DNA of 64,000 nucleotides, from NCBI GenBank assembly GCA_021613535.1, contig CP075496.1:7254001-7318000 (forward strand). Direction: 5' to 3'. The position numbers and the translations under genes were made by a program. Below are positions 1 through 64,000 of this stretch, in pieces (the stretch's first letter is position 1; each line of letters begins with the position of its first letter). Origin of the DNA: Adineta vaga (taxonomy: Eukaryota; Animalia; Rotifera). The notes below the pieces were generated by a model. That model had not been told where the DNA came from. It searched no databases and saw only the letters and a list, made by a program, of their open reading frames with translations.

Positions 1-698
1 AGAAAATGATTAGCTAGTCAAAAATTATACAAATGAATTCATTAATATTTGGAAAAGGATACAACTGGGTACATTATAAATGTATCCGATAATTGTAAGA
101 TCTAGAAAGTTATACATGACGATTTCAATGATATTTTGATTACATAATTAAAACTACATGAATTTATCATATAGCGTAAAATGATGTATGATAGTTTAAC
201 TAAGCTAATAAAAAATGTTCGCCATGTAGTTAGACGTTAATAAATGACAGTCATTATTCAAATAAGATATCTTAATCGTTGACGTCCTTAATCCTTTGGC
301 GACAGGGATCGTATATATACGTTTTTACCTTTGCTTAGGTTACAATTACAAATTTTTGTTTTCTTGATCAGCTCATACGAGTGATCTCACTTTCACTCGT
401 GTAATGATATGACAGGAGCATTGCCTAGCGTCACTGTGTATGTAAAATATTTCAAAATGCCTCTCCATGTTAATAAAGTCTATTTCAGCATTTCACTGGA
501 AAATCTGTTTTTCTTCAAAAATTCCCGTCGTCAAAGAGTTAAAACATCGATCCCCGTTGGCTTTTATACTTTTTCACGAAACAGAGATAAAATCTTTACA
601 TTATTATCAAAACCGGTAATAATACGATATTTTTCTCATGCGTGATGACTTCTCACGTCTAAAGCGTCATAAAAATTCAAACAGTATATTTCTTAATT

Positions 699-1691
699 AT
701 GGCTAATGTAAACGATACTATCACAACTCTCCTCAATCTTGATCAACTTATATCTAAATATTGTCTTGGTCTATCATTAACTCTAGGTATAGTTAGTATT
801 ACATTCAATACAATTATATTTACAAGAAAAACATTTCATAATACGTCCTGTATTCTATATCTTTTATCATCAACAATTGCTAATTATCCAATTGTTTTGT
901 TCGTTATTCCATGTCGTTTGTTAGCTGATGGATTTCACATTGATCCTACACAAACCAGTCTAATTTTTTGTAAATTTCGTGAATATACTCTAACAGTTTC
1001 ACGATCTCTTTCAGCTTGGTTTATTGTTCTTGCTTCCTTCGATCGATTAATGTCAACTTCACGACAAGTTTACTATCGACAATTTGCTCATGTTCGTATT
1101 GCTCGTTATACGATCGTTGGAACGACACTATTCGGTCTACTCTTCTATCTACCTATACCAATACTTTTTTCAATTCATATTCAAAATGATCAATGTGAAG
1201 CACCAACCAATACATATCGAATAACCAATGCATTTTTATATTCAATTTGTTATGTAATTATTCCCAGTATATTCATGTTATTATTCGGTTTATCAACAGT
1301 AAATAATGGTAAACGACAACGACGTATTGCTCCTATAACATCATCCTTAAATGCAATCAAACGTGATCGAAATTTATTTCTAATGATTTTTTTTCAAACA
1401 ATACTTTTCACATGTACAACATTACCACATGGTGGATTTAAAATTTACACTACAATAACTTATGACGATATGAATTATGATGTCTATCAAACTGTATTGA
1501 CAGCATTTCTTACTCATCTAGCACGAATAGTATCATTTATCAATCATTCGTGTCAATTTTATATATTTACATTGAGTTCAAAATTATTTCGAGAAGAATT
1601 AAGAAAATTTCTCTATCAAGTAGTTGGTATTCGATATAAGCGTCATCAACAACAAGTTACAGTTCTTAGAATTGAGAATCATGAACATTAA
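699..1691 (+). CDS. Rhodopsin-like (class A) G protein-coupled receptor, intronless
   Basis: 330-aa ORF with seven hydrophobic segments. TM3 reads FCKFREY...SAWFIVLASFDRL (DRY-like DRL). ECL2 has a Cys. TM7 reads NHSCQFYIFTLSSKLFREEL (degenerate NPxxY plus helix-8 FR). Confidence 0.9.
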   Translation: MANVNDTITTLLNLDQLISKYCLGLSLTLGIVSITFNTIIFTRKTFHNTSCILYLLSSTIANYPIVLFVIPCRLLADGFHIDPTQTSLIFCKFREYTLTVSRSLSAWFIVLASFDRLMSTSRQVYYRQFAHVRIARYTIVGTTLFGLLFYLPIPILFSIHIQNDQCEAPTNTYRITNAFLYSICYVIIPSIFMLLFGLSTVNNGKRQRRIAPITSSLNAIKRDRNLFLMIFFQTILFTCTTLPHGGFKIYTTITYDDMNYDVYQTVLTAFLTHLARIVSFINHSCQFYIFTLSSKLFREELRKFLYQVVGIRYKRHQQQVTVLRIENHEH

Positions 1692-4600
1692 ATCTATTCA
1701 ATTATTTTCTGCTATTTACGATTGATATTGATATAGTTTTATTATTTTTCAAGAATTCTATTCATATCGATGACGGGAAATAGCTTTTCGACTTCATGAA
1801 AATATATATTATCTATGAAGTGTCTTTCTTTATATGTAGTAGTATATACAATATTTCATTTTAATGTCAGATTGTGCCTTGCCTGTTCATTCCGTGGACT
1901 GTTTATGGAATGATTAACTTTTTAATGTTAAACAATAAAGAATAGATGATGTTGCATGTAACGGAACTTCTTCTAAGTTTTCATTAAATTAAAAGCTGAT
2001 AATTAGTATAATAGAGGAGTACGACATTTTTTTAAACTTGAAATTGCAGATATGTGTTGAATGATGATAGAGTGAGTAGTTCTTTGTAAACTTCGAAAAA
2101 TGATGTTTGGAATACACGAAGACTAATTACCTCTGTTCCTATCTTTATACAGTTTGATCATGAATCGTAAATAAAGTATTAATATAATAACCAGTCCAAT
2201 ACCGTAGAGACAATGTATCTTCAAGAGTCTCATTTATTACAAATCAATTTTCATTTGACTTATGTTTATGTATAATTTGACCGTGAAACGACATAGCCAT
2301 TTGTCATGAAATGAATATTGTTGGTCATGAATCGCTTGTTACGTTTAGAAGTTCCATTTATTATGTATTTCTTTTTCCTTCGGGTTTCTTTTTTGATAGA
2401 TAGCTAGTGTTAATCGACATCGACAAGATACAACAAATGAGAAAAGAAGATGTTGATGAGAATCTATCGATCTAGCATTGTTCATATCAATGTCACTCTC
2501 GATTTGTCATCAAACACTGTCTAATCTAAAACAGAAATGTGTATGGCTCATTAGAAATCATTTACAATCTACAGATTGCCGATTGTAATGTATCATGACC
2601 GAGATTTCTTTTCTTTTACCGTTGTATAATTGATCCTATTGTTAATTTCTTCCATTATATTCATTATTATGATTACATCGGCATGTATATATTCAAGGTT
2701 ATCATAGCTCAATCAAATCAATGAATAAAAGACGATGATGCTTGGACGAAAGGTCGACCGATCTCAGTGTGATCTAAGGGCTAGCTGATGTGAATATCTT
2801 GAATGAATATAATAGTTGGATAATAATAATTTATCAATATAAAGATATTTTCAAAAAATAACAAAAGAAAATATGTGTGACATTCTTGAACAAGACAAGA
2901 ATTTGTTTATATTATAAGAAAGAATGTAAAATGGAGAAACTTAGAAAAGTATTTCTTCTTTGTATTGATTGTGAATATGTGAAAATCATTTACTGAAGGC
3001 GTAAACTAATCCTATGATAACAATAAATACATAGTATTTATTCAAAATATGAATAAACATACAATGACCTATCAATTCTCTGTCTGGTTGTTCAGCTGCG
3101 TGTTGATAAATAGTTATGTACATATAATGTAACGATCATTTTTTGTATATTTGTTACGAGCAAAGGAAAAAAAACTAAAGATTACGTCAATTTATGAATA
3201 CTATTTCTCTTAGATAGTTCAATAATAGAGTTACTCGTTTACTTTCTTTCGTCTTACCGATCTGTATACGTCTAATCCGTATGATTCATGGACATTGTGG
3301 TACAATGGCAATTGTCACCTGCTGTTTTGATCATTGTATAGGTCTAAGAGAGCAGATGTGCAAGCCTATGTCAATAAATCATTCTGTCGATTTTCTTCTC
3401 TCTGTTGTACATATCCGTATACATACATAGTCTCATCACATTGATTGTCAACTTTTCATGTACGTATAGATGCTGTGTATGTTCCTTTTCTTTTTTGCTC
3501 GTCATCAATATCTAATCAACACAACATGTTGTTCTTTGTCCTACTTCTCTGATACACAGACGATGATCACATTTCATGTTGTTCTGATGAGATCATTTTC
3601 TATCTCGTAGTACTATTCTTAACAAAGAATATTGCTGTTTATCCTTTACTCAGTCATTTATTTGTTCGTCTGTTTGTTCGATAGCTCTTTGCGGTTTCTC
3701 ACGCATTCGTGTTGTCTATATTTTTATTATTCACGATCACAGAATTGAGTAAAGAAGATGAAGAAACGAAGCAAAGAAGAAAAAAAGAAAGAACAAACCG
3801 CAGACTGAAAAACTCCGCTAAAGAACTTTCTGTGGTATTTTTCTTTCTGTTTTTTTTCTTTTTTCTTCCCCTTTTCCCGTTTACTCGTTCATTTATTTGG
3901 TCACGCTCACTCTTTGCATCTCGGGTTTTCTCTCCTTCTCATTGCTAACCACGCACGCTCTCATACATAGACACACACACATGTCTCACTGTTGTTCATT
4001 GAATTTTCATAATGATAGTAAAGGTAGTTTTCTGAGAAGAGAAGAAAGAAAATGACATTGAAAAAGAAAAGATCGCTGTAAATACTATCTCTAGGGAACC
4101 ATTTGTAGCTTTTCTTTCTCAGACAGAAGAATAGTGAAATCGACGCAAATAACATTAAATTTTTTTTGTTCTTTGAAAGAAAACCAGAATGTGCTTTTAA
4201 TACAGTTGCTTGTGCATCAGCTGTTTTGATTATTCCGATAAAACCGACAATACTACTTAGCATTCTATATCAGAAAAAAAACGATTACTTCAAGGAATAC
4301 ATCTGAAGTCTTAAAAAGAAAAGATAGATTACTTCGTTACTTTATACAACAACATCCTCTACATATCGGTAAGATATATTATATTCTTATATATTCATAT
4401 AGATTAGATCAATATCCAACGAATAAAATGCTTTACAGACCCTGTTATCTGACATAAACATCATTGTTTTAGTTTGTCTTTCGTTATCTTTTTTGCGTGG
4501 TATATAACTTGTTAGAATGCAATTAAGAGAAGAAAAGGAAAGTATTTATTTGATAATGACGTTATGAAATACTTCTATAAAACTCAGAACCTCTTGTTTT

Positions 4601-6118
4601 TTCAAACAGCTGACAAAAAGAAAGAGAGAGAGAGAGAAAGTAAGAAATGAAAAATAAGTTTATTATTTATGGTGGTTTTTTCTCATCGACACTCTTCAAT
4701 TCTTTTTTCTGTTCTTTATTTGTAGCAATAATACTATTTTAAGATGATGATATAAAAGATCTCATGGCTGTATGGAGCTAAATGTTAGCGATTTTCTCGT
4801 CATTTGTTTGCCTCATTATTATCATCATCAACAGTAACTATAGACTGAATTCATTGATGACAATATCGTCACGTGCAAATAGAAGGATATTTATGTATGT
4901 TTTCACTGTTGTCAAAGTGTCTATATGACAAGTTCTTCCTATCTCTCTCTCTCTTTGTTTTTCTTTTTCTTTTTCTCTTCTCTAATTTTGACCATACTTG
5001 GACGATTACACGGAGTACTAGATGTCTTTTGTTGCTTACTGTTTATGCAGACTGTAAATAGAGAGACAGCTCTTGTCCTTCACATTTTTCTTCTTCGTTG
5101 ATCATGCACACTGTGACTTATGTCCTTGAAGATCAAAAAGAATCAGAGAGACAGTGAGAAAAAGAAAAATGAGAGATACGCATATGGGTATATTTGTTGG
5201 ATTGTAAAACATTAGATGTATTGTGATTATTATAGAAACAAAGCTACTGATAATCCGGAAGGTATATGTATAATATAGAACCGAGTTGATGTGTATCTGA
5301 CGACAACAACAACGACAGACAATAAGTAATAGGCGAAAAGAGAACAGATGATGCCAGAAATGTGAAGAGAAGAAATGACTAGAATGGCAAAAAAGAATGC
5401 CGAAACATAAATCGTGTCTTTTTCCTCTCTTCCTCTTCTCCTTCGATATTCCCATTTCTCATTTTATGGGACACAAAAATACACACACACAGACACACAC
5501 ACATATACATGTTTGCGAGAAGTGAACCATGATGCATATATGGAAGTGCATGTCTGATTAACTCGCGTATGTTATTAAGATCAACGATAGACCATTTTTT
5601 AGGAATCATATAGTCTCTCGTAACAAATTTACATCACTATTATCAGTCGATAAATGTCATTAACGAAAGTTTTTTTTTTCTATTCATTTCGTTACTCGAA
5701 GAAGTGTCAGTACCTGTCAATAGATCACGTTACGTTCTTCCTTTTGACGTCTTTATCTATGATCGTTTAGGAAAAAAAAAGAAGAAAATTAATCGAAGAT
5801 TAGATTGATCAATATAAACAAAAAAAAGAAATGAAAGAAAAAAAGGAACGAAAGAAAAATCGACCCGAGAAGAAAAGACGTGAATAAATGAAGGTTATAC
5901 TACAGGAAAAAATGACTCGTACACGTACAAGTTTAGATTCATTTCAATCAAAAATAACTTTTTCGTTGATTGATTTTTATATCTATTCTTTTATGATTAT
6001 GTTTTCTCTATTGACATAGATATACTTATTTCAAATCAATAAGATGGTAACAGATGATCAATAAAATCAATCGATTTTTTATCTTGAACATTGACAATCG
6101 AATTTCTACGAAATAAAT

Positions 6119-9110
6119 ATGTTAATTAAATATCTTCTATGGAAACATATCCTGTATATTTTCTTGATCATTCATTGCATCAAAGCAACTCATGTAAATC
6201 GTGTCAATCTAGCTCGATTACATCCATGCAATTCAATCAATCGACGCCTTGAGCATTACATTGAATGGACCGAAAAACTTGCTAGTACACAATATAAAGG
6301 TAAATGCACCTTTCTCTTTTTTTTCGTCTGTAATTGAGAAAAAAAAGACAACAGAATGAATTTGAAAAGTACAGTCTATCGATTCAATTTCCGTTTACTA
6401 TATTTTACGGTTCAACTTCAATTAGGAAAGGAAGACCTACAGGAACTTTTCTTTCGTTTTGGCAGTCATACTAACAAAAAAAACCGTTTTTTATACATCG
6501 TACGTTGAAACCTGTATAGGAGAAAAAACCTTTTTTCTTCTTCTGAAGAATCATTCTTCTCATTAATGTAACAGACATATCAAAAAGAAATTGATTTTAG
6601 CCTGTTTCGCATGCCAAACTAGTTCTTAAATGAAATTCTCTCATTGATCTTGATTCTCTATTCTATACACGTATTAACAATCTTTAATCATGAAAAACAA
6701 AACGAAAGAAGATAAAGGTATATTATTTCATCATTTAATTGAGATCTAGTTACAATACTATCAATGATAATCGAACGATATTTTCAATAATAATAATAAA
6801 CAAAAAAAATTAAATCACTTTTCTCGAGTGTATTTCAATTGTATCTTACTCGCTTTTTTCCTAATACAATAAACCAAATAAATTTATTTACTTTTATCCA
6901 TTTTGTATCCTTGAAAGATTGTCGTCTGAAGTCAAAAAAAAATATGTTTTATTAATAGGATGTCCATGAAATGAATTTTTCTATGGTTTCATATGAAATA
7001 AGTTATGAAAGATAAAATTTTCAATGTTGTTTTTTCAGTACAAAAAGATGCTTGTGGTCAAACTGGATTAGGTCCGGCCTGTTGTACAAATGAAATTTTC
7101 AATTCCTATACAATTACACTTGGGAAGGATCTCAAGAATCTTTTCGATGCTGAATTGAATCAAATAAAAGAATTACTATTCAATACAAATAAAAGACTTG
7201 ATAGTACGTAAATATTTCATTAGTAATTTGTCAAAAAAAACAAAACAAACGAATGACATTCTATTCTCTAGTTTGGTCAAAAGAATATTTATCTGAATCC
7301 CGTCGAATAACAATCTCATCTTTAGAAAGTATATTTGGTACAAAAGAATATCATTCAAATATTCATCACATCTTAACAACTTTATTTAATTTTCTTGGCC
7401 ATCATCGCTCATCTATCGATGATGTTTCAAAAGCAACGAATCAACTATTTGACGAATTAATTCTTTCATCATATCGTCGATTTGTTACTTATGATAATGA
7501 TATAATACTCGATGATCATTTACGAAATTGTTTAATTACAAAAGCATCGGATATCAATGCATTACCAGCTCAACGTGAATTGTTATATTCATTAACAAGT
7601 GCTACTTCATTATTACATATTTTACGCTCATTATTTATATATTTTGAAGCAGATATTCATCGTTTAAAAGCAAGTGCTACTTTAAATTCACATCAATGTT
7701 TACAACGTTATGTACGAGAATCATTATGTCCAATATGTATGAGTACATCATCATCGATTCCAGATGATAATGATGCATTATGTGAAGATAGTTGTCGATT
7801 TATTATGAAAACATGTTTCGAACAGACAAACAATCCTTACATAGCATTTACTTTGATCGCTCAAGGTTATTCAAATGTTATAAAAGAAATTCAAGAGTCA
7901 ATCGTTGAACTGAAGGTTAAAAAAAGCTCTTATAATTGAAAAAGAAAACTAACAAAATGTTTTGATGATTTATCTTTTGTAGCTTGTCGAACGTCTTTCG
8001 AAACTGCATATTTATTTATACGATATGGCTATTAATACAGCAAATAGTGAAAAAATCTATAGGAAATTAAAGGATGCCTGTCCAGATCCTAATCGAAAAG
8101 CTTTTAGTCCAATACTTTCTTTACCACCTACAATAAGTGAACGACATGAAATTATTCTCAAATGGAACGATACATTACATGCAACACTTGAACATCTTCA
8201 AATGTCAATTGGTAGTTTGAATGAAAGTTTACCTAAACGTATTATTAATGATATATGCTTGAATTCAAATTATGCTGTCAAATCAAGTCGATGTACAAGT
8301 ATTGATCAACATATGCCTGAGTAAGTCGAATCTTTAATAGAAGAATTAGAACATTAAGTAGACAAATACATCGATTTCGATATGAATTATTTTTGTTATT
8401 CATTTGATCAATGAAAGGTATATCATATAACAGATTATCTTTGAAAATATACTGATATGTTTGATGAAATTAAATATTACCTGCCAAGGATTTTTCTTTA
8501 CATATGCAAACGATAAATGAAAAAAAAACACAACAGATTGTTGTCTATCAAAAACAAAATTTGACTAAATTAAAGAAGAAAATATTTTGTTTTACTTTAG
8601 AAATTTTACTCAATGGCCACTTCCATTCTTTGAGTCGAATGCTGAAATCAGATCAAATCTCAATATTGATTCTACACGTGATCAATTGAATGATTTAGAA
8701 AAAAAACTGTTACCTATACGACAAATGATTATATCACTTCGACCAAAAGAAAAACCTCCACTTGTTTTCTACGTGCCATATTTTAATGAATCAGATTATT
8801 TCGAGACAAATGATCATCCAAATCCATCAATATTATATGAAGAAACGTATGAAAATGATATAAAAGAAGAACCACTTAGTGAACGACTTTATAATGAATT
8901 TGATCAACAAAATACAAGTATGTTTTCTAATAAAACTTCTTCAATATTGTTTTCGTATTATTATTATTTTTCTCTCTAGCTCGATCAAAAATACAAATTT
9001 CTCTTGAGCCAAATGCTAATCATTCGAGATTAATAACACATAATATCATCTCATATTTATTTGTTTTTGTTCTATTAATCATTCATAGAATCTCGTTGAC
9101 TAAATTATGA
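6119..9110 (+). CDS. Divergent glypican-like protein (signal peptide, Cys-rich core, C-terminal GPI-type hydrophobic tail), 6 exons
   Basis: Exons ~6119-6299, 7039-7204, 7272-7915, 7983-8320, 8601-8918 and 8980-9110 join in frame at GT-AG introns. Glypican Cys pattern: C..GPACCTNE; QCLQRYVRESLCPIC...LCEDSCRFIMKTC; KLKDACP. Ends in hydrophobic IISYLFVFVLLII. Confidence 0.75.
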
Positions 9111-10251
9111 ACAAGACATAAACTAATGAGCTTGTAAAGCCTTTACTTCAAATCATTTTTGTTTATTCTTTCGGATTGTGTATATTGATAACATTCATTC
9201 TGTTGTTATCATCCATCCAACGTACCTTATCTATTTTTTTTTCTACAAATGTCCGGTGTTTTGTCTAATATATGTCCTTTTTTTTTCTTTTGGTCTTTTT
9301 CTTTTCTAATTATTATTGTGAACAGTATAGATACTTTGTACTCAATAAAATTTTAATATATCTGATATTTTATGATTTGATATATCGATATGTATTCAGG
9401 TCTTACGAAAAACTCATGTGGTCTTCATTAATGGAATGTTTATTGACATATAGAAAAATACAGATCATAATCTTATGTTTATTCAAACCAAATATTCATG
9501 CTTGTTCGACATTCTTTTCTTAGAAAACAAAATACTTAACATTATTATGATTTATTGAACTTTGATATCTAATGAGAAAAAAATATGTCTTACTAAATAT
9601 GTACATTAATTCGTCAACTTATCGATTTTCTATCTTCGTCATGTTTAACAAATTCATTCAAGAAAATCAAGTTCGATAAGCAGTCGAATGGATCGATAAG
9701 CATTGGCAATGCGATAGTCCATTAGTGATGTGAAGCGAAGATCATTAGCTTGATCATGTATGACACATTGTAGTCGGATGATAGGGATGTATATATATAT
9801 ATATATGGTTATTCCAAAAATTTGACTCAAGAGTCAGATGATGATGCCATTTAGTTTGTCGGAATATGATTACATATAGATAGATGAGATTGAAGATTAG
9901 AATGCTGAATGTCATTATCGACACTATGTAATCGAGATGACAAATCGATCAAAAATATAAAATGTTAATCGCACACAATACAAATCGATGGATTAATGGA
10001 TCAGTCGATTATTTGTATCTGTAACATTAATTGAAATCGACAAAATCGAATGATTTATAACTTCTTCTTTTTTTTCGAAAAAAAAACAAGGCCATTTTCA
10101 ACTAAATCCTATACATTGATTCTCGAATTGCAAAGAAAAAACTGTTTGATTCAATTATTTGAACATTTTTCTCGTTTTCCTATTTTGTATTATAAAAACA
10201 ACAAGAGAGTGAACACATACATGGAATATGACTTGTTCTATATTTTTAGTT

Positions 10252-10611
10252 TTAATCTGATGTAATACGATTTGATACATTCGTTGATGCTGTTGACGAT
10301 GTTGATGATGTTAAACGTATACGTTTAACTGCATCTACATGACATGATTTACGTTTTTGTGATGGTATTGCTCGTTGATAAGGATTGATTTTTGTTCTAT
10401 TTTCTACATTTTGTATTATAACCGGTACGAGTACATCGTTCGAAGATGGTATCTTAATTAATGAATGAACTAAATCACAAAAATGTTTACGTGATTGTAG
10501 AAATGTTGAACGTATAAGTGATGAACGACGAAGACTTTCCGAATTTCGTGTTAATTGTAACTTATCGGTGGATATTTGCATGATACGAATACAATAAAAT
10601 AGGTCATCCAT
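10252..10611 (-). CDS. Small basic protein with an IER/SERTA-like N-terminal helix
   Basis: 119-aa ORF with coding-like codons. RIMQISTDKL...LRRSSLIRST resembles the SERTA/IER motif (I..ISL.KL...LRRSVLI.NT). NLS-like KRKS and KRIR. A splice acceptor (ttttatttcag) lies just upstream of the ATG. Confidence 0.45.
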   Translation of the reverse strand: MDDLFYCIRIMQISTDKLQLTRNSESLRRSSLIRSTFLQSRKHFCDLVHSLIKIPSSNDVLVPVIIQNVENRTKINPYQRAIPSQKRKSCHVDAVKRIRLTSSTSSTASTNVSNRITSD

Positions 10612-13600
10612 AGTTATTATTTATCTGAAATAAAATAAAACGACAAAAGTTTATTTATACTCGATGTGTCATTATTCTCTCGTTGATTCATTTTATTCTT
10701 ACATCATCTATTCATTCATGTCAAAACTACTGCGCATAGTAATTTCTTTTTTTCCTACATAGATATGAGTAAAAGAGAATGCTGTTCTTTGGTACACATA
10801 TAACAAAAAAAAACAGCGACTAACGGTAGTTGTAATAGATGTGCGTCATTACTCGTCTTTTCATTCTTCCTTTCCGAGATAATTTTACAGTAATAGAAAG
10901 CAAAAAAGAAATCTTTCTTCTTTTGCTTTTTCTCTCCATTTTTTCCTCTTTTCTTCGTTTCGATCAATCGATTATATCGATAGTCTCAGAAGAAAAACAA
11001 CAGGAAAAAAAAAGAACCTCCAATGTCGGATCTCGTTTTTTTTCTGCTTTTTCTTCCTGTTTAAATATGATTCAGTTTATATTAAGTAAATTCTGAGTTT
11101 TCTTTTTCTAGAAATAAATTTTCGAAGAATTATTAATGTAATTGTTTAAGTAGTGTGCAAGAAAAGAAAAGCAGAGAGATATTAAAGCGATCAAAATAAT
11201 TCTAGAAAGAAAATTTTAATAATGAATTTGAATCGATCTTAAACTTACTTTTAATTAGCTTAATTTGTCTTTTTTTAAGCTCTTGTTTATAATATCTAGA
11301 TTACACTGATGACAATTAAATATGTAAAGGCTTCGTCTATTTCAACATATTGTTATTCTTTTCTATTCATTCTCACTTATTCTATGGGTTTCATGCTCGT
11401 TGATTGTATGCATATATATATATATACATACATATGTACACCTACAAAACATACATTAAATGATTATTTGAAAACCTCTTTTTTTTTCTTCTCTCGTCTT
11501 TCTTAATAAAACAATATATGTGGAATCAACAAACATACATACATTAAAATATCGCACAAGTACTTTTTGGGTTCTTTCTTCGTTTCATTCTTAAGATCAC
11601 TTACGAACAAATATGTCTCATGTATATTCGTTTTTTTCTATCTCATTTTCTGAATTAAAACACTGAGCAGGCATGGACAGCAACAAAAACAACTGTAGAA
11701 GAAACGAGAATGAATAAGCGAAGAGGAGATAAATTCTTATTACGGTTAACATACGCACGCACGCACATGATTGATTATGCACACCGTCTTTGTCTTCTCA
11801 ATCAACTACGTTTTATCTTTTTTTTTCTTTCGCCCTTTCCCTGTCTGTCTCTCTCTCCCCTTCTTCCTATTCATATATAAATATATTGTTGCTTGCCTGT
11901 CTTTTTCTGCGTGCTTTCCGGATAATTATAGAATTGTAACTAAAAGAAAAACTAAGATAGAGGAAAAAGAATCTCTTGTTTCATCGTCACTCTTCACATC
12001 CGGCAAAGCTAATATTCTCGTAAGATAAAAATAAAAAGAAAAGAAAATCTTGTTTCTTTACTTGACATACTTAAAATGAATAAGATGATAAATGTTAAAT
12101 TATATAGAACAAGAATAATTCAACCAGAAAAAATGAGAATAAAATCGTTCTTTCGTCCATAAAATGTCAAGCTACTTATCTGATAAAGCTCAATATCCAT
12201 ATTGATCGAGCATGAAACGGACACGGGACGTGCGACATGTACATGAGACAAATAAATACAAATAAAGAACATTTGAGTGCTCCACATACATTCATTTCGT
12301 AAAGAAGAAGAAGAAGAAGAAAGAGAAGAAAAAAAGGCAGAATGAAGAATACTTCAATTTACTTGGTAAATGTCATTGTCCAATATTGTCACTCAAACGA
12401 AAGAGAAAGAAACATCAAAACAATAACTATACACTCATTGCATTCGGATTATTAAGGGTATATATATGTGTGTGTGTGTATGTGTACTCCATCAAAGTAA
12501 CAGTTTTGATTGTTTGACGATGTTAGTAACTTTATACAAGAGCTTTGATGAATCAATCAACGCATACACATACATACACTAGATTTGTGTATATATAAAC
12601 AAGATAATGTATAAACACTATTACGATAACAAATTTGAACACAATAGTACTCTATATCCGTTCATATTAATAACTATTGAGACTAAAAGAACTTGTTCGA
12701 TGTAAATGACAATCAATAGCAATTATGTTCTTGATAGAAAAATGTCTCAATATTTAACTAATAAGGAAATTTTGTTTCTCGAAGAAGAGAACATAGTCTG
12801 TATGTTGTCTTCGATTCAACGTCATACTGAAAATTCTTATTTAATTAGAGAACGGAAAGAATTTCTCGTTACACAAACGATTAACACTCGAATTTGTAAT
12901 GCTTTTCCAAGTGACATATCGTTCATATTGATGAAGTCTATTACCTTGTCGTTTTATTCTAGTTTTTCGCTCAAACTTACAGATATAAAAAGAATTTCTA
13001 TTGATCCTGTAGACTCTTACACACGCATGTATGCAGAGATTAGTGTCACAATCTACATTAATGAATGTATCATTTTATTGCATCGAAATACCAATAATCT
13101 TCTTACTTGAAAGTTATAAATAAAACGAATGATGAGTAGAAGTTTTCAATTTAAATGAGACAAAGTAGAGTAATCGGATTAGTCCAATATCTATGATCCA
13201 AATTCTTCATGTTAATACTCAATAGTATCTGAAACTTGAGGAATACAATCTTTTTATTACGAAAGATTTATTTTTATAGTTGTAATAGAAGTAAAAAACC
13301 TTAGATAATGACTTATTCTAATCGACATCATAGAAATTCTTGAGAAGAATGTATGACAGAATAAAAACGACGTAGATGATTCGATTTTGCTTGAAACCTT
13401 TTCAAAAACCAATGGTTAATGTGCACTTATTCATTATAGTAATGTGTGTCTGTCATTTAAGACATAAAATATTGAATCGAATTGAGTGGTCTTGTATTTT
13501 TCGAAGGTATAGATCAATAGTATTAATAAAACTAAAAAAGGTTTCAGAAGCTGTATGACTCATATCAGATATTTTGTTATTATTAATTCCTTCGAGTTCT

Positions 13601-14426
13601 ACACTTCAATAATCAATCATAGAACACTTACTCGCATGTAGGTTAATTTCTTCTTGTCAGACTTGTTTGTAATACGATTTTTACTGATGCGTCAAACAGA
13701 AATATCAGTCTGTTGTTATTATTATTTTTGTTCGACGTTGTGCTAGTATCTTTTCTTTCTTCGAGTGTCTAACAAGATTTATGCATCTCTTATCAAAATT
13801 TCCGTTCTTTTAAATAAATCCTATTAAATCTTTGTCAATAGCGTAAGAATGAGAAAATTAACAGAAAAAAAATAACTCATTTCCGAACTTATAGACTATG
13901 TTATTTAACTTTAATACATATGCTAATCATTAGAATTACATCATTCTCATTTCGATCCAACACTAAACATTAACATTCTGTATATAATTAGAAGTATTAA
14001 CCATTCTCCACAGAATACGATATTTGTATTTTAAAAAATTTCATAATCAACTTGTTCACAACAATCTAATAACGCACCTTTACACATGTTAGCTAGTTCC
14101 TAATTTACTTTGATTGTATGCCATACTCTTGTATGTTCATTCACCGAGAGAAAAAAATCTGTTTCTATTCAATGTCGTTCTTCTTTAATAAGTTATTTTT
14201 GGAGATTTTGTGTCTATTAGAGTACAAATAATTCATCGATCGTTAATCTTACAATTGAAATATTTTGTCGTGATAAATGATAAAATCATATAATATACAA
14301 ATACATTTCTTCATGCAAATAATTGTTAAATCAAACGAAAAATGTTTAGTTTAAGAAGTTTTCAAATACAATAAACTAAGCCTTTTCGCGTAAAAACAAC
14401 GTCGTAATAATCAATACATACTTTAT

Positions 14427-14514
14427 TTTCTTTTTAAAACCGACGAAATCATATTTCTTTTTAAAACCGACGAAATCATATTTCTTTTTAAAACCGACGA
14501 AATCATATTTCTTT
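14427..14514. repeat. Perfect 27-bp tandem repeat (TTTCTTTTTAAAACCGACGAAATCATA), ~3.3 copies
   Basis: Identical units at 14427-14453, 14454-14480 and 14481-14507, plus a partial unit. Confidence 0.95.
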
Positions 14515-14735
14515 ATATGTCAGAAGATTGACTCCTACTTGCTTTCAGAAATCGAAAATGGTGTTTATTCCAACACTGGTTGAGAACAGACAAATACTAA
14601 TATTGACTTCTTCGTCTTTTTTATTGTATGGATGACGTCAGTGAATAAAATTGCGTGGTTTTTGTAAGAGAATCATGTCTAACATAAATCTTATTATATA
14701 TTTCCAACACATTTATCATGTCTTATCCTCCCGTT

Positions 14736-14770
14736 TTCGTGAAAATCATGATCTATACTAGTATATAAAT
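14736..14770 (+). promoter_or_regulatory. Putative core promoter of microprotein A: TTCGTGAAAATCATGA followed by TATATAAAT
   Basis: The element matches 15/16 to one at nearly the same distance from the TATA box of paralog B. Confidence 0.6.
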
Positions 14771-14856
14771 GAAATGACTGACGGAAAATATATTATCAAA
14801 TCTTATAAGAATTCAACTTTCTCTCAAAAACAAATCTTAACAATTTACATACAAAG

Positions 14857-15099
14857 ATGACTGATTTCGACAAAATCGATGGTGAGTTCCATTGATTTTT
14901 ACACATATTTCATTAACTTAAAATCTCTATTTATTCTTAGGTCAAGCAGCACTCATATTTGTCACTGGTGATTTACAGGTATGTAATTTACAATTCATTT
15001 CTTTCATTGAATTTACAGATCTTATCTTTTTAGACTAATTCCAGTACAACTCTTACCTACAAAAGATATAACAACAATACAAGACAGATTTGGATATGA
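14857..15099 (+). CDS. Microprotein A, 42 aa, 3 exons: MTDFDKIDGQAALIFVTGDLQTNSSTTLTYKRYNNNTRQIWI
   Basis: Exons 14857-14881, 14941-14978 and 15034-15099. Introns of 59 and 55 nt with donors GTGAGT and GTATGT and TAG acceptors. Exon sizes and phases match paralog B. TATA upstream, AATAAA near 15304. Confidence 0.7.
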
Positions 15100-16701
15100 T
15101 CTTCGAAAAGAATAGTACAAAAATATGTTAATAATTGCAATGATGCATTTAAATATTATAAAAGAAAATTTATGACAATACAAGAACAGCATATATATTT
15201 ATTGGAAATGACTACTTACATATTATTATATGCTTCCTTTTTTTAATATTTCGATGTTTATATTTTCATTCCAATTTTGTTATATTTCGGATTATTAATA
15301 TGAAATAAATACTCAGAATAATATACAATTCGTCTGATTGATATTTAAAGAGATGAAAAAGGATTTTTATTTAATAAGTCTTAAGCAGAAAGTACTTTCT
15401 CATTTTATTCCTATTATTCGTTGGTATGTTGATAGATATGCAATCATACGAGTCATTTTGCGCGTCATTTCAGCCGTAACAAAACAGTACTCTACTGAAA
15501 GAGTATTCGAACTTGTTCACTTTTAAGTTGACTGACAATCTTTTTACGATAAAATATTTCTATTGAAAAGTAAAGAGTAACGTTCTGTTGCGGTTAAAAC
15601 GAGGCCTGAAATAAGCCCTATGATTATATATCTGTCAAAAGATTGAAGACTGATGGTAATAAAACAAGCTTGTACTAGTAGTGCATAATATCGCTCGGAT
15701 TATTTTTTTCATTTGCCGATGTTTACCGAATAAAGTAACCTTGCTTGTCAAAACATACCAAGGTAGATCATGGAAATAGATAAGCGGTTTCGTTTTTTTT
15801 CGCTAACAAAATTATAGAAGGTGGAGCGAGTGAAATATAACTACTATTGAAAATTTCTATGTTATGACTATTGGTTCGTAATGATAATTACGTAGACATT
15901 TGACACCCAAATGACGTTTAGAAATTATTAATTTTGAAGGCAGACCATTTATAATCACTGTACAAATAAATAAATATGATGTTTGATAATTCGATAAAAG
16001 TATATAAAAATATATTGTTTATAACATCGCCTATTCGATTGACATTAACGTCAGCGTTGTTTTGATCATTTAAGTAATACTACATAGTAGTATAAAAGAT
16101 AACACTATATATGAGATAATTCAGATACTCATTATCACACCCACCCTCAAAATTTTCAATCTTCAAATACAGTTAGTTTTGAGGGAATGAGAACAATGTA
16201 TCCCTAGAATTTTTAATGACTATATATAATACTTAGGAAATTCATTCGTTTAATCCATCTGTTCGTTTTTCTCGACTGAATTTCTAACTCAATTCATGAT
16301 AAAACCCCCATTATTCTTTTGTCCCGACTTAATTCCCAGATAACATGAGATAAGTTTATCTGCTATTGTATCATGAGAAATACGGTCTCCGTCAATACAA
16401 AGTTGACAACAGATGACTATCTCGCCTACATTTATTTTCTTGATACTATGACATCATTAAAGCATGTGCTGCACTAATTTATCTCTAGACAGTGTGCTAT
16501 TTTCATCGTCGTAGAGAGAAATTCCGTCATCTATTTATGATTTTGTGTTGGAAAATTCCAACTAAAGATCAAGTCATGTTTTATTGCTCATCTAATCTAT
16601 GTCATGTATGATACTCCTTGGAAATAACCCGCACTTCATTTCCAAAACCATGTCATTATACACGAGAAAACCTTTTTTCGTTCTTCCTTTCATTCTACCA
16701 C

Positions 16702-16735
16702 TTCGTCAAAATCATGAAAGATAACTTATATAAAT
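16702..16735 (+). promoter_or_regulatory. Putative core promoter of microprotein B: TTCGTCAAAATCATGA followed by TATATAAAT, with kB-like sites upstream
   Basis: Shared element with paralog A. GGAAAATTCC at 16550-16559 and GGAAATAACCC at 16620-16630. Confidence 0.6.
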
Positions 16736-16815
16736 AGTGTAAGAGTAACACACATATATCTATCAGCAATTGAAAACAAAAACATACAAACGAAAAAGAT
16801 TATTTCTCAAAAGTA

Positions 16816-17081
16816 ATGTTCAATCCTTCTGATTCTGATGGTAAGATGAACTATTTTTCATTCAATTTGAACTTCTATTGTGAAATTTTAGTTGCCGCTG
16901 CTGTCATGTATGTGAATGGAAGTATTCAGGTATATTTAGTGATTGAAAAGTATCTTTAATCTCAGGTTTTTCTATCTAGACAGAGAATATTATTGGTCTT
17001 GAATATACCGTTATTGATAACAATAACTCAAAAACGCAATTTAACTGCCAAATAGGCTGCTATGAATATCAACGATCTTGA
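16816..17081 (+). CDS. Microprotein B, 54 aa, 3 exons: MFNPSDSDVAAAVMYVNGSIQTENIIGLEYTVIDNNNSKTQFNCQIGCYEYQRS
   Basis: Exons 16816-16840, 16892-16929 and 16980-17081. Introns of 51 and 50 nt (GTAAGA, GTATAT; TAG). Conservative substitutions versus paralog A. AATAAA near 17281. Confidence 0.75.
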
Positions 17082-17498
17082 TTAAGAACGAAACATACCT
17101 TGGCAGAATGATAACGACACAAAACATACAAGTAATTATTGGTTGAAATGAAACAAAATTACTCTGCATAATAAATAGGTGTACAGAATACAAACATTTC
17201 TTTTTTTATTATGGATTCAGAACTATAATCATACGTAGTGTTGTAATTGTTTTTCATGTCATTTGTAAATTTATTGAAGGAATAAATGACAAAATAGCGA
17301 TTCAAAACTGAATGGTTTGATTTATAAGCGGAATTTGTTTTGCATAAAACATAAGAGAGCGTATACTAATATTAAAAAAGCGACAGAGAAATAATCACGG
17401 GGTCTAGAAAAGAAGAAGAAAGAAAAAATACTGCTAAAGTACTAATGTAAATAGAAGATTAGAATAGATAGATAGATTATTCATTGAAAAATACTGTT

Positions 17499-20400
17499 TT
17501 AAAATATGTTATTCGAAAGCCAATTAGTATCAAATGAAGCTATTTGTTCAATTCGTTCATTGTCAGAAAGAAGATGAACATTTGTTTCATCGACATGAGT
17601 CAATGACTCAATCAATTCTAAAAAAATAACAATAGATTAGAAAGTAATGCTCTGTGCAAAAATATCTTATTCATTTTTATAATCACACTACTTACCATCA
17701 AATGTCCATAATATTGAATTATCCGCATTGATTTCTCTTGTTGCATTCAATTTATTACTTGTTTCTTCAAAATTTCGTACTTGTAATAAACGAAGCACAA
17801 GGGTAATTCTTTAATATGAAAAATCAGTGATTTATAAAGAAAAATAAAAGTTTGAATGATCATACTGTTCTTGCGTAAGTAATCCAGTTCGATCGGTATC
17901 TAGAATCTCAAACCATCGTTTAAGATCAATCTTTGTACAATATCCACTGTTAACAATCGGTAAAAATGTGTCACGAAATTCAATCCAATTTATCGAAGAA
18001 ACTAAATAAAACAAATTAAAATATAGAACAAAAAATAATTGATTGATCTAGATCAAACCAGTCTGTTGTTTTTTATTGAGAAATAATTGAATAAATCGTT
18101 GTAAATCAGTATTAGAAATATTAATATTATGATTAATAAATTCATTTGTAATTTTTATAGTTAAATCTTCATCATTACTATTCAATTCTTTCTTATCGGA
18201 ATTAGCACCAACATTTTTGAATATTTGACCAAGTACTATCATATTGAAATGAAAGCATTCGTCTTCAATTAGATCATCTCTTACTTGATATTTCTTGAGT
18301 AAATTTTTCATCAGGTTTTGTCGAAAAATTGATTACAGGTACTTCTAATATAATCGTTTGATTTTCTGTTGGTGATTGATTAAACCATTGTTGATTCTCT
18401 GTTTCTTTCGATAAGACATTTTCATTGATATCATCAGTTGTTTTGATTGCTTCGATTAATTCTATTCAAAGAAAAAGATCTATTTTGCGAAACAACAATT
18501 TCTTTTTTGTCTATTACCATCAGCACTCAATTTTCCATCATGATCTGTATCGTATTTATCAACGATAATTTGTGCAAGATGAATTGTATCATTCGCTTGT
18601 AGAACTTCAAGTAATTCTAAATCAAAATCTTTCTTGTTTTAATTATTGGAGAAAGAACAATGAGAGTTTACCGGCAATTTCTTGAACAGATAAATGACCA
18701 TCTCCACTAATATCGAAGAGATCAAATAATTTTCGAATGTGTTGTTCCGTATAACGACCGGATACCATTGGAAAAAGAATATCACGAAATTCAATCCAAT
18801 CGAGTGTTGCTAGACGATCTTTACAAAAAGAAAAGAAACAATATATTTATTTATGAATCAGAGAGAGAGAAGAAAATAGAATTATTAGATACTTACGTTT
18901 TTGTGCAGATGCTTCTACCAGATATTTTCGGAATAAACTATCGAATAATGTTCGAATTAATTGATCACGAAATTCAAGGCGATCAAGTAATTTATCTGGT
19001 AAATCATTATCTATTTCTACGACATCTTCATTGTTAGCTAATTCATGAAATACATAACGAAGTTCTAAAATATTATAAAAAAAATTATGTATGCTCTCTC
19101 TCTCTCTCTCGGCTGGCAATATTAACCTTGAACGATGACGGCTAATTTTGGATCATCATAATTATCAGTTCGATTTTCAGAAGTTGTTGCATCCACTTTG
19201 AACACAAAAATATTTTTATTATTGTATCAATAGTAATGTCAATATTATGTTACCTTCGACATCAGTTAATGAAGAATCATCAGATGATTGTTTACTAGTA
19301 TCTTGTAAAGGAAAAGAATGAGTTTCAAGTAAATGATCGTCACTGGTTTTGGTTGAGGAATGATAATCAATACGATCATCCTCCTCTGTTCTATCAATAA
19401 GAGAAGAATGACTGTCTCCTTCTCTTTTTGTTTGATTAGATGATTCAATTTGCGATAATTCAGATTTATTGTCCTGAGTTAATAAATTTGTATCTGATTG
19501 AGAAAGACTTTGTTTTCTTTCTTCTTGTGACGCATTATATAAGTTAAATGATGAGGATCGTGATCCTTTCATATCAGTATCTAGAGATACTTCATATTCT
19601 TCATGTGAAGACTGTTCAGGAGTAGAAGTAGAAGAGCGATGTTCACTGTGATCTGGATGACTATTTAATCGTTCATCACTCACAGGTAATGTTCTTTCTT
19701 CATGTTCAATATTATCATCTCTTTCATTATTCAGTTGAATGGATTGATCGACAACATGTTGCAATTCATGTCCTCGAAGAAATACAAAGAAATACATTTA
19801 CTAATGGGGCAAACTCATGTAAAAACCTAATAGTTACCTTCAACAGTCGAGGGTGAACCGTCTGTATCAGAAGAACTTTGAACTTCAGGCGATGCTTCAG
19901 GATCTGTTGGTGAAGGTAACATTGATTGAAGGACATCAGAAGTTAGCGGTTGATCTTGTGTCATGGCAGGTGCAGTTGCTGAAGTAATTGAACGTTGAAA
20001 ATCAGATGACAATATTGAGTCTATGGAAGCTTTGCGAGACGTGGACTGATGTTCTGAAGTAGAACCTGATGGTGGTTGTTGTTCTGGACTTATCGTAGCG
20101 TTTGTTGTCGATAGACGTCTTTGAGCATCAGTTGACACTGCCGAGCCTGTTGAAGATGTTCGCGATCGTGGAGGATGTTCAAAAACTGTTGAAGAATTAA
20201 CTACAGAAGAACGTCTTCTGTTTTCAGATGGTTCCAATGAAGTTGTCGAAGATTTACGTGATGTAAATTGATGTTCATATGAAGAAGATATAGGTTGTTC
20301 TTCTTCTACATTGGTTTGAGTTGTACTCAATGTTACACCATCATTTACTGACGATTTACGGGATGATGGTTGATTTTCTAAGACCGTTGAAGTATGTCCT

Positions 20401-23400
20401 ACGGAAGGTCGTCTTGACGCATCAGGTGTTATTGATGAGCTTACTGAAGACGTATGTGTTGAGGAGTGAGGTTCATTGGTTGAAGTTGGTAATTGCTGAT
20501 CTGGGACTATGGGAATAGAACTTGTCGAAGTACGTCTCTGACCATCTGATTGTACCACCGAATCAATCGATGATTTCCGTGATGCAGACGGTTCCTGTTC
20601 TGAAGTTGCAGATGTTATAGTTGAAACTGTTTCTTTATGTATATCAGGTAATGTTTCTGAAGCTACGGATGATTTACGTGACGAAGATTGATATTCTTGC
20701 GAAGGTAATGCTGGCAATTGACGAACATCAGATATTGTTGGTTGTTGTTGTTGCTGCTGCTCGGAACTTATTGTGACACCAGATGCAGAAATACGTCTTT
20801 GAGTATTGGATGATATGTCTGAGCTTACTGATGATGTTCGCGTGGACGGTAGTTGTTCAGATTGTAGTTGAAATGTTTATGGTAGAAGGACGTCGTTGAG
20901 TATCAGATGGTTGTTGTTCATCAGCTGTGGAAATATGTACCACAGAAGAACGCTTCTGATCACTAGATGGTAATGTTGAATCAACTGAAGACTTACGAGA
21001 TGGTGACAAATGTTCTTGCATAGAAGGTGATAATGGTTGAGTAACATCTGCAACTGGCGAGCTATCTGATGTAGAAACACGTCTTTGAACATCAACCGAT
21101 ACTCCTGAACCCACAGATGCAGAACGCGATGAGGGTTGATGTTCTCCTGACGAAGATGAAGATGACTGTTCAACATGAGAACTAGATGTTTGTTGTTCCG
21201 GAAATAGTGAAACATCATCAGTCACAGGAACTTGTCGTTGAACATCAGATATTCCAGACGAATGGAGTGATGATTTGCGTGATGATGGTTGACGTTCTTC
21301 AGAAGAATCTAATGGTGTTTGACGCGTGTCAGCAGCTGCTGATTGTTGCTCTGAGTCTACTGAAACACCAGCTGTAGAAGGACGTCTGTAATGACTACTT
21401 GACGTTGACGATCTACGTGAAGAAGATGATGATGGTTGTTGTTGTTGTTGTTGTTCTACAATCGGTGACGTATTGATAGTAGATGAACGTCGTTGATTAT
21501 CAGATGAAGCTACTGCACTTGTTGAAGATTTACGTGATGATGACTGATGTTCATCTGAAGGCGTTGAAGGTGATTGGTGCGCATCAATTTCTGACTTTTG
21601 TTGCTCTGGAATAGCTGTAACACTGCTGGTAGACAGATGCCTTTGAACATCAGATGGAACAGTTGAGCTTACAGAAGATGTACGAGAGGATGGTGGATGT
21701 TCTTGAGCAGTTGAAGGACGTCGCTGACTATCAGATATATTTAATGTTATTTGCTCTGAATCAGTAGATGTTTGCTTTCCTTGTGGTATTGTCTTGTCTG
21801 CTTCTAATATTGGAATAGATGGCAGACTAGTTGGCGTTGATTGAAGTTCAGGTGTTGTCACAGGTGATCGTTGAAGTTGAGAAGTTTCGGATTGTTCTTC
21901 TCGTGATAACAGAAGAGCGGGAGAGGTCGATGAAGTAGGTGATTGTCGTATTGCAGTACTTGTTGAAGAAGTTCGTGATGATAATTGTTGCGCTTCAGTT
22001 ACTGAAGACGAATGATCTTCTTCTGTAAAATTAGATGCAGATACATTTGAAGTTTTCTCATTGTTTTGAGAAAAATCAATGTCACTTGTTACAATTTGCT
22101 GTTGACCATATAAATTATTTTGCACAGTAGGTGATAATCCAATCGAATAAATATTATTTGTTTGAATATTATTATCTTCACTAAGTAAATCAAAGTTTGA
22201 TTGAACAATTTGTGCAACTGTAAGATTCTTCAAAAAATAGAAAAGATTTTTTGTGAAATTTTCAATATTGATTCTTATTTCGTACCTCATCTTGTTGTTG
22301 ATCATTCAATTTACTTTGATTTGTATTATTTGCCGACCATACTGTTCTATCTGTATAAATCAATATTTTTTGTTCGAAGAAAGAAAAAAAATAACAAAAA
22401 GTTTAACTTAATTTATTGTACTAAACCACGTTTATCATCTAATTGGCTTCTTTCATTCTCTAGCCTTCAGATCGAACAAATACAGAAGTCTCACACATAT
22501 GTCTATGCTAAATTGCATTTCAGTGCAAATAATAATTGTCTTCTATACATAAGCACACAGACACACATACAATATGTAGGAATCGAAATGAAAAAAAGAA
22601 AAGGTAGCATTAAAAAAACGCACGCAATGATGGTTGTTACAAAATTTGTCAAACTCAACTATTTGTTCAAATAATGAAAGTTAATTGTGTTGAGTGCTTC
22701 TATATTTATTCAGTCAAATTTCTGGTCTCACCTGTCAATGTATTACTGTTGCTTCGTAATGATGTTGGTCTCATTAAATGTGTTATACTACTCGTAGATT
22801 GTTTTCGTCGATATTCGCTTTCTAAAACACCACGATAAAGTGTCAATTCAAATTTTAAATTTCGATCATATTCAGCTAGATGATTTAATTTGTCTTTCAA
22901 GGTTTGCAATTCTAATTTGCTACATTCTAATTCATTATCTTTCGTTGTTAATTGTTGTCGACGTTCATCACGTAATGAAAAGAATTCAGCTTCCTATGAA
23001 AACAGAAAAACAAATTTTATTTTTAAAAGTTATATCAATTTGAATTATTTTCATACCATAGCTTGCACACGTTCAATTAACGTTTGATTATGATCGTTGA
23101 GTGTTGTTAATTCTTGTAAGACAGTTTGATGTTCATCATGAAGTTGTTCATAACCTTCCTGGTTGGAAGATTGATGAAATGTATTGGTTTCATTTGTTTG
23201 TACACTTTCTTCAAGTATCTGTAACATTTGTTTATATTCATTGTCCATTTGTTTCAATTGTGTTTGATTTAAATCATTGAAATCTTGTCGAATACGATTG
23301 ATTGATTCACTTAAACGTGATAGAAGATATTCATTTGCTTCGGCTTGTGTTTCAAGAATTGTTTCACGTTCTTCATCAAGAAATTCTTTAGTTGTTTGCA

Positions 23401-24064
23401 TTAATTTAACTTCTTCTTTTAATGTTTGAATTTCAAACTAAATAAGGAAAAGGATATCAATGAAAAATCAATTAATTCCCGTTAATCTTACTTCTGTTTT
23501 CGATCGTTCAATACAAATTCGTTCTAATTGTATCTGTAAATTGTCAACTTTATCCATTGCTTGTTGATAATTTTGTTTTTCATTATCAACATAAACTAAT
23601 AAAGTTTGAATCTGTTGATTTAATTTATTGAATTCATTTCGAACGATTCGTTCTTGTTTTTGTAATGCATTCAATCGTTTCACTTGTTCTTTCTCATTAC
23701 TAGCAACAAAATGAATTCGTCGTTTAAGTTCATCTCGTTCTTTTAAATACCGTTTGGCTCGAGTTTTTGATTGATAACGTTCGAGATGAGCTTCATTTAA
23801 TGTTTGACTTTGTTCACGAAAATCATTTGGTAAACGTTTCAAATGATTTTCTAATGCTGAAATATATTCTTTTCGTATTTGCTCAATATGTTCTTGTAAT
23901 TGTCGGTTTTCACCATCCATGGTTTTCATATCATTAAGATATGTTTGAAGATTGGTATTGAGAGTTCGAAATTCTTCAGTTTGAATATTATATGACTGAC
24001 GAGATTGTTCAGCACGATTAACAACATCATCAATAAATTGATCATCGTCAAATAAACTAAACAT
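17499..24064 (-). CDS. Giant IF-rod protein with Ser/Thr-rich repeat tail and C-terminal EF-hand modules (~1800 aa, ~16 exons; one frameshift near 20860)
   Basis: Rod start motif LNTNLQTYLNDMKTMDGEN, coil-1B end EIQTLKEE, rod end LKFELTLYRGVLESEYRR. A strong phase-1 donor (G|GTGAGA, 22731) joins in frame via exons 22459-22427 and 22350-22286 to the repeat exon starting at 22227. EF loops DISGDGHLSVQE, DTDHDGKLSADE and DTDRTGLLTQEQ. Stop TAA ends at 17499. Confidence 0.7.
19900..22000 (-). repeat. Degenerate protein-level repeat, about 15 units of the type EHQPSSR[K/T]SS(V)xSxxxSDxQRRxS
   Basis: Recurring SSRKSS/SRTSS motifs, often paired with SDxQRRxS, in both ORFs (20857-22305 and 19827-20717) and across the frameshift between them. 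Confidence 0.8.
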
Positions 24065-26119
24065 TTTGATTGAGAAAAAAGTACAGAAAGTAATTCGTCG
24101 AAGAAAATTTACGAAATCTAAAAATAATTTGTCAAAGAATTAGTCTGGCCGTTTTTTCGGTACATAATCATCGATTGAAAATTAACATGGAATCTTTCTG
24201 AATTGTAATTTTTCTCTCTTTCTCTCTTTTCTACACTCTGTGAAACATAAGAAGAGAGAGAGAGAAAAGAGAAGAATAACAACAACAACACCTTTCTTTC
24301 TCTCTCTCTCTCTCCTGTGTCTTTAATAAATGAACTCGAATACAGGACAGTTAACTGATCGATAGGTTCTACTATGTCTATATCATTGATTATTTTCTTA
24401 CTGCCAAATAGTGTAAGACATATTTGACACTTGCTAAATAATTTATCTTGAATGTTATTTTTCAAAATCGACAGAAATAAACCTTTATGTCAACTTAATT
24501 ATATAGATTTCAAGAACAAGAAAAAGAAAATATTGACAATGATAAAACTTCATTTGTTCTATAAGAATCTGTTAAGGATTGAATTCTTCACTTATTAATA
24601 ACTTCAAAATAAAAGATCAACTGTAATATGTTACTTTGTAAGCATACTAATAAGATAAAAGTTAAATGATACATATACACACATTCAAAGTAATATCGTA
24701 TAGTTTGTGTTTTTTCTCGTATCTAAATGCAAATAATCAAATCAAGGTTACTGATTATTATGTAAATCTATCTATATATGAATAATGTGGAACGTTTTCC
24801 AAAAAAAACTATTATCTTCAATGTAAACTAAAATATACTTGCCTTTCTTTGTTTTAGTTTTTCCTTATAGCAACACTTATATATATATTGGAAAAATTAT
24901 GACAACCTGTATTTAACTAGTGACGGTTGAATAGGTAAATACCATTAGATTTCCAACAAAAGTAAATATATCGAAATATTGTATGATATAGAAATCATTA
25001 TTTATATATATATATATATGACTCTGTACGTCATCATCATTGTTAATGATGTTGATCACAATAGAAATAACATTATATAAAACAAGCAATATATCCTAAA
25101 GAAATTTATATATGCTTCACGTTCTTTTCATTACCTTTTACCTAGACTTTCTGCTTGAATGTAAACATGTATATGTATACATGCATTTACACGTACATAT
25201 ATTTCTAATGTCTTAATTTAAGAGACAAACATCATGGAAAGAATAAGCAGACAAGTTTAAGCCGGAAGAAAAAGGCACATAACATTGATGTTAACTGATA
25301 TTTCTGATAACAAATATTCACTTTGTTGTCAGTGGTTTTACTAAGAATGATGGAAATATGTTTTTTTCTAATGATAAAAATCTAGTAGCAGAAAAAGGTG
25401 CCGACGTTAGCGTTGCATGTAAAACATTTCTTAGTGTATCATTACGTCTTATTAACAATATGATCTCATGAAATATATTCATTTTTTTGTGATATAAATT
25501 TATCAAGAACAATGATGTCGATAACATCGATTAAATATGCAAGATAAAGATTTGAGTAGTATGAAATAGCAATTTAAATGAAAAGAATCAAATAGTTTGG
25601 AAGTGATATTATTGATAATAGAACATAACAGCTGTAGTTAATATGAGCAATGAATGCGAAATAGTACGATCATTTTGTTTCAATTCTTTTATATTTATTT
25701 TGAGAATCGATTTGTTTCTAAATCGAGTGAGGTTCTTTCATATTTAAACATCCAATAGATTCATTACATTGAGACTTCTTAACTATTTCCACTCGTCAAG
25801 ATATATCAATTCAATTCCTATAACAAATCTATTGATTATTGAAACGACGACATACATAATTTGATGTCTAAACAAATAATTATCCATAAGTTACACTGTG
25901 TCTTTAATCGAAGTATGAAAATGACTGATGTTTGATAATAAGAACACTTTAATTATAATTTAATAAGCAGATTCTTTTGTTTTATTGACATATAAAGGCA
26001 AACAACAAAGAAGAAGAGGGAGAAGAAAAAGAAAAAAGATAATTTGTATGTTTGTTTAGTATGTCTATGAGGAAAAAGGAATCATAATATCGCATAAAGA
26101 AAAATATGTTTTGAATCCT

Positions 26120-26688
26120 TTAACTTCGTTGTAGACCATTTTTTTTCACTGAAGCTAAAGCTTTTCGATCGAATTCAGTTCTATTGGACGTATATTCACT
26201 AGCAATTTCTAAAATAGATCTTTCTCAATAAAATAATCGAGAACAATGAAACACTTACCAGCATTGAGTGCATGATCAATTTTTGGATTATCAATCAGAT
26301 CGACAACAGCTTTGACAACATCAACTAACGGTGTTGTTGGTTTCCATGATTCATTTGAATTGAGTAGATCAACACAAATTTTACCTTGTTCATCAACATT
26401 TGGATGATAAATAGGTGTCACAAAACGAACTTCAGGTGGTTTAAATGGAAATTCGGCTGGTAATTTAATTTCAATTTGAAATGCAGCTTGATTATAAATA
26501 TTACCAGTTGGTAATATTCGTCCAAGAATAACGTTGGCAGTGCTAGCACCGGCACGGCCTGCTGTTGCGGGATCATCGATTGGAGATTTATCAAGAAGAA
26601 ATTTTACAGATGATTCATTAGTTGATAGTGCTTTGAGTTTGGTTAATTCAGTAATTAAACGTTTATTTGCACCGGATGATGCCGACAT
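26120..26688 (-). CDS. Ubiquitin-conjugating enzyme E2, UBE2L3-like, copy 1 (most canonical; 2 exons)
   Basis: FPFKPPEVRFVTPIYHPNVDEQGKICVDLL...WKPTT has the HPN motif and catalytic Cys. Intron 26258-26209. Last exon EIASEYTSNRTEFDRKALASVKKNGLQRS*. Confidence 0.92.
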
Positions 26689-27166
26689 TTTCTTTATAAA
26701 TTGCGAAGTGATGTAAAAAATAAGATCTAAATCAAAATAACGACCGGTTTTATCCAAATGACTGTATTATATATATATATAAGGTCAATGGGACATTTCA
26801 TAGGGAATAATTATGCAATTAGGTTGTAAGATTTTTATCTTTTGCTTCGGAAATTCGTTCGTCTCGGAAGTGATGAACTGACTCTAAATGAGAAAAGAAA
26901 TTCTTCTGTTTAGTCTTTCTATCTATTTTTACTTCAGTTCAGTCAATGACGATTATTTGTAAAAGAAAGAATAGAGAAATCGCATTGGACCAATCAAATA
27001 AAAAAAGATATTTTAATAAATAAAAGTCGCTACATTCGTTTTTCTTTCCTCTAGGCAAGTGGCGTCATTAGATCTTTACGAAAAAACAAAATACAAAACA
27101 AGTAACTAATGAATAAACGTTGCTTCGAGATAAATTCTATTACTTACAAATCATAAGGAGGAAAAA

Positions 27167-28108
27167 ATGACTGATCAAGAAACTATTCGATCTCGGACAT
27201 TAACTAAATATAAAGAACTCAATGAACAATTACGTGAATTTCTTAAAACAATTCTGCAATTGGAAAAATCTTCTTCATTACATGAACAAATCAATTCCAG
27301 TATGATGGATAATGGTGGAATATCATTATTATCAATAAAAAATGATTTACTTCTACAATATATAATCAATCTTGTTGCAGTTATGTCACGTCGATCGACA
27401 CCAAATCAAACATTAACATCATCATCGACACGTTCAATGATATTGCGACTTTGTGAAATTCGAACATTTATCGAAAAAATTCGTCCTATTGAACAAAAAT
27501 TACAATATCAAATGGATAAATTACTTAAAAACAATGTTGATCAACAATTAACATTTCGTGCTAATACGGAAAATTTTGATAATGATATTCAAGAAGATGA
27601 AGAAATAAATGAAGACGAAGAAGAAAAAGAAAAACCAAAAATATATCGTCCACCAAAACTTGTACCTGTTGAATATAATGAAGATTTTGATAAAAAACAA
27701 GAAAATGGAACTGTTAATAAACGTCTAGAACACTTAAAACGACGTGCTTATCATTCAGATGTATTAGAAGATTTTAAAAATAGATATTCTGATGCACCAG
27801 AAGAAGTTTACAATAGTGAACGAAGTCGTTTTACTCAACAAAATCGAGCTTATAAAGAAAAAATTGCTTATGAAGAAGAATATTTGAAACGTTTACCACA
27901 AACAAAACGTGAACGTATGCAATTACAACGATCCATGACGAATAATGGTGATGATATTATGGATCATCTTCATGATGCAGATGTTTTATTTGATGATAAT
28001 TTTAATGGTTCAACAAAGAAGAAAAAAGGCAAGATGTCCAGAAGAACAAAGAAACAATCGGAAAAGAAAAAATCAAAATCCATCAAACGATTAAAATCAC
28101 GCAACTAA
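27167..28108 (+). CDS. NGDN: Neuroguidin / Lcp5 (Sas10/Utp3/C1D family), intronless
   Basis: GISLLSIKNDLLLQY, RLCEIRTFIEKIRPIEQKLQYQMDKLL, IYRPPKLVP, YSDAPEE, YEEEYLKRL and a basic C-terminal tail. Confidence 0.9.
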   Translation: MTDQETIRSRTLTKYKELNEQLREFLKTILQLEKSSSLHEQINSSMMDNGGISLLSIKNDLLLQYIINLVAVMSRRSTPNQTLTSSSTRSMILRLCEIRTFIEKIRPIEQKLQYQMDKLLKNNVDQQLTFRANTENFDNDIQEDEEINEDEEEKEKPKIYRPPKLVPVEYNEDFDKKQENGTVNKRLEHLKRRAYHSDVLEDFKNRYSDAPEEVYNSERSRFTQQNRAYKEKIAYEEEYLKRLPQTKRERMQLQRSMTNNGDDIMDHLHDADVLFDDNFNGSTKKKKGKMSRRTKKQSEKKKSKSIKRLKSRN

Positions 28109-28458
28109 TCTTCACTGGTTTTTCTCGTTATTGTTTTGTTATTTGAACGAAATGAAGTTATTATTTCGTTCTTGTTTTGAATTATAAAATTAAAACATAG
28201 AGAAGATCAGATTTGTTTCATTTTTTAATACTGAACTAATCCGAACTGTAAACAATGACGGCTATTCTATTATCTATCTTCCTTTCATTTTGCATATGCG
28301 AGGATAGAAGCGATATGAAGATTTCAGAAAACGACTCATTATCTGGATCAGTATTGTAGTAAAAACAAGCATCTTACTTGAGTATTTGTTCATTCTCACA
28401 GATAATTCATGATCATTGGATTCTAATAAATCTTCTGTTTCAATTATTTACATCATAT

Positions 28459-28848
28459 TTATATGTTATTAGATTCAGCACTTGTTACACTAATTCCATC
28501 ATCATCGTCATCATTCACATCGGATTCTAATGAAGCCTTCTCGGAAATAATACTGATTGTTTTGTTTTCTATAGGATTCGGTTTTTGTTCAATTATTTTC
28601 AAATTTTGATGCTTTTTTAAATAACGATAATCGCAGGCTGATACACATGTAGTTAGAAGAATTAATAGTATAAGACTACTAAATATTCCAATTGGATAAC
28701 AATACCATGGACATACAAAAGATTTCTTTGTTGTAGTTTTCATTATTAATGTTGTCGAAATATGTTCATGTAGTTTGTCAAATGGTAATGAAAATACATT
28801 TCGAATAAGTAAGAAAATAACAAGTCTTCCAAAATCTGATTTAAACAT
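28459..28848 (-). CDS. Small single-pass membrane protein, unknown function
   Basis: 129 aa: signal-like N-terminus, Thr-rich stalk, CPWYCYP followed by a TM helix, and an acidic/Ser cytoplasmic tail. Confidence 0.6.
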   Translation of the reverse strand: MFKSDFGRLVIFLLIRNVFSLPFDKLHEHISTTLIMKTTTKKSFVCPWYCYPIGIFSSLILLILLTTCVSACDYRYLKKHQNLKIIEQKPNPIENKTISIISEKASLESDVNDDDDDGISVTSAESNNI

Positions 28849-28955
28849 TTCTTTTATTCATATTACAATGCTTTTTTTCCGCGCCTATTTTCGTATGAAT
28901 AATATGACATCGTGATCTTTATTATAAATGAGACTTCAAAAATAGACACGCTTAT

Positions 28956-29594
28956 TTAACGAGGAACAGAAGCTTTTAGAAAATATTTTGTTGCCTGATC
29001 ATTATATGCAGCTCGATCATTTGCCCATAAACTTGCTGCTTCTATAAAGAAAAAAAACGTGTGTAAATGAATATAAAATTAGTTTTCTACTAACCAGGAT
29101 GTTGAACAAGATCTGTTAGAGGCTCGTCGACAACTTTGGTTACTTCTTCTATGATAGTATTGAAAGATACGTTAGATTTCCATGTTTTCGAAAGAGGGTT
29201 TAAAAGATCAGTACAAATTTCACCTAAAAGAAATTCAAAGAGAACTATTTGTTGATCAGCTCTTGATCGCTGAACGTTACCTACCATCTTTATCAACATT
29301 CGGATGAAATATCGTCGCTGTAAAAACTACTTTGGGTGGTTTTGCTGGACATTCCGGATGCACTTTTATGTCAATTGGAAGTGAGCCTGTTTTATAAATA
29401 TCTGATTTAGGAAATATTCGACCAGTAATAGTAAATGTTTCCAATGGCGAAGGAATGTCGTCATCATCATTCATTCCATCGAGAGGTGATTTCTCATATG
29501 CAAATTTAAATGGTGCATCGGTTGTTGGTCCAATATTTTTCAATTGATTAACTGCAGTAACAATGTCTTTGAACCGTATAGAATCTTGAGTCAT
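28956..29594 (-). CDS. E2 enzyme, UBE2L3-like, copy 2 (highly divergent; 3 exons)
   Basis: CPAKPPKVVFTATIFHPNVDKDG|EICTDLL. Last exon EAASLWANDRAAYNDQATKYFLKASVPR*. Confidence 0.88.
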
Positions 29595-30149
29595 GTTTGT
29601 TTATAATAACAAGGTTTATTATGTTCTTACTAAACAGCTGAAATTGTGATAAAGTAAGAAATAATTGTATAATCTGAAAGAAAAGAGTCGATAATATACA
29701 ATTTGTCTTTGAAATGTCATTTTAGATACGAAGTCATATACGGTATTTTATAAATGCACAATACTCAAAGAAAGGAAGAAGAAAATCTTGCTTAACAATG
29801 ATAAACTGTGATTCATGTCAAGGGATTTCTGTAGTGTAATATAATATTTGTGGGTTTTTTCCGCCTAATACCATGCAAAAAATATCAACACAATATGCAA
29901 TTGATTGTATGACAACTTCAATCTGAAATTTCTTAACTATTACAAATGATTTAGCCGCTTTCTATACTCATTTAGTGTAAAGAAACAAGATAAAATCTGA
30001 ATATATCAAAGTGTAGTTATCATTCAATTAACTCTCATACCGTCAACATGCATCTCAAAGAAAAACTGAACAAATATGTTCGGTTTGAAAGAAAACACAG
30101 AATAAATCCGATACATGTATTTGACATTATTATTCAAAATAATATCATG

Positions 30150-30884
30150 TCAAATAATTGAATAGAAAGGAAAAAAATGAAGTATTTTTTTAAAACTTTG
30201 ATAAGAATAAGAACATGTATTTCTACAAATAGTTACGATCGTGGTATAGCATGTTTTTACATATTCCAATGCTTTACGATTGAATTCAGCCCGATTTTCC
30301 ATATATTCACGACCAACACCTAGAAGAAACAAACATGAAAAGAATTTTCTATATGATAGAAAAAAATACTACGTACTAATACTAAGTGAAAAATCAATGT
30401 CAGGTTTATCTATATGTTCGGTAACAGCTTTGACCACTTCCACTAAAGATGTTGTAGGTAACCATTTAGCTTTCTTCTTTAATAACTCATGACAAAATTT
30501 ACCTAGAAAATATTGATATCAAATTACGATTTACCAATCTCAAATATTTTCGTTACCGTCTTGATCAACATTGGGATGATAGATCGAAGTAAGAAAACGT
30601 ACTTCAGGTGCATCGAATGGATATGTTGGTATTAATTTGATCTCAATTCGATATGCACCTCCATTATAAATATCCGAAGTAGGATAGATAAGTCCAGTAA
30701 TGTTGATATCGTTCGAACTACCAGATGTTGCTCCAGCATTGCTACTATCGTCGTCGTCATCATCGTCGTCTTTAAACGGTGATGTTTCCAATGTGAATTT
30801 AGGATCAGAATTAACACTCAATACTTTCAATTTAGTAATTTCAGAGTAGAGTTCTTTATTTAATCGCGAAGTACTAGAAGCCAT
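30150..30884 (-). CDS. E2 enzyme, UBE2L3-like, copy 3 (3 exons; frameshift near the C-terminus)
   Basis: YPFDAPEVRFLTSIYHPNVDQDG|KFCHELL. An A5 run (minus strand, 30254-30258) shifts the frame away from the paralog-like ending HAIPRS* (stop at 30233). Confidence 0.85.
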
Positions 30885-31724
30885 TTTCACAATCTGAAAT
30901 TTCAATTATACAATAATGTAGTACATACTTTACTATTCAAAAACAATGCAAGACAACAAGATAAGTAAATTATACGAAAATAAATAATATTTTCATAAAA
31001 CTCTTTCTTTACTTAATATAAAAAGAAAAATCTTGTCGGTTAACGTTACTAATCAAACTTTGTATGTCTACGTTAAGAGTAAAATTCTATTCGATCATAA
31101 AGCAATCTTATGACCCAATGTTTTGCAAAATACGGAGAAGAAGAAAAAAAACATGTAGACAGGTCGTATATGTCGCCACTTTATATTACTGGATGCCTGC
31201 TTGGAAATTTCCAACGTAAATAAAACGAGCTCTTTTCCAAGCAGAATATTTTGATGAAACGTAAAAAGACTTTTGTTGAATGAAAAAATAGGTTTAATGG
31301 AAAGAAATTATTCTCATCGTGTAACATATTTAATGAGAAGAAAGCAAAATGAACAAAGTGACTCGTTTATCAAGTATAAAGCTACAAAAAAATGAATTAT
31401 ACAAGAAAAAAATCTTGACAAACATACTCATTTTTTAAATAAAAATACCCACTGTTATAATATACAATGTTATTTGCATGGTTTTTTCATCAAAGCAACT
31501 CTTAGTTTACAAAACTACTTGAGACACTATTCAATCTTTAACTATCATACAAAATAATGTAATTCATACGTCAACACCTACAGGATATGAATTTACAACG
31601 AAAGATACACTATGCATTGTTTAGATTATCGAATAGTGTAAAGATTACAACCTATAGAATATTAAAGCTATTTGTAAGCAGAAATAAAACAGATAAGAAT
31701 CACTGTTCACCGGCAATAATACAA

Positions 31725-32360
31725 TTAATCACGAGATACGCGATGTCTTTTCACCATTTCTCGTGCTTTACGATCGAATTCTGTTTTACGTTTGATATAT
31801 TCATCACCGATATCTATAAAGTCAAAAAGACAAATCATCGACAGTTTTCTAATCAATTGAATTTCTACCGAAGTTGATAGCATAGACTGGATCCGGTTCA
31901 TCAATGTGTTTCACGATAACACTAACAACTTCTTCCAAAGTTGAGAATCCTCTATTGCTCCATCTTGCAGCATTATTCAGTAGTTGATGACAAAATGTAC
32001 CTAATACAACAGATATCATCATTTTCTGACAGATATAATCAGTCACTTGCCATCAATCTCCACATTTGGATGATAAATAGGTGTTAGAAAACGTACGATA
32101 GGTGCTTCTGTAGGATATCTTGATGTTAATTTCATTTCTATGCGAAGTGCAGTTTCTTTATAAATCTCTGATTTAGGAAAGATCCGTCCAATGACCACAT
32201 ATTCATCTTTTTCTACAGCTTCAGCTTCATCTTCATCATCTTCATTCCCAAAAGGATTAATCTCAAGTATAAATCTGTTTGAAAGATTAGGATCTGCCAA
32301 TAACTTGAGTCGAGTAATATTAGTCCAAAGATCCTTGTTTAATTTACTTCTAATTGCCAT
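31725..32360 (-). CDS. E2 enzyme, UBE2L3-like, copy 4 (3 exons)
   Basis: YPTEAPIVRFLTPIYHPNVEIDG|TFCHQLL. Last exon DIGDEYIKRKTEFDRKAREMVKRHRVSRD*. Confidence 0.88.
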
Positions 32361-33677
32361 AATAATGATCTAGAGTGTTACATAGTATAATAAAATAAGA
32401 CGAATTTCTTTCTATTTTTCGGAACAAGAGTAATATCTGAAGAAATAATTGGCGGATAGAATCTTTAATTTTCTTGGAAATCTTGTCTACTGAATTTCTT
32501 TGTTTTTTTGTTTCCTTGGAAAAATCAAGAGATTATTTACGAGAACTGACACGTATCAAGTGTTTATTTTTGTTAAATGAAAAATAATTCATTTGTCGAG
32601 ATTTTAAACAGAGAGAAAAGTTGGTAAATTCATCGGGTCTCATGTACTCAATAAAAATTCGACCGAAGATTGCTCTATCTATAACCACATAAGTTAAAAC
32701 AAAGAACTTCGTCTGCATTTTAATTTAGAATATATAGCTGAGTAGTAAGACCTACGCAAAAAAACTAAAACTAAGCACAACTTCTATTACATAAAATATA
32801 TTGATTAGTATCAAAGACCAATCGAAAGAATTGTCAGGTAATAAGTAAAAAAATATTATTCAAATTGCATTTCTCTTTTGTAACGTAGAGGCCACCACAT
32901 TCCAAGAACTCGATATTCTATCAATACACTACTCATCGTATCTTTACCAGTATAATTTACAATATTGTGTTTTTCGAACTTCAGAACATGTTTACATTTT
33001 GAAAAATTTGATTATTGAAATAAACTGTTCCAAAAGTTATTCTTAAGATTGATAACAATGACGACTGATTAAAATTTTCGACACATTCTTCTCGACTTCA
33101 GATCTTTCGAGTATCATAGATTGAAACTGTTTATTGTTGAAAGATTTGCTATGTACCAGGAATATTTCGATAGCAAACAGAAAACTCATATGAACTAAGA
33201 AAAGCTAACTACTACCTCATTAAACCATCAATTTTGTCGTATTTTCTGTATTAATCGAATGACCTTCATGCTTAAGTTAACATATGGATAACTGTATCCA
33301 ACATGTTGCCATTACAGGTTTTTGTCAATACTGGATGAATTCGGAGAGCACTTTCCAATGGTGAACACAATTATTTCGCCGATCAAGAAACAGTCAACTA
33401 TGCTTGAGAGAAAAAGCCAACAATTATTAATGCGCATTTGACTATATTTAACAAGTCCTGATATGATAATGACATTAGAATCAAGTTTTCAATGACTATG
33501 TCAACAGATAACAAGAGATTGACAATGTCTTCTTCCATTTTTGTGAGAAAGCTGTTTGGATGTCGAAGAATACGTCTATTTGGTGCGAAGTTTTATTATT
33601 GAACAAGTCGTACATGTTAATTTACTAAAACTGAGGTCCTTTCCAGAATAATACGTGTCGATGAAGATCAATGTTAT

Positions 33678-34313
33678 TTAATCGCGAGGTACGTGATGTT
33701 GTTTCACCATTTCTCGTGCTTTTCGATCGAATTCTGTTTTACGATTCATATATTCATCACTGATATCTATAAAGTCAAAAAGACAAATCATCGACAGTTT
33801 TCTAATCAATTGAATTTCTACCGAGATTGACAGCATAGAGTGGATCCGGTTCATCAATGTGTTTCACGATAACACTAACAACTTCTGCCAAAGTTGAGAA
33901 TCCTCTATCGCACCATCTTGCCGCATTATTCAGTAGTTGATGACAAAATGTACCTAATACAACAGATATCATCATTTTCTGACAGATATAATCAGTCACT
34001 TGCCATCAATCTCCACATTTGGATGATAAATAGGTGTTAGAAAACGTACGATAGGTGCTTCTGTAGGATATCTTGATGTTAATTTCATTTCTATGCGAAG
34101 TGCGGTTTCTTTGTAAATCTCCGATTTAGGAAAGATCCGTCCAATGATCACATATTCATCTTTTTCTATAGTTTCAGCTTCATCTTCATCATCTTCATTC
34201 CCAAAAGGATTAGTCTCAAGTATAAATCTGTTTGAAAGATTAGGCTGTGCCAATAACTTGAGTCGAGTAATATTATTCCACAGGTTTTTATTCAATTTGC
34301 TTGTCGCTGCCAT
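33678..34313 (-). CDS. E2 enzyme, UBE2L3-like, copy 5 (recent duplicate of copy 4)
   Basis: Near-identical to copy 4, including the introns. HPN and catalytic Cys are intact. Confidence 0.88.
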
Positions 34314-34999
34314 ACAGTAGATCTAGAATACTGAATTATTTTACGGAATTTACATACGATTAAAAAATAAATACGCGCATAGAAGAAATAAATTGTTTGA
34401 CGTCTATTCTATAACTTACTTATCTTATACATCGTAAAAAATGGAATGATTTGACATCTTTAGCGATGAGTAGTGAATAAATATGTGCAGAAATAATTAA
34501 AACAAACAAAAACTTAATACTGATTGTTTTTTGCAGATCAACTGTTAATAATGGTTAAGAAATCAATTTCAAACGATTGACTTTGTTTATAATTCCGCAA
34601 AAAATAATACAGTACTTTCACTCAGTTTTGTACTCTGTACTCGCCTGAAAATTGCCAATTTAAACGAGAAAACAAAAACAAAACGCAACGTGCGTTAATA
34701 GCGTATACACAGAAAAAAAACTTACACTTTGACATATGCTTTCATGAAAAACAATTTTGTAAAGTATATCGATGACGTTTAGTTCCAAAGACATTGTATT
34801 TTCGATAGAATTCTTTTTATATATTATACTAAGTGTCTATTTCACCTGAATATCATTATTATTCACACGTACACCTTCGTCCAATCAATAATTTAAGTAC
34901 CTCAAGACATAAAGAATGAAATCAAGTTTATTGTATTCAAACATTCTTGTTAACAAAAACAAAGACAATATCAAATGACAGTTATTGATATAGCATAAT

Positions 35000-35466
35000 A
35001 TCTTAGATCGAGATAGAGCATATTTTTTGACATATTCCATTGCATTGTGATAAAACAAAGATTGATTTTCGAGATATTCTTGGCCGAGCGCTGAAAAAGC
35101 ATACAAAATGAAGGATGAAATAAAAACACTAGTTTTTTTCTTATCAACAAACCTAAGTTTGCAGAATATTACACAGTTTATACTTGTAAAAATGTTCTTA
35201 CCATTATTTGCAATGTTTGGATGATAAATGGGCGTAAGAAAACGTATGAACCTTCTTTATAAATCGCCGAATTAGGATATATTCGTCCGATAATAAATAA
35301 TAGGTTCTTTTGAAGAGATGTCTGCATGCAATTTTACTTCCTCATTGTCATCATCATCGAATGATGAATTAATGAATACAAATCGTTCCGATGCGTTTGA
35401 ATTGCTCAACACTTTCAGAAAACTGAATTCTGTCCACAGTTCTTTGCTTAATGTATTATTGCACAT
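35000..35466 (-). pseudogene. E2 copy 6, pseudogene
   Basis: Frameshift after KEPII; deletion between KEGS and RFLTPIYHPN; nearly all of exon 2 is missing, including the catalytic Cys (only YSANL remains). Exon 3 ALGQEYLENQSLFYHNAMEYVKKYALSRS is still recognisable. Confidence 0.8.
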
Positions 35467-36226
35467 GCGGTTAAATTCAAATATAAAAAAGACATATTAT
35501 TCATGCAGAATCATGTGAAAGATATCAATACATGTAAAAAAAGAAATTTTATTTCCATTTTTCCAACATGTCGAGTGTCGTTATAAAATAAATCTGAATA
35601 AAGCAAAAGTATTCGACAGAACAGAATACCTTTGCAAAGAAAAACTAAGCGCACATTTTTTTCGCCGAAAGAATGGCTTAGCAGATTAAAGATTTTTTTT
35701 TGCCGAAGTCGTTGAAATACATGAAAACATCTTCTTTTACATAAAAATAAACCAGGGCTAAAATTAACAAACATAAAAAATACACATCATTCATTGGACG
35801 AAAAATATCGTAATGTTTACGTTTATTAAAACGGAAATTTTTAAATTATCACTAATATCATAGTGTACGAAGGTATTTTATGATAATTATCGGCATATGA
35901 TTATTTTTGGTCGTAGTTAAGTTAAAATTTATGAAAAAAAAACCAGTTTTGCATTTTATCAGTTATGAATTATCTAACAATGATGTATTTCTGTTTTTTT
36001 CTATAATGCAAATTATTTTTTATATTTAAAATCAATCTGATATTTATGATACCGCATTACAAATGAGTTCTGAATGATTGGTCAGAGCAGAAATAACTAT
36101 GAATTTTAAAAAATATGCATCTGTTTTTTTCATTAACATTTACTCGATTTACATCGCGATAATAAATAATTATTAAAAATGCAATAATCATGAAAATAAA
36201 ATGTATTTGTACTTGAATGAAGACAA

Positions 36227-36864
36227 TTAATTTCGTGGTAATGAATATTTTTTCATCGTTTCTAATGCTTTACGATTAAATTCCGCTCTATTGTTCATAT
36301 ATTCCTTGCCGATCTCTACAAGTTAAAGAAAAATAGAATCAATAAAATGATAAGAAACTCTTCACCTAATGTCACAGCATAGTCTGGATCAGGCTCATCA
36401 AGATGTTTAACAATAGATCTAATTAATTCTACTAATGTCGTTTCACGATTTAGTTTCCATCGCGAAGAATTACTCAATAAATGATAACAGAATATGCCTA
36501 AAACAAACGAATATTTATTGTTTCGTTCGAAATTTTTCATGAAATTCATACCGTTTTGATCAACATTTGGATGATATATTCGTGTCAAAAAACGAACTTC
36601 AGGTGGTTCAATAGGATATTTAGATGTTAATTTCAGTTCGATTCGATAAGATCCTTCTTTGTAAATATTGGAATTTGGATAAATTCGACCAATTATAAGA
36701 TATTCATCTTTTTCAATGAATGCTTGGTTATCGTCATCATTATCATCATCATCGAATGGAGATTTTTCAAGTATAAATTTCACATGGGCATCAGGTTTAG
36801 TCAATAATTTTAATCTAGTCATATTCGTCCAAAGTGCTTTGTTTAGTCGACGTGTATCAGTCAT
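36227..36864 (-). CDS. E2 enzyme, UBE2L3-like, copy 7 (3 exons)
   Basis: YPIEPPEVRFLTRIYHPNVDQNG|IFCYHLL. Last exon EIGKEYMNNRAEFNRKALETMKKYSLPRN*. The track's 182-aa ORF reads through intron 1 and ends inside intron 2. Confidence 0.9.
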
Positions 36865-37496
36865 AATGAAACTATTTAAGTGCAGAGGAAGTAGTCAGTC
36901 CTTTTACAAAATATACTCTGTATCGAAAATAAACATGTATTTATAGCAATGCAGAGAAAACTGCGTCATTTGTTTCACTTGGCAGTTTCCCATATATCAA
37001 AGAGACGTAATTTTGTCGTCATTCATTGGTTGGTATTTACCTGTTCGAGTTATGAAAATAATTCAACAACCTGTGCAATTTCCAACATTTTCTTCCGTAT
37101 AATATTCATTCATTATACGACATTGGTTTATACCCTTCCAATTCTTCTCGTTCTTCAAAAAAATAAATATCTGATTCATAGAACATACAAAACTTAGTAA
37201 AAATAACAAAAGGCACATTAATCATGCAGAATCATCTTTGATTGTGTCTTTACACTTCAAACAAAGGATAACAATCCACTGTCCAGTTTATCAGAATAGA
37301 GAAGTATTCAAATATAGTTCTCATCAAATATGACTATCTGAAGTTATTTTTTTCAATTTGAATTTTATAATATAGTAAACTATAAATATTTTCTATTTCG
37401 CGCTTTTCTTATTCTACTAGAATTACGTCTTAGTTAGTTAAATTCATTCCTCTCTTCAGTCATCTTAATATTTCCTCTTTGTTCTTATCTATTTCA

Positions 37497-38780
37497 ATGA
37501 ACAATCATCTTCTTCTTTTATTCATTTGGTTCAATTCTATCTTATATTCCAGATCCAATACTATCAATAAAGTATGCACTTACGGTGATTCAACATGTGG
37601 AGCAGATCAAGCATGTGTAAATGGTAAATGTGAATGTGATCCTTCGCAACGACGTTATTGGACAGGATTTAAATTTGGATGTCGTGTTTGTCCTCAAGCT
37701 TATCGTCGTGAACGTTAGTATATTGACGGTCTATTTTCTCTTTTTTTTTTGAAAGACTTGTTTCTATTGTGTTTAGCAACTCGATGTTATCGATTCTTTC
37801 AAGAATCAAAAAATCATAGTCAAGCACGTGCCAATTGTCGTAGAGATCAAGCTGATCTATATTCTTGGAGAGATAATAGTGACGAAAATGAATTGTTAAC
37901 AGCATCAACATCATGGAATTATGTTTATCAACCAACGAAACATCAGTTTTATACTTGGAGTGGAGGTATGGTTCATCATGGTCAAGGTAATTTTATATTA
38001 TTCATTTGATTTTCGTCGATCATTAGTAACGTTATTGTATTTTTTTTCTATTGAGGTTCAAGAGCAGAATATAAAATTACTTGGATTGATCCTAATGGAC
38101 CAACTATTCGCCATCCCGAATCAAAAGAGCCACTTACAGCACGTTATTGTAATGAAATGATGATAGCAAATTATCAAGGAGAGCCTGAACCTACGCGTCA
38201 GATAAAAAATGGCGAAAAAGAAAATTGTGTTACCATTGTTTTTGTTCCTCAACAGAATTCTCGTGGACGTATTTGTATGGCAGATGATTATTGTTCAACA
38301 AGAATGAGTTATATATGTGAATTTAGTAAGAATATATTCATTCATTCGATTATCACTGATAATCAATTGTTTGTGTTTCTAGCTGAAGCAACTTTATCAG
38401 GCGAATTTGCAACATGTACGTATAAAGATTGTTCAATATGACAAATTGGTTCATATAGAACGAAAGTATATTCTAGTACCAACAACAGTTCTAACAACTA
38501 GAGTGCCACTCTTAGATTTTTGAATAGTAACGAAGAACATATTGATAACAATGAAAACCAAAATTCGATACCATCAGCTCTTGAAAAAACGGATGATTCT
38601 ATGCTATCGAATCCGTTAGTTGTTATTGTTGGACTTGTCGTCGTTGTTGTGATTATTGGTGCTGTCGCATTTTTTATTATTCGAAAAAGAAAACAAACAG
38701 AGAATAATCGTAATGTATCACCAACGAATAGTATAGCGAGTTCGAATATGTCCGGTGCGGATATGTATGGAAATGCTTAA
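37497..38780 (+). CDS. Type I membrane protein: signal peptide, EGF/EB-like Cys module, C-type lectin-like domain, TM helix, short tail (5 exons)
   Basis: CTYGDSTCGADQACVNGKCEC; CTLD elements CP..Y.....RCY.F......ARANC....ADL, WSGG, ENCV, DDYCSTRMSYICE; TM PLVVIVGLVVVVVIIGAVAFFII followed by RKRK. All exons join in phase 1. Confidence 0.85.
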
Positions 38781-40512
38781 TTAATGGTTATTATTGATTT
38801 CATTTTAATTCACTCAATCGTTTTTATATCTTCTGTTTATATTTAATAATAAATACTAAGTTTGATGCAGCTTCGATTTGATCTAGTTGATGCCTATTTG
38901 TCTTTTGTAAAGCAAGACAACGAGTTATGCATTTGAAAGAGTTATTAGAAGTATAGTTTTAGCGCAAGTATGTTCTGTTTTACTTTAATACCAAAATATT
39001 CATATAGATATATATAGATATAGAATATTAAACAAAAAATAGGTGGTACTAATGCTAAACATTTCTGGTACTTCTTTTCTTGTTAGCGGTGATATAGATA
39101 TTGTTCCGCGGCTTGTACTAATTGCGGCATATTGTTTCATAATATTATCATGACTACGCATCCAAATTATGCTCTAAGAATCAGTGCAGTACATATGGGT
39201 CAACTTGAATTAGCTGGATTAGGGAAACGAGTTACGGAATGGATAAAAATCACTATTATGGAGAAATAACGTCTGTTTACATCACATGATTACTCGTTCA
39301 TAATCTAGGTATTTATCTATGATCAATATCTGTGCATATATCTACCGTGGCAAAGTAGTATCAGTCATATCGATAATCTTGGGATTAGAATGAAGTAGAA
39401 TGCAAAGAATATTCAAGTTGTTGCTGAATGGTAAAAGAATAGTGAAGATGATATCGAACCATATGACGCAAGTTATTGTGTCACTCGAAACATCTCATTC
39501 ATCATAATTATCTCAGAAAAGACAGTACAATTGTTTCAGTTCAACAGTATTGATTTACTATTTATATTATTTAAATTTTTTACTTGAATATTCAGAAAAA
39601 TCTGATGTATCTTATCTGGATTTCTTTTCTCGTATTTTATTTGCTCCTGACTATTTAGCTCGAAATGAGAATCATGTCACAAATCATGCAGAAACTCATA
39701 AATAATATCATTATTCATACGCAGTACCATTCTATCCTGAAATAAGGATACTTGATAAATAAATGATGCGAAACAACATTTAACAGAAATAAATCACCTA
39801 TATTACAAGTTCATCTGATCAGTAAATTACTCAATGTATACCATTTCTATATTTTAGTATTCTATTTTTTGGTTTTACACGTATGTTCATGCTCATCTCG
39901 ATTGATTATATTAAATAGCTGAAAAACAATTTCATTTTCCAATCATTTAGAGATATGTTATTCTATTTCTTCTTTATTTCCTATCTTATCTTTAATTTTT
40001 AATTAATACAACAAAAAATAATAAACAAATAGATTAGAATGTTAATGCACATAAATATATACGCACGCAATAGGTAAAGAACTAAGTCATATACAAAATG
40101 TTTCTATTAATATTCATTTTGCGTGTTTGATTTATTAGCAGAGTAAGAGAAATAGATGACAAAAAAAAAGACAAATGAATCTAAAAAGATATATGAAAAA
40201 AAGAAATAGCGACGAACTTATCATGTGTTCGACAGCTGAAAAGAAAAATTCAAAACCAGAAATCAGAAAAACAATGTGAAAAGAAAGCGTTGAATAAGGC
40301 AATTAGTTAACAGGCAAAGACAAAGACTTCAGTCTGGATACTGTAAACAGAAAATGAAAACACACACACAGTTGTCTAGATCTAGAAAGAACAAGAGACA
40401 GAACGAATTTTTCATTTCTAAATTTTAATAATAGGAAAGAAGAACAGAAAAAAACGATTGACAAATATGACCTGGTGTTATCTTTATCGTCATCAAGAAT
40501 GTATCTAATCTT

Positions 40513-43500
40513 TTATTGAAATTTTTGATTGAATAAAGCTTTTTCTTCGCCATTAACATCGACAAGTCGTGTAACCATTGTTGTACCTGTACCCCATGTT
40601 GGAACACCTTCAGCGACTAATGTTTCCTTTTCATTGACCGATCCTTTACTAGCATTACGACTTAAAATACGTACTCGAGAACGAGATTTAAGAACGAAAT
40701 TTTCAGGAAATTTATAAACAATGTCTTCTTTCGAATCAATTTTACGTCGTAATGTCCAACCTTTCAAATCTTGATCTTTGCCTGGTGAACCGGCATTCTC
40801 AATGACGATAAAGTTACCCTGAGGATCTACTTGATCGATAGCAACAGGACCTAAATAAAGAAAAAAAACAATATCAATATCAATCTAAAGATCATTTTAT
40901 TTTCGTGTTCAAATTCAACGTTGTTTTTTTTTCATGTCAACTATAAAAGAATAAAAACTTTCAAAATAAGCACACGTTTGTTTCTTTTTTGTCATCCATT
41001 TGGATGAGTGCTTGTTGAAAGAAAAACGAATGTTACATCAATCAACGATAAACACACATGACTAAATCGATTGATATATTTTTGTTTTTGGTTATGTGAT
41101 ATAAAAGTAATTATAAGCAAAAATAAAACACATCAGTGAACTAAAAAACGTAAATTTTAACAGCAGAAACCTCAATTGTTTTTTTGAATCCAACACGCAA
41201 ACAGCAAATTAATTATAAATTAAAAAAGAAAAACGACATGTCCACATCTATATTTCATACGGAAAGGAGAAGAATGTCTCAATACATGTGTGTATGTGTG
41301 TGTTTTTCCTGTCAGTGGTCTAAATGAAAGAATGAAACATGCAGTCATGATTAGCCTGAAAAGAATTGAATAGTATAATAAATATATTTTTGAATTTCGA
41401 AAATAAAAATTGAATTTTAATTGCTCGATAAAAGTTATTAGTTTTCTTTTTTTGTTTCTTTGTCAAATTGATTTGAATAGATACAATTATTAATCATCAA
41501 ACCAGAGAAATAAGATGTGAAGTTTCGATATATACTATATGCTAAAACATATGTTGTAATTATAACCGTCCATCTGTGACTAATCGTGTGTAATGAGATA
41601 GATAGATGCTTGTCATAGCTACGAAAAAGGGGCAATTGGCCGATGGGAATGATGAGAAGAAAAAAACAAAATGTCTCATCATCATCATCATCATTATTAT
41701 GATGATGATGATGATTATTATTATTATTGAACGAATGGGAGAACAGACAGTCAACAATAGAAAAAAGATAGTTAAATGATCAAATGAATAACATTTGTCC
41801 TGCACATTGCTGTATTTCATACCAAAAAGAAAAATCAAAGAAACATGCTGCTTTGTAAGATTGTTATGATTACTCTGACTACTTACAGCAACATTCATAG
41901 AATTAAAGATTTATCATAGAAGAAAGAAGAATAAAGAAATACGAAAAGAAAATGATGTTTCTGTATGTTTTTTTTTGTTTTCACTAACGATCAAAAATGA
42001 TATTCTAGATAAGATGAAAAATATGATTTTTGATAAAACTCACAAAGAAAATTTCAAATAAAACACTAACCTCGTGCCGATTTTTGTACGGTCATTTTCT
42101 TGGTTGAAACATCGGCAGCTGCTGGATCAAATCGACCGGCGGTATTTCCACTAACAGACGATCCTGATTGAAAATGATATGCTGGTGCACCCTTACCACC
42201 TGCCATTAAACCTTCTCCACTTTCGATTCTTTGTAAATGACCTTCTTCGACTTCCAATAAACGTCTATATGTATTGATTTCAAATCGAAGTGAAACATTA
42301 TTTTCCAAAACAGCAGCAATAGCTTGTTCACGTTGTTCAGCTTGACCACGTAATTCAGCTAATTCTCGGTCTCGTTCATTGTGTGCTCGATTATGTTCAG
42401 CAGAAATTCGTTCAAAACTTTCTTCTAATTCTCGAAGTTCATTGGCCAAATCTGAATGTTCTTTTTGCAATTTATCATAATTACCGCGATTTTCCGATAA
42501 TAACGATTTCAATGCTGATAAATCCATGATTTCAACGGCGCCTGTACGACGAGCTTCTTCAATCTTACGTTTTTGTTCTGCTGCTTGTTCACGAATTTCT
42601 TCGGTTTTAATTCGATAATATTCTGTGAAGAAAGAAAAAAACAAGAATTGAACCAGCTGTTTTATATTTACTCATTTCATACCTTCTAATTCCCGTCGTT
42701 GTGCTTGTGAAAGTGCTTCGAAATCATTCTTTATATCAGCAATGGCACGTGTTAATTCAGTTCGATAGAATTGACTAACATCGATTGGTAATGTACCAAG
42801 AGAAGCTAATTCATTACGTTCTTCTTCATGAACTGCTTTCATAAAAGCTAATTGTTCTTCTAAAGTTTGTAATTCATTTTGTATCATAACACGTTGCATA
42901 GATTCTTGATCAAATTCATTTTTTAAATCTTCTAATTGAGCTAAAAGACGTCGAACTTCATCTTTACTACGATCAATTTCTTGTTTTTTATCTTCAAAAC
43001 GATTACGTAAAGAATCTAATTCTGATCCACTGCCTTCGAGTTGTTGTTTAAGCATTGTAAAACGATTACGATCAAGATTAACTAATTCATTAGCAAAATC
43101 TGTTTGATGTTTTATTAACGATGCATCATATTCAGCACGTTTAGCACGTAATTCTGCTAAAGCTTTATCACGTGTAACATCATCGATTTGTTTTCGTAAG
43201 GAAACAAGTCCTTGATCATATTGATCTTTTACTTTACCAGAATCAAAACCTGTCAAAAAAAAAGAAAAAAATAAAGATTTCCTTTAGAGAGAAAAAGGAA
43301 ACAAAATTTTTTCGATTTTTGCCTTACCCCATTTTTGTTTGAGTGAATCAAGTTCAGTTTGTAATTTTCGATTTTGAGTTTCAAGAAACTTAACACGATC
43401 AAGATAAGCACCAAATTTTGTATTAAGTTCTTGCATTTCAAGTCGTTCACCTTCATGTTGATTTGCTAACTTACGAACAGCTTCGAGACCACCAGCACGA

Positions 43501-43586
43501 CCACCAGCTGGACCATCACTAGTTCGAATTCCACGTTCAATTATTGTTCGACGAATAACCGTTTGATCACCACGTTCTGTAGCCAT
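40513..43586 (-). CDS. Cytoplasmic intermediate filament protein with lamin-tail (Ig-fold) domain, protostome type (4 exons)
   Basis: LNTKFGAYLDRVKFLETQNRKL; SLRFEINTYRRLLEVEE; LTD GPVAIDQVDPQGNFIVIEN...LKGWTLRRKID...WGTG. No CaaX box (ends NQKFQ). Confidence 0.92.
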
Positions 43587-46500
43587 AATTTGTTTTTCTT
43601 TTATTTCGATTTAATGATCAGAAGACGATGTAGAAATAAATATCGAAAAAGGCCAGAAGAATAAATGTTGATAGAAATCAATGAATATGTCTAAATGTTC
43701 AAAAGAGGTCAACTCAAGGTTCTTTAAATATACTTTATCTTATTCATTTTTTTTCTTTCTTCTTCTACTATACAACTCTCGTTGATACACATGAGTGAAT
43801 CTATATGATTTTTAACTATGTTTGTCTCGCGATCTCTTTGTAACGTGTATATAGATGTGATCGATGAGAAAGACGAAAAACGAGACTCTCTATACTTATT
43901 CACTCTCTTGTCCGTCTCATTCATTTATGAGGTCTTATTTTTTCAAAAATGAGAGAAAGAGAAACATAGAGAGAGAGAGAAAGCATGAATAATCAGTCGA
44001 CGCTTCTTTTCTTCCTTTTCTTCTTTGGTTCGTCATACATCTAATTGTATTCTTCTTCTCTCTGTCTCTCTTTCTTCTCGTTGATATGACGATTGCTACA
44101 AAAAACGAAAAGAAGAAAATGAAGAGTATACATATATATATATATACATATACACATGTATTGTATGATGAGATGGACATGTTTGAAGAAAGAGAAGGGA
44201 AAAAAGGTAGAAAGGTATGCGATGAATATTTGAAATGGTTAACTATTAGAATCTACGTAGTCATATTACCATTTTTGTGGCTAGAATGATGAGAAAGAAG
44301 AGGATATTAAATTGTGCACATGTTTTTTCATCGTCTTCATATGTTGTCTTAGTATCGTAATGAGAAAGTGTACATTTATAGGCTGATGAATGTTATGGGA
44401 AAATGTGCTTTTGACTGATTTACATATTCACGTATGCAACATGCTTACTTCATTGTTTTTTTGTTCTTTCGCTGAAAACTCAAATAACGATATCAATGCA
44501 ACATTCTCTGTTTATTCTGACAAAAATAAAGAGAAAAAAAAACAATATGAAAGACAAGAAAAACTATATACACCAAGACAAAGACGAAGAAGATGAAGAA
44601 GTTATATTCTATTCTTGTTCTTCTGTCCGTTTTTTTGTGGTAGTGCGGTTAGATCTTATTCATAAACGTTGTCTCGAATAATTCGTGAATAAATTTAGCT
44701 TCATGTAAAAGAATTCTTTTAATCAGTATCGAATTAAACCCATATGGTTCATTTCATACTTTGATGATAAAAAATAAAAGTATCAAGAGAATTTGACCTG
44801 ATCTATAATCATCTGATGCCTCAAGCGCGTTTACTATCAACACTCAAGATTATCTATAAAAAAAAAGCTGATTCGATTAATGGAATAGTCAATTAAATTC
44901 ACATCGTCAAGATTGTTTACTAAAAAGAAGAGATTGAATAAATCTCTGGATTAGTTTAGGTCTATTCTCATGAATAATTAAGTCAATATAAACTTGACGA
45001 GAGAGAAAGAAATCGATAGATTCGAAACATTCTTTTTAATTAAAACAATCTTTCGACAATAAACATCTGTCATTCTTGTCTTGATAAGATGGAAAAGACG
45101 AGATATGTTGAACATGAAGTATACAGTAGTAATCAAGTCAATATTTAGTCGATCAGGAAACAAAACAAGATAAAAATCTTAATAGACAAACGAACGTTCT
45201 TTTAAAATATTACCGATTTTTTCTTCTTCTTCTTCTTCTCTTTTTTAAATGGTAGAGATTATTTGTGCAAGCGTAATAAAATAAAAAGACGAGATAGTTG
45301 TAATAATAAAAAAAGAAAAGAAAACAAAAGATATCTTTGTAATCAGTTTAGTCGTTTTAAGAATAAATCTTCCAAGTTGTAAGGAGGACAAAATGTTACA
45401 ATATATCGAGATAATAATTTTTCTAGACGAAATATAGTCCTTGACAAGATACTTTATAGTACAAAACTTCAATATTTGTAGAGTTCTTCACTTTTGCTAC
45501 TATTATTCATTTTTACATTTATTGACAAATGTACTTTGTCTATCTTAACGAACTTACTAATACGCAACTCTCAAGATTTTGATTGTTACTGTTTAAATGT
45601 CTATTGCGCTTCACTCCCTGTCTTTTGTAATTGTATTATTCTGTCAAGCAGCTCAACTTTGTAAAGAGTCTCATTTTTTTCCTCTCCTCTCTGTCATGCA
45701 ACTCGAAAAGAAAAGTTTACCTACAGGTAAATGCAATGATTGTGTGACCAAGCACTCTGTTTATCTTTGTGTTACACCACTTCGCTTGTCTTTAGTCAAA
45801 ATGGATTGTTGTTCCAGTTCAGGTAACATATACATACATTTATTTGTTCTACTTGATCAGTCACATCTATAGAGATTCTCTCGTTCTCAATCGATCGAAT
45901 ATAAATGCTTCCAGTTAAGTAAATCTGACTTTTTCTTTTATATGTTCAATATCGGACACTTATTCACGAAAAGAAAAGATACGACAATACGTTTATGGTC
46001 AGAATTATAATCATTATTTGTCATTAGTTTGCTATTCTTTTAGGGTTTTTTTTCTCTTCTTTTGTTTCGTTTGACAATATAAGTGTGCACATGTACATAT
46101 GCTTATCATCGAGAATAACCTCCGTATATTTTCATTTGATGAACGACTTCTTTACATATGTGTGAATGATCATCATTCATTGGCGTCCTTATATTAGATT
46201 TCATAGTGTCACTGACCATTCATTCGATATTAATATTCAATCGAATACATTCAGAAGTCGAGAACGTAAGAACGAACGACTAAACGAACCGAAAATAGTA
46301 TGTTAAAAGCATAGTATTAAAACATTGTGATAGGCGAATACGATTGATAGAAAACAAGAAAAAAAATATCGATCATACATTAATATGATAGTGTTTTATT
46401 CTAAACAGAAACAATCATTTATATCAAAAGTCATATAATAAGCTCTTATTCATGACTAGAGTGTATATTTTGATTATTAACAACGATGAAGAAGAAAAAA

Positions 46501-48161
46501 ATAAAGACATCAAATTTCATGTATAAGTATATCTATATGACTGAAATTGTTTTATGAAGAGGTAGACAAGCATCATAAATGATTAGGTATATTTGTCTAG
46601 TTTCATACCTCAACCTGTATAGTAATTTAAGATTTACTTCAGTCTTTCTCCTTCTTCTTTTCCTACTACTACTACTACTACTATAGTTAAATTGACCGAT
46701 TCAAATTGTTAATAGAAAAAAAAAGTAGATGTTAGTTAGATACGACTAGACAGAACGAAATTGAAATAAAGAATGATATAGAGACAAATAATTTAACAAG
46801 TTCAAAAAAATCAATCAATTAAAAATATAAAAACAAATTTATTCGAAATTATCTACACAGTATTGATTGACTTTTGTACTTTTTCTTCTACGGACAATCA
46901 TATCAATATTTGACATACCTTCTTTCTTGCTTTTTAACAAAATAATATTCGTCGTCGATCTAACTATTGTTGGCTTCTATTTAACAAATTAGAGATGAAT
47001 TGTATGCCTAGTATTGTTTATGTCTATACACGAAGATAAAATTCAAGACAATGGTTTGATGAATAGGTTATTTTTTCTTCTTCTTAAAATGTGCACATAG
47101 AATTTCAATGATAGGAAAAAAAATCGATGGTGTGTTATCTGAAATTGAAGAAGATGTCTAACAGACAGACATATGGAAAAGAGAAATGAAGTAATAAGTA
47201 AATTATGCAATACAGATGATTCTGTCATAACAAGTAGCGGCTTTCACTTCGAGACAAAAAGGAAAGGGAATTGGTATACAACACTCGTTTCTCTTCATAT
47301 ACATATGTATGGATTGTTATTGTTTCGTTTTCTTCTTCTTCTTCTTCTTCTTCTCCTCTTTTGCATAATGTATTGTCCGATTATCACTAACAAGAACAAA
47401 ATGAATTACAATTCTATTTGCTAAAAGAAAGAAAAATAATATTTGTCTATATCACACGAGCAGTATTGATTGTTCATTTGACATGACGAAGATTCTCGTT
47501 TTGTTTATGTATTGCAAACTATCACTAGGAATCGTACTTATCGAACTCTTACATATAGTTCAATTCTTTTAATAAGACGATTAAAAAAGAAATGCATATT
47601 CAAATAATGATCTCGTACATTAATTCTAATCAGATTATTATGCATGAATTTAAAATGGAAGGTAACGATCGTTTATTGATCAATATATCTTTACTTATTC
47701 AAAGTCATTTATTTCTGGATTTACACTTTCATATTCATTGAAACATTTGAATCTCTCATCGTCTATGTATATGAGCAAAAAAAAACTCAGCTGTTGCCTC
47801 ATGCTACTAACACTTTTCATTTTTGTTCATAATACCTTGAAAAAAGGTTGTTTAATGCTTGTATATACGTCTAATATATTCTAATATATTGATATACGAA
47901 TGAATATCCTATGTATATATGCATAAATAAATAGAGGAATGAAGAAAATTGATTGAATTGATGATTACATAAGCTAACACTTTTTCATTATATATTTTAA
48001 AAGAGTAATTTCAATTTATCTACTTCTTTTTCCAAATACAGAAAAAAAAACAATGAACAAATGAACTGATGAATATATAAATCTAGACACATATAAGTAC
48101 GTACAAAAATATAAAAAGTATTATGACACAACGAGAATAAAAATAAAAGTTGATTTTAAAA

Positions 48162-49528
48162 CTAAATATCTAATGAAGAATCAAGACGGTCGAAAGAATA
48201 AACAGCTCGTTCATTACGTGACCATTTACTTATATCATGATCATTACCTCCTAAACCGTATTGAGCTGTATATTCACGTAATTCTTTAAAAAAATCAAAT
48301 GTTTCTGGTTCATCAATGTCAACATCGTCTTTATCAATTGAATTCGCATATTTTAATGCATTCCAAGTGTTTGTATCCATATTTACTGGTTTAGTATTGA
48401 AATCAATTGTCATATTTTCCATAATAAAAACCCAATTGCAATAAACAATCTACAATGAAAAACAAAACAATCGATTAGAACTGAAAGGAAAAACTTCTAC
48501 TAAAGAAAAAGTTCATACTTGAAGAATGTTCGTATAAGCACTACAGAGATCACCAATTGCTACGAACATATGACCAACATAAGTGCTCGTTCTAACACTT
48601 GTTTAAAATTTGGTATTTCTTTTGAAATTGATGCTAATTTTCGTACTAAATTTCGATCGATATTTTCGATCTTTTGAAACATAACCTGTGGTAATAAACC
48701 ACGAAGAATTGTTACATAACAAGCACCAATAACACGCATAATCTGATTAAAACGTTCACCATCATCGATACCACTGATTTCATTAGTATAATCAAGTAAG
48801 AGTGTCAAAGCTTCAAGACGACGAAATCCAAGAATATAGTTTACTTTATCAACTGGTTTACGAGTATAAGTTAATCGAGCCATGAAACCTTGTTGAACAA
48901 TAAAAACAGCTTTTGTTAAATCGAGAAGACAATTTTCAACAACTTCTAATTCACCGTAACAACCGAAATCATTATGAATAGACATTCCAAAAGCATCAGG
49001 ACTCGTATTACGAACATCTTTACGATACTTCTTATTCCAATAACGAGCTGTTTTAGAAACGACAAATGTTTCTTTATTAGGACCAAGCTTTTCATAAATA
49101 ACATATTGTTTGTTGGTTGGATGATCTTTACCATCATCATCGGCAGTTGTTGATCGAACTGGAGGTGCTTCTGTTTGCTGTCCTTGTTCATCTTCTCCTT
49201 CAAAATCCTCGTCATCATCATCATCATCACTTTCATCACTTGTATCCAAATCTTCATTTACTACCGGTTCGATGAATTTTACTGGTTGTGGAGGTGATGG
49301 TGAACGTACTGGTTTTGATTCTTTGGGTTTATTATTTCGACGGGCTTGTCGTTTTGGTACGTTTTCTTTATCGACGACTTTTTCTTCAACTTTGGGCTTC
49401 TTTGCATTTGCAGGTACTGTTTCATCGGTATTATTACGTTTGACGGATGAATGTTTATCAATGGTTGATGGCTGCTGCTGTTCATGATCGGTTCCTTTAT
49501 TTCGAACAGCAAGTGTACGTTTTGGCAT
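48162..49528 (-). CDS. Uncharacterised protein: basic/acidic disordered N-terminus plus a conserved-looking helical domain (2 exons; 1-nt frameshift near 48579)
   Basis: The 322-aa ORF continues in a shifted frame as VGHMFVAIGDLCSAYTNILQ|GTATGA. Intron 48518-48450, then IVYCNWVFIMENM...SSLDI*. TATA-like element near 49716-49724. Confidence 0.75.
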
Positions 49529-50275
49529 AGTTAAATAGTTAAAAAGGGAAGTGATTACAAATCGAAAATAGTTTGAACTGATTGGAAAAATACGTAGATA
49601 ACGAAACGAACCGAACGAAAATTTAAATGAACAAAGAACACTACACTAATAGTGACTATTGGATAGAATAGATATGCGCGGTAGAGGGCAGACGATGAAG
49701 TACACCTAGAGAGGCTTATATATATGCGCGTTGTTCTACAATACTTTGTATTTACTAGAGGCGAACTGGAAGTAGCTGATTTACATGAAAATAAACCAAA
49801 AGAAGTATTTTCCAATAATCAATAGTGTACCCATTAAATAATTGTATTAAAAATTTGATTTGAGTACTCTAATATCCATTGTTTGTAATGATATCAATAT
49901 TTTGTTCTTTATTCTTGTAGCTGATTATATATACACATCTGTTACATCATTTGAAACAAATGTAACATATTATAGAAGAAACCATATACACTATTGAAAC
50001 ATGTATACTTAAAACAAGATGAAATTTCATCTTTATTTTATTTTAAATTGAATACAAATATCTTACACTTGATAATCATCTGTTCGGTTCTATAAATATT
50101 TCTTCCTTAATTTATTAAATTAGTATTTTTTTAATTAGAAAGAGTAAAAAATGAAGAGAGAAAAAATACTTTTAATACCATCTAATTTCTATCTATCGTC
50201 ATTATAAGATTGATGACATATTAGATGAAATGAAAGGAAGAAAATACATAAATATCTTTTTCCTTTGCTTCAAAT

Positions 50276-53200
50276 TTAAATAGTAGCTAAAATAAGTTTC
50301 AATTGTCGACTTATATGTCTCGATAATGTTTGTGAATGATGTTGAACTTTTTTTGCTCGTTCATAAGCTTCATTCAATACAGCCATGTCATAACTATTTG
50401 AAATCTAAAAAGAATTATATCCATTCATGGTTATTCTTCTATTCAATTATTATTTATAACTTACTTCTTCTGATTCACTGTCGGAAGATGTAATATGTTT
50501 GGTATCTTGACGATATCGATTCATCCTTCTACAAAAAATTTTCAATAAAAATAAAGAATGAAAAATTGAAAGAATATAGTTACTTATTTCCACTTTCATA
50601 ACCAGGATCATCGATATCATTAGGAGTTCGTTTCACTGTTGGATGTGTGTGGTGACTAGATAAAAATAAAGAAAATTGTGAACCTAATATGGAACCTTGA
50701 GTCGTCTATTTGCATTTAGAAACTTTTAAGTGAGATGTATCAAATAACTCAACATTATTCCTTTTGATTTAATTTATACAAACCGATGATGATACGTCGT
50801 CATACAACCACATTCAGTACATGCATGCAATTTTGTAGAGGGCGATTTTGTTTGAGAAGAAGTTGGTTGATACAATGTTGTAGTAGAAGGTTGGTTTTTA
50901 TTGGGAACATATCGACTAGACAAAGATATGATGATGATAATCATTTTCTTTTTGATAAAATGAATATAGTACTTACTATAAGACACCTGTATGTGGATCT
51001 AAATAAAGATTACTTGTTTGTTTTCTTGTTATTGTTGTAGGAGGTGGCGGTAAGGTGGGTGGAAGTGGTGCTTGTCTTTGATGTTGATTAAGTTTCTCTT
51101 GTGATCGTCGATGTGTATGTGATTCATCAATATAACAGGCACTTCGATACATTTTTTCGGGATTACTGGATGAAATTGTTGTTTGACGATGAACAATACC
51201 ACTTCGATATTTTCGACCCATTTTATGATGTTGATCAAGTTTTGATGGATCTTGTGGAGCAGTCTGTGGTCGATGTGAACTATTTTGATAATGACGAAAA
51301 TTGACACTGTCCGTTGAAATACTTCGATGATAAGGTGTTAAACGTGTTCGTTGAGAGGCTGTCTGTTGGAATTGTAAATTTGGATGACTGCGACGAGGTT
51401 TTCTTTTATATGCGGAGGTTTGGGGAGTTTGATCGAATGAACCTGGTGCAAATGTTTCTATATCTGATGGATATAAGTCTAAAATGAAATTGATAGAAGA
51501 ATAAAATGAATGTAACAAGTTATATAATTATCAATACCTGATCGTCCACTAGGCACTCGTCGGTAACTTTCGTTTACTGATGACAAAGTGTCGAATCGTT
51601 TTGTATATTTACTTGAAAAAAAAATGGCCAAATGTAATCATAAAATTTGATGTAAAAGTGCTTGAAGGACAAAAGAAAAAAGGAATTCTTTTCTTTCTCC
51701 TACTCTCTTCTCCTACTCTCATTCGCGCTCGGCTATCGATTGACTTTATTAGTTATTATTTTTTTTGTCGCTGACACTCACGAGAAACTATAGCAATGAA
51801 AATAAAACTTACTTGTAAGACATTCCAGGACTAACAGTATCAGACTCATTCGAATGTGATGATGATACATTGGACATGGTTTCTAAAAGAATACGAATGA
51901 GAAACTTCTATTTCTCTTGTATTATCACATTCAATTACCTTGTTCTTCATCTGTGTATCGTCGTCGATCGTCATCGAGTGATTGGTAATGACTTTCATCA
52001 ATCATACTTGTATTTAATTTACTATAAGAGAAAAAAAAAGGAATTTCTTTGTAATTTTATTCGAAGTAATCAGATTACCTATCACGACTTAATTTAGTGG
52101 TATTATTTGTACCAATACCACTATCATAATCACTTGTACGTGTTCGCATTGATCGCGTTGAATAATGTGGACCGTTTGTACCGTTAGAAAGAGATGGTGG
52201 ACTCATGTCATTGTCTAATTGATAATGATTAATATTTTTCTAAATGATAGAGAGTATTTTTGATTCTATTGAATGTGAAATCTTTTTTTTGTTTCTTTTA
52301 CTCGTTGTTCAACTTTATGTTTTCGTTGAGATTTAGCGATGTTTTCTAAATTATCATAATTTTGAATGTCCTGTTGGCTAGTAGATTTTTTCTTATTTGC
52401 GGCAGTGGGTTCGCCGACGGAATTGTCTTTCATCGGGTGGTAAATAATGATGGTTTGTAGTAGTCGGCGAATTCAAAACCAGTTCGAATGAAGTCGAATG
52501 AACATCTTTTTTTAATGGAACTGGGGTAGTTCGTTTCGTTTGTTTTTGTTGGTCGTCATCAGAGTGCTATTATAAATAAAAATAAAATAGTAAAGTCGCT
52601 TTTTGGTTTTCACCAATCACTATCTGTTCTTGTCACATCAGAATCTCATTTATTCTGGAAAATCGACCTTTCTTTTTTTCTTAGATGTTTGAAAAACTTC
52701 ATCGTCATACCTCAGAATGATGGACATATTGTTTTTGACTTTTCGTTGTTGTCGGTATTTGATTTGGTAGATCTAGTTGCGATGAACTATGAAATAAATA
52801 AAATTTTGCAGAAAAAACAGCAATATTTTAAATTACGTTTTCTTTGTTTGCTCTAATTGATTATCTAATCGTACATGTGAGGATTTCGTTTCATTCTTTT
52901 TTTCTGAAATTCCTGCATTAACCGCATTTAATAATTTCTGATATTGATCCATTAAGTCAGCATGATTGCATATTGAAGATCGAGCAGAAACTTGACTCTA
53001 TTATTTGATTAAGTATGAAAATGGAGAAAAGGATTGGATTATCTTTACCGAATGTGTTTCACTTTGTGTGCCACGACTTTGTCGATCGATTTCTATACCA
53101 TTACTTGATTTACCAAGTAGATTATCTGTAATTCGATTGACGATTTCTTTTAATAATTGTTTCATCATTTCTAATTCCGAATTCAAATCTCTACAAATAT

Positions 53201-56200
53201 AGAATTTCATAAAATTTTATTTAAGTGAAAACCTATGGTTTAATTACGCATCAAAATCGACATCACTAAAATCACTACCACGTTTCGATCGATCAAATAC
53301 TTTCAATAATTTTTCATAATCTTCTTTAATCGTATCATACACTTGCTTTTGTTCAGCTAAACTTAATTGATTGGCATCCATTAAGGTAAGAAATGACTTC
53401 ATCTATAATAGAAAAAAAATATCGAATATAATCATTTTTTTTTCAGCATTCAATGAATTTAATCTTTTACTTTTCCACCTAATGTCTTCGTTTGAATAAG
53501 TAAATCGAGTTTAATAGTTTCAGGTGTCGTTAATTCTTGAACAGTAATTGTTTGTGGAACAGATTCATCAAAAATTACAGATTCGGCAGTAGCGGAATTA
53601 GTTGGCGATGCACCTAAATATAGAAATAAGCTGCAATTTCTGATTTTTACGAATTAAGACAATATGAAAACCAATTATCCTCTAGATTTTATCTAGTGTT
53701 TATGAGAAGAAGAAGAAGAGCTTTTTTTGTACTATAGGTTGAGAAATATATACAACTAGAGGTATTTTAGTAGACATATGTCGTTTATGCGATAAAAAAA
53801 CAATTTAAACAAAGAAGTAAGAAAAATAAAAAGTGTAAAAGACTCTTTTACATTTATCTGTTTATTTAAAAGCGATTAACATAGCAACCACTCTTATGTA
53901 GCACCTATATGTAACTATGAGCAACTATTTTCAAGAGGTTATGAACAACGTTATAGATTTCAACTAGAGAAACACACTCATCTTCGTATTCTAAATTCTG
54001 TACCCAAATAGTTCTAAGAACTAAAAGAAATAACTTAAGCTTCATTTTAACAAACAAAAAGATTCATAGAAAAGAAGCCTGTCAATATGTAGATTTAGAA
54101 ATGCTCTATGGTCTATTTTTCATATATTCATGTCGTTTCGATGTACTTTATTTATTACCTTTTTCGTATATCTAATTTTCAATAATCTTGCAATCGTTTC
54201 TATATTGAGTTAAATCAAGGTTGATAGAAAAGAATCTGTTCACTTTTTTTTCTATTTAAACATACCATTATATATACAGAAAAAAAAAGAAGAAAGAAAG
54301 CTCGATTCGACTCTTGAAATTTTGTTGTAGGGCAATATCTGTACATATAAAAAAGTAAATTTCGTTTTTTTCTTCTCATACATGATCATCGTCAACTTCT
54401 CGTAGGTTTCATGACATGTGTTATGATTACAAACATAGTCACATGAAAGAGAAAACGACCAATGAATAAAACACTACTTTTGTACTAAATTTAAGAATGT
54501 GCGAAATAAAAACAAAAAAGAATGAAAATGAAACCATTGTTATTTACCTTTGAATTCAATAATCTAGTACAACGAAGAATATTTCTAGGGATTTTTTTCA
54601 GTAGTTTAACGAAAAAGAATAAGAATGTTTTTATAAATTATTTAAAATAACAAGTCTTCTTTTAACAAAAAGTTTTGTAATTACATTTACATCAAACTTA
54701 TTCGGACAATTATTGTGAATAGTTTTCTGAAATAGAAATCATGAAATCGATCTTTTTCGATATGATTAGCACGTAGAAGTTAGAGACATCGTGTTGAAAC
54801 AATGCTCTTCGTGAGAACTCAGATGATGAAGCATAGATTACTAATCGCAAATAGAAAATAAAAATTATGTTAACAATATACGCCTTAACATGAAAATTGA
54901 TCTAAAATAGATGATTACTTTTAATTGCTGGTGTATTGGTTGCTGCAGTTGTTGATGATGAAGCTACATGCATTATGGATGAAAGAGGTGTCACAGTAGT
55001 GGAATGATATACTCCACTTGATCGTACACTTGCAACATTAACTCTGGATTGATGAATAAAATGGATGGTTCCCTATTAAGATGAAATTCTTGTTAGATTA
55101 ATATCATTCAAAGAAAAGTTAATCTTATACTTCAGATGCATTGGAAGAAGGTGTATGATCATCTGTAATTTTTGGTTGAAAACGCAATTGATCAATAGTA
55201 TTTTCAGCTTGAGCATATTTTTCTAACAATTCTTCGTAATTTTCATGAAGTTTATTTAGTAATTCTCCTGTTTTCTTGCCATAGCGTTTTTGTTCTTTTA
55301 ATTTTAATTTTAAATCTTGTTCTTCTAAATGACTTGTTTCTGATTCATCTTCATCGTCACTAATTGCTAATTGTGAACGACGTTGTTTTGCTGATGGTGT
55401 ATTACCTGCAGAAGAAGTAAGTTTTTGTGGCGATGAAAATATTTTACGATGTGTTATTGGAGTAAATGGTGAAACTTGTGTATTCGTTTTAGTAGCAGCT
55501 TGCCCTGAATTGGTTGTAGAAGGTACTTGTGATGTTCCTGAACGATCAGCTGAAGTAAAGAAACGAAAGGCACCTTTGCTCGTTGTAGACACTGGTACAG
55601 GTATTTTTGATGAACTAGTTGGTGAATGAGCACGTCTACAATGTGAACATTTAGAAAGATTATATTTAGAAAAAGAATCATTCAACCGAATTTTTGTTGC
55701 TGTTGCAGCTTTTAACGTTGGACTACGTGATCTTGACTGTGATGGTGAATTTGTTCGAACTGGTATTTTTGAAATAGATTGTCGAACATCTTTATTCATT
55801 GTTGATAGACGTGTTGAAGATGTATTAGAATTAATTTTTGTTTGAGGTCGAGGTAATGCTGTCTTCATATTGTCTCGATCAGAATTAGAATGAAATTGCT
55901 GTATAGTAGTTGTAGTAAAATCACTTGTTAGTGGTGTATGAAGGCTTTGTGAGTGGTACTTCTTATCAACAATACCACCTGATTTACTTCTTTCGGAAGA
56001 AAACTATAAAAAGAACGAGAGAGAAAAAGAGAAGAAAAAGAGAAGAATAAATGTATTGATTGATGTCGTGAAAAAAGCCAGTGACTGAAAGCATTGATTA
56101 AATCGATTTATACAATGAACAAAAATGTGACAATGAAGTGAGCTTAAGACTGTTAATGTTCGATAAAAAATCTTTTTTTTCTCCACTTCAAATACTGACA

Positions 56201-56704
56201 TGCTTGTTACAAGTAATGATTAGATTTTAAAGAAAAAGTCTTCTTTAGTTTGAAAAGAAATACACTTACTAGTTGGTTTGAATTAGTATCTAAGAAGAAT
56301 TTTTCATGATATTTGTTGTCCAAAATTGTTGCTTCTCCATCAATGGATACTTTTCTCGTTTCATTTTCATCCGAAGAACGTTTTTTTGGCCAATCATCAG
56401 CATACAATGTTGCTTGTCGAGTTAAAAAAACCGCTCGATTATTATTTGTTGAAGTTAAAAGATCATTTTTCTCATCATCATCATCATCATTATTATCGCT
56501 AACGTCACTTTGACTGCAACTGTCATCATGATCCGAAGGACGTTCTAACATATCGTTTTCGTTTTGTATTGTTCGTTTTAGAGAATAGTCTCCATTAATA
56601 CCATTGTCGTCGGTGTCACTTTGATCACTTTTTGAATCGTTTTCTGATGATGAACGTGAACTATTAGTTTGCCTATTTAGTAGAAATGAAAATGATGATG
56701 GCAT
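50276..56704 (-). CDS. AKNA-like (AKNA/AKNAD1 family) coiled-coil protein, multi-exon
   Basis: LHENYEELLEKYAQAENTIDQLRF matches the AKNA signature KYAEAENTIDQLR. C-terminal helix LNEAYERAKKVQHHSQTLSRHISRQL. Many short GT-AG introns; internal exon boundaries only partly checked. Confidence 0.7.
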
Positions 56705-59513
56705 TATCGTAGTAAATGTGCTCTTTTATATAGTATAGATTGATTCCATGTATGTATGTATGTAAGTATATCGTATATATATATATATATCTATATCTTG
56801 AATAAAAGGAAGAAAAGAAAGAATGTAAAAATTCATTGTTCTTTTCGTTGTAAAGATTACGTGTATAGGTGATTTGTAATGAACAACAGGTGATGAGAGA
56901 GAAAAGGTTGAAACAGGAGAGTAACAACACTTGATCCGTTTTGGTTTTTTTCTTTTTTACTGAAATTTTTGTTTTATTTCTCATTTGTAGAAAAGAAACG
57001 AAAAACCAAAACGACATGTCTATGATAAAGTATTGTTCTTTACAACGAAAATTACTTGAGGTAGAAATGTTTAGTGAGAGTAAAAATTCGATCGATACAA
57101 TACTTTGGAAAAGAGCGTATTTTAGTTTATTTGTAATACAAGTCCGATATGAATGATGAAAAAGAAGAAGAAGAAGAAAAGAAAAAAAGAAAACATCTTT
57201 TCTTAAGTATAAAAATAATATTTACATGCATGAAAATGCTATTCGATACATACAGAAATGTATATTTCGTCGCCATTCGTAGACAGGTTGTTATAGTAGC
57301 AACCTCAAATTTTCTTTTCAAAAGGTTTAAAAGGTTTCAAGAGAATCGATTAATATCTGCTAATGTAATTTAGAGATATTTGTACTTGGATTTGTTCTAG
57401 ATGAAAATAATTTCATTAGATTTCTTTTTCCGTTTGTGATGATGAATTATTGTATACAATGTAGGAAGAATAGCGAGCGAGAGAGAGCATCAAATAACTT
57501 TGAAAAATAACCTGGATATAATGATCAAGAACGAAAAATTTTGATGCAAACAATACAGCTTCGTTTTAAATTCATGGGAATGAATTTATGCAAATCTTAA
57601 AGCGATTTTCTTTTATTAATTTGGTCAGTTTCAAGAATGACTTCGTAAGATAACAAAGCACTTTGTATGTGTATGTATCTTTCTTAATAACGACTCACTT
57701 TCGATTGTTTTTCTCAAGTATTCTTTGCTCTTATTGTACATGTCTATTATATCAGTCTTGTATAAGAGATTAGATCATTATCTTACAATGACATACGATG
57801 GTTCTTGTGAATGAAATAGTATTCTTTTGCTGTTTTTGTTATTTTATTTACAGATACTATAGAACTATAATGACTAAATGAGGTCGATAGACAAAGAAGA
57901 CATAGAAATAAATGTTGGTCGATTAGCTATTTATCACGATGTATTGAGATTATTTTGAACACATAATCGACAAGTCACGAAATATAACACTGTTGATGTA
58001 TACTGATGTTTTTTCTTAAGGTTGCATCTAATCAATGAAGAACTATATTGACTAGACAAGTGATTCTGTTGACTTAGTTGTTAACAGGTGTAAATATTTT
58101 GTAGATATTGAGAAATCTCTGTTCGAATTATGAACGAGGTAAGAATGAAGAAAAAAAAGCAATAACTCCGTAGAATACTTACCTACGCAAAACATCAAAA
58201 AGTGTAAGATTTCGTCAATTTGATAACATAGACATGGAATGATTAATATATGTGGTATTTTTCTTTTGAAAACGATGTTTTATTCTGCTACTTCGCTATA
58301 GTACTTTTATTCGAAATGCACGATTGAATAAATATTTCATTTATTTGTGTGAATATTTGATTTGTAGTTTGCAAACAATATGAGATAGAAAAAAAATTAA
58401 GTGAGACCGTTGTTTACTGCAGTGGAAACTTGATTGTGAACACATTCAAAAATATCTTTCAAATAGTTCACATTACTAGGAATACCTAGAATCATGAGTA
58501 ATTATGGAAAGATGAGTTAGCTTTGGTGCAATCTTTCAATAAGTATCGTAGATTGCTATATAATATATTGTATTTTCTTCTTCTACATTGCTTCTTACGT
58601 TGAAACCCTTTTTGAGTTCGATTTGATTTGTTTAACCTATAGTTTCTCAAAACAGTTAAATTATAGTTGATAGTATCTAATCGTTGAATTGTTACAAAGA
58701 AGCTGCTATTACTTTCAATACAAGAAAAATCAAAGATGTGACAATGAGAGTTTTTTGAGACTTCGAACCTCGCCCCTCTCCAATCTTTGAAATTTCATAG
58801 AACAAAGAATCGATCAAGACACATTTAATACAGAAGCGAAACGCTAATATTTCATCAATAATAAGTCTTCACAAGACTGAGAAAGATTATTTTCATTAAC
58901 TTCATCAAAAAAAAGTACATTCAAAACCAAGTCTGTGTTTGTCGAGTTTCATTACAATTTTAGCACACAATGGCTTTCTCAGCTGATAAAAACGGAAGTG
59001 CATTTTTAATATCATACATTTTACAGTGGGAGATATTATAATGCTACTTTATTTAACTGATTGATTGTAAAGTTGGTAGTTGAAAAATAAATTATATGTG
59101 ATATTATGTTATCTTGTCCTTTCTATCATTCGATACTCTCGCCAGATCGATCAAAACGGTTACTATACGATTATGTATGGATTCAGAATGGACTGTATTA
59201 CTGCGCCCATTATTATAGTCAGTACACAGACCATATCGTTTGACCTGGGTTGTTTTCTGTAGCGATTAGAAGTTAAATTATATATTTTACAAAAAAATAT
59301 CTGATAACAAAAGATGGCTAGCGATAGAAAAGTTCACTTGCGCTGAGAATGTTTAGTATTGATTATTTCATGATAATAGCTATCAAATGTATGAAATGCT
59401 TTAAGTAACCATTGTCCACTGAAATACAGTTATCTATCTGCATGACATGATCTAAATAAACAAAAAAATATTGAAAAAATCTTTTGATACTAAATTGTAT
59501 TACAATTTCTTAC

Positions 59514-59755
59514 CAATATCCACTAAAATCTCTTTAGCAGATAACTTTTTTGTCTTGAATTCATTTAAATTTCTTTCTATTTGTACGTCTCTTCATTAAT
59601 ACACATATTTGCAAGAATTTTCGCTAAACGTGTACAATTCTTTTCAATTGTTGTTTTATCATGATTATTAAATATTTCCTCAATCACTCCTTGCCTTTGC
59701 AAAACTTGATCAGCAATTGCTTGCTCAAATCACACAATGGTCTGTTTGAATTCGT
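59514..59755 (-). pseudogene. Possible decayed exon of unknown origin
   Basis: Bounded by an acceptor (tttag) and a donor (G|GTAAGA). Helical-looking fragments FEQAIADQVLQRQGVIEEIFNN...LAKILANMCINEE and VQIERNLNEFKTKKLSAKEILVDI are separated by frameshifts. Confidence 0.3.
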
Positions 59756-60120
59756 TCTAAATTTAGAAGAAAAAAACACGAAGCATAGGTCTATGGGTCT
59801 CTATGCTTATTCATATATATATCCTTAATTCTGAAGAGACTGAGTTTTTAGATCTTGAAATATTTTCAAACTATTCTGTCTACGACATAATAAATAAAGA
59901 CCCACAGAACCAATACTAAATATGGGAATTTAAGATTCGTAGTTGTGTTCCATCGAAATTTGAGAAAAAATGATTTCCGGCGACATCTTTTTCATTTTAT
60001 TACAATTGGTCATGCAATCAAATATATAACATATACTTCAATACTACAATATCAATACAATTCATTTGCTAGTAGAAATTCGATTTCGAAAGTGTCCGAT
60101 TCTTCGATAGTTTATTCTAG

Positions 60121-60744
60121 ATGAGTTCGACAAAACAACTTCCAAATATTGTTATCTGTGGTACACCAGGTATATCTTCATTTTCTTCTTAATAATCTTC
60201 TCCGTAACTCTCAATCGTATCCTCTACAGGTGTTGGTAAATCTCGGCTTTGTCAGGAATTATGTTCAGCAAATAAATCTTTAAAATATCTTAATATCAAT
60301 GATATAGCTAAAGAACAGAAATTTATTTTTGGTTACGATACTGAAAATGAATGTCAAATATTAGATGATGATGCTTTTCATGATTATCTTGAGGAGGAAT
60401 ATTTTCAACAAGAAACTCCTCCATCTGGTTTAATTATCGATTATCATAGTGCAGGAATAATTCCTGAGAGTGACCACATTCATGCTGTATTTGTTATTCG
60501 TTGTTGTAATGATAAATTATATGATCGATTAAAGCAACGCAATTATTCGGATAAAAAAATTGAACAAAATATTCAATCAGAAATTTTTCAAGTATGTCTT
60601 GATGAAGCAAACGAAACATTCGATCAATCAATTGTTCATGAACTTACCAATGAAACAGAAGACGATTTTAAAAAGAATGTGGAAAACCTAACGAATTGGA
60701 TTAAACAATGGTCAGAAAATAATAATACACAAAAGAAAAAATGA
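60121..60744 (+). CDS. AK6: Adenylate kinase isoenzyme 6 (Fap7/CINAP), 2 exons; absent from the ORF track
   Basis: Exons 60121-60169 and 60230-60744. Split P-loop PNIVICGTPG|GVGKS-type motif, LIIDYH, LYDRLKQRNYSDKKIEQNIQSEIFQ, IVHEL. Confidence 0.92.
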
Positions 60745-60964
60745 TTGCTGAAGGAAAATTGATAAATAACCAAATTTTGTTATTTATAGTTATTTTCTAA
60801 ATAAAAATTTCTATTTGATGATCAGCCAACAAGAAAAGTATAGTGAAATGTTAACTGCACGAAGATTCAAGCATCATTATCTGTTATCATATGAGAAACT
60901 TAATACACTAGTACTGAAAATAAAAGATTTGTAAGAATCAAAACAGAATGGTCTTTATTTTTTT

Positions 60965-63746
60965 TTATAATTCAATGTCTTTGAGTGCTGAATGAAGAAT
61001 TTCAGTGCCATGTTGTTTTCGAAATTCGTCCAAGAAACTAAATCGATACAAATTATTTATAAAAACTAAATCTTTCATTCTTCAGTACCTTTCATCTGCT
61101 TTAACCAATTTAGTTATAAAGATCGCAACATTTTTCCTTGCTACTTTACTTAACCATGATTGTTCAACTAATTTTAACATGTGACTTATTGTTTTATCTA
61201 TTCCTGAATAGTCTTGCAGAAATTTTTGTACTGATGAATATGTAATAACATTTCCAAAAACTAATGAAGCATTACCAATAAGTAACGAATGTTGACTTTT
61301 TATCAATTGCGTATAAATAACCGATAAGACTATAGAATGTATCGATGAAAATTAATCATCGTCGTTGATTCCACTATCGAAAGGAAAACTTACGTTTAGT
61401 ATCATTAGCTACCATTTGTTGTGCTTGTACATTCGATTGAGTACATAATGCTAAGAGTCTAACTGCAGCTCGAATCTTTTCTTCATTTTCGTCCTGAAAA
61501 CAAAGATTTATATTGATTCAATTCGAAAGAAACAAACCTGTTGTAATGCTTGACTAATCAAAGAAATAATCTTGTTTTGAAGAAGAATACTAATGGTTTG
61601 TTCGTAATGCATTGCAATATTTCCTAATAAAGTAAAAATTCGTTGATGATAAGAAGAATGTTTTAGTTGTATAATTTTCTCGCATAACTAAAAGAAAACT
61701 GTATTTTTTCCAGAAAGATTTCTAGACGTTAAATTACTTGTTGAGAAATTCTTTCCAATGAACTACTTTTTTCATTAGTTAAATTAATCAACAATCCAAG
61801 AAGATTCAATTGACGTTCATTATCATTATATTCAAAATCTTTCATAAGAATCTGTAAAAGTTCAGTTTGTTCAATAACACATGAACGAATCGTTTTTTCC
61901 GAACATAGATTTGTTAATAAAGATAACATTACAGTCCGAATTTGATGATCAATTGATATGGATTTCTAAATGAAATACAAACAAAATAATCAGTCAATTG
62001 ATCGTATATGACTTACTAGAATCGAAATTAATTTCGTTAATTCATCTTTACTGTTAAAATGTTGTTTAATTCTAAAAATAAATTGAGTTAAATGTCATTA
62101 AATCGTCTTAAAAAGAATTCTCACTTAGGTTCAACAGCTAAATTACTAAGTAATTTTGTAGCGTAGACTTGGTGTGATTTTTTATCCTGAATTATATTCA
62201 ATAAATATTCAATAAATCTAAAAGAGATTTTATCAGGAGGAAAACTTTAATTGAATTCCTACTTATTTATATTGATTTTCCCCATTAAAATCAAACGTGA
62301 ATTTGTTTTAAGAGATGTATCAACAAGATATTGTAATGCAGTTGATGAATACTTATATTTCAGTAGATAATTATTGAAATATTTACTTTCCAAACATTGC
62401 TTTGTATTCTCATCTATAGATGAAAGAATTTCAGATTTTAAATCATCTCTCTGTTTTCTTTTCATACCATCGTCTTGAGAAAGAACAATCATAAGATTGA
62501 AAATTGCTGCAGACAAATTTTCATGCGTATTTTCAGCTATAATCGAATGGGAATTGAATAAATCAAAACCGTGATCAACTCGAAATGCAGTTCGAGTTGT
62601 TTCTAAATAAACAAAATGAACATCAAAATCTCTCTGTCTCTTTACTTGGCTTATTCTCACCATCTTTTATCAATTGACAGAGAAGATCAATTCCACCAAT
62701 GTAAAAAATAATCGGTTGTTTATCTGTATTTAATTTTCTCAATGTATTTGTTAAATTCATTGCTTCTGATAGATTTTCATTTGAAAGAAATATTCGTGCT
62801 GATTCTTCTCGTTGATATTTATCGCGTTGTCGTTGAACATCTTGGATACATTCTGAAAAGTAACAAGAGAATATCTCTTCAACCGTATCTTTTCACTCAC
62901 GAGCCTTCTATCATTCGACGAGTATTGATGGATTCGAAATTGGTTATAGCAATCTGTTCTGCTTCAAGAAATTGTTCTTTAGCACGATCAAATTCTTTTA
63001 AATTGATCAAACATTTTCCTTTAATTACATATGCTTTGATATATGTAGGTGTGACCTAAACGAAATCTTCGAAAACGAATAATTATCTAGAAAAGATCGT
63101 ACTTTCAATGCCCAATCGCAATCATTCATTGCCTCTTCATATCGTTCTTGTTTAACATAGACTTGTGCTCGATTGGTATATAATATATCATAATCTTTTT
63201 TTGCTTTCAAACCCTTAAGTAACCACAACTGAATTCATGATCGAATTATTTTAATAATTCATACTTGTGTATAGTAGTCAATTGCTTGATCGTATGATTG
63301 TTGATGAAATGCATCATTTCCTTTAGTTTTGAATTCATCGGCTAAAATCTTATTTTTTCGACGATTTTCCGCACGTTCTTCTGCATCTTTTTCCAATGCA
63401 CTCATAAATGCAGCTAGGATCCAAAGTGAAACCTATTCAACAGTTTCTTCAACTTATAAAGATGTGTTACCTTGTGACAATTGTTCTTGTGGTATTGGTT
63501 GAGATGGAGATTTATTAATCACAGTACGATCGACACCTGTTTTTGATATTTGTTTAAGTAATACATCAGATTCTTCCATGGCTTTCGATACATCATTGGT
63601 ATCATTTGACGATAAATTTTGTACAAGTCGATCTAATCAACAAAGAAATTACATATGAAAAATCAATAGTGTACTCATTTTTATTTACGAATATCATCGA
63701 CTTGAGACAGAAATTTATTAAGATCTTCTTGTGATTCAGTCGCCAT
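60965..63746 (-). CDS. TTC12: Tetratricopeptide repeat protein 12 (TPR plus ARM repeats), multi-exon
   Basis: EDLNKFLSQVDDI; AAFMSALEKDAEERAENRRKNKILADEFKTKGNDAF; TPR LYTNRAQ...AMNDCDWALK; RTAFR; C-terminal ARM GNASL...ARKNVAIFITKLVKADER...FRKQHGTEILHS. Confidence 0.85.
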
Positions 63747-64000
63747 GTGATGCAATGTAAATTTTAAATATATTTCAAATTGTTCTTACTCCATTACCAT
63801 CTCGTTTCCACGAACGACAATGCGTATATCATTGATTCACAATTTTCTGTCCGATGGTGGCGCTAGAATGCGAATTGGTCAGTTTGAAATGACAAGGCGG
63901 AAAGAAAAGGAACAAAGACGAATCGTTCGTTATTGTCATTAAGATCAACGAAAATGCCTGAACCAGCACCACGACGGTAACTGAATTTCATATTTGTAAT

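Follow-up and report, generated by a model that had tools for sequence, protein, structure and literature searches.

Animal smORF, or microprotein, genes such as tarsal-less and sarcolamban of Drosophila are independent transcription units with products of fewer than 100 residues, of a kind that ORF-length filters overlook and that is recognised through frame-specific conservation. The four genes described here, from the bdelloid rotifer Adineta vaga, resemble them in each of these respects. At the same time they differ in being monocistronic, with two or three exons and products without a membrane helix, and in having no sequence relative that our searches found outside A. vaga. A second useful comparison is with CRE-plus-TATA promoters of the somatostatin and c-fos type, known from cAMP- or stress-responsive genes: in two of the four genes, g1 and o1, a canonical TATA box is preceded at 85-130 nt by a perfect TGACGTCA, and the 12-mer around this predicted bZIP site has been kept since the genome duplication, whereas g2 and o2 lack TGACGTCA. 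Overall, we favour with moderate confidence a joint reading in which the four genes form a taxon-restricted microprotein family, descended from a tandem pair that preceded tetraploidisation and acting through a conserved core.

The window, by which we mean the whole 64-kb stretch of DNA analysed, lies on A. vaga chromosome 4 (C4:7254001-7318000), in a genome of 100.8 Mb on six contigs, whose G+C is about 30% and whose introns measure 50-60 nt. An earlier note on this DNA had proposed two three-exon genes here, with exons of 25 and 38 nt, equal intron phases and short introns, and recomputation from the sequence reproduced these models exactly. Both lie on the + strand. The first gene, g1, comprises a 25-nt exon that opens with ATG and ends in phase 1 after an Asp codon (14857-14881), a 38-nt exon that encodes the conserved hydrophobic core (14941-14978) and a 66-nt exon that includes the stop codon (15034-15099); its introns, of 59 and 55 nt, are both GT..AG, and its product has 42 residues. 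The exons of g2 measure 25 nt (16816-16840), 38 nt (16892-16929) and 102 nt including the stop codon (16980-17081), separated by GT..AG introns of 51 and 50 nt, and encode 54 residues. Intron phases are 1 and then 0 in both genes, each ORF opens at the first ATG past the predicted start site with no upstream-ORF architecture, and an AATAAA stands 205 nt past the stop codon of g1 (15304-15309, +) and 89 nt past that of g2 (17170-17175, +). The pattern T.....L.Y...NNN, which the earlier note read in both third exons, fits g1 exactly, while g2 has one additional residue ahead of the Asn run. Intron 1 of g2 (16841-16891, 51 nt) contains no stop in frame, so that its retention preserves the frame; the ORF at 16816-16959 (47 aa) corresponds to that unspliced form. 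In intron 2 of g2 an alternative in-frame acceptor follows 6 nt further on.

The pair had also been described as hidden, a label that is only partly right and does not hold for g2. An exhaustive protein search with g2 exon 3 returned GenBank UJR31831.1 (54 aa, identical to the three-exon g2 model) together with two weak matches; the entry, A. vaga hypothetical protein I4U23_019308, stands alone in a singleton cluster. The model of o1, a gene on chromosome 1 that is described below, is identical to GenBank UJR14876.1. The A. vaga annotation was built from PASA transcript alignments, GeneMark, Augustus and EVidenceModeler (EVM) (PMC8494291), and given this PASA-based pipeline the 54-aa three-exon call for g2 probably rests on transcripts. 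FUN_001861 and FUN_001860, considered as a route to expression through the supplements of a desiccation and radiation study (PMC10809525), are other genes; the FUN_ numbering does not map to GenBank tags, since no ZZ or NHL gene lies near o1.

A bare 25/38-nt GT-AG architecture is not rare. A scan that required an ATG, exons of 25 and 38 nt with a GT-AG intron of 44-75 nt between them, then a second intron and an ORF, found 4 loci in the window, and shuffled windows gave about 2.25 models. The g1 and g2 proteins score 45 in an ungapped BLOSUM62 comparison over 41 residues, against -30 +/- 13 for shuffles, and the exon-2 peptides alone give p = 5e-5. The exact 16-mer of their promoters has 3 copies in the 100.8-Mb genome, 2 of which are the g1 and g2 promoters themselves. 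This combination of similarity and a rare 16-mer is far beyond chance, and the earlier reading of g1 and g2 as related genes is borne out: they are true paralogues with a conserved exon structure.

What had been taken for a pair is in fact a quartet. The rod exon of an intermediate-filament (IF) gene in the window (23468-24064, -) has a 59%-identical copy at C1:5857289-5857852, and when 50 kb around this chromosome 1 copy were scanned with exon peptides and then read, synteny revealed a second tandem pair, o1 and o2, beside the equivalent IF gene on the homoeologous chromosome. o1 (L066:8571-8343, -) has exons of 34 and 146 nt, one 49-nt intron and a product of 59 residues; in o2 (L066:7594-7356, -) three exons, of 25, 38 and 60 nt, are separated by introns of 59 and 57 nt, and the product has 40 residues. 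The phase-1 junction after Asp is kept in both, and the 25/38-nt exons are kept in o2. In o1 the second intron is missing: L066:8488-8343 (-) forms one uninterrupted exon, the homologue of exons 2 and 3 in g1, g2 and o2, so that an intron must have been lost or gained since the genome duplication.

A six-frame comparison shows the two regions to be collinear in inverted order, with 6.1-12.6 kb of the window corresponding to 36.9-31.4 kb of the chromosome 1 region and 17.5-24.1 kb corresponding to 27.0-22.3 kb. GPCR, IF and E2 gene classes flank both regions, and to the left and right alike the neighbouring genes agree in order and orientation between 6.1-24.1 kb of the window and C1:5.857-5.872 Mb, which identifies the pairs as ohnologous. 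Chromosomes 1 and 4 are one of the homoeologous pairs (1-4, 2-5 and 3-6) that derive from an ancient tetraploidisation (PMC8494291). Within the collinear stretch, g1, g2 and their convergent IF gene are mirrored by o1, o2 and an IF gene. The N-termini of g2 and o2 both read M-F-[ND]-P, and the two genes also share the 9-mer GTCATTATA, which stands at -164 from the g2 ATG (16652-16660, +) and at an equal distance in o2. Similarly, the 12-mer GATGACGTCAGT upstream of g1 (14631-14642, +) recurs identically upstream of o1. The mirrored order, the common start and 9-mer of g2 and o2, and the 12-mer of g1 and o1 therefore place the tandem duplication before the genome duplication. The tetraploidisation itself was reportedly dated by Hur et al. 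in 2009 to before the divergence of the bdelloid families. About 650 nt upstream of o1 lies a Tc1/mariner-type transposon of about 1.6 kb (C1:5864369-5865953; L066/L065), with doubled terminal repeats and a 344-aa open frame (Pfam DDE_3 and HTH_Tnp_Tc3_2); the corresponding stretch of the window has no such element.

In front of each window gene stands the 16-mer (14736-14751, +, in g1; 16702-16717, +, in g2) followed by the TATA box TATATAAAT (14762-14770, +, and 16727-16735, +), at a start-to-start distance of 26 nt in g1 and 25 nt in g2, just where the earlier note had placed them. The shared promoter element that it had claimed is present as the full 16-mer in g1 and g2, but only its core, AAAATCA, is conserved family-wide: AAAATCA lies 13-23 nt ahead of TATAAAT in all four genes, and the remainder of the 16-mer is common to g1 and g2 and largely also to o1. 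The genome-wide scan that had been suggested for the 16-mer did not define a regulon. It found 49 one-mismatch 16-mers, against 8 for the reversed control, and since most of these lie in coding-looking sequence without a TATA box, the full 16-mer marks no regulon across the genome. The arrangement AAAATCATGA-N8-18-TATAAAT has 10 matches in the genome, against 2 for the reversed control; seven further sites of this kind (L069, L071-L075 and L078) lead into no gene that resembles the family, some of them standing ahead of other genes, and AAAATCATGA may be a more general promoter-proximal site.

The 12-mer of g1 and o1 holds the perfect palindrome TGACGTCA, a CRE-type bZIP site, which occurs once in the 64-kb window, upstream of g1, and twice in the 50-kb chromosome 1 region, one of the two being upstream of o1. 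Some 220 nt upstream of the g1 promoter element there is also a perfect tandem repeat of 27 nt x 3.3 (14427-14514, +), and the perfect identity of its units indicates a recent expansion. Each unit carries GAAATCATA, within which lies the core of the promoter element, and the repeat may be part of the g1 promoter.

Could the shared element instead be a heat-shock-factor (HSF) site, and the products stress-inducible effectors that respond to heat, desiccation or radiation, as the word 'inducible' in the earlier note would suggest? We consider this unlikely. The g1 and g2 elements read TTCnnGAAnnTCA, that is, two perfect HSF units and one imperfect one, and this TTCnnGAA-containing sequence stands immediately upstream of the TATA box, a placement that it has in common with the heat-shock elements (HSEs) of A. 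vaga HSP70 genes. Promoters with a TATA box and a CRE are, moreover, characteristic of inducible genes. However, at least three alternating nGAAn/nTTCn units in 5-nt phase, the pattern that defines a heat-shock element, are found in none of the four genes: the third alternating unit is missing from g1 and g2, and the motif is absent from o1 and o2, the spacing of the TTCnGAA in o1 being wrong and o2 lacking TTC/GAA units altogether; we therefore reject the heat-shock-element reading. AAAATCA alone is conserved across the family, and elsewhere in the genome the one-mismatch 16-mers are coding-looking and without a TATA box. Canonical three-unit HSEs do occur upstream of the A. vaga HSP70 genes at L039/L045 (C6:4.71 Mb), L038 (C3:10.99 Mb) and L041 (C5:13.14 Mb), that of L039 lying 45 nt ahead of TATATAAAG, and they offer usable positive controls for promoter work.

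The argument for the proteins themselves, and for the favoured reading as a microprotein family, comes from comparison of a 72-nt core across g1, g2, o1 and o2, made up of the last 7 nt of exon 1, the whole of exon 2 and the next 27 nt, or 24 codons. Read in the proposed frame, this core has a sum-of-pairs BLOSUM score of +190 and contains 0 stops, whereas the two alternative frames score -8 and -70 and run into 3 and 12 stops. The first, second and third codon positions are.56,.49 and.40 identical, and introns show.32 against.34 expected at random. Core pS, at.64, equals the.65 obtained for unrelated codon strings, while core pN, at.48, lies below its null value of.70 +/-.06. Neutral sites are thus saturated and amino-acid sites are not, which argues for purifying selection, and the protein-level selection that the earlier note had proposed is borne out by this frame-specific conservation; a numerical dN/dS is not meaningful here, because the synonymous sites are saturated. 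Constraint must nevertheless be weak, given that whole-length amino-acid identity is only 20-33% pairwise and that core pN/pS exceeds 1 for the o1-o2 pair; the C-terminal tails are unalignable. What the four products share is a motif of Asp, a split codon, a small or hydrophobic strand-like stretch, [GS]-x-[IL]-Q and then [TS]-x5-L. To judge from these comparisons of sequence, the family is fast-evolving and older than the bdelloid tetraploidisation, and all four members are very probably real, selected, protein-coding genes.

Two alternatives must be weighed against this coding signature. The loci might be transcribed with their short ORFs merely incidental, the conserved entity being an RNA or the promoter and the proteins prediction noise. 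Such a reading draws on the tiny size of the proteins and their lack of relatives, on an architecture that arises about twice per window by chance and on the low amino-acid identity; we nonetheless judge it quite improbable, as it sits badly with conservation confined to one frame in four copies (0 stops, against 3 and 12 out of frame), with identity that drops from codon position 1 to 3 while introns stand at the random level, with non-synonymous divergence below random expectation, and with an Rfam search in which no family reached threshold. Alternatively, the genes might be in decay, as what remains of the 5' part of a formerly larger gene or as de novo ORFs of recent origin under neutral drift; the unalignable tails, the differing lengths (40-59 aa), the loss of intron 2 from o1 and the weak constraint might suggest this. 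Decay is very improbable in our view: open frames, start codons, splice sites and promoter elements are kept in four copies past neutral saturation, and at this base composition an estimated 8% or so of random codons would be stops, so that four open frames would be very unlikely without selection.

The family proteins have acidic or neutral N-termini, with a net charge of -2 to 0 over the first 10 residues, and their highest 19-residue Kyte-Doolittle means are 0.55-1.1. Judged by this N-terminal charge and hydropathy, they have no signal peptide, as had been claimed, nor any membrane span. It had likewise been said that no known family could be assigned, and none appears in Pfam, PDB or Atlas. 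Pfam-A gave no match for the exon-3 pieces, the full g2 or the o1 piece, the best being VbhA, whose 12 bits (E 0.22) fall short of the gathering cut-off of 25.9; the PDB search with a g2 and o1 profile returned best E values of 1.2 and 1.5, and Atlas yielded no relative. Metagenome scans were blank, one of them a weak result in that its peptide patterns span exon junctions, and protein word searches found A. vaga entries only and no other bdelloid, which says little with exons this short. A Woesearchaeota archaeon repeat protein, considered as a relative, covers 18 residues of the private tail of g2 and nothing else, and we treat the match as chance for that reason. Within the genome, DNA BLAST and exon-3 protein searches returned only the queries themselves, a degenerate exon-2 pattern that allowed as many as 2 mismatches matched g1 and g2 only, and a four-sequence exon-2 profile, applied to the window and to 50 kb of chromosome 1, detected the four genes only; strongly diverged, dispersed copies would escape searches of this kind.

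Barely credible to us is the proposal that the core is a self-templating beta-strand, an amyloid signalling module of RHIM or cRHIM type through which the genes of a pair co-assemble, for although a hydrophobic strand with [GS]-x-[IL]-Q and then polar Asn/Ser/Thr-rich sequence recalls, as a lead rather than a test, the surroundings of RHIM tetrads, and although the pair was co-retained after genome duplication, the tetrad (I/V)-Q-(I/V/L/C)-G is absent because Q precedes T or S (the family has [IL]-Q-[TS]-x, and o2 M-T-S), and Pfam shows no match at E <= 1 save the meaningless VbhA hit at 0.22.

Regardless of the biochemical role of the products, the history and general workings of a four-gene microprotein family can be sketched. 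An ancestral tandem pair formed before the bdelloid tetraploidisation and survives today as g1-g2 on chromosome 4 and o1-o2 on chromosome 1, each pair lying just 3' of, and convergent with, an equivalent intermediate-filament/EF-hand gene. Each gene has a TATA promoter of its own, with AAAATCA 13-23 nt upstream and an AATAAA 89-205 nt past the stop codon; the two genes of a pair may be co-expressed through the shared proximal element, and the g1/o1 lineage may additionally be driven by a CRE-binding bZIP factor. Selection has held the reading frame, the splice sites and a core of about 24 residues, while introns, UTRs, synonymous sites and tails have become randomised. The products, of 40-59 residues, would be soluble cytosolic or nuclear proteins. 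One tentative possibility, which we put forward although we think it rather doubtful, is that the short core is a strand through which the proteins bind a larger partner or one another, the tandem sibling included, with the freely evolving tails tuning that interaction. The single-sequence AlphaFold models, with mean pLDDT values of 62 and 66, are discordant, g2 forming a beta-hairpin in its private tail and o1 two helices, and models as poor and discordant as these lend the binding-strand mechanism no structural support. Bolder still is the idea that the core is a new interaction or self-assembly module and that the proteins of a pair co-assemble as a switch in a bZIP-driven, bdelloid-specific stress or immune response. 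We regard the chance of this as remote; if it were true, the retention of both genes on each homoeologous chromosome would follow from a requirement that the two stay balanced.

The family is of interest for several other reasons. Two isolated GenBank hypothetical proteins, UJR31831.1 and UJR14876.1, are now linked to each other and to two further copies, and the bdelloid gene set gains an orphan family of four members whose core motif and promoter architecture are defined. It also provides a worked example of how, in a compact animal genome, genes that are very short yet split into several exons can be validated with no recourse to expression data, where ohnologous copies serve as an internal comparison old enough for saturation at every neutral site. 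The family has no bearing as yet on desiccation or radiation tolerance, and no new mechanism is shown. Elsewhere in the window, a 134-aa ORF at 12706-13110 is probably not a gene: it has no Pfam match and, unlike its neighbours, no counterpart in the homoeologous region. Finally, positions 20001-22000 stand out in composition, with G+C of up to 0.41 and GC skew of up to +0.29, against about 0.30 and 0 elsewhere.

Follow-up and report, generated by a model that had tools for sequence, protein, structure and literature searches.

A probable single gene of Adineta vaga joining an intermediate-filament-type rod to a long repeat tail and two EF-hand lobes

Gene organization at the locus

The window analysed here is a 64,000-nucleotide stretch of the genome of the bdelloid rotifer Adineta vaga. 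On its minus strand, from position 24064 to 17500, lie 15 exons that very probably form one gene encoding, in this order, a rod, a repeat tail and EF-hand lobes (Table 1). The gene is already recorded in GenBank as I4U23_019309 (P0030), a "hypothetical protein" of 1776 aa. All 15 exons match this model exon by exon, and GT/AG borders are found for all of them; analyses of the whole protein were made on the same GenBank model. The intact product has approximately 1,797 residues. RNA contigs from four runs show 10 of the 14 introns as joints, the contig coverage being without 22333-22798. Downstream of 22227 the contigs show eight of ten introns and every exon is in phase, in agreement with the original prediction, which had traced phase-compatible exons from here to the EF-hand exons.

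Exon 1 (residues 1-191 of I4U23_019309; 58% identity to the ohnolog) carries the coil 1A motif LNTNLQTYLNDMK. Exon 3 holds the invariant AEYDRNLKFELTLYRGVLESEYRRK at the end of the rod, which aligns with the TYRRLLEVEE motif of a canonical intermediate filament (IF) protein, and exon 6 corresponds to residues 1204-1375. Inside exons 12-15, RNA joints are seen at 17866>17808 and 17696>17617, while introns 18284-18236 and 18058-18002 are placed from I4U23_019309 and their GT/AG borders. The gene ends with a TAA stop codon at 17502-17500.

Table 1. Features of the gene in window coordinates (a slash in a sequence marks an exon border)
Feature	Position	Strand	Description
Exon 1	23492-24064	-	ATG at 24064, 28-aa acidic head and rod start; open reading frame and GT donor
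Intron 1	23491-23438	-	From I4U23_019309 and GT/AG borders; outside the stretch compared with RNA
Exon 2	23057-23437	-	Mid-rod; I4U23_019309 residues 192-318
Intron 2	23056-22994	-	RNA joint in runs X2 and X3
Exon 3	22732-22993	-	Rod end and first tail residues; ends in phase 1 at CAG/GTGAGA
Long intron	22351-22731	-	381 nt; predicted to be spliced out
Exon 4	22286-22350	-	65 nt, phase 1-0, peptide DRTVWSANNTNQSKLNDQQQDE; RNA joint 22286>22227 in run X3
Exon 5	19838-22227	-	Ser/Thr/Gln/Pro-rich repeat tail; one extra base at 20862 in the assembly
Exon 6	19254-19772	-	Acidic, His/Ser-rich tail end; RNA joints 19837>19771 and 19254>19195
Exons 7-11	19195-19127, 19064-18897, 18818-18672, 18616-18518, 18461-18285	-	First four-EF-hand lobe; RNA joints for 4 of 4 introns
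Exons 12-15	18235-18059, 18001-17866, 17808-17696, 17617-17500	-	Second, mostly degenerate four-EF-hand lobe

The rod and its place in the IF family

Judged by its sequence, the N-terminal region is a true but divergent IF rod. In hhalign, residues 29-382 align with residues 47-400 of a canonical IF that has a lamin tail domain (probability 97.65%, E 2.6e-12), and the rod length of 354 aa is that of a long lamin-type rod, equal to the 354 aa of the Didymodactylos carnosus IF P0080. Searched against 5.8 billion sequences, a profile built from 15 rods retrieves a canonical IF that carries a lamin tail domain (E 4e-11). The rod family HMM was tested on 17 other A. vaga IF loci and matches 10, as well as the neighbouring IF gene in the window, with values down to 1e-13; the best scores go to this neighbour and its ohnolog. 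Both end motifs agree with the IF consensus: LNTNLQTYLNDMKTMDGENRQLQ aligns with LNHKFANYLDRVKFLEQQNHKLQ at the start of coil 1A, and NLKFELTLYRGVLESEY with SLRFEINTYRRLLEVEE at the end of coil 2B. Across 15 bdelloid sequences the two are near-invariant.

Pfam Filament (PF00038) aligns with the rod end to end, yet scores 18.6 bits in I4U23_019309 and 17-30 bits in the orthologs, under the gathering cut-off of 40 bits. The original prediction had pointed to both Filament and EF-hand domains in the spliced protein; the EF-hand match is above its Pfam cut-off (see below), and the Filament match is not. No Filament match is found when the three rod exons are submitted to Pfam singly, a limit of piecewise searching, and neither a single rod nor the rod profile retrieved anything useful in PDB sequence searches. 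Homodimer prediction with two copies of rod residues 25-385 gave a score of 0.02, which counts neither for nor against binding.

The head has a net charge of about -4; the IF heads needed for assembly are basic. As had been predicted, the lamin tail domain is missing: Pfam finds no PF00932 in I4U23_019309 or its orthologs, whereas P0080 has it. The C-terminus reads NWLSNNIF and differs from the bdelloid lamin ending listed in PMC10125929. The protein is a candidate filament subunit.

The probable joint between rod and tail

The rod and the tail meet at the long intron, and we infer a splice 22732>22350 on four grounds. The donor (last exon base 22732, GT at 22731-22730) is in phase 1, as the acceptor at 22351/22350 requires; unspliced, the open frame continues past it to a TAA at 22708-22706, the read-through that the original prediction had described for the IF-like frame. 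The exon 4 it had proposed is joined to 22227 in one RNA contig. In the frame fixed by this joint there is no ATG upstream as far as a stop at 22405, nor for about 430 codons downstream, and the coding sequence therefore has to come in from an exon further upstream. Rotaria (L004) and another Adineta (L011) keep the exon 4 peptide and its phase. In the chromosome 1 ohnolog, which has the same gene order, rod and tail are joined via a short, ordinary in-frame intron of about 55 nt, and an RNA contig of the ohnolog extends at least 236 nt beyond the residues RRKQ into its tail. Finally, an uncultured bdelloid has a single open frame of 494 codons that covers rod exon 3 together with the entire tail.

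A further 33-nt exon at 22459-22427 had been proposed between exons 3 and 4. It is non-coding: in-frame stops lie at the same place in L011 and in L004, where the AG acceptor is missing as well. The GenBank model does not contain it.

The conserved 381-nt intron

The intron at this joint is about seven times the usual size here, introns of this genome being roughly 55 nt, and its sequence is single copy in the genome. Of 12 comparisons by segment and species between Adineta and Rotaria, ten give 60-77% identity and two, both in the middle segment, give 48%. Short introns, by contrast, are 40-57% identical. The read-through stop sits within the invariant AATAAATA, and the stop together with an invariant AATAAA is found 27 nt beyond the donor in all six species aligned. 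In the same six the read-through frame is exactly eight codons long, while the peptide itself is not conserved. Five of the six also retain another AATAAA, near 22418, with a T-rich run after it (near 22418-22380).

An Rfam search of 22200-22800 returned a sole match at chance level (E 0.54). RNAalifold draws long-range helices in the intron with one covarying pair and a covariation term of approximately 0, and the folding energies of five single sequences are not better than those of shuffles (z from -0.25 to -1.6). A long conserved intron in a genome of such short ones may show how genomes of this kind handle or exploit long introns.

The repeat tail and the frameshift at 20862

The tail comprises about 980 aa of low-complexity Ser/Thr/Gln/Pro sequence in some 15 degenerate repeats of roughly 45 aa, and GC rises to 0.40-0.42 over exon 5. 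It carries paired motifs of the basic-kinase type, SSRKSS and QRRxST; R-[RK]-x-[ST] occurs 21 times and [ST]-P 20 times in the whole protein. The neurofilament-type, proline-directed KSP repeats are absent from the tail. Phospho-regulation is suggested by the 21 R-[RK]-x-[ST] motifs and is putative; in Rotaria the motifs do not retain their basic residues well.

In the assembly the tail is interrupted by a stop at 20859-20857 that results from a frameshift near 20860. The frameshift had been noticed in the original prediction and is indeed present in the assembly, but an RNA contig spanning 20712-20906 is without base 20862, and exon 5 then becomes a stop-free frame of 796 codons. The GenBank model skips approximately 20826-20891 by an intron of which the RNA contig shows no sign. 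The same contig has two A>G differences near 20862, which suggest the other haplotype or an assembly error.

Two EF-hand lobes

The C-terminus consists of two four-EF-hand lobes that are duplicates of each other (BLASTP E 6e-13, 27% identity over 161 aa), as the original prediction had proposed. Pfam places an EF-hand_7 pair (PF13499) at residues 1479-1542 with 50.9 bits against a cut-off of 30. Two loops in lobe 1 are canonical 12-residue Ca2+ loops with an acidic residue at position 12, DISGDGHLSVQE in exon 9 and DTDHDGKLSADE in exon 10, and both are conserved in the two ohnolog types; the other six of the eight EF loops are degenerate. Calcium sensing is putative, deduced from these two loops and the Pfam pair above cut-off.

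A PDB profile search with the EF region retrieves calmodulin, troponin C and calcineurin B at about 1e-11. The AlphaFold model (pLDDT 77) predicts two lobes of about eight helices each; Foldseek matches it best, though only weakly (E about 1.5e-3, TM 0.4-0.48), to calmodulin, calaxin, hippocalcin, CHP2 and calcineurin B. The EF module, used as a search profile, retrieved bdelloid fragments only, with no donor gene and no standalone relative outside the family, and a protein atlas search with the EF region found only generic EF-hand clusters.

Conservation among bdelloids

The combination of IF-type rod, Ser/Thr repeat tail and two EF-hand modules read from the A. vaga sequence recurs in Adineta, Rotaria and Didymodactylos and exists as two ohnologous copies. 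Fused models are found in A. ricciae, A. steineri, five Rotaria and Didymodactylos, and every complete annotated ortholog is fused. The architecture is kept in every bdelloid genus found and has been held in two copies since an ancient genome duplication, and is therefore under selection. A literature search found no description of a protein with an IF rod, a repeat tail and EF-hands, in line with the first impression that the architecture was an unfamiliar one. Relatives carry the JGI label "chromosome segregation ATPase".

Discussion

The best explanation overall, which we consider fairly likely, is a single gene whose product would carry Ca2+-responsive EF lobes on a phospho-tuned side-arm of an IF-type rod. 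The functional part of this explanation, an IF-associated side-arm that responds to Ca2+, is more tentative, and we give it somewhat less than an even chance. The rod would dimerise and then join or decorate the IF network; a possible partner is the canonical IF gene (40513-43586) that lies about 18 kb upstream and is the rod's best-scoring relative. The disordered tail would project as a side-arm, like the tails of neurofilament M and H, and the EF lobes at its tip would alter their binding with Ca2+, phosphorylation of the repeats tuning this Ca2+-dependent binding. Several observations count against this best explanation. The stretch 22333-22798 is outside RNA contig coverage, so the rod-to-tail splice at the locus itself is deduced, and the stop and AATAAA past the donor mean that a rod-only message may be made also or instead. 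The Filament scores are below cut-off and the PDB search with the rod profile came back empty, the head is short and acidic, most EF loops are non-canonical, the tail motifs do not keep their basic residues in Rotaria, and the assembled haplotype is frameshifted.

The signals inside the long intron bear on how many products and genes there are. One gene may make two isoforms, with the intron as a switch between polyadenylation inside it and splicing out, yielding either a tailless rod of 413 aa (405 plus the eight read-through residues) or the long EF-hand form. This is possible, though on balance we doubt it. The fixed length of the read-through with its stop inside an invariant element, the second AATAAA and T-rich run, the conservation of the intron across genera above that of short introns and the merely ordinary intron of the ohnolog all favour a switch. 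However, the intron and the last 150 nt of exon 3 are outside RNA contig coverage in the four runs, about 350 nt are conserved, which goes beyond the needs of a poly(A) site, and the eight residues are unconserved as a peptide. Two isoforms would be compatible with the single-gene explanation as far as the long form is concerned, and would resemble the lamin A/C or squid neurofilament gene. The same stop and AATAAA directly after the donor could instead mark the end of a rod-only gene at 22706, with a separate tail/EF-hand gene starting within 22700-22350. In A. vaga an ATG at 22498-22496 followed by T/GTGAGA could be joined in frame to 22350, and the junction 22732>22350 is outside RNA contig coverage. 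Nevertheless, we regard two genes as very improbable: this candidate start is not conserved, the ATG being destroyed in four of four Rotaria (ATAT/GTGAGA), exon 4 lacks an ATG and its conserved phase matches the exon 3 donor, rod and tail of the ohnolog are no more than about 55 nt apart, another bdelloid has both in one open frame, and all complete annotated orthologs are fused.

Two more readings, each of which we hold to have only a slight chance, question the protein rather than the joint. The N-terminus might be a generic coiled coil and the protein a coiled-coil EF-hand scaffold unrelated to filaments. Single exons without a Filament match, whole-rod scores under the cut-off and the empty PDB profile search would all fit such a scaffold, but it is hard to reconcile with an end-to-end alignment over 354 aa that includes both IF end motifs, with profile matches to many canonical A. 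vaga IF genes or with the match to an IF bearing a lamin tail domain. The copy in the window might, alternatively, be a dying pseudogene, given a stop that the GenBank model passes only with an artificial intron; the extra base is, however, missing from the RNA contig, more than 900 downstream codons are intact and spliced in RNA, and the two nearby A>G differences suggest the other haplotype or an assembly error.

How does the predicted protein compare with known systems? Canonical protostome cytoplasmic IFs and lamins (for example P0080 and the gene at 40513-43586) share with it the length of the rod, significant homology and the end motifs (LN..L..Y...K at the start, LYRGVLESE at the end). 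In contrast to them, the bdelloid protein is under the Pfam cut-off, has a short acidic head and, instead of a lamin tail domain, has the repeats and the two EF-hand lobes; it also differs from lamins in having neither a nuclear localisation signal nor a CaaX box. Neurofilament M and H, nestin, synemin and squid NF-220 combine an IF rod with a very long, low-complexity, phosphorylatable tail; in squid, alternative RNA processing appends this tail to a lamin-like rod. The bdelloid protein is alike in having such a tail, rich in phosphorylatable residues, after its rod, but lacks KSP repeats, and the tails are unrelated in sequence. To our knowledge, none of these long-tailed proteins ends in EF-hands.

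Alpha-actinin, alpha-spectrin and dystonin/MACF likewise have a long rod followed by C-terminal EF-hand lobes; their rods are made of spectrin repeats and not of an IF coiled coil. Calmodulin, calcineurin B, the NCS protein hippocalcin and calaxin match weakly in the predicted lobe fold, and in the EF pair; unlike these four-EF-hand sensors, the bdelloid protein has two lobes of four with merely two canonical loops. Profilaggrin and trichohyalin, of the S100-fused type, have an N-terminal S100 EF pair followed by long repeats and work with keratin IFs. EF-hands and long repeats in one polypeptide are thus common to both, but in the bdelloid protein the order is reversed and a rod is included, which profilaggrin and trichohyalin do not have.

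IF proteins are usually viewed as passive mechanical elements that kinases and Ca2+-binding partners regulate from outside. If the single-gene explanation is true, an IF family member with its own EF-hand lobes on a 1,000-residue side-arm would amount to a built-in Ca2+ sensor on the filament. Bdelloids, which contract to form a tun, withstand drying, and the inner layer of their syncytial skin is filamentous; the protein is a concrete candidate for the biology of the tun, of desiccation and of the skin filaments. A bolder reading, which we consider unlikely, is that of a bdelloid Ca2+-switchable IF system in which a copy of the neighbouring canonical IF gene would have swapped its lamin tail domain for an EF-tipped phosphorylatable side-arm, with the 381-nt intron as the switch. 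The EF lobes would then cross-link or release filaments when Ca2+ rises, for instance during contraction into the desiccation-resistant tun, and the intron, by intronic polyadenylation or a long-range RNA fold, would set the ratio of tailless to EF-tailed subunits. The gene would also offer a clean case of IF tail replacement, adjoining its likely parent gene; intron positions differ between the two.

Gene structure and RNA evidence

The window is AT-rich, eukaryotic DNA of the bdelloid rotifer Adineta vaga and occupies positions 7,254,001-7,318,000 of a 15.2-Mb contig of a 100.8-Mb, six-contig genome. Whole-protein analyses were carried out on database models, and the 15 exons of the gene were verified singly: all have AG/GT borders, and each is present in the expected order and phase in the GenBank model I4U23_019309 (P0030, a hypothetical protein of 1776 aa). 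The GC content of exon 5 is 0.40-0.42, as compared to ~0.28 in the surrounding DNA. The open frame of exon 3 crosses a CAG|GTGAGA donor (last exon base 22732) and stops at TAA 22708-22706.

Coordinates of the rod-EF gene, its RNA joints and related loci (window positions unless a locus is named)
Feature	Position	Strand	Basis or remark
Rod exons	24064-23492, 23437-23057, 22993 onward	minus	heptad-rich coding frames
Exon 4	22350-22286	minus	65 nt
Exon 5, Ser/Thr-rich	22227-19838	minus	very long open frame
Acidic exon, then nine short exons with EF-hand motifs		minus	final TAA 17502-17500
RNA joints, rod and tail	23056>22992, 22286>22227, 19837>19771, 19254>19195	minus	contigs
RNA joints, EF region	19127>19064, 18897>18818, 18672>18616, 18518>18461, 17866>17808, 17696>17617	minus	contigs
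Canonical IF gene	40513-43586	minus	all three rod exons exceed the Pfam Filament cut-off, lamin-tail-like last exon
Ohnologous copy on chromosome 1	L003 (G000:C1:5856000-5865999) 1275-6076	+	GenBank I4U23_001860, 1332 aa

To follow splicing we used contigs from four runs aligned over 17480-23470, which we took as RNA because they contain minus-strand GT..AG joints. These joints show that the tail and EF-hand exons are spliced in phase as originally predicted, with the exon ending at 22286 preceding the Ser/Thr-rich exon. Contig coverage of the four runs excludes 22333-22798, where the joint 22732>22350 falls. The predicted frameshift near 20860 is real in the assembly: base 20862 is extra there and missing from one RNA contig (20712-20906). 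With this base removed, exon 5 is a 796-codon frame free of stops. The GenBank model avoids the resulting stop via an intron at ~20826-20891 that has no counterpart in the RNA contig. As a result 22 residues are missing from P0030; the intact product would be about 1,797 residues long.

Rod, tail and EF lobes in a single gene

Frame, phase and comparison with the orthologs and the ohnolog lead us to infer the splice 22732>22350. Read upstream, the frame that the RNA joint 22286>22227 sets closes at TAA 22405 and contains no ATG, and its first downstream Met lies about 430 codons further on, so the coding sequence must enter at the acceptor 22351/22350. The donor at 22732 is phase 1, as the original prediction had it, and is compatible with this acceptor. 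In the Rotaria orthologs the peptide of exon 4 is kept, in the same phase, immediately past the rod end, and the layout of exon 3, a ~350-380-nt intron, a 65-66-nt exon, a short intron and the tail is common to Rotaria sp. Silwood2 and a second Adineta. The predicted domain combination recurs in rotifer proteomes, as fused models of 1,150-1,600 aa in A. ricciae, A. steineri, five Rotaria and Didymodactylos, and in an uncultured bdelloid contig (L030 4477-5961) a single intronless open frame of 494 codons takes in rod exon 3 and the entire tail. We are thus highly confident that rod, tail and EF lobes constitute a single gene. At the level of sequence, one conserved gene combining an IF-type rod, a low-complexity repeat tail and Ca2+-type EF lobes can be considered established.

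An optional 33-nt exon at 22459-22427, which had also been proposed, is rejected as coding: it contains in-frame stops in the second Adineta locus (L011) and the Rotaria locus (L004), and Rotaria has no acceptor for it. Introns have been lost in some uncultured bdelloids, the whole rod being one 413-codon frame in L007 8001-9242; E2 (UQ_con) genes lie upstream in L007 and likewise in the window.

The ohnolog on chromosome 1 carries rod, tail and EF exons in the same order, with exon 1 58% identical to that of the window copy and a shorter, acidic tail. Its rod is linked straight to the tail frame by a ~55-nt phase-0 intron, while the window copy has 381 nt and an extra exon. One RNA contig of the ohnolog extends at least 236 nt past ..RRKQ, passing the stop within the intron and entering the tail; word depth is higher for RNA contigs matching the ohnolog than for those of the window copy.

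The rod is a divergent intermediate filament domain

Pfam finds no match in single rod exons, and full-length models align end to end with Filament at 17-30 bits, below the 40-bit cut-off. The predicted IF rod is nevertheless recovered by profile comparison. A profile from 15 bdelloid rods matches a canonical Didymodactylos IF protein, which has a 149-bit Filament score and a lamin tail domain, with an E value of 4e-11 among 5.8 billion sequences, and hhalign aligns rod residues 29-382 with residues 47-400 of the canonical IF (97.65% probability, E 2.6e-12), equal in length at 354 aa and with both IF signature motifs aligned. The rod profile also picks up the neighbouring IF gene and, out of 17 other A. 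vaga IF loci tested, a further 10, with E values as low as 1e-13. By these criteria of sequence homology, the rod is a divergent, lamin-length member of the IF superfamily. Its head is short and acidic. Bdelloid lamins (PMC10125929) differ at the C-terminal end and keep the lamin tail domain, which Pfam does not find in P0030.

Tail and EF-hand lobes

In the tail (P0030 residues 406-1385) Ser makes up 24%, Thr 10% and Gln 9.5% of the sequence, which contains ~15 degenerate units of ~45 residues each (E-[HQ]-Q-P-S-S-R-K-S-S ... S-D-x-Q-R-R-x-S-T). Twenty of the 21 R-[RK]-x-[ST] motifs of the whole protein lie in the tail. Rotaria tails retain the repeat frame EQQPS ... SD[IV]QR but not its basic residues, and the phospho-repeat label is therefore a putative, motif-level one.

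Residues 1479-1542 match Pfam EF-hand_7 with 50.9 bits (cut-off 30), and a profile built from the final 400 residues recovers, at ~1e-11, the C-lobes of calmodulin, troponin C, calcineurin B and centrin. An AlphaFold model with a pLDDT of 77 places two helical lobes at model residues 15-190 and 215-400 and connects them by a disordered linker; its top Foldseek matches are four-EF-hand proteins, and they are weak. As anticipated, the lobes are duplicates, with 27% identity across 161 aa (E 6e-13). Of the eight loops only two, both in lobe 1, are canonical, and these are kept in both ohnolog types.

The original reading of the product as a calcium-sensing, phospho-regulated filament subunit is supported in part. 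Given the acidic head, co-assembly or a linker role would be favoured over autonomous assembly. The rod may dimerise and join or decorate an IF network, with the tail protruding as a side-arm; Ca2+ bound at lobe 1 could alter the binding partners of the tip, and phosphorylated repeats might tune spacing or binding.

Origin of the family

The canonical IF gene lies ~18 kb upstream of the rod-EF gene on the same strand; for the chromosome-1 copy the corresponding upstream distance, to the ohnolog of this IF gene (C1:5834200-5836500), is ~22 kb. Among 18 canonical A. vaga IF loci tested, these two are the top scorers against the rod-EF family profile, with small margins, which hints at, and fits, a tandem duplication predating the bdelloid genome duplication, followed by tail replacement. 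Exons 4-13 all start in phase 1 and exons 5-12 are symmetric 1-1 (17500-22350, minus), in contrast to the phase-0 exons of the rod, a pattern compatible with acquisition of the tail and EF modules by exon shuffling. When exon 1 was compared exhaustively by HMMER with 1.84 billion representatives, only 18 relatives were returned, those traced being bdelloid; a profile search found no standalone relative of the EF module beyond the family, and the papers searched contain no description of a rotifer IF protein with EF-hands. The gene is of relevance to cytoskeleton evolution. The A. vaga IF repertoire is large given its small genome: at least 20 separate loci score above the Filament cut-off, several in tandem clusters, e.g. 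C2:5.509-5.520 Mb and C5:12.173-12.181 Mb.

A conserved long intron

The 381-nt intron 22731-22351 (minus) is ~7x the usual intron size here and is present once in the genome. Identity between Adineta and Rotaria is 60-77% in ten of twelve comparisons and 48% in the remaining two, close to that of exons; short introns reach 40-57%. The read-through frame is 8 codons long in each of the six species and ends at a TAA inside the invariant AATAAATA, exactly 27 nt past the exon end. Further invariant blocks include GTGAGACTTCTGTATTTGTT, and five of the six species have a second AATAAA. It is possible, if rather doubtful, that the intron acts as an isoform switch between tailless and EF-tailed products. 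No Rfam family matches it. RNAalifold suggests helices between the sequence following the 5' splice site and the 3' splice-site region, one covarying pair included, with covariation and folding energies no better than chance.
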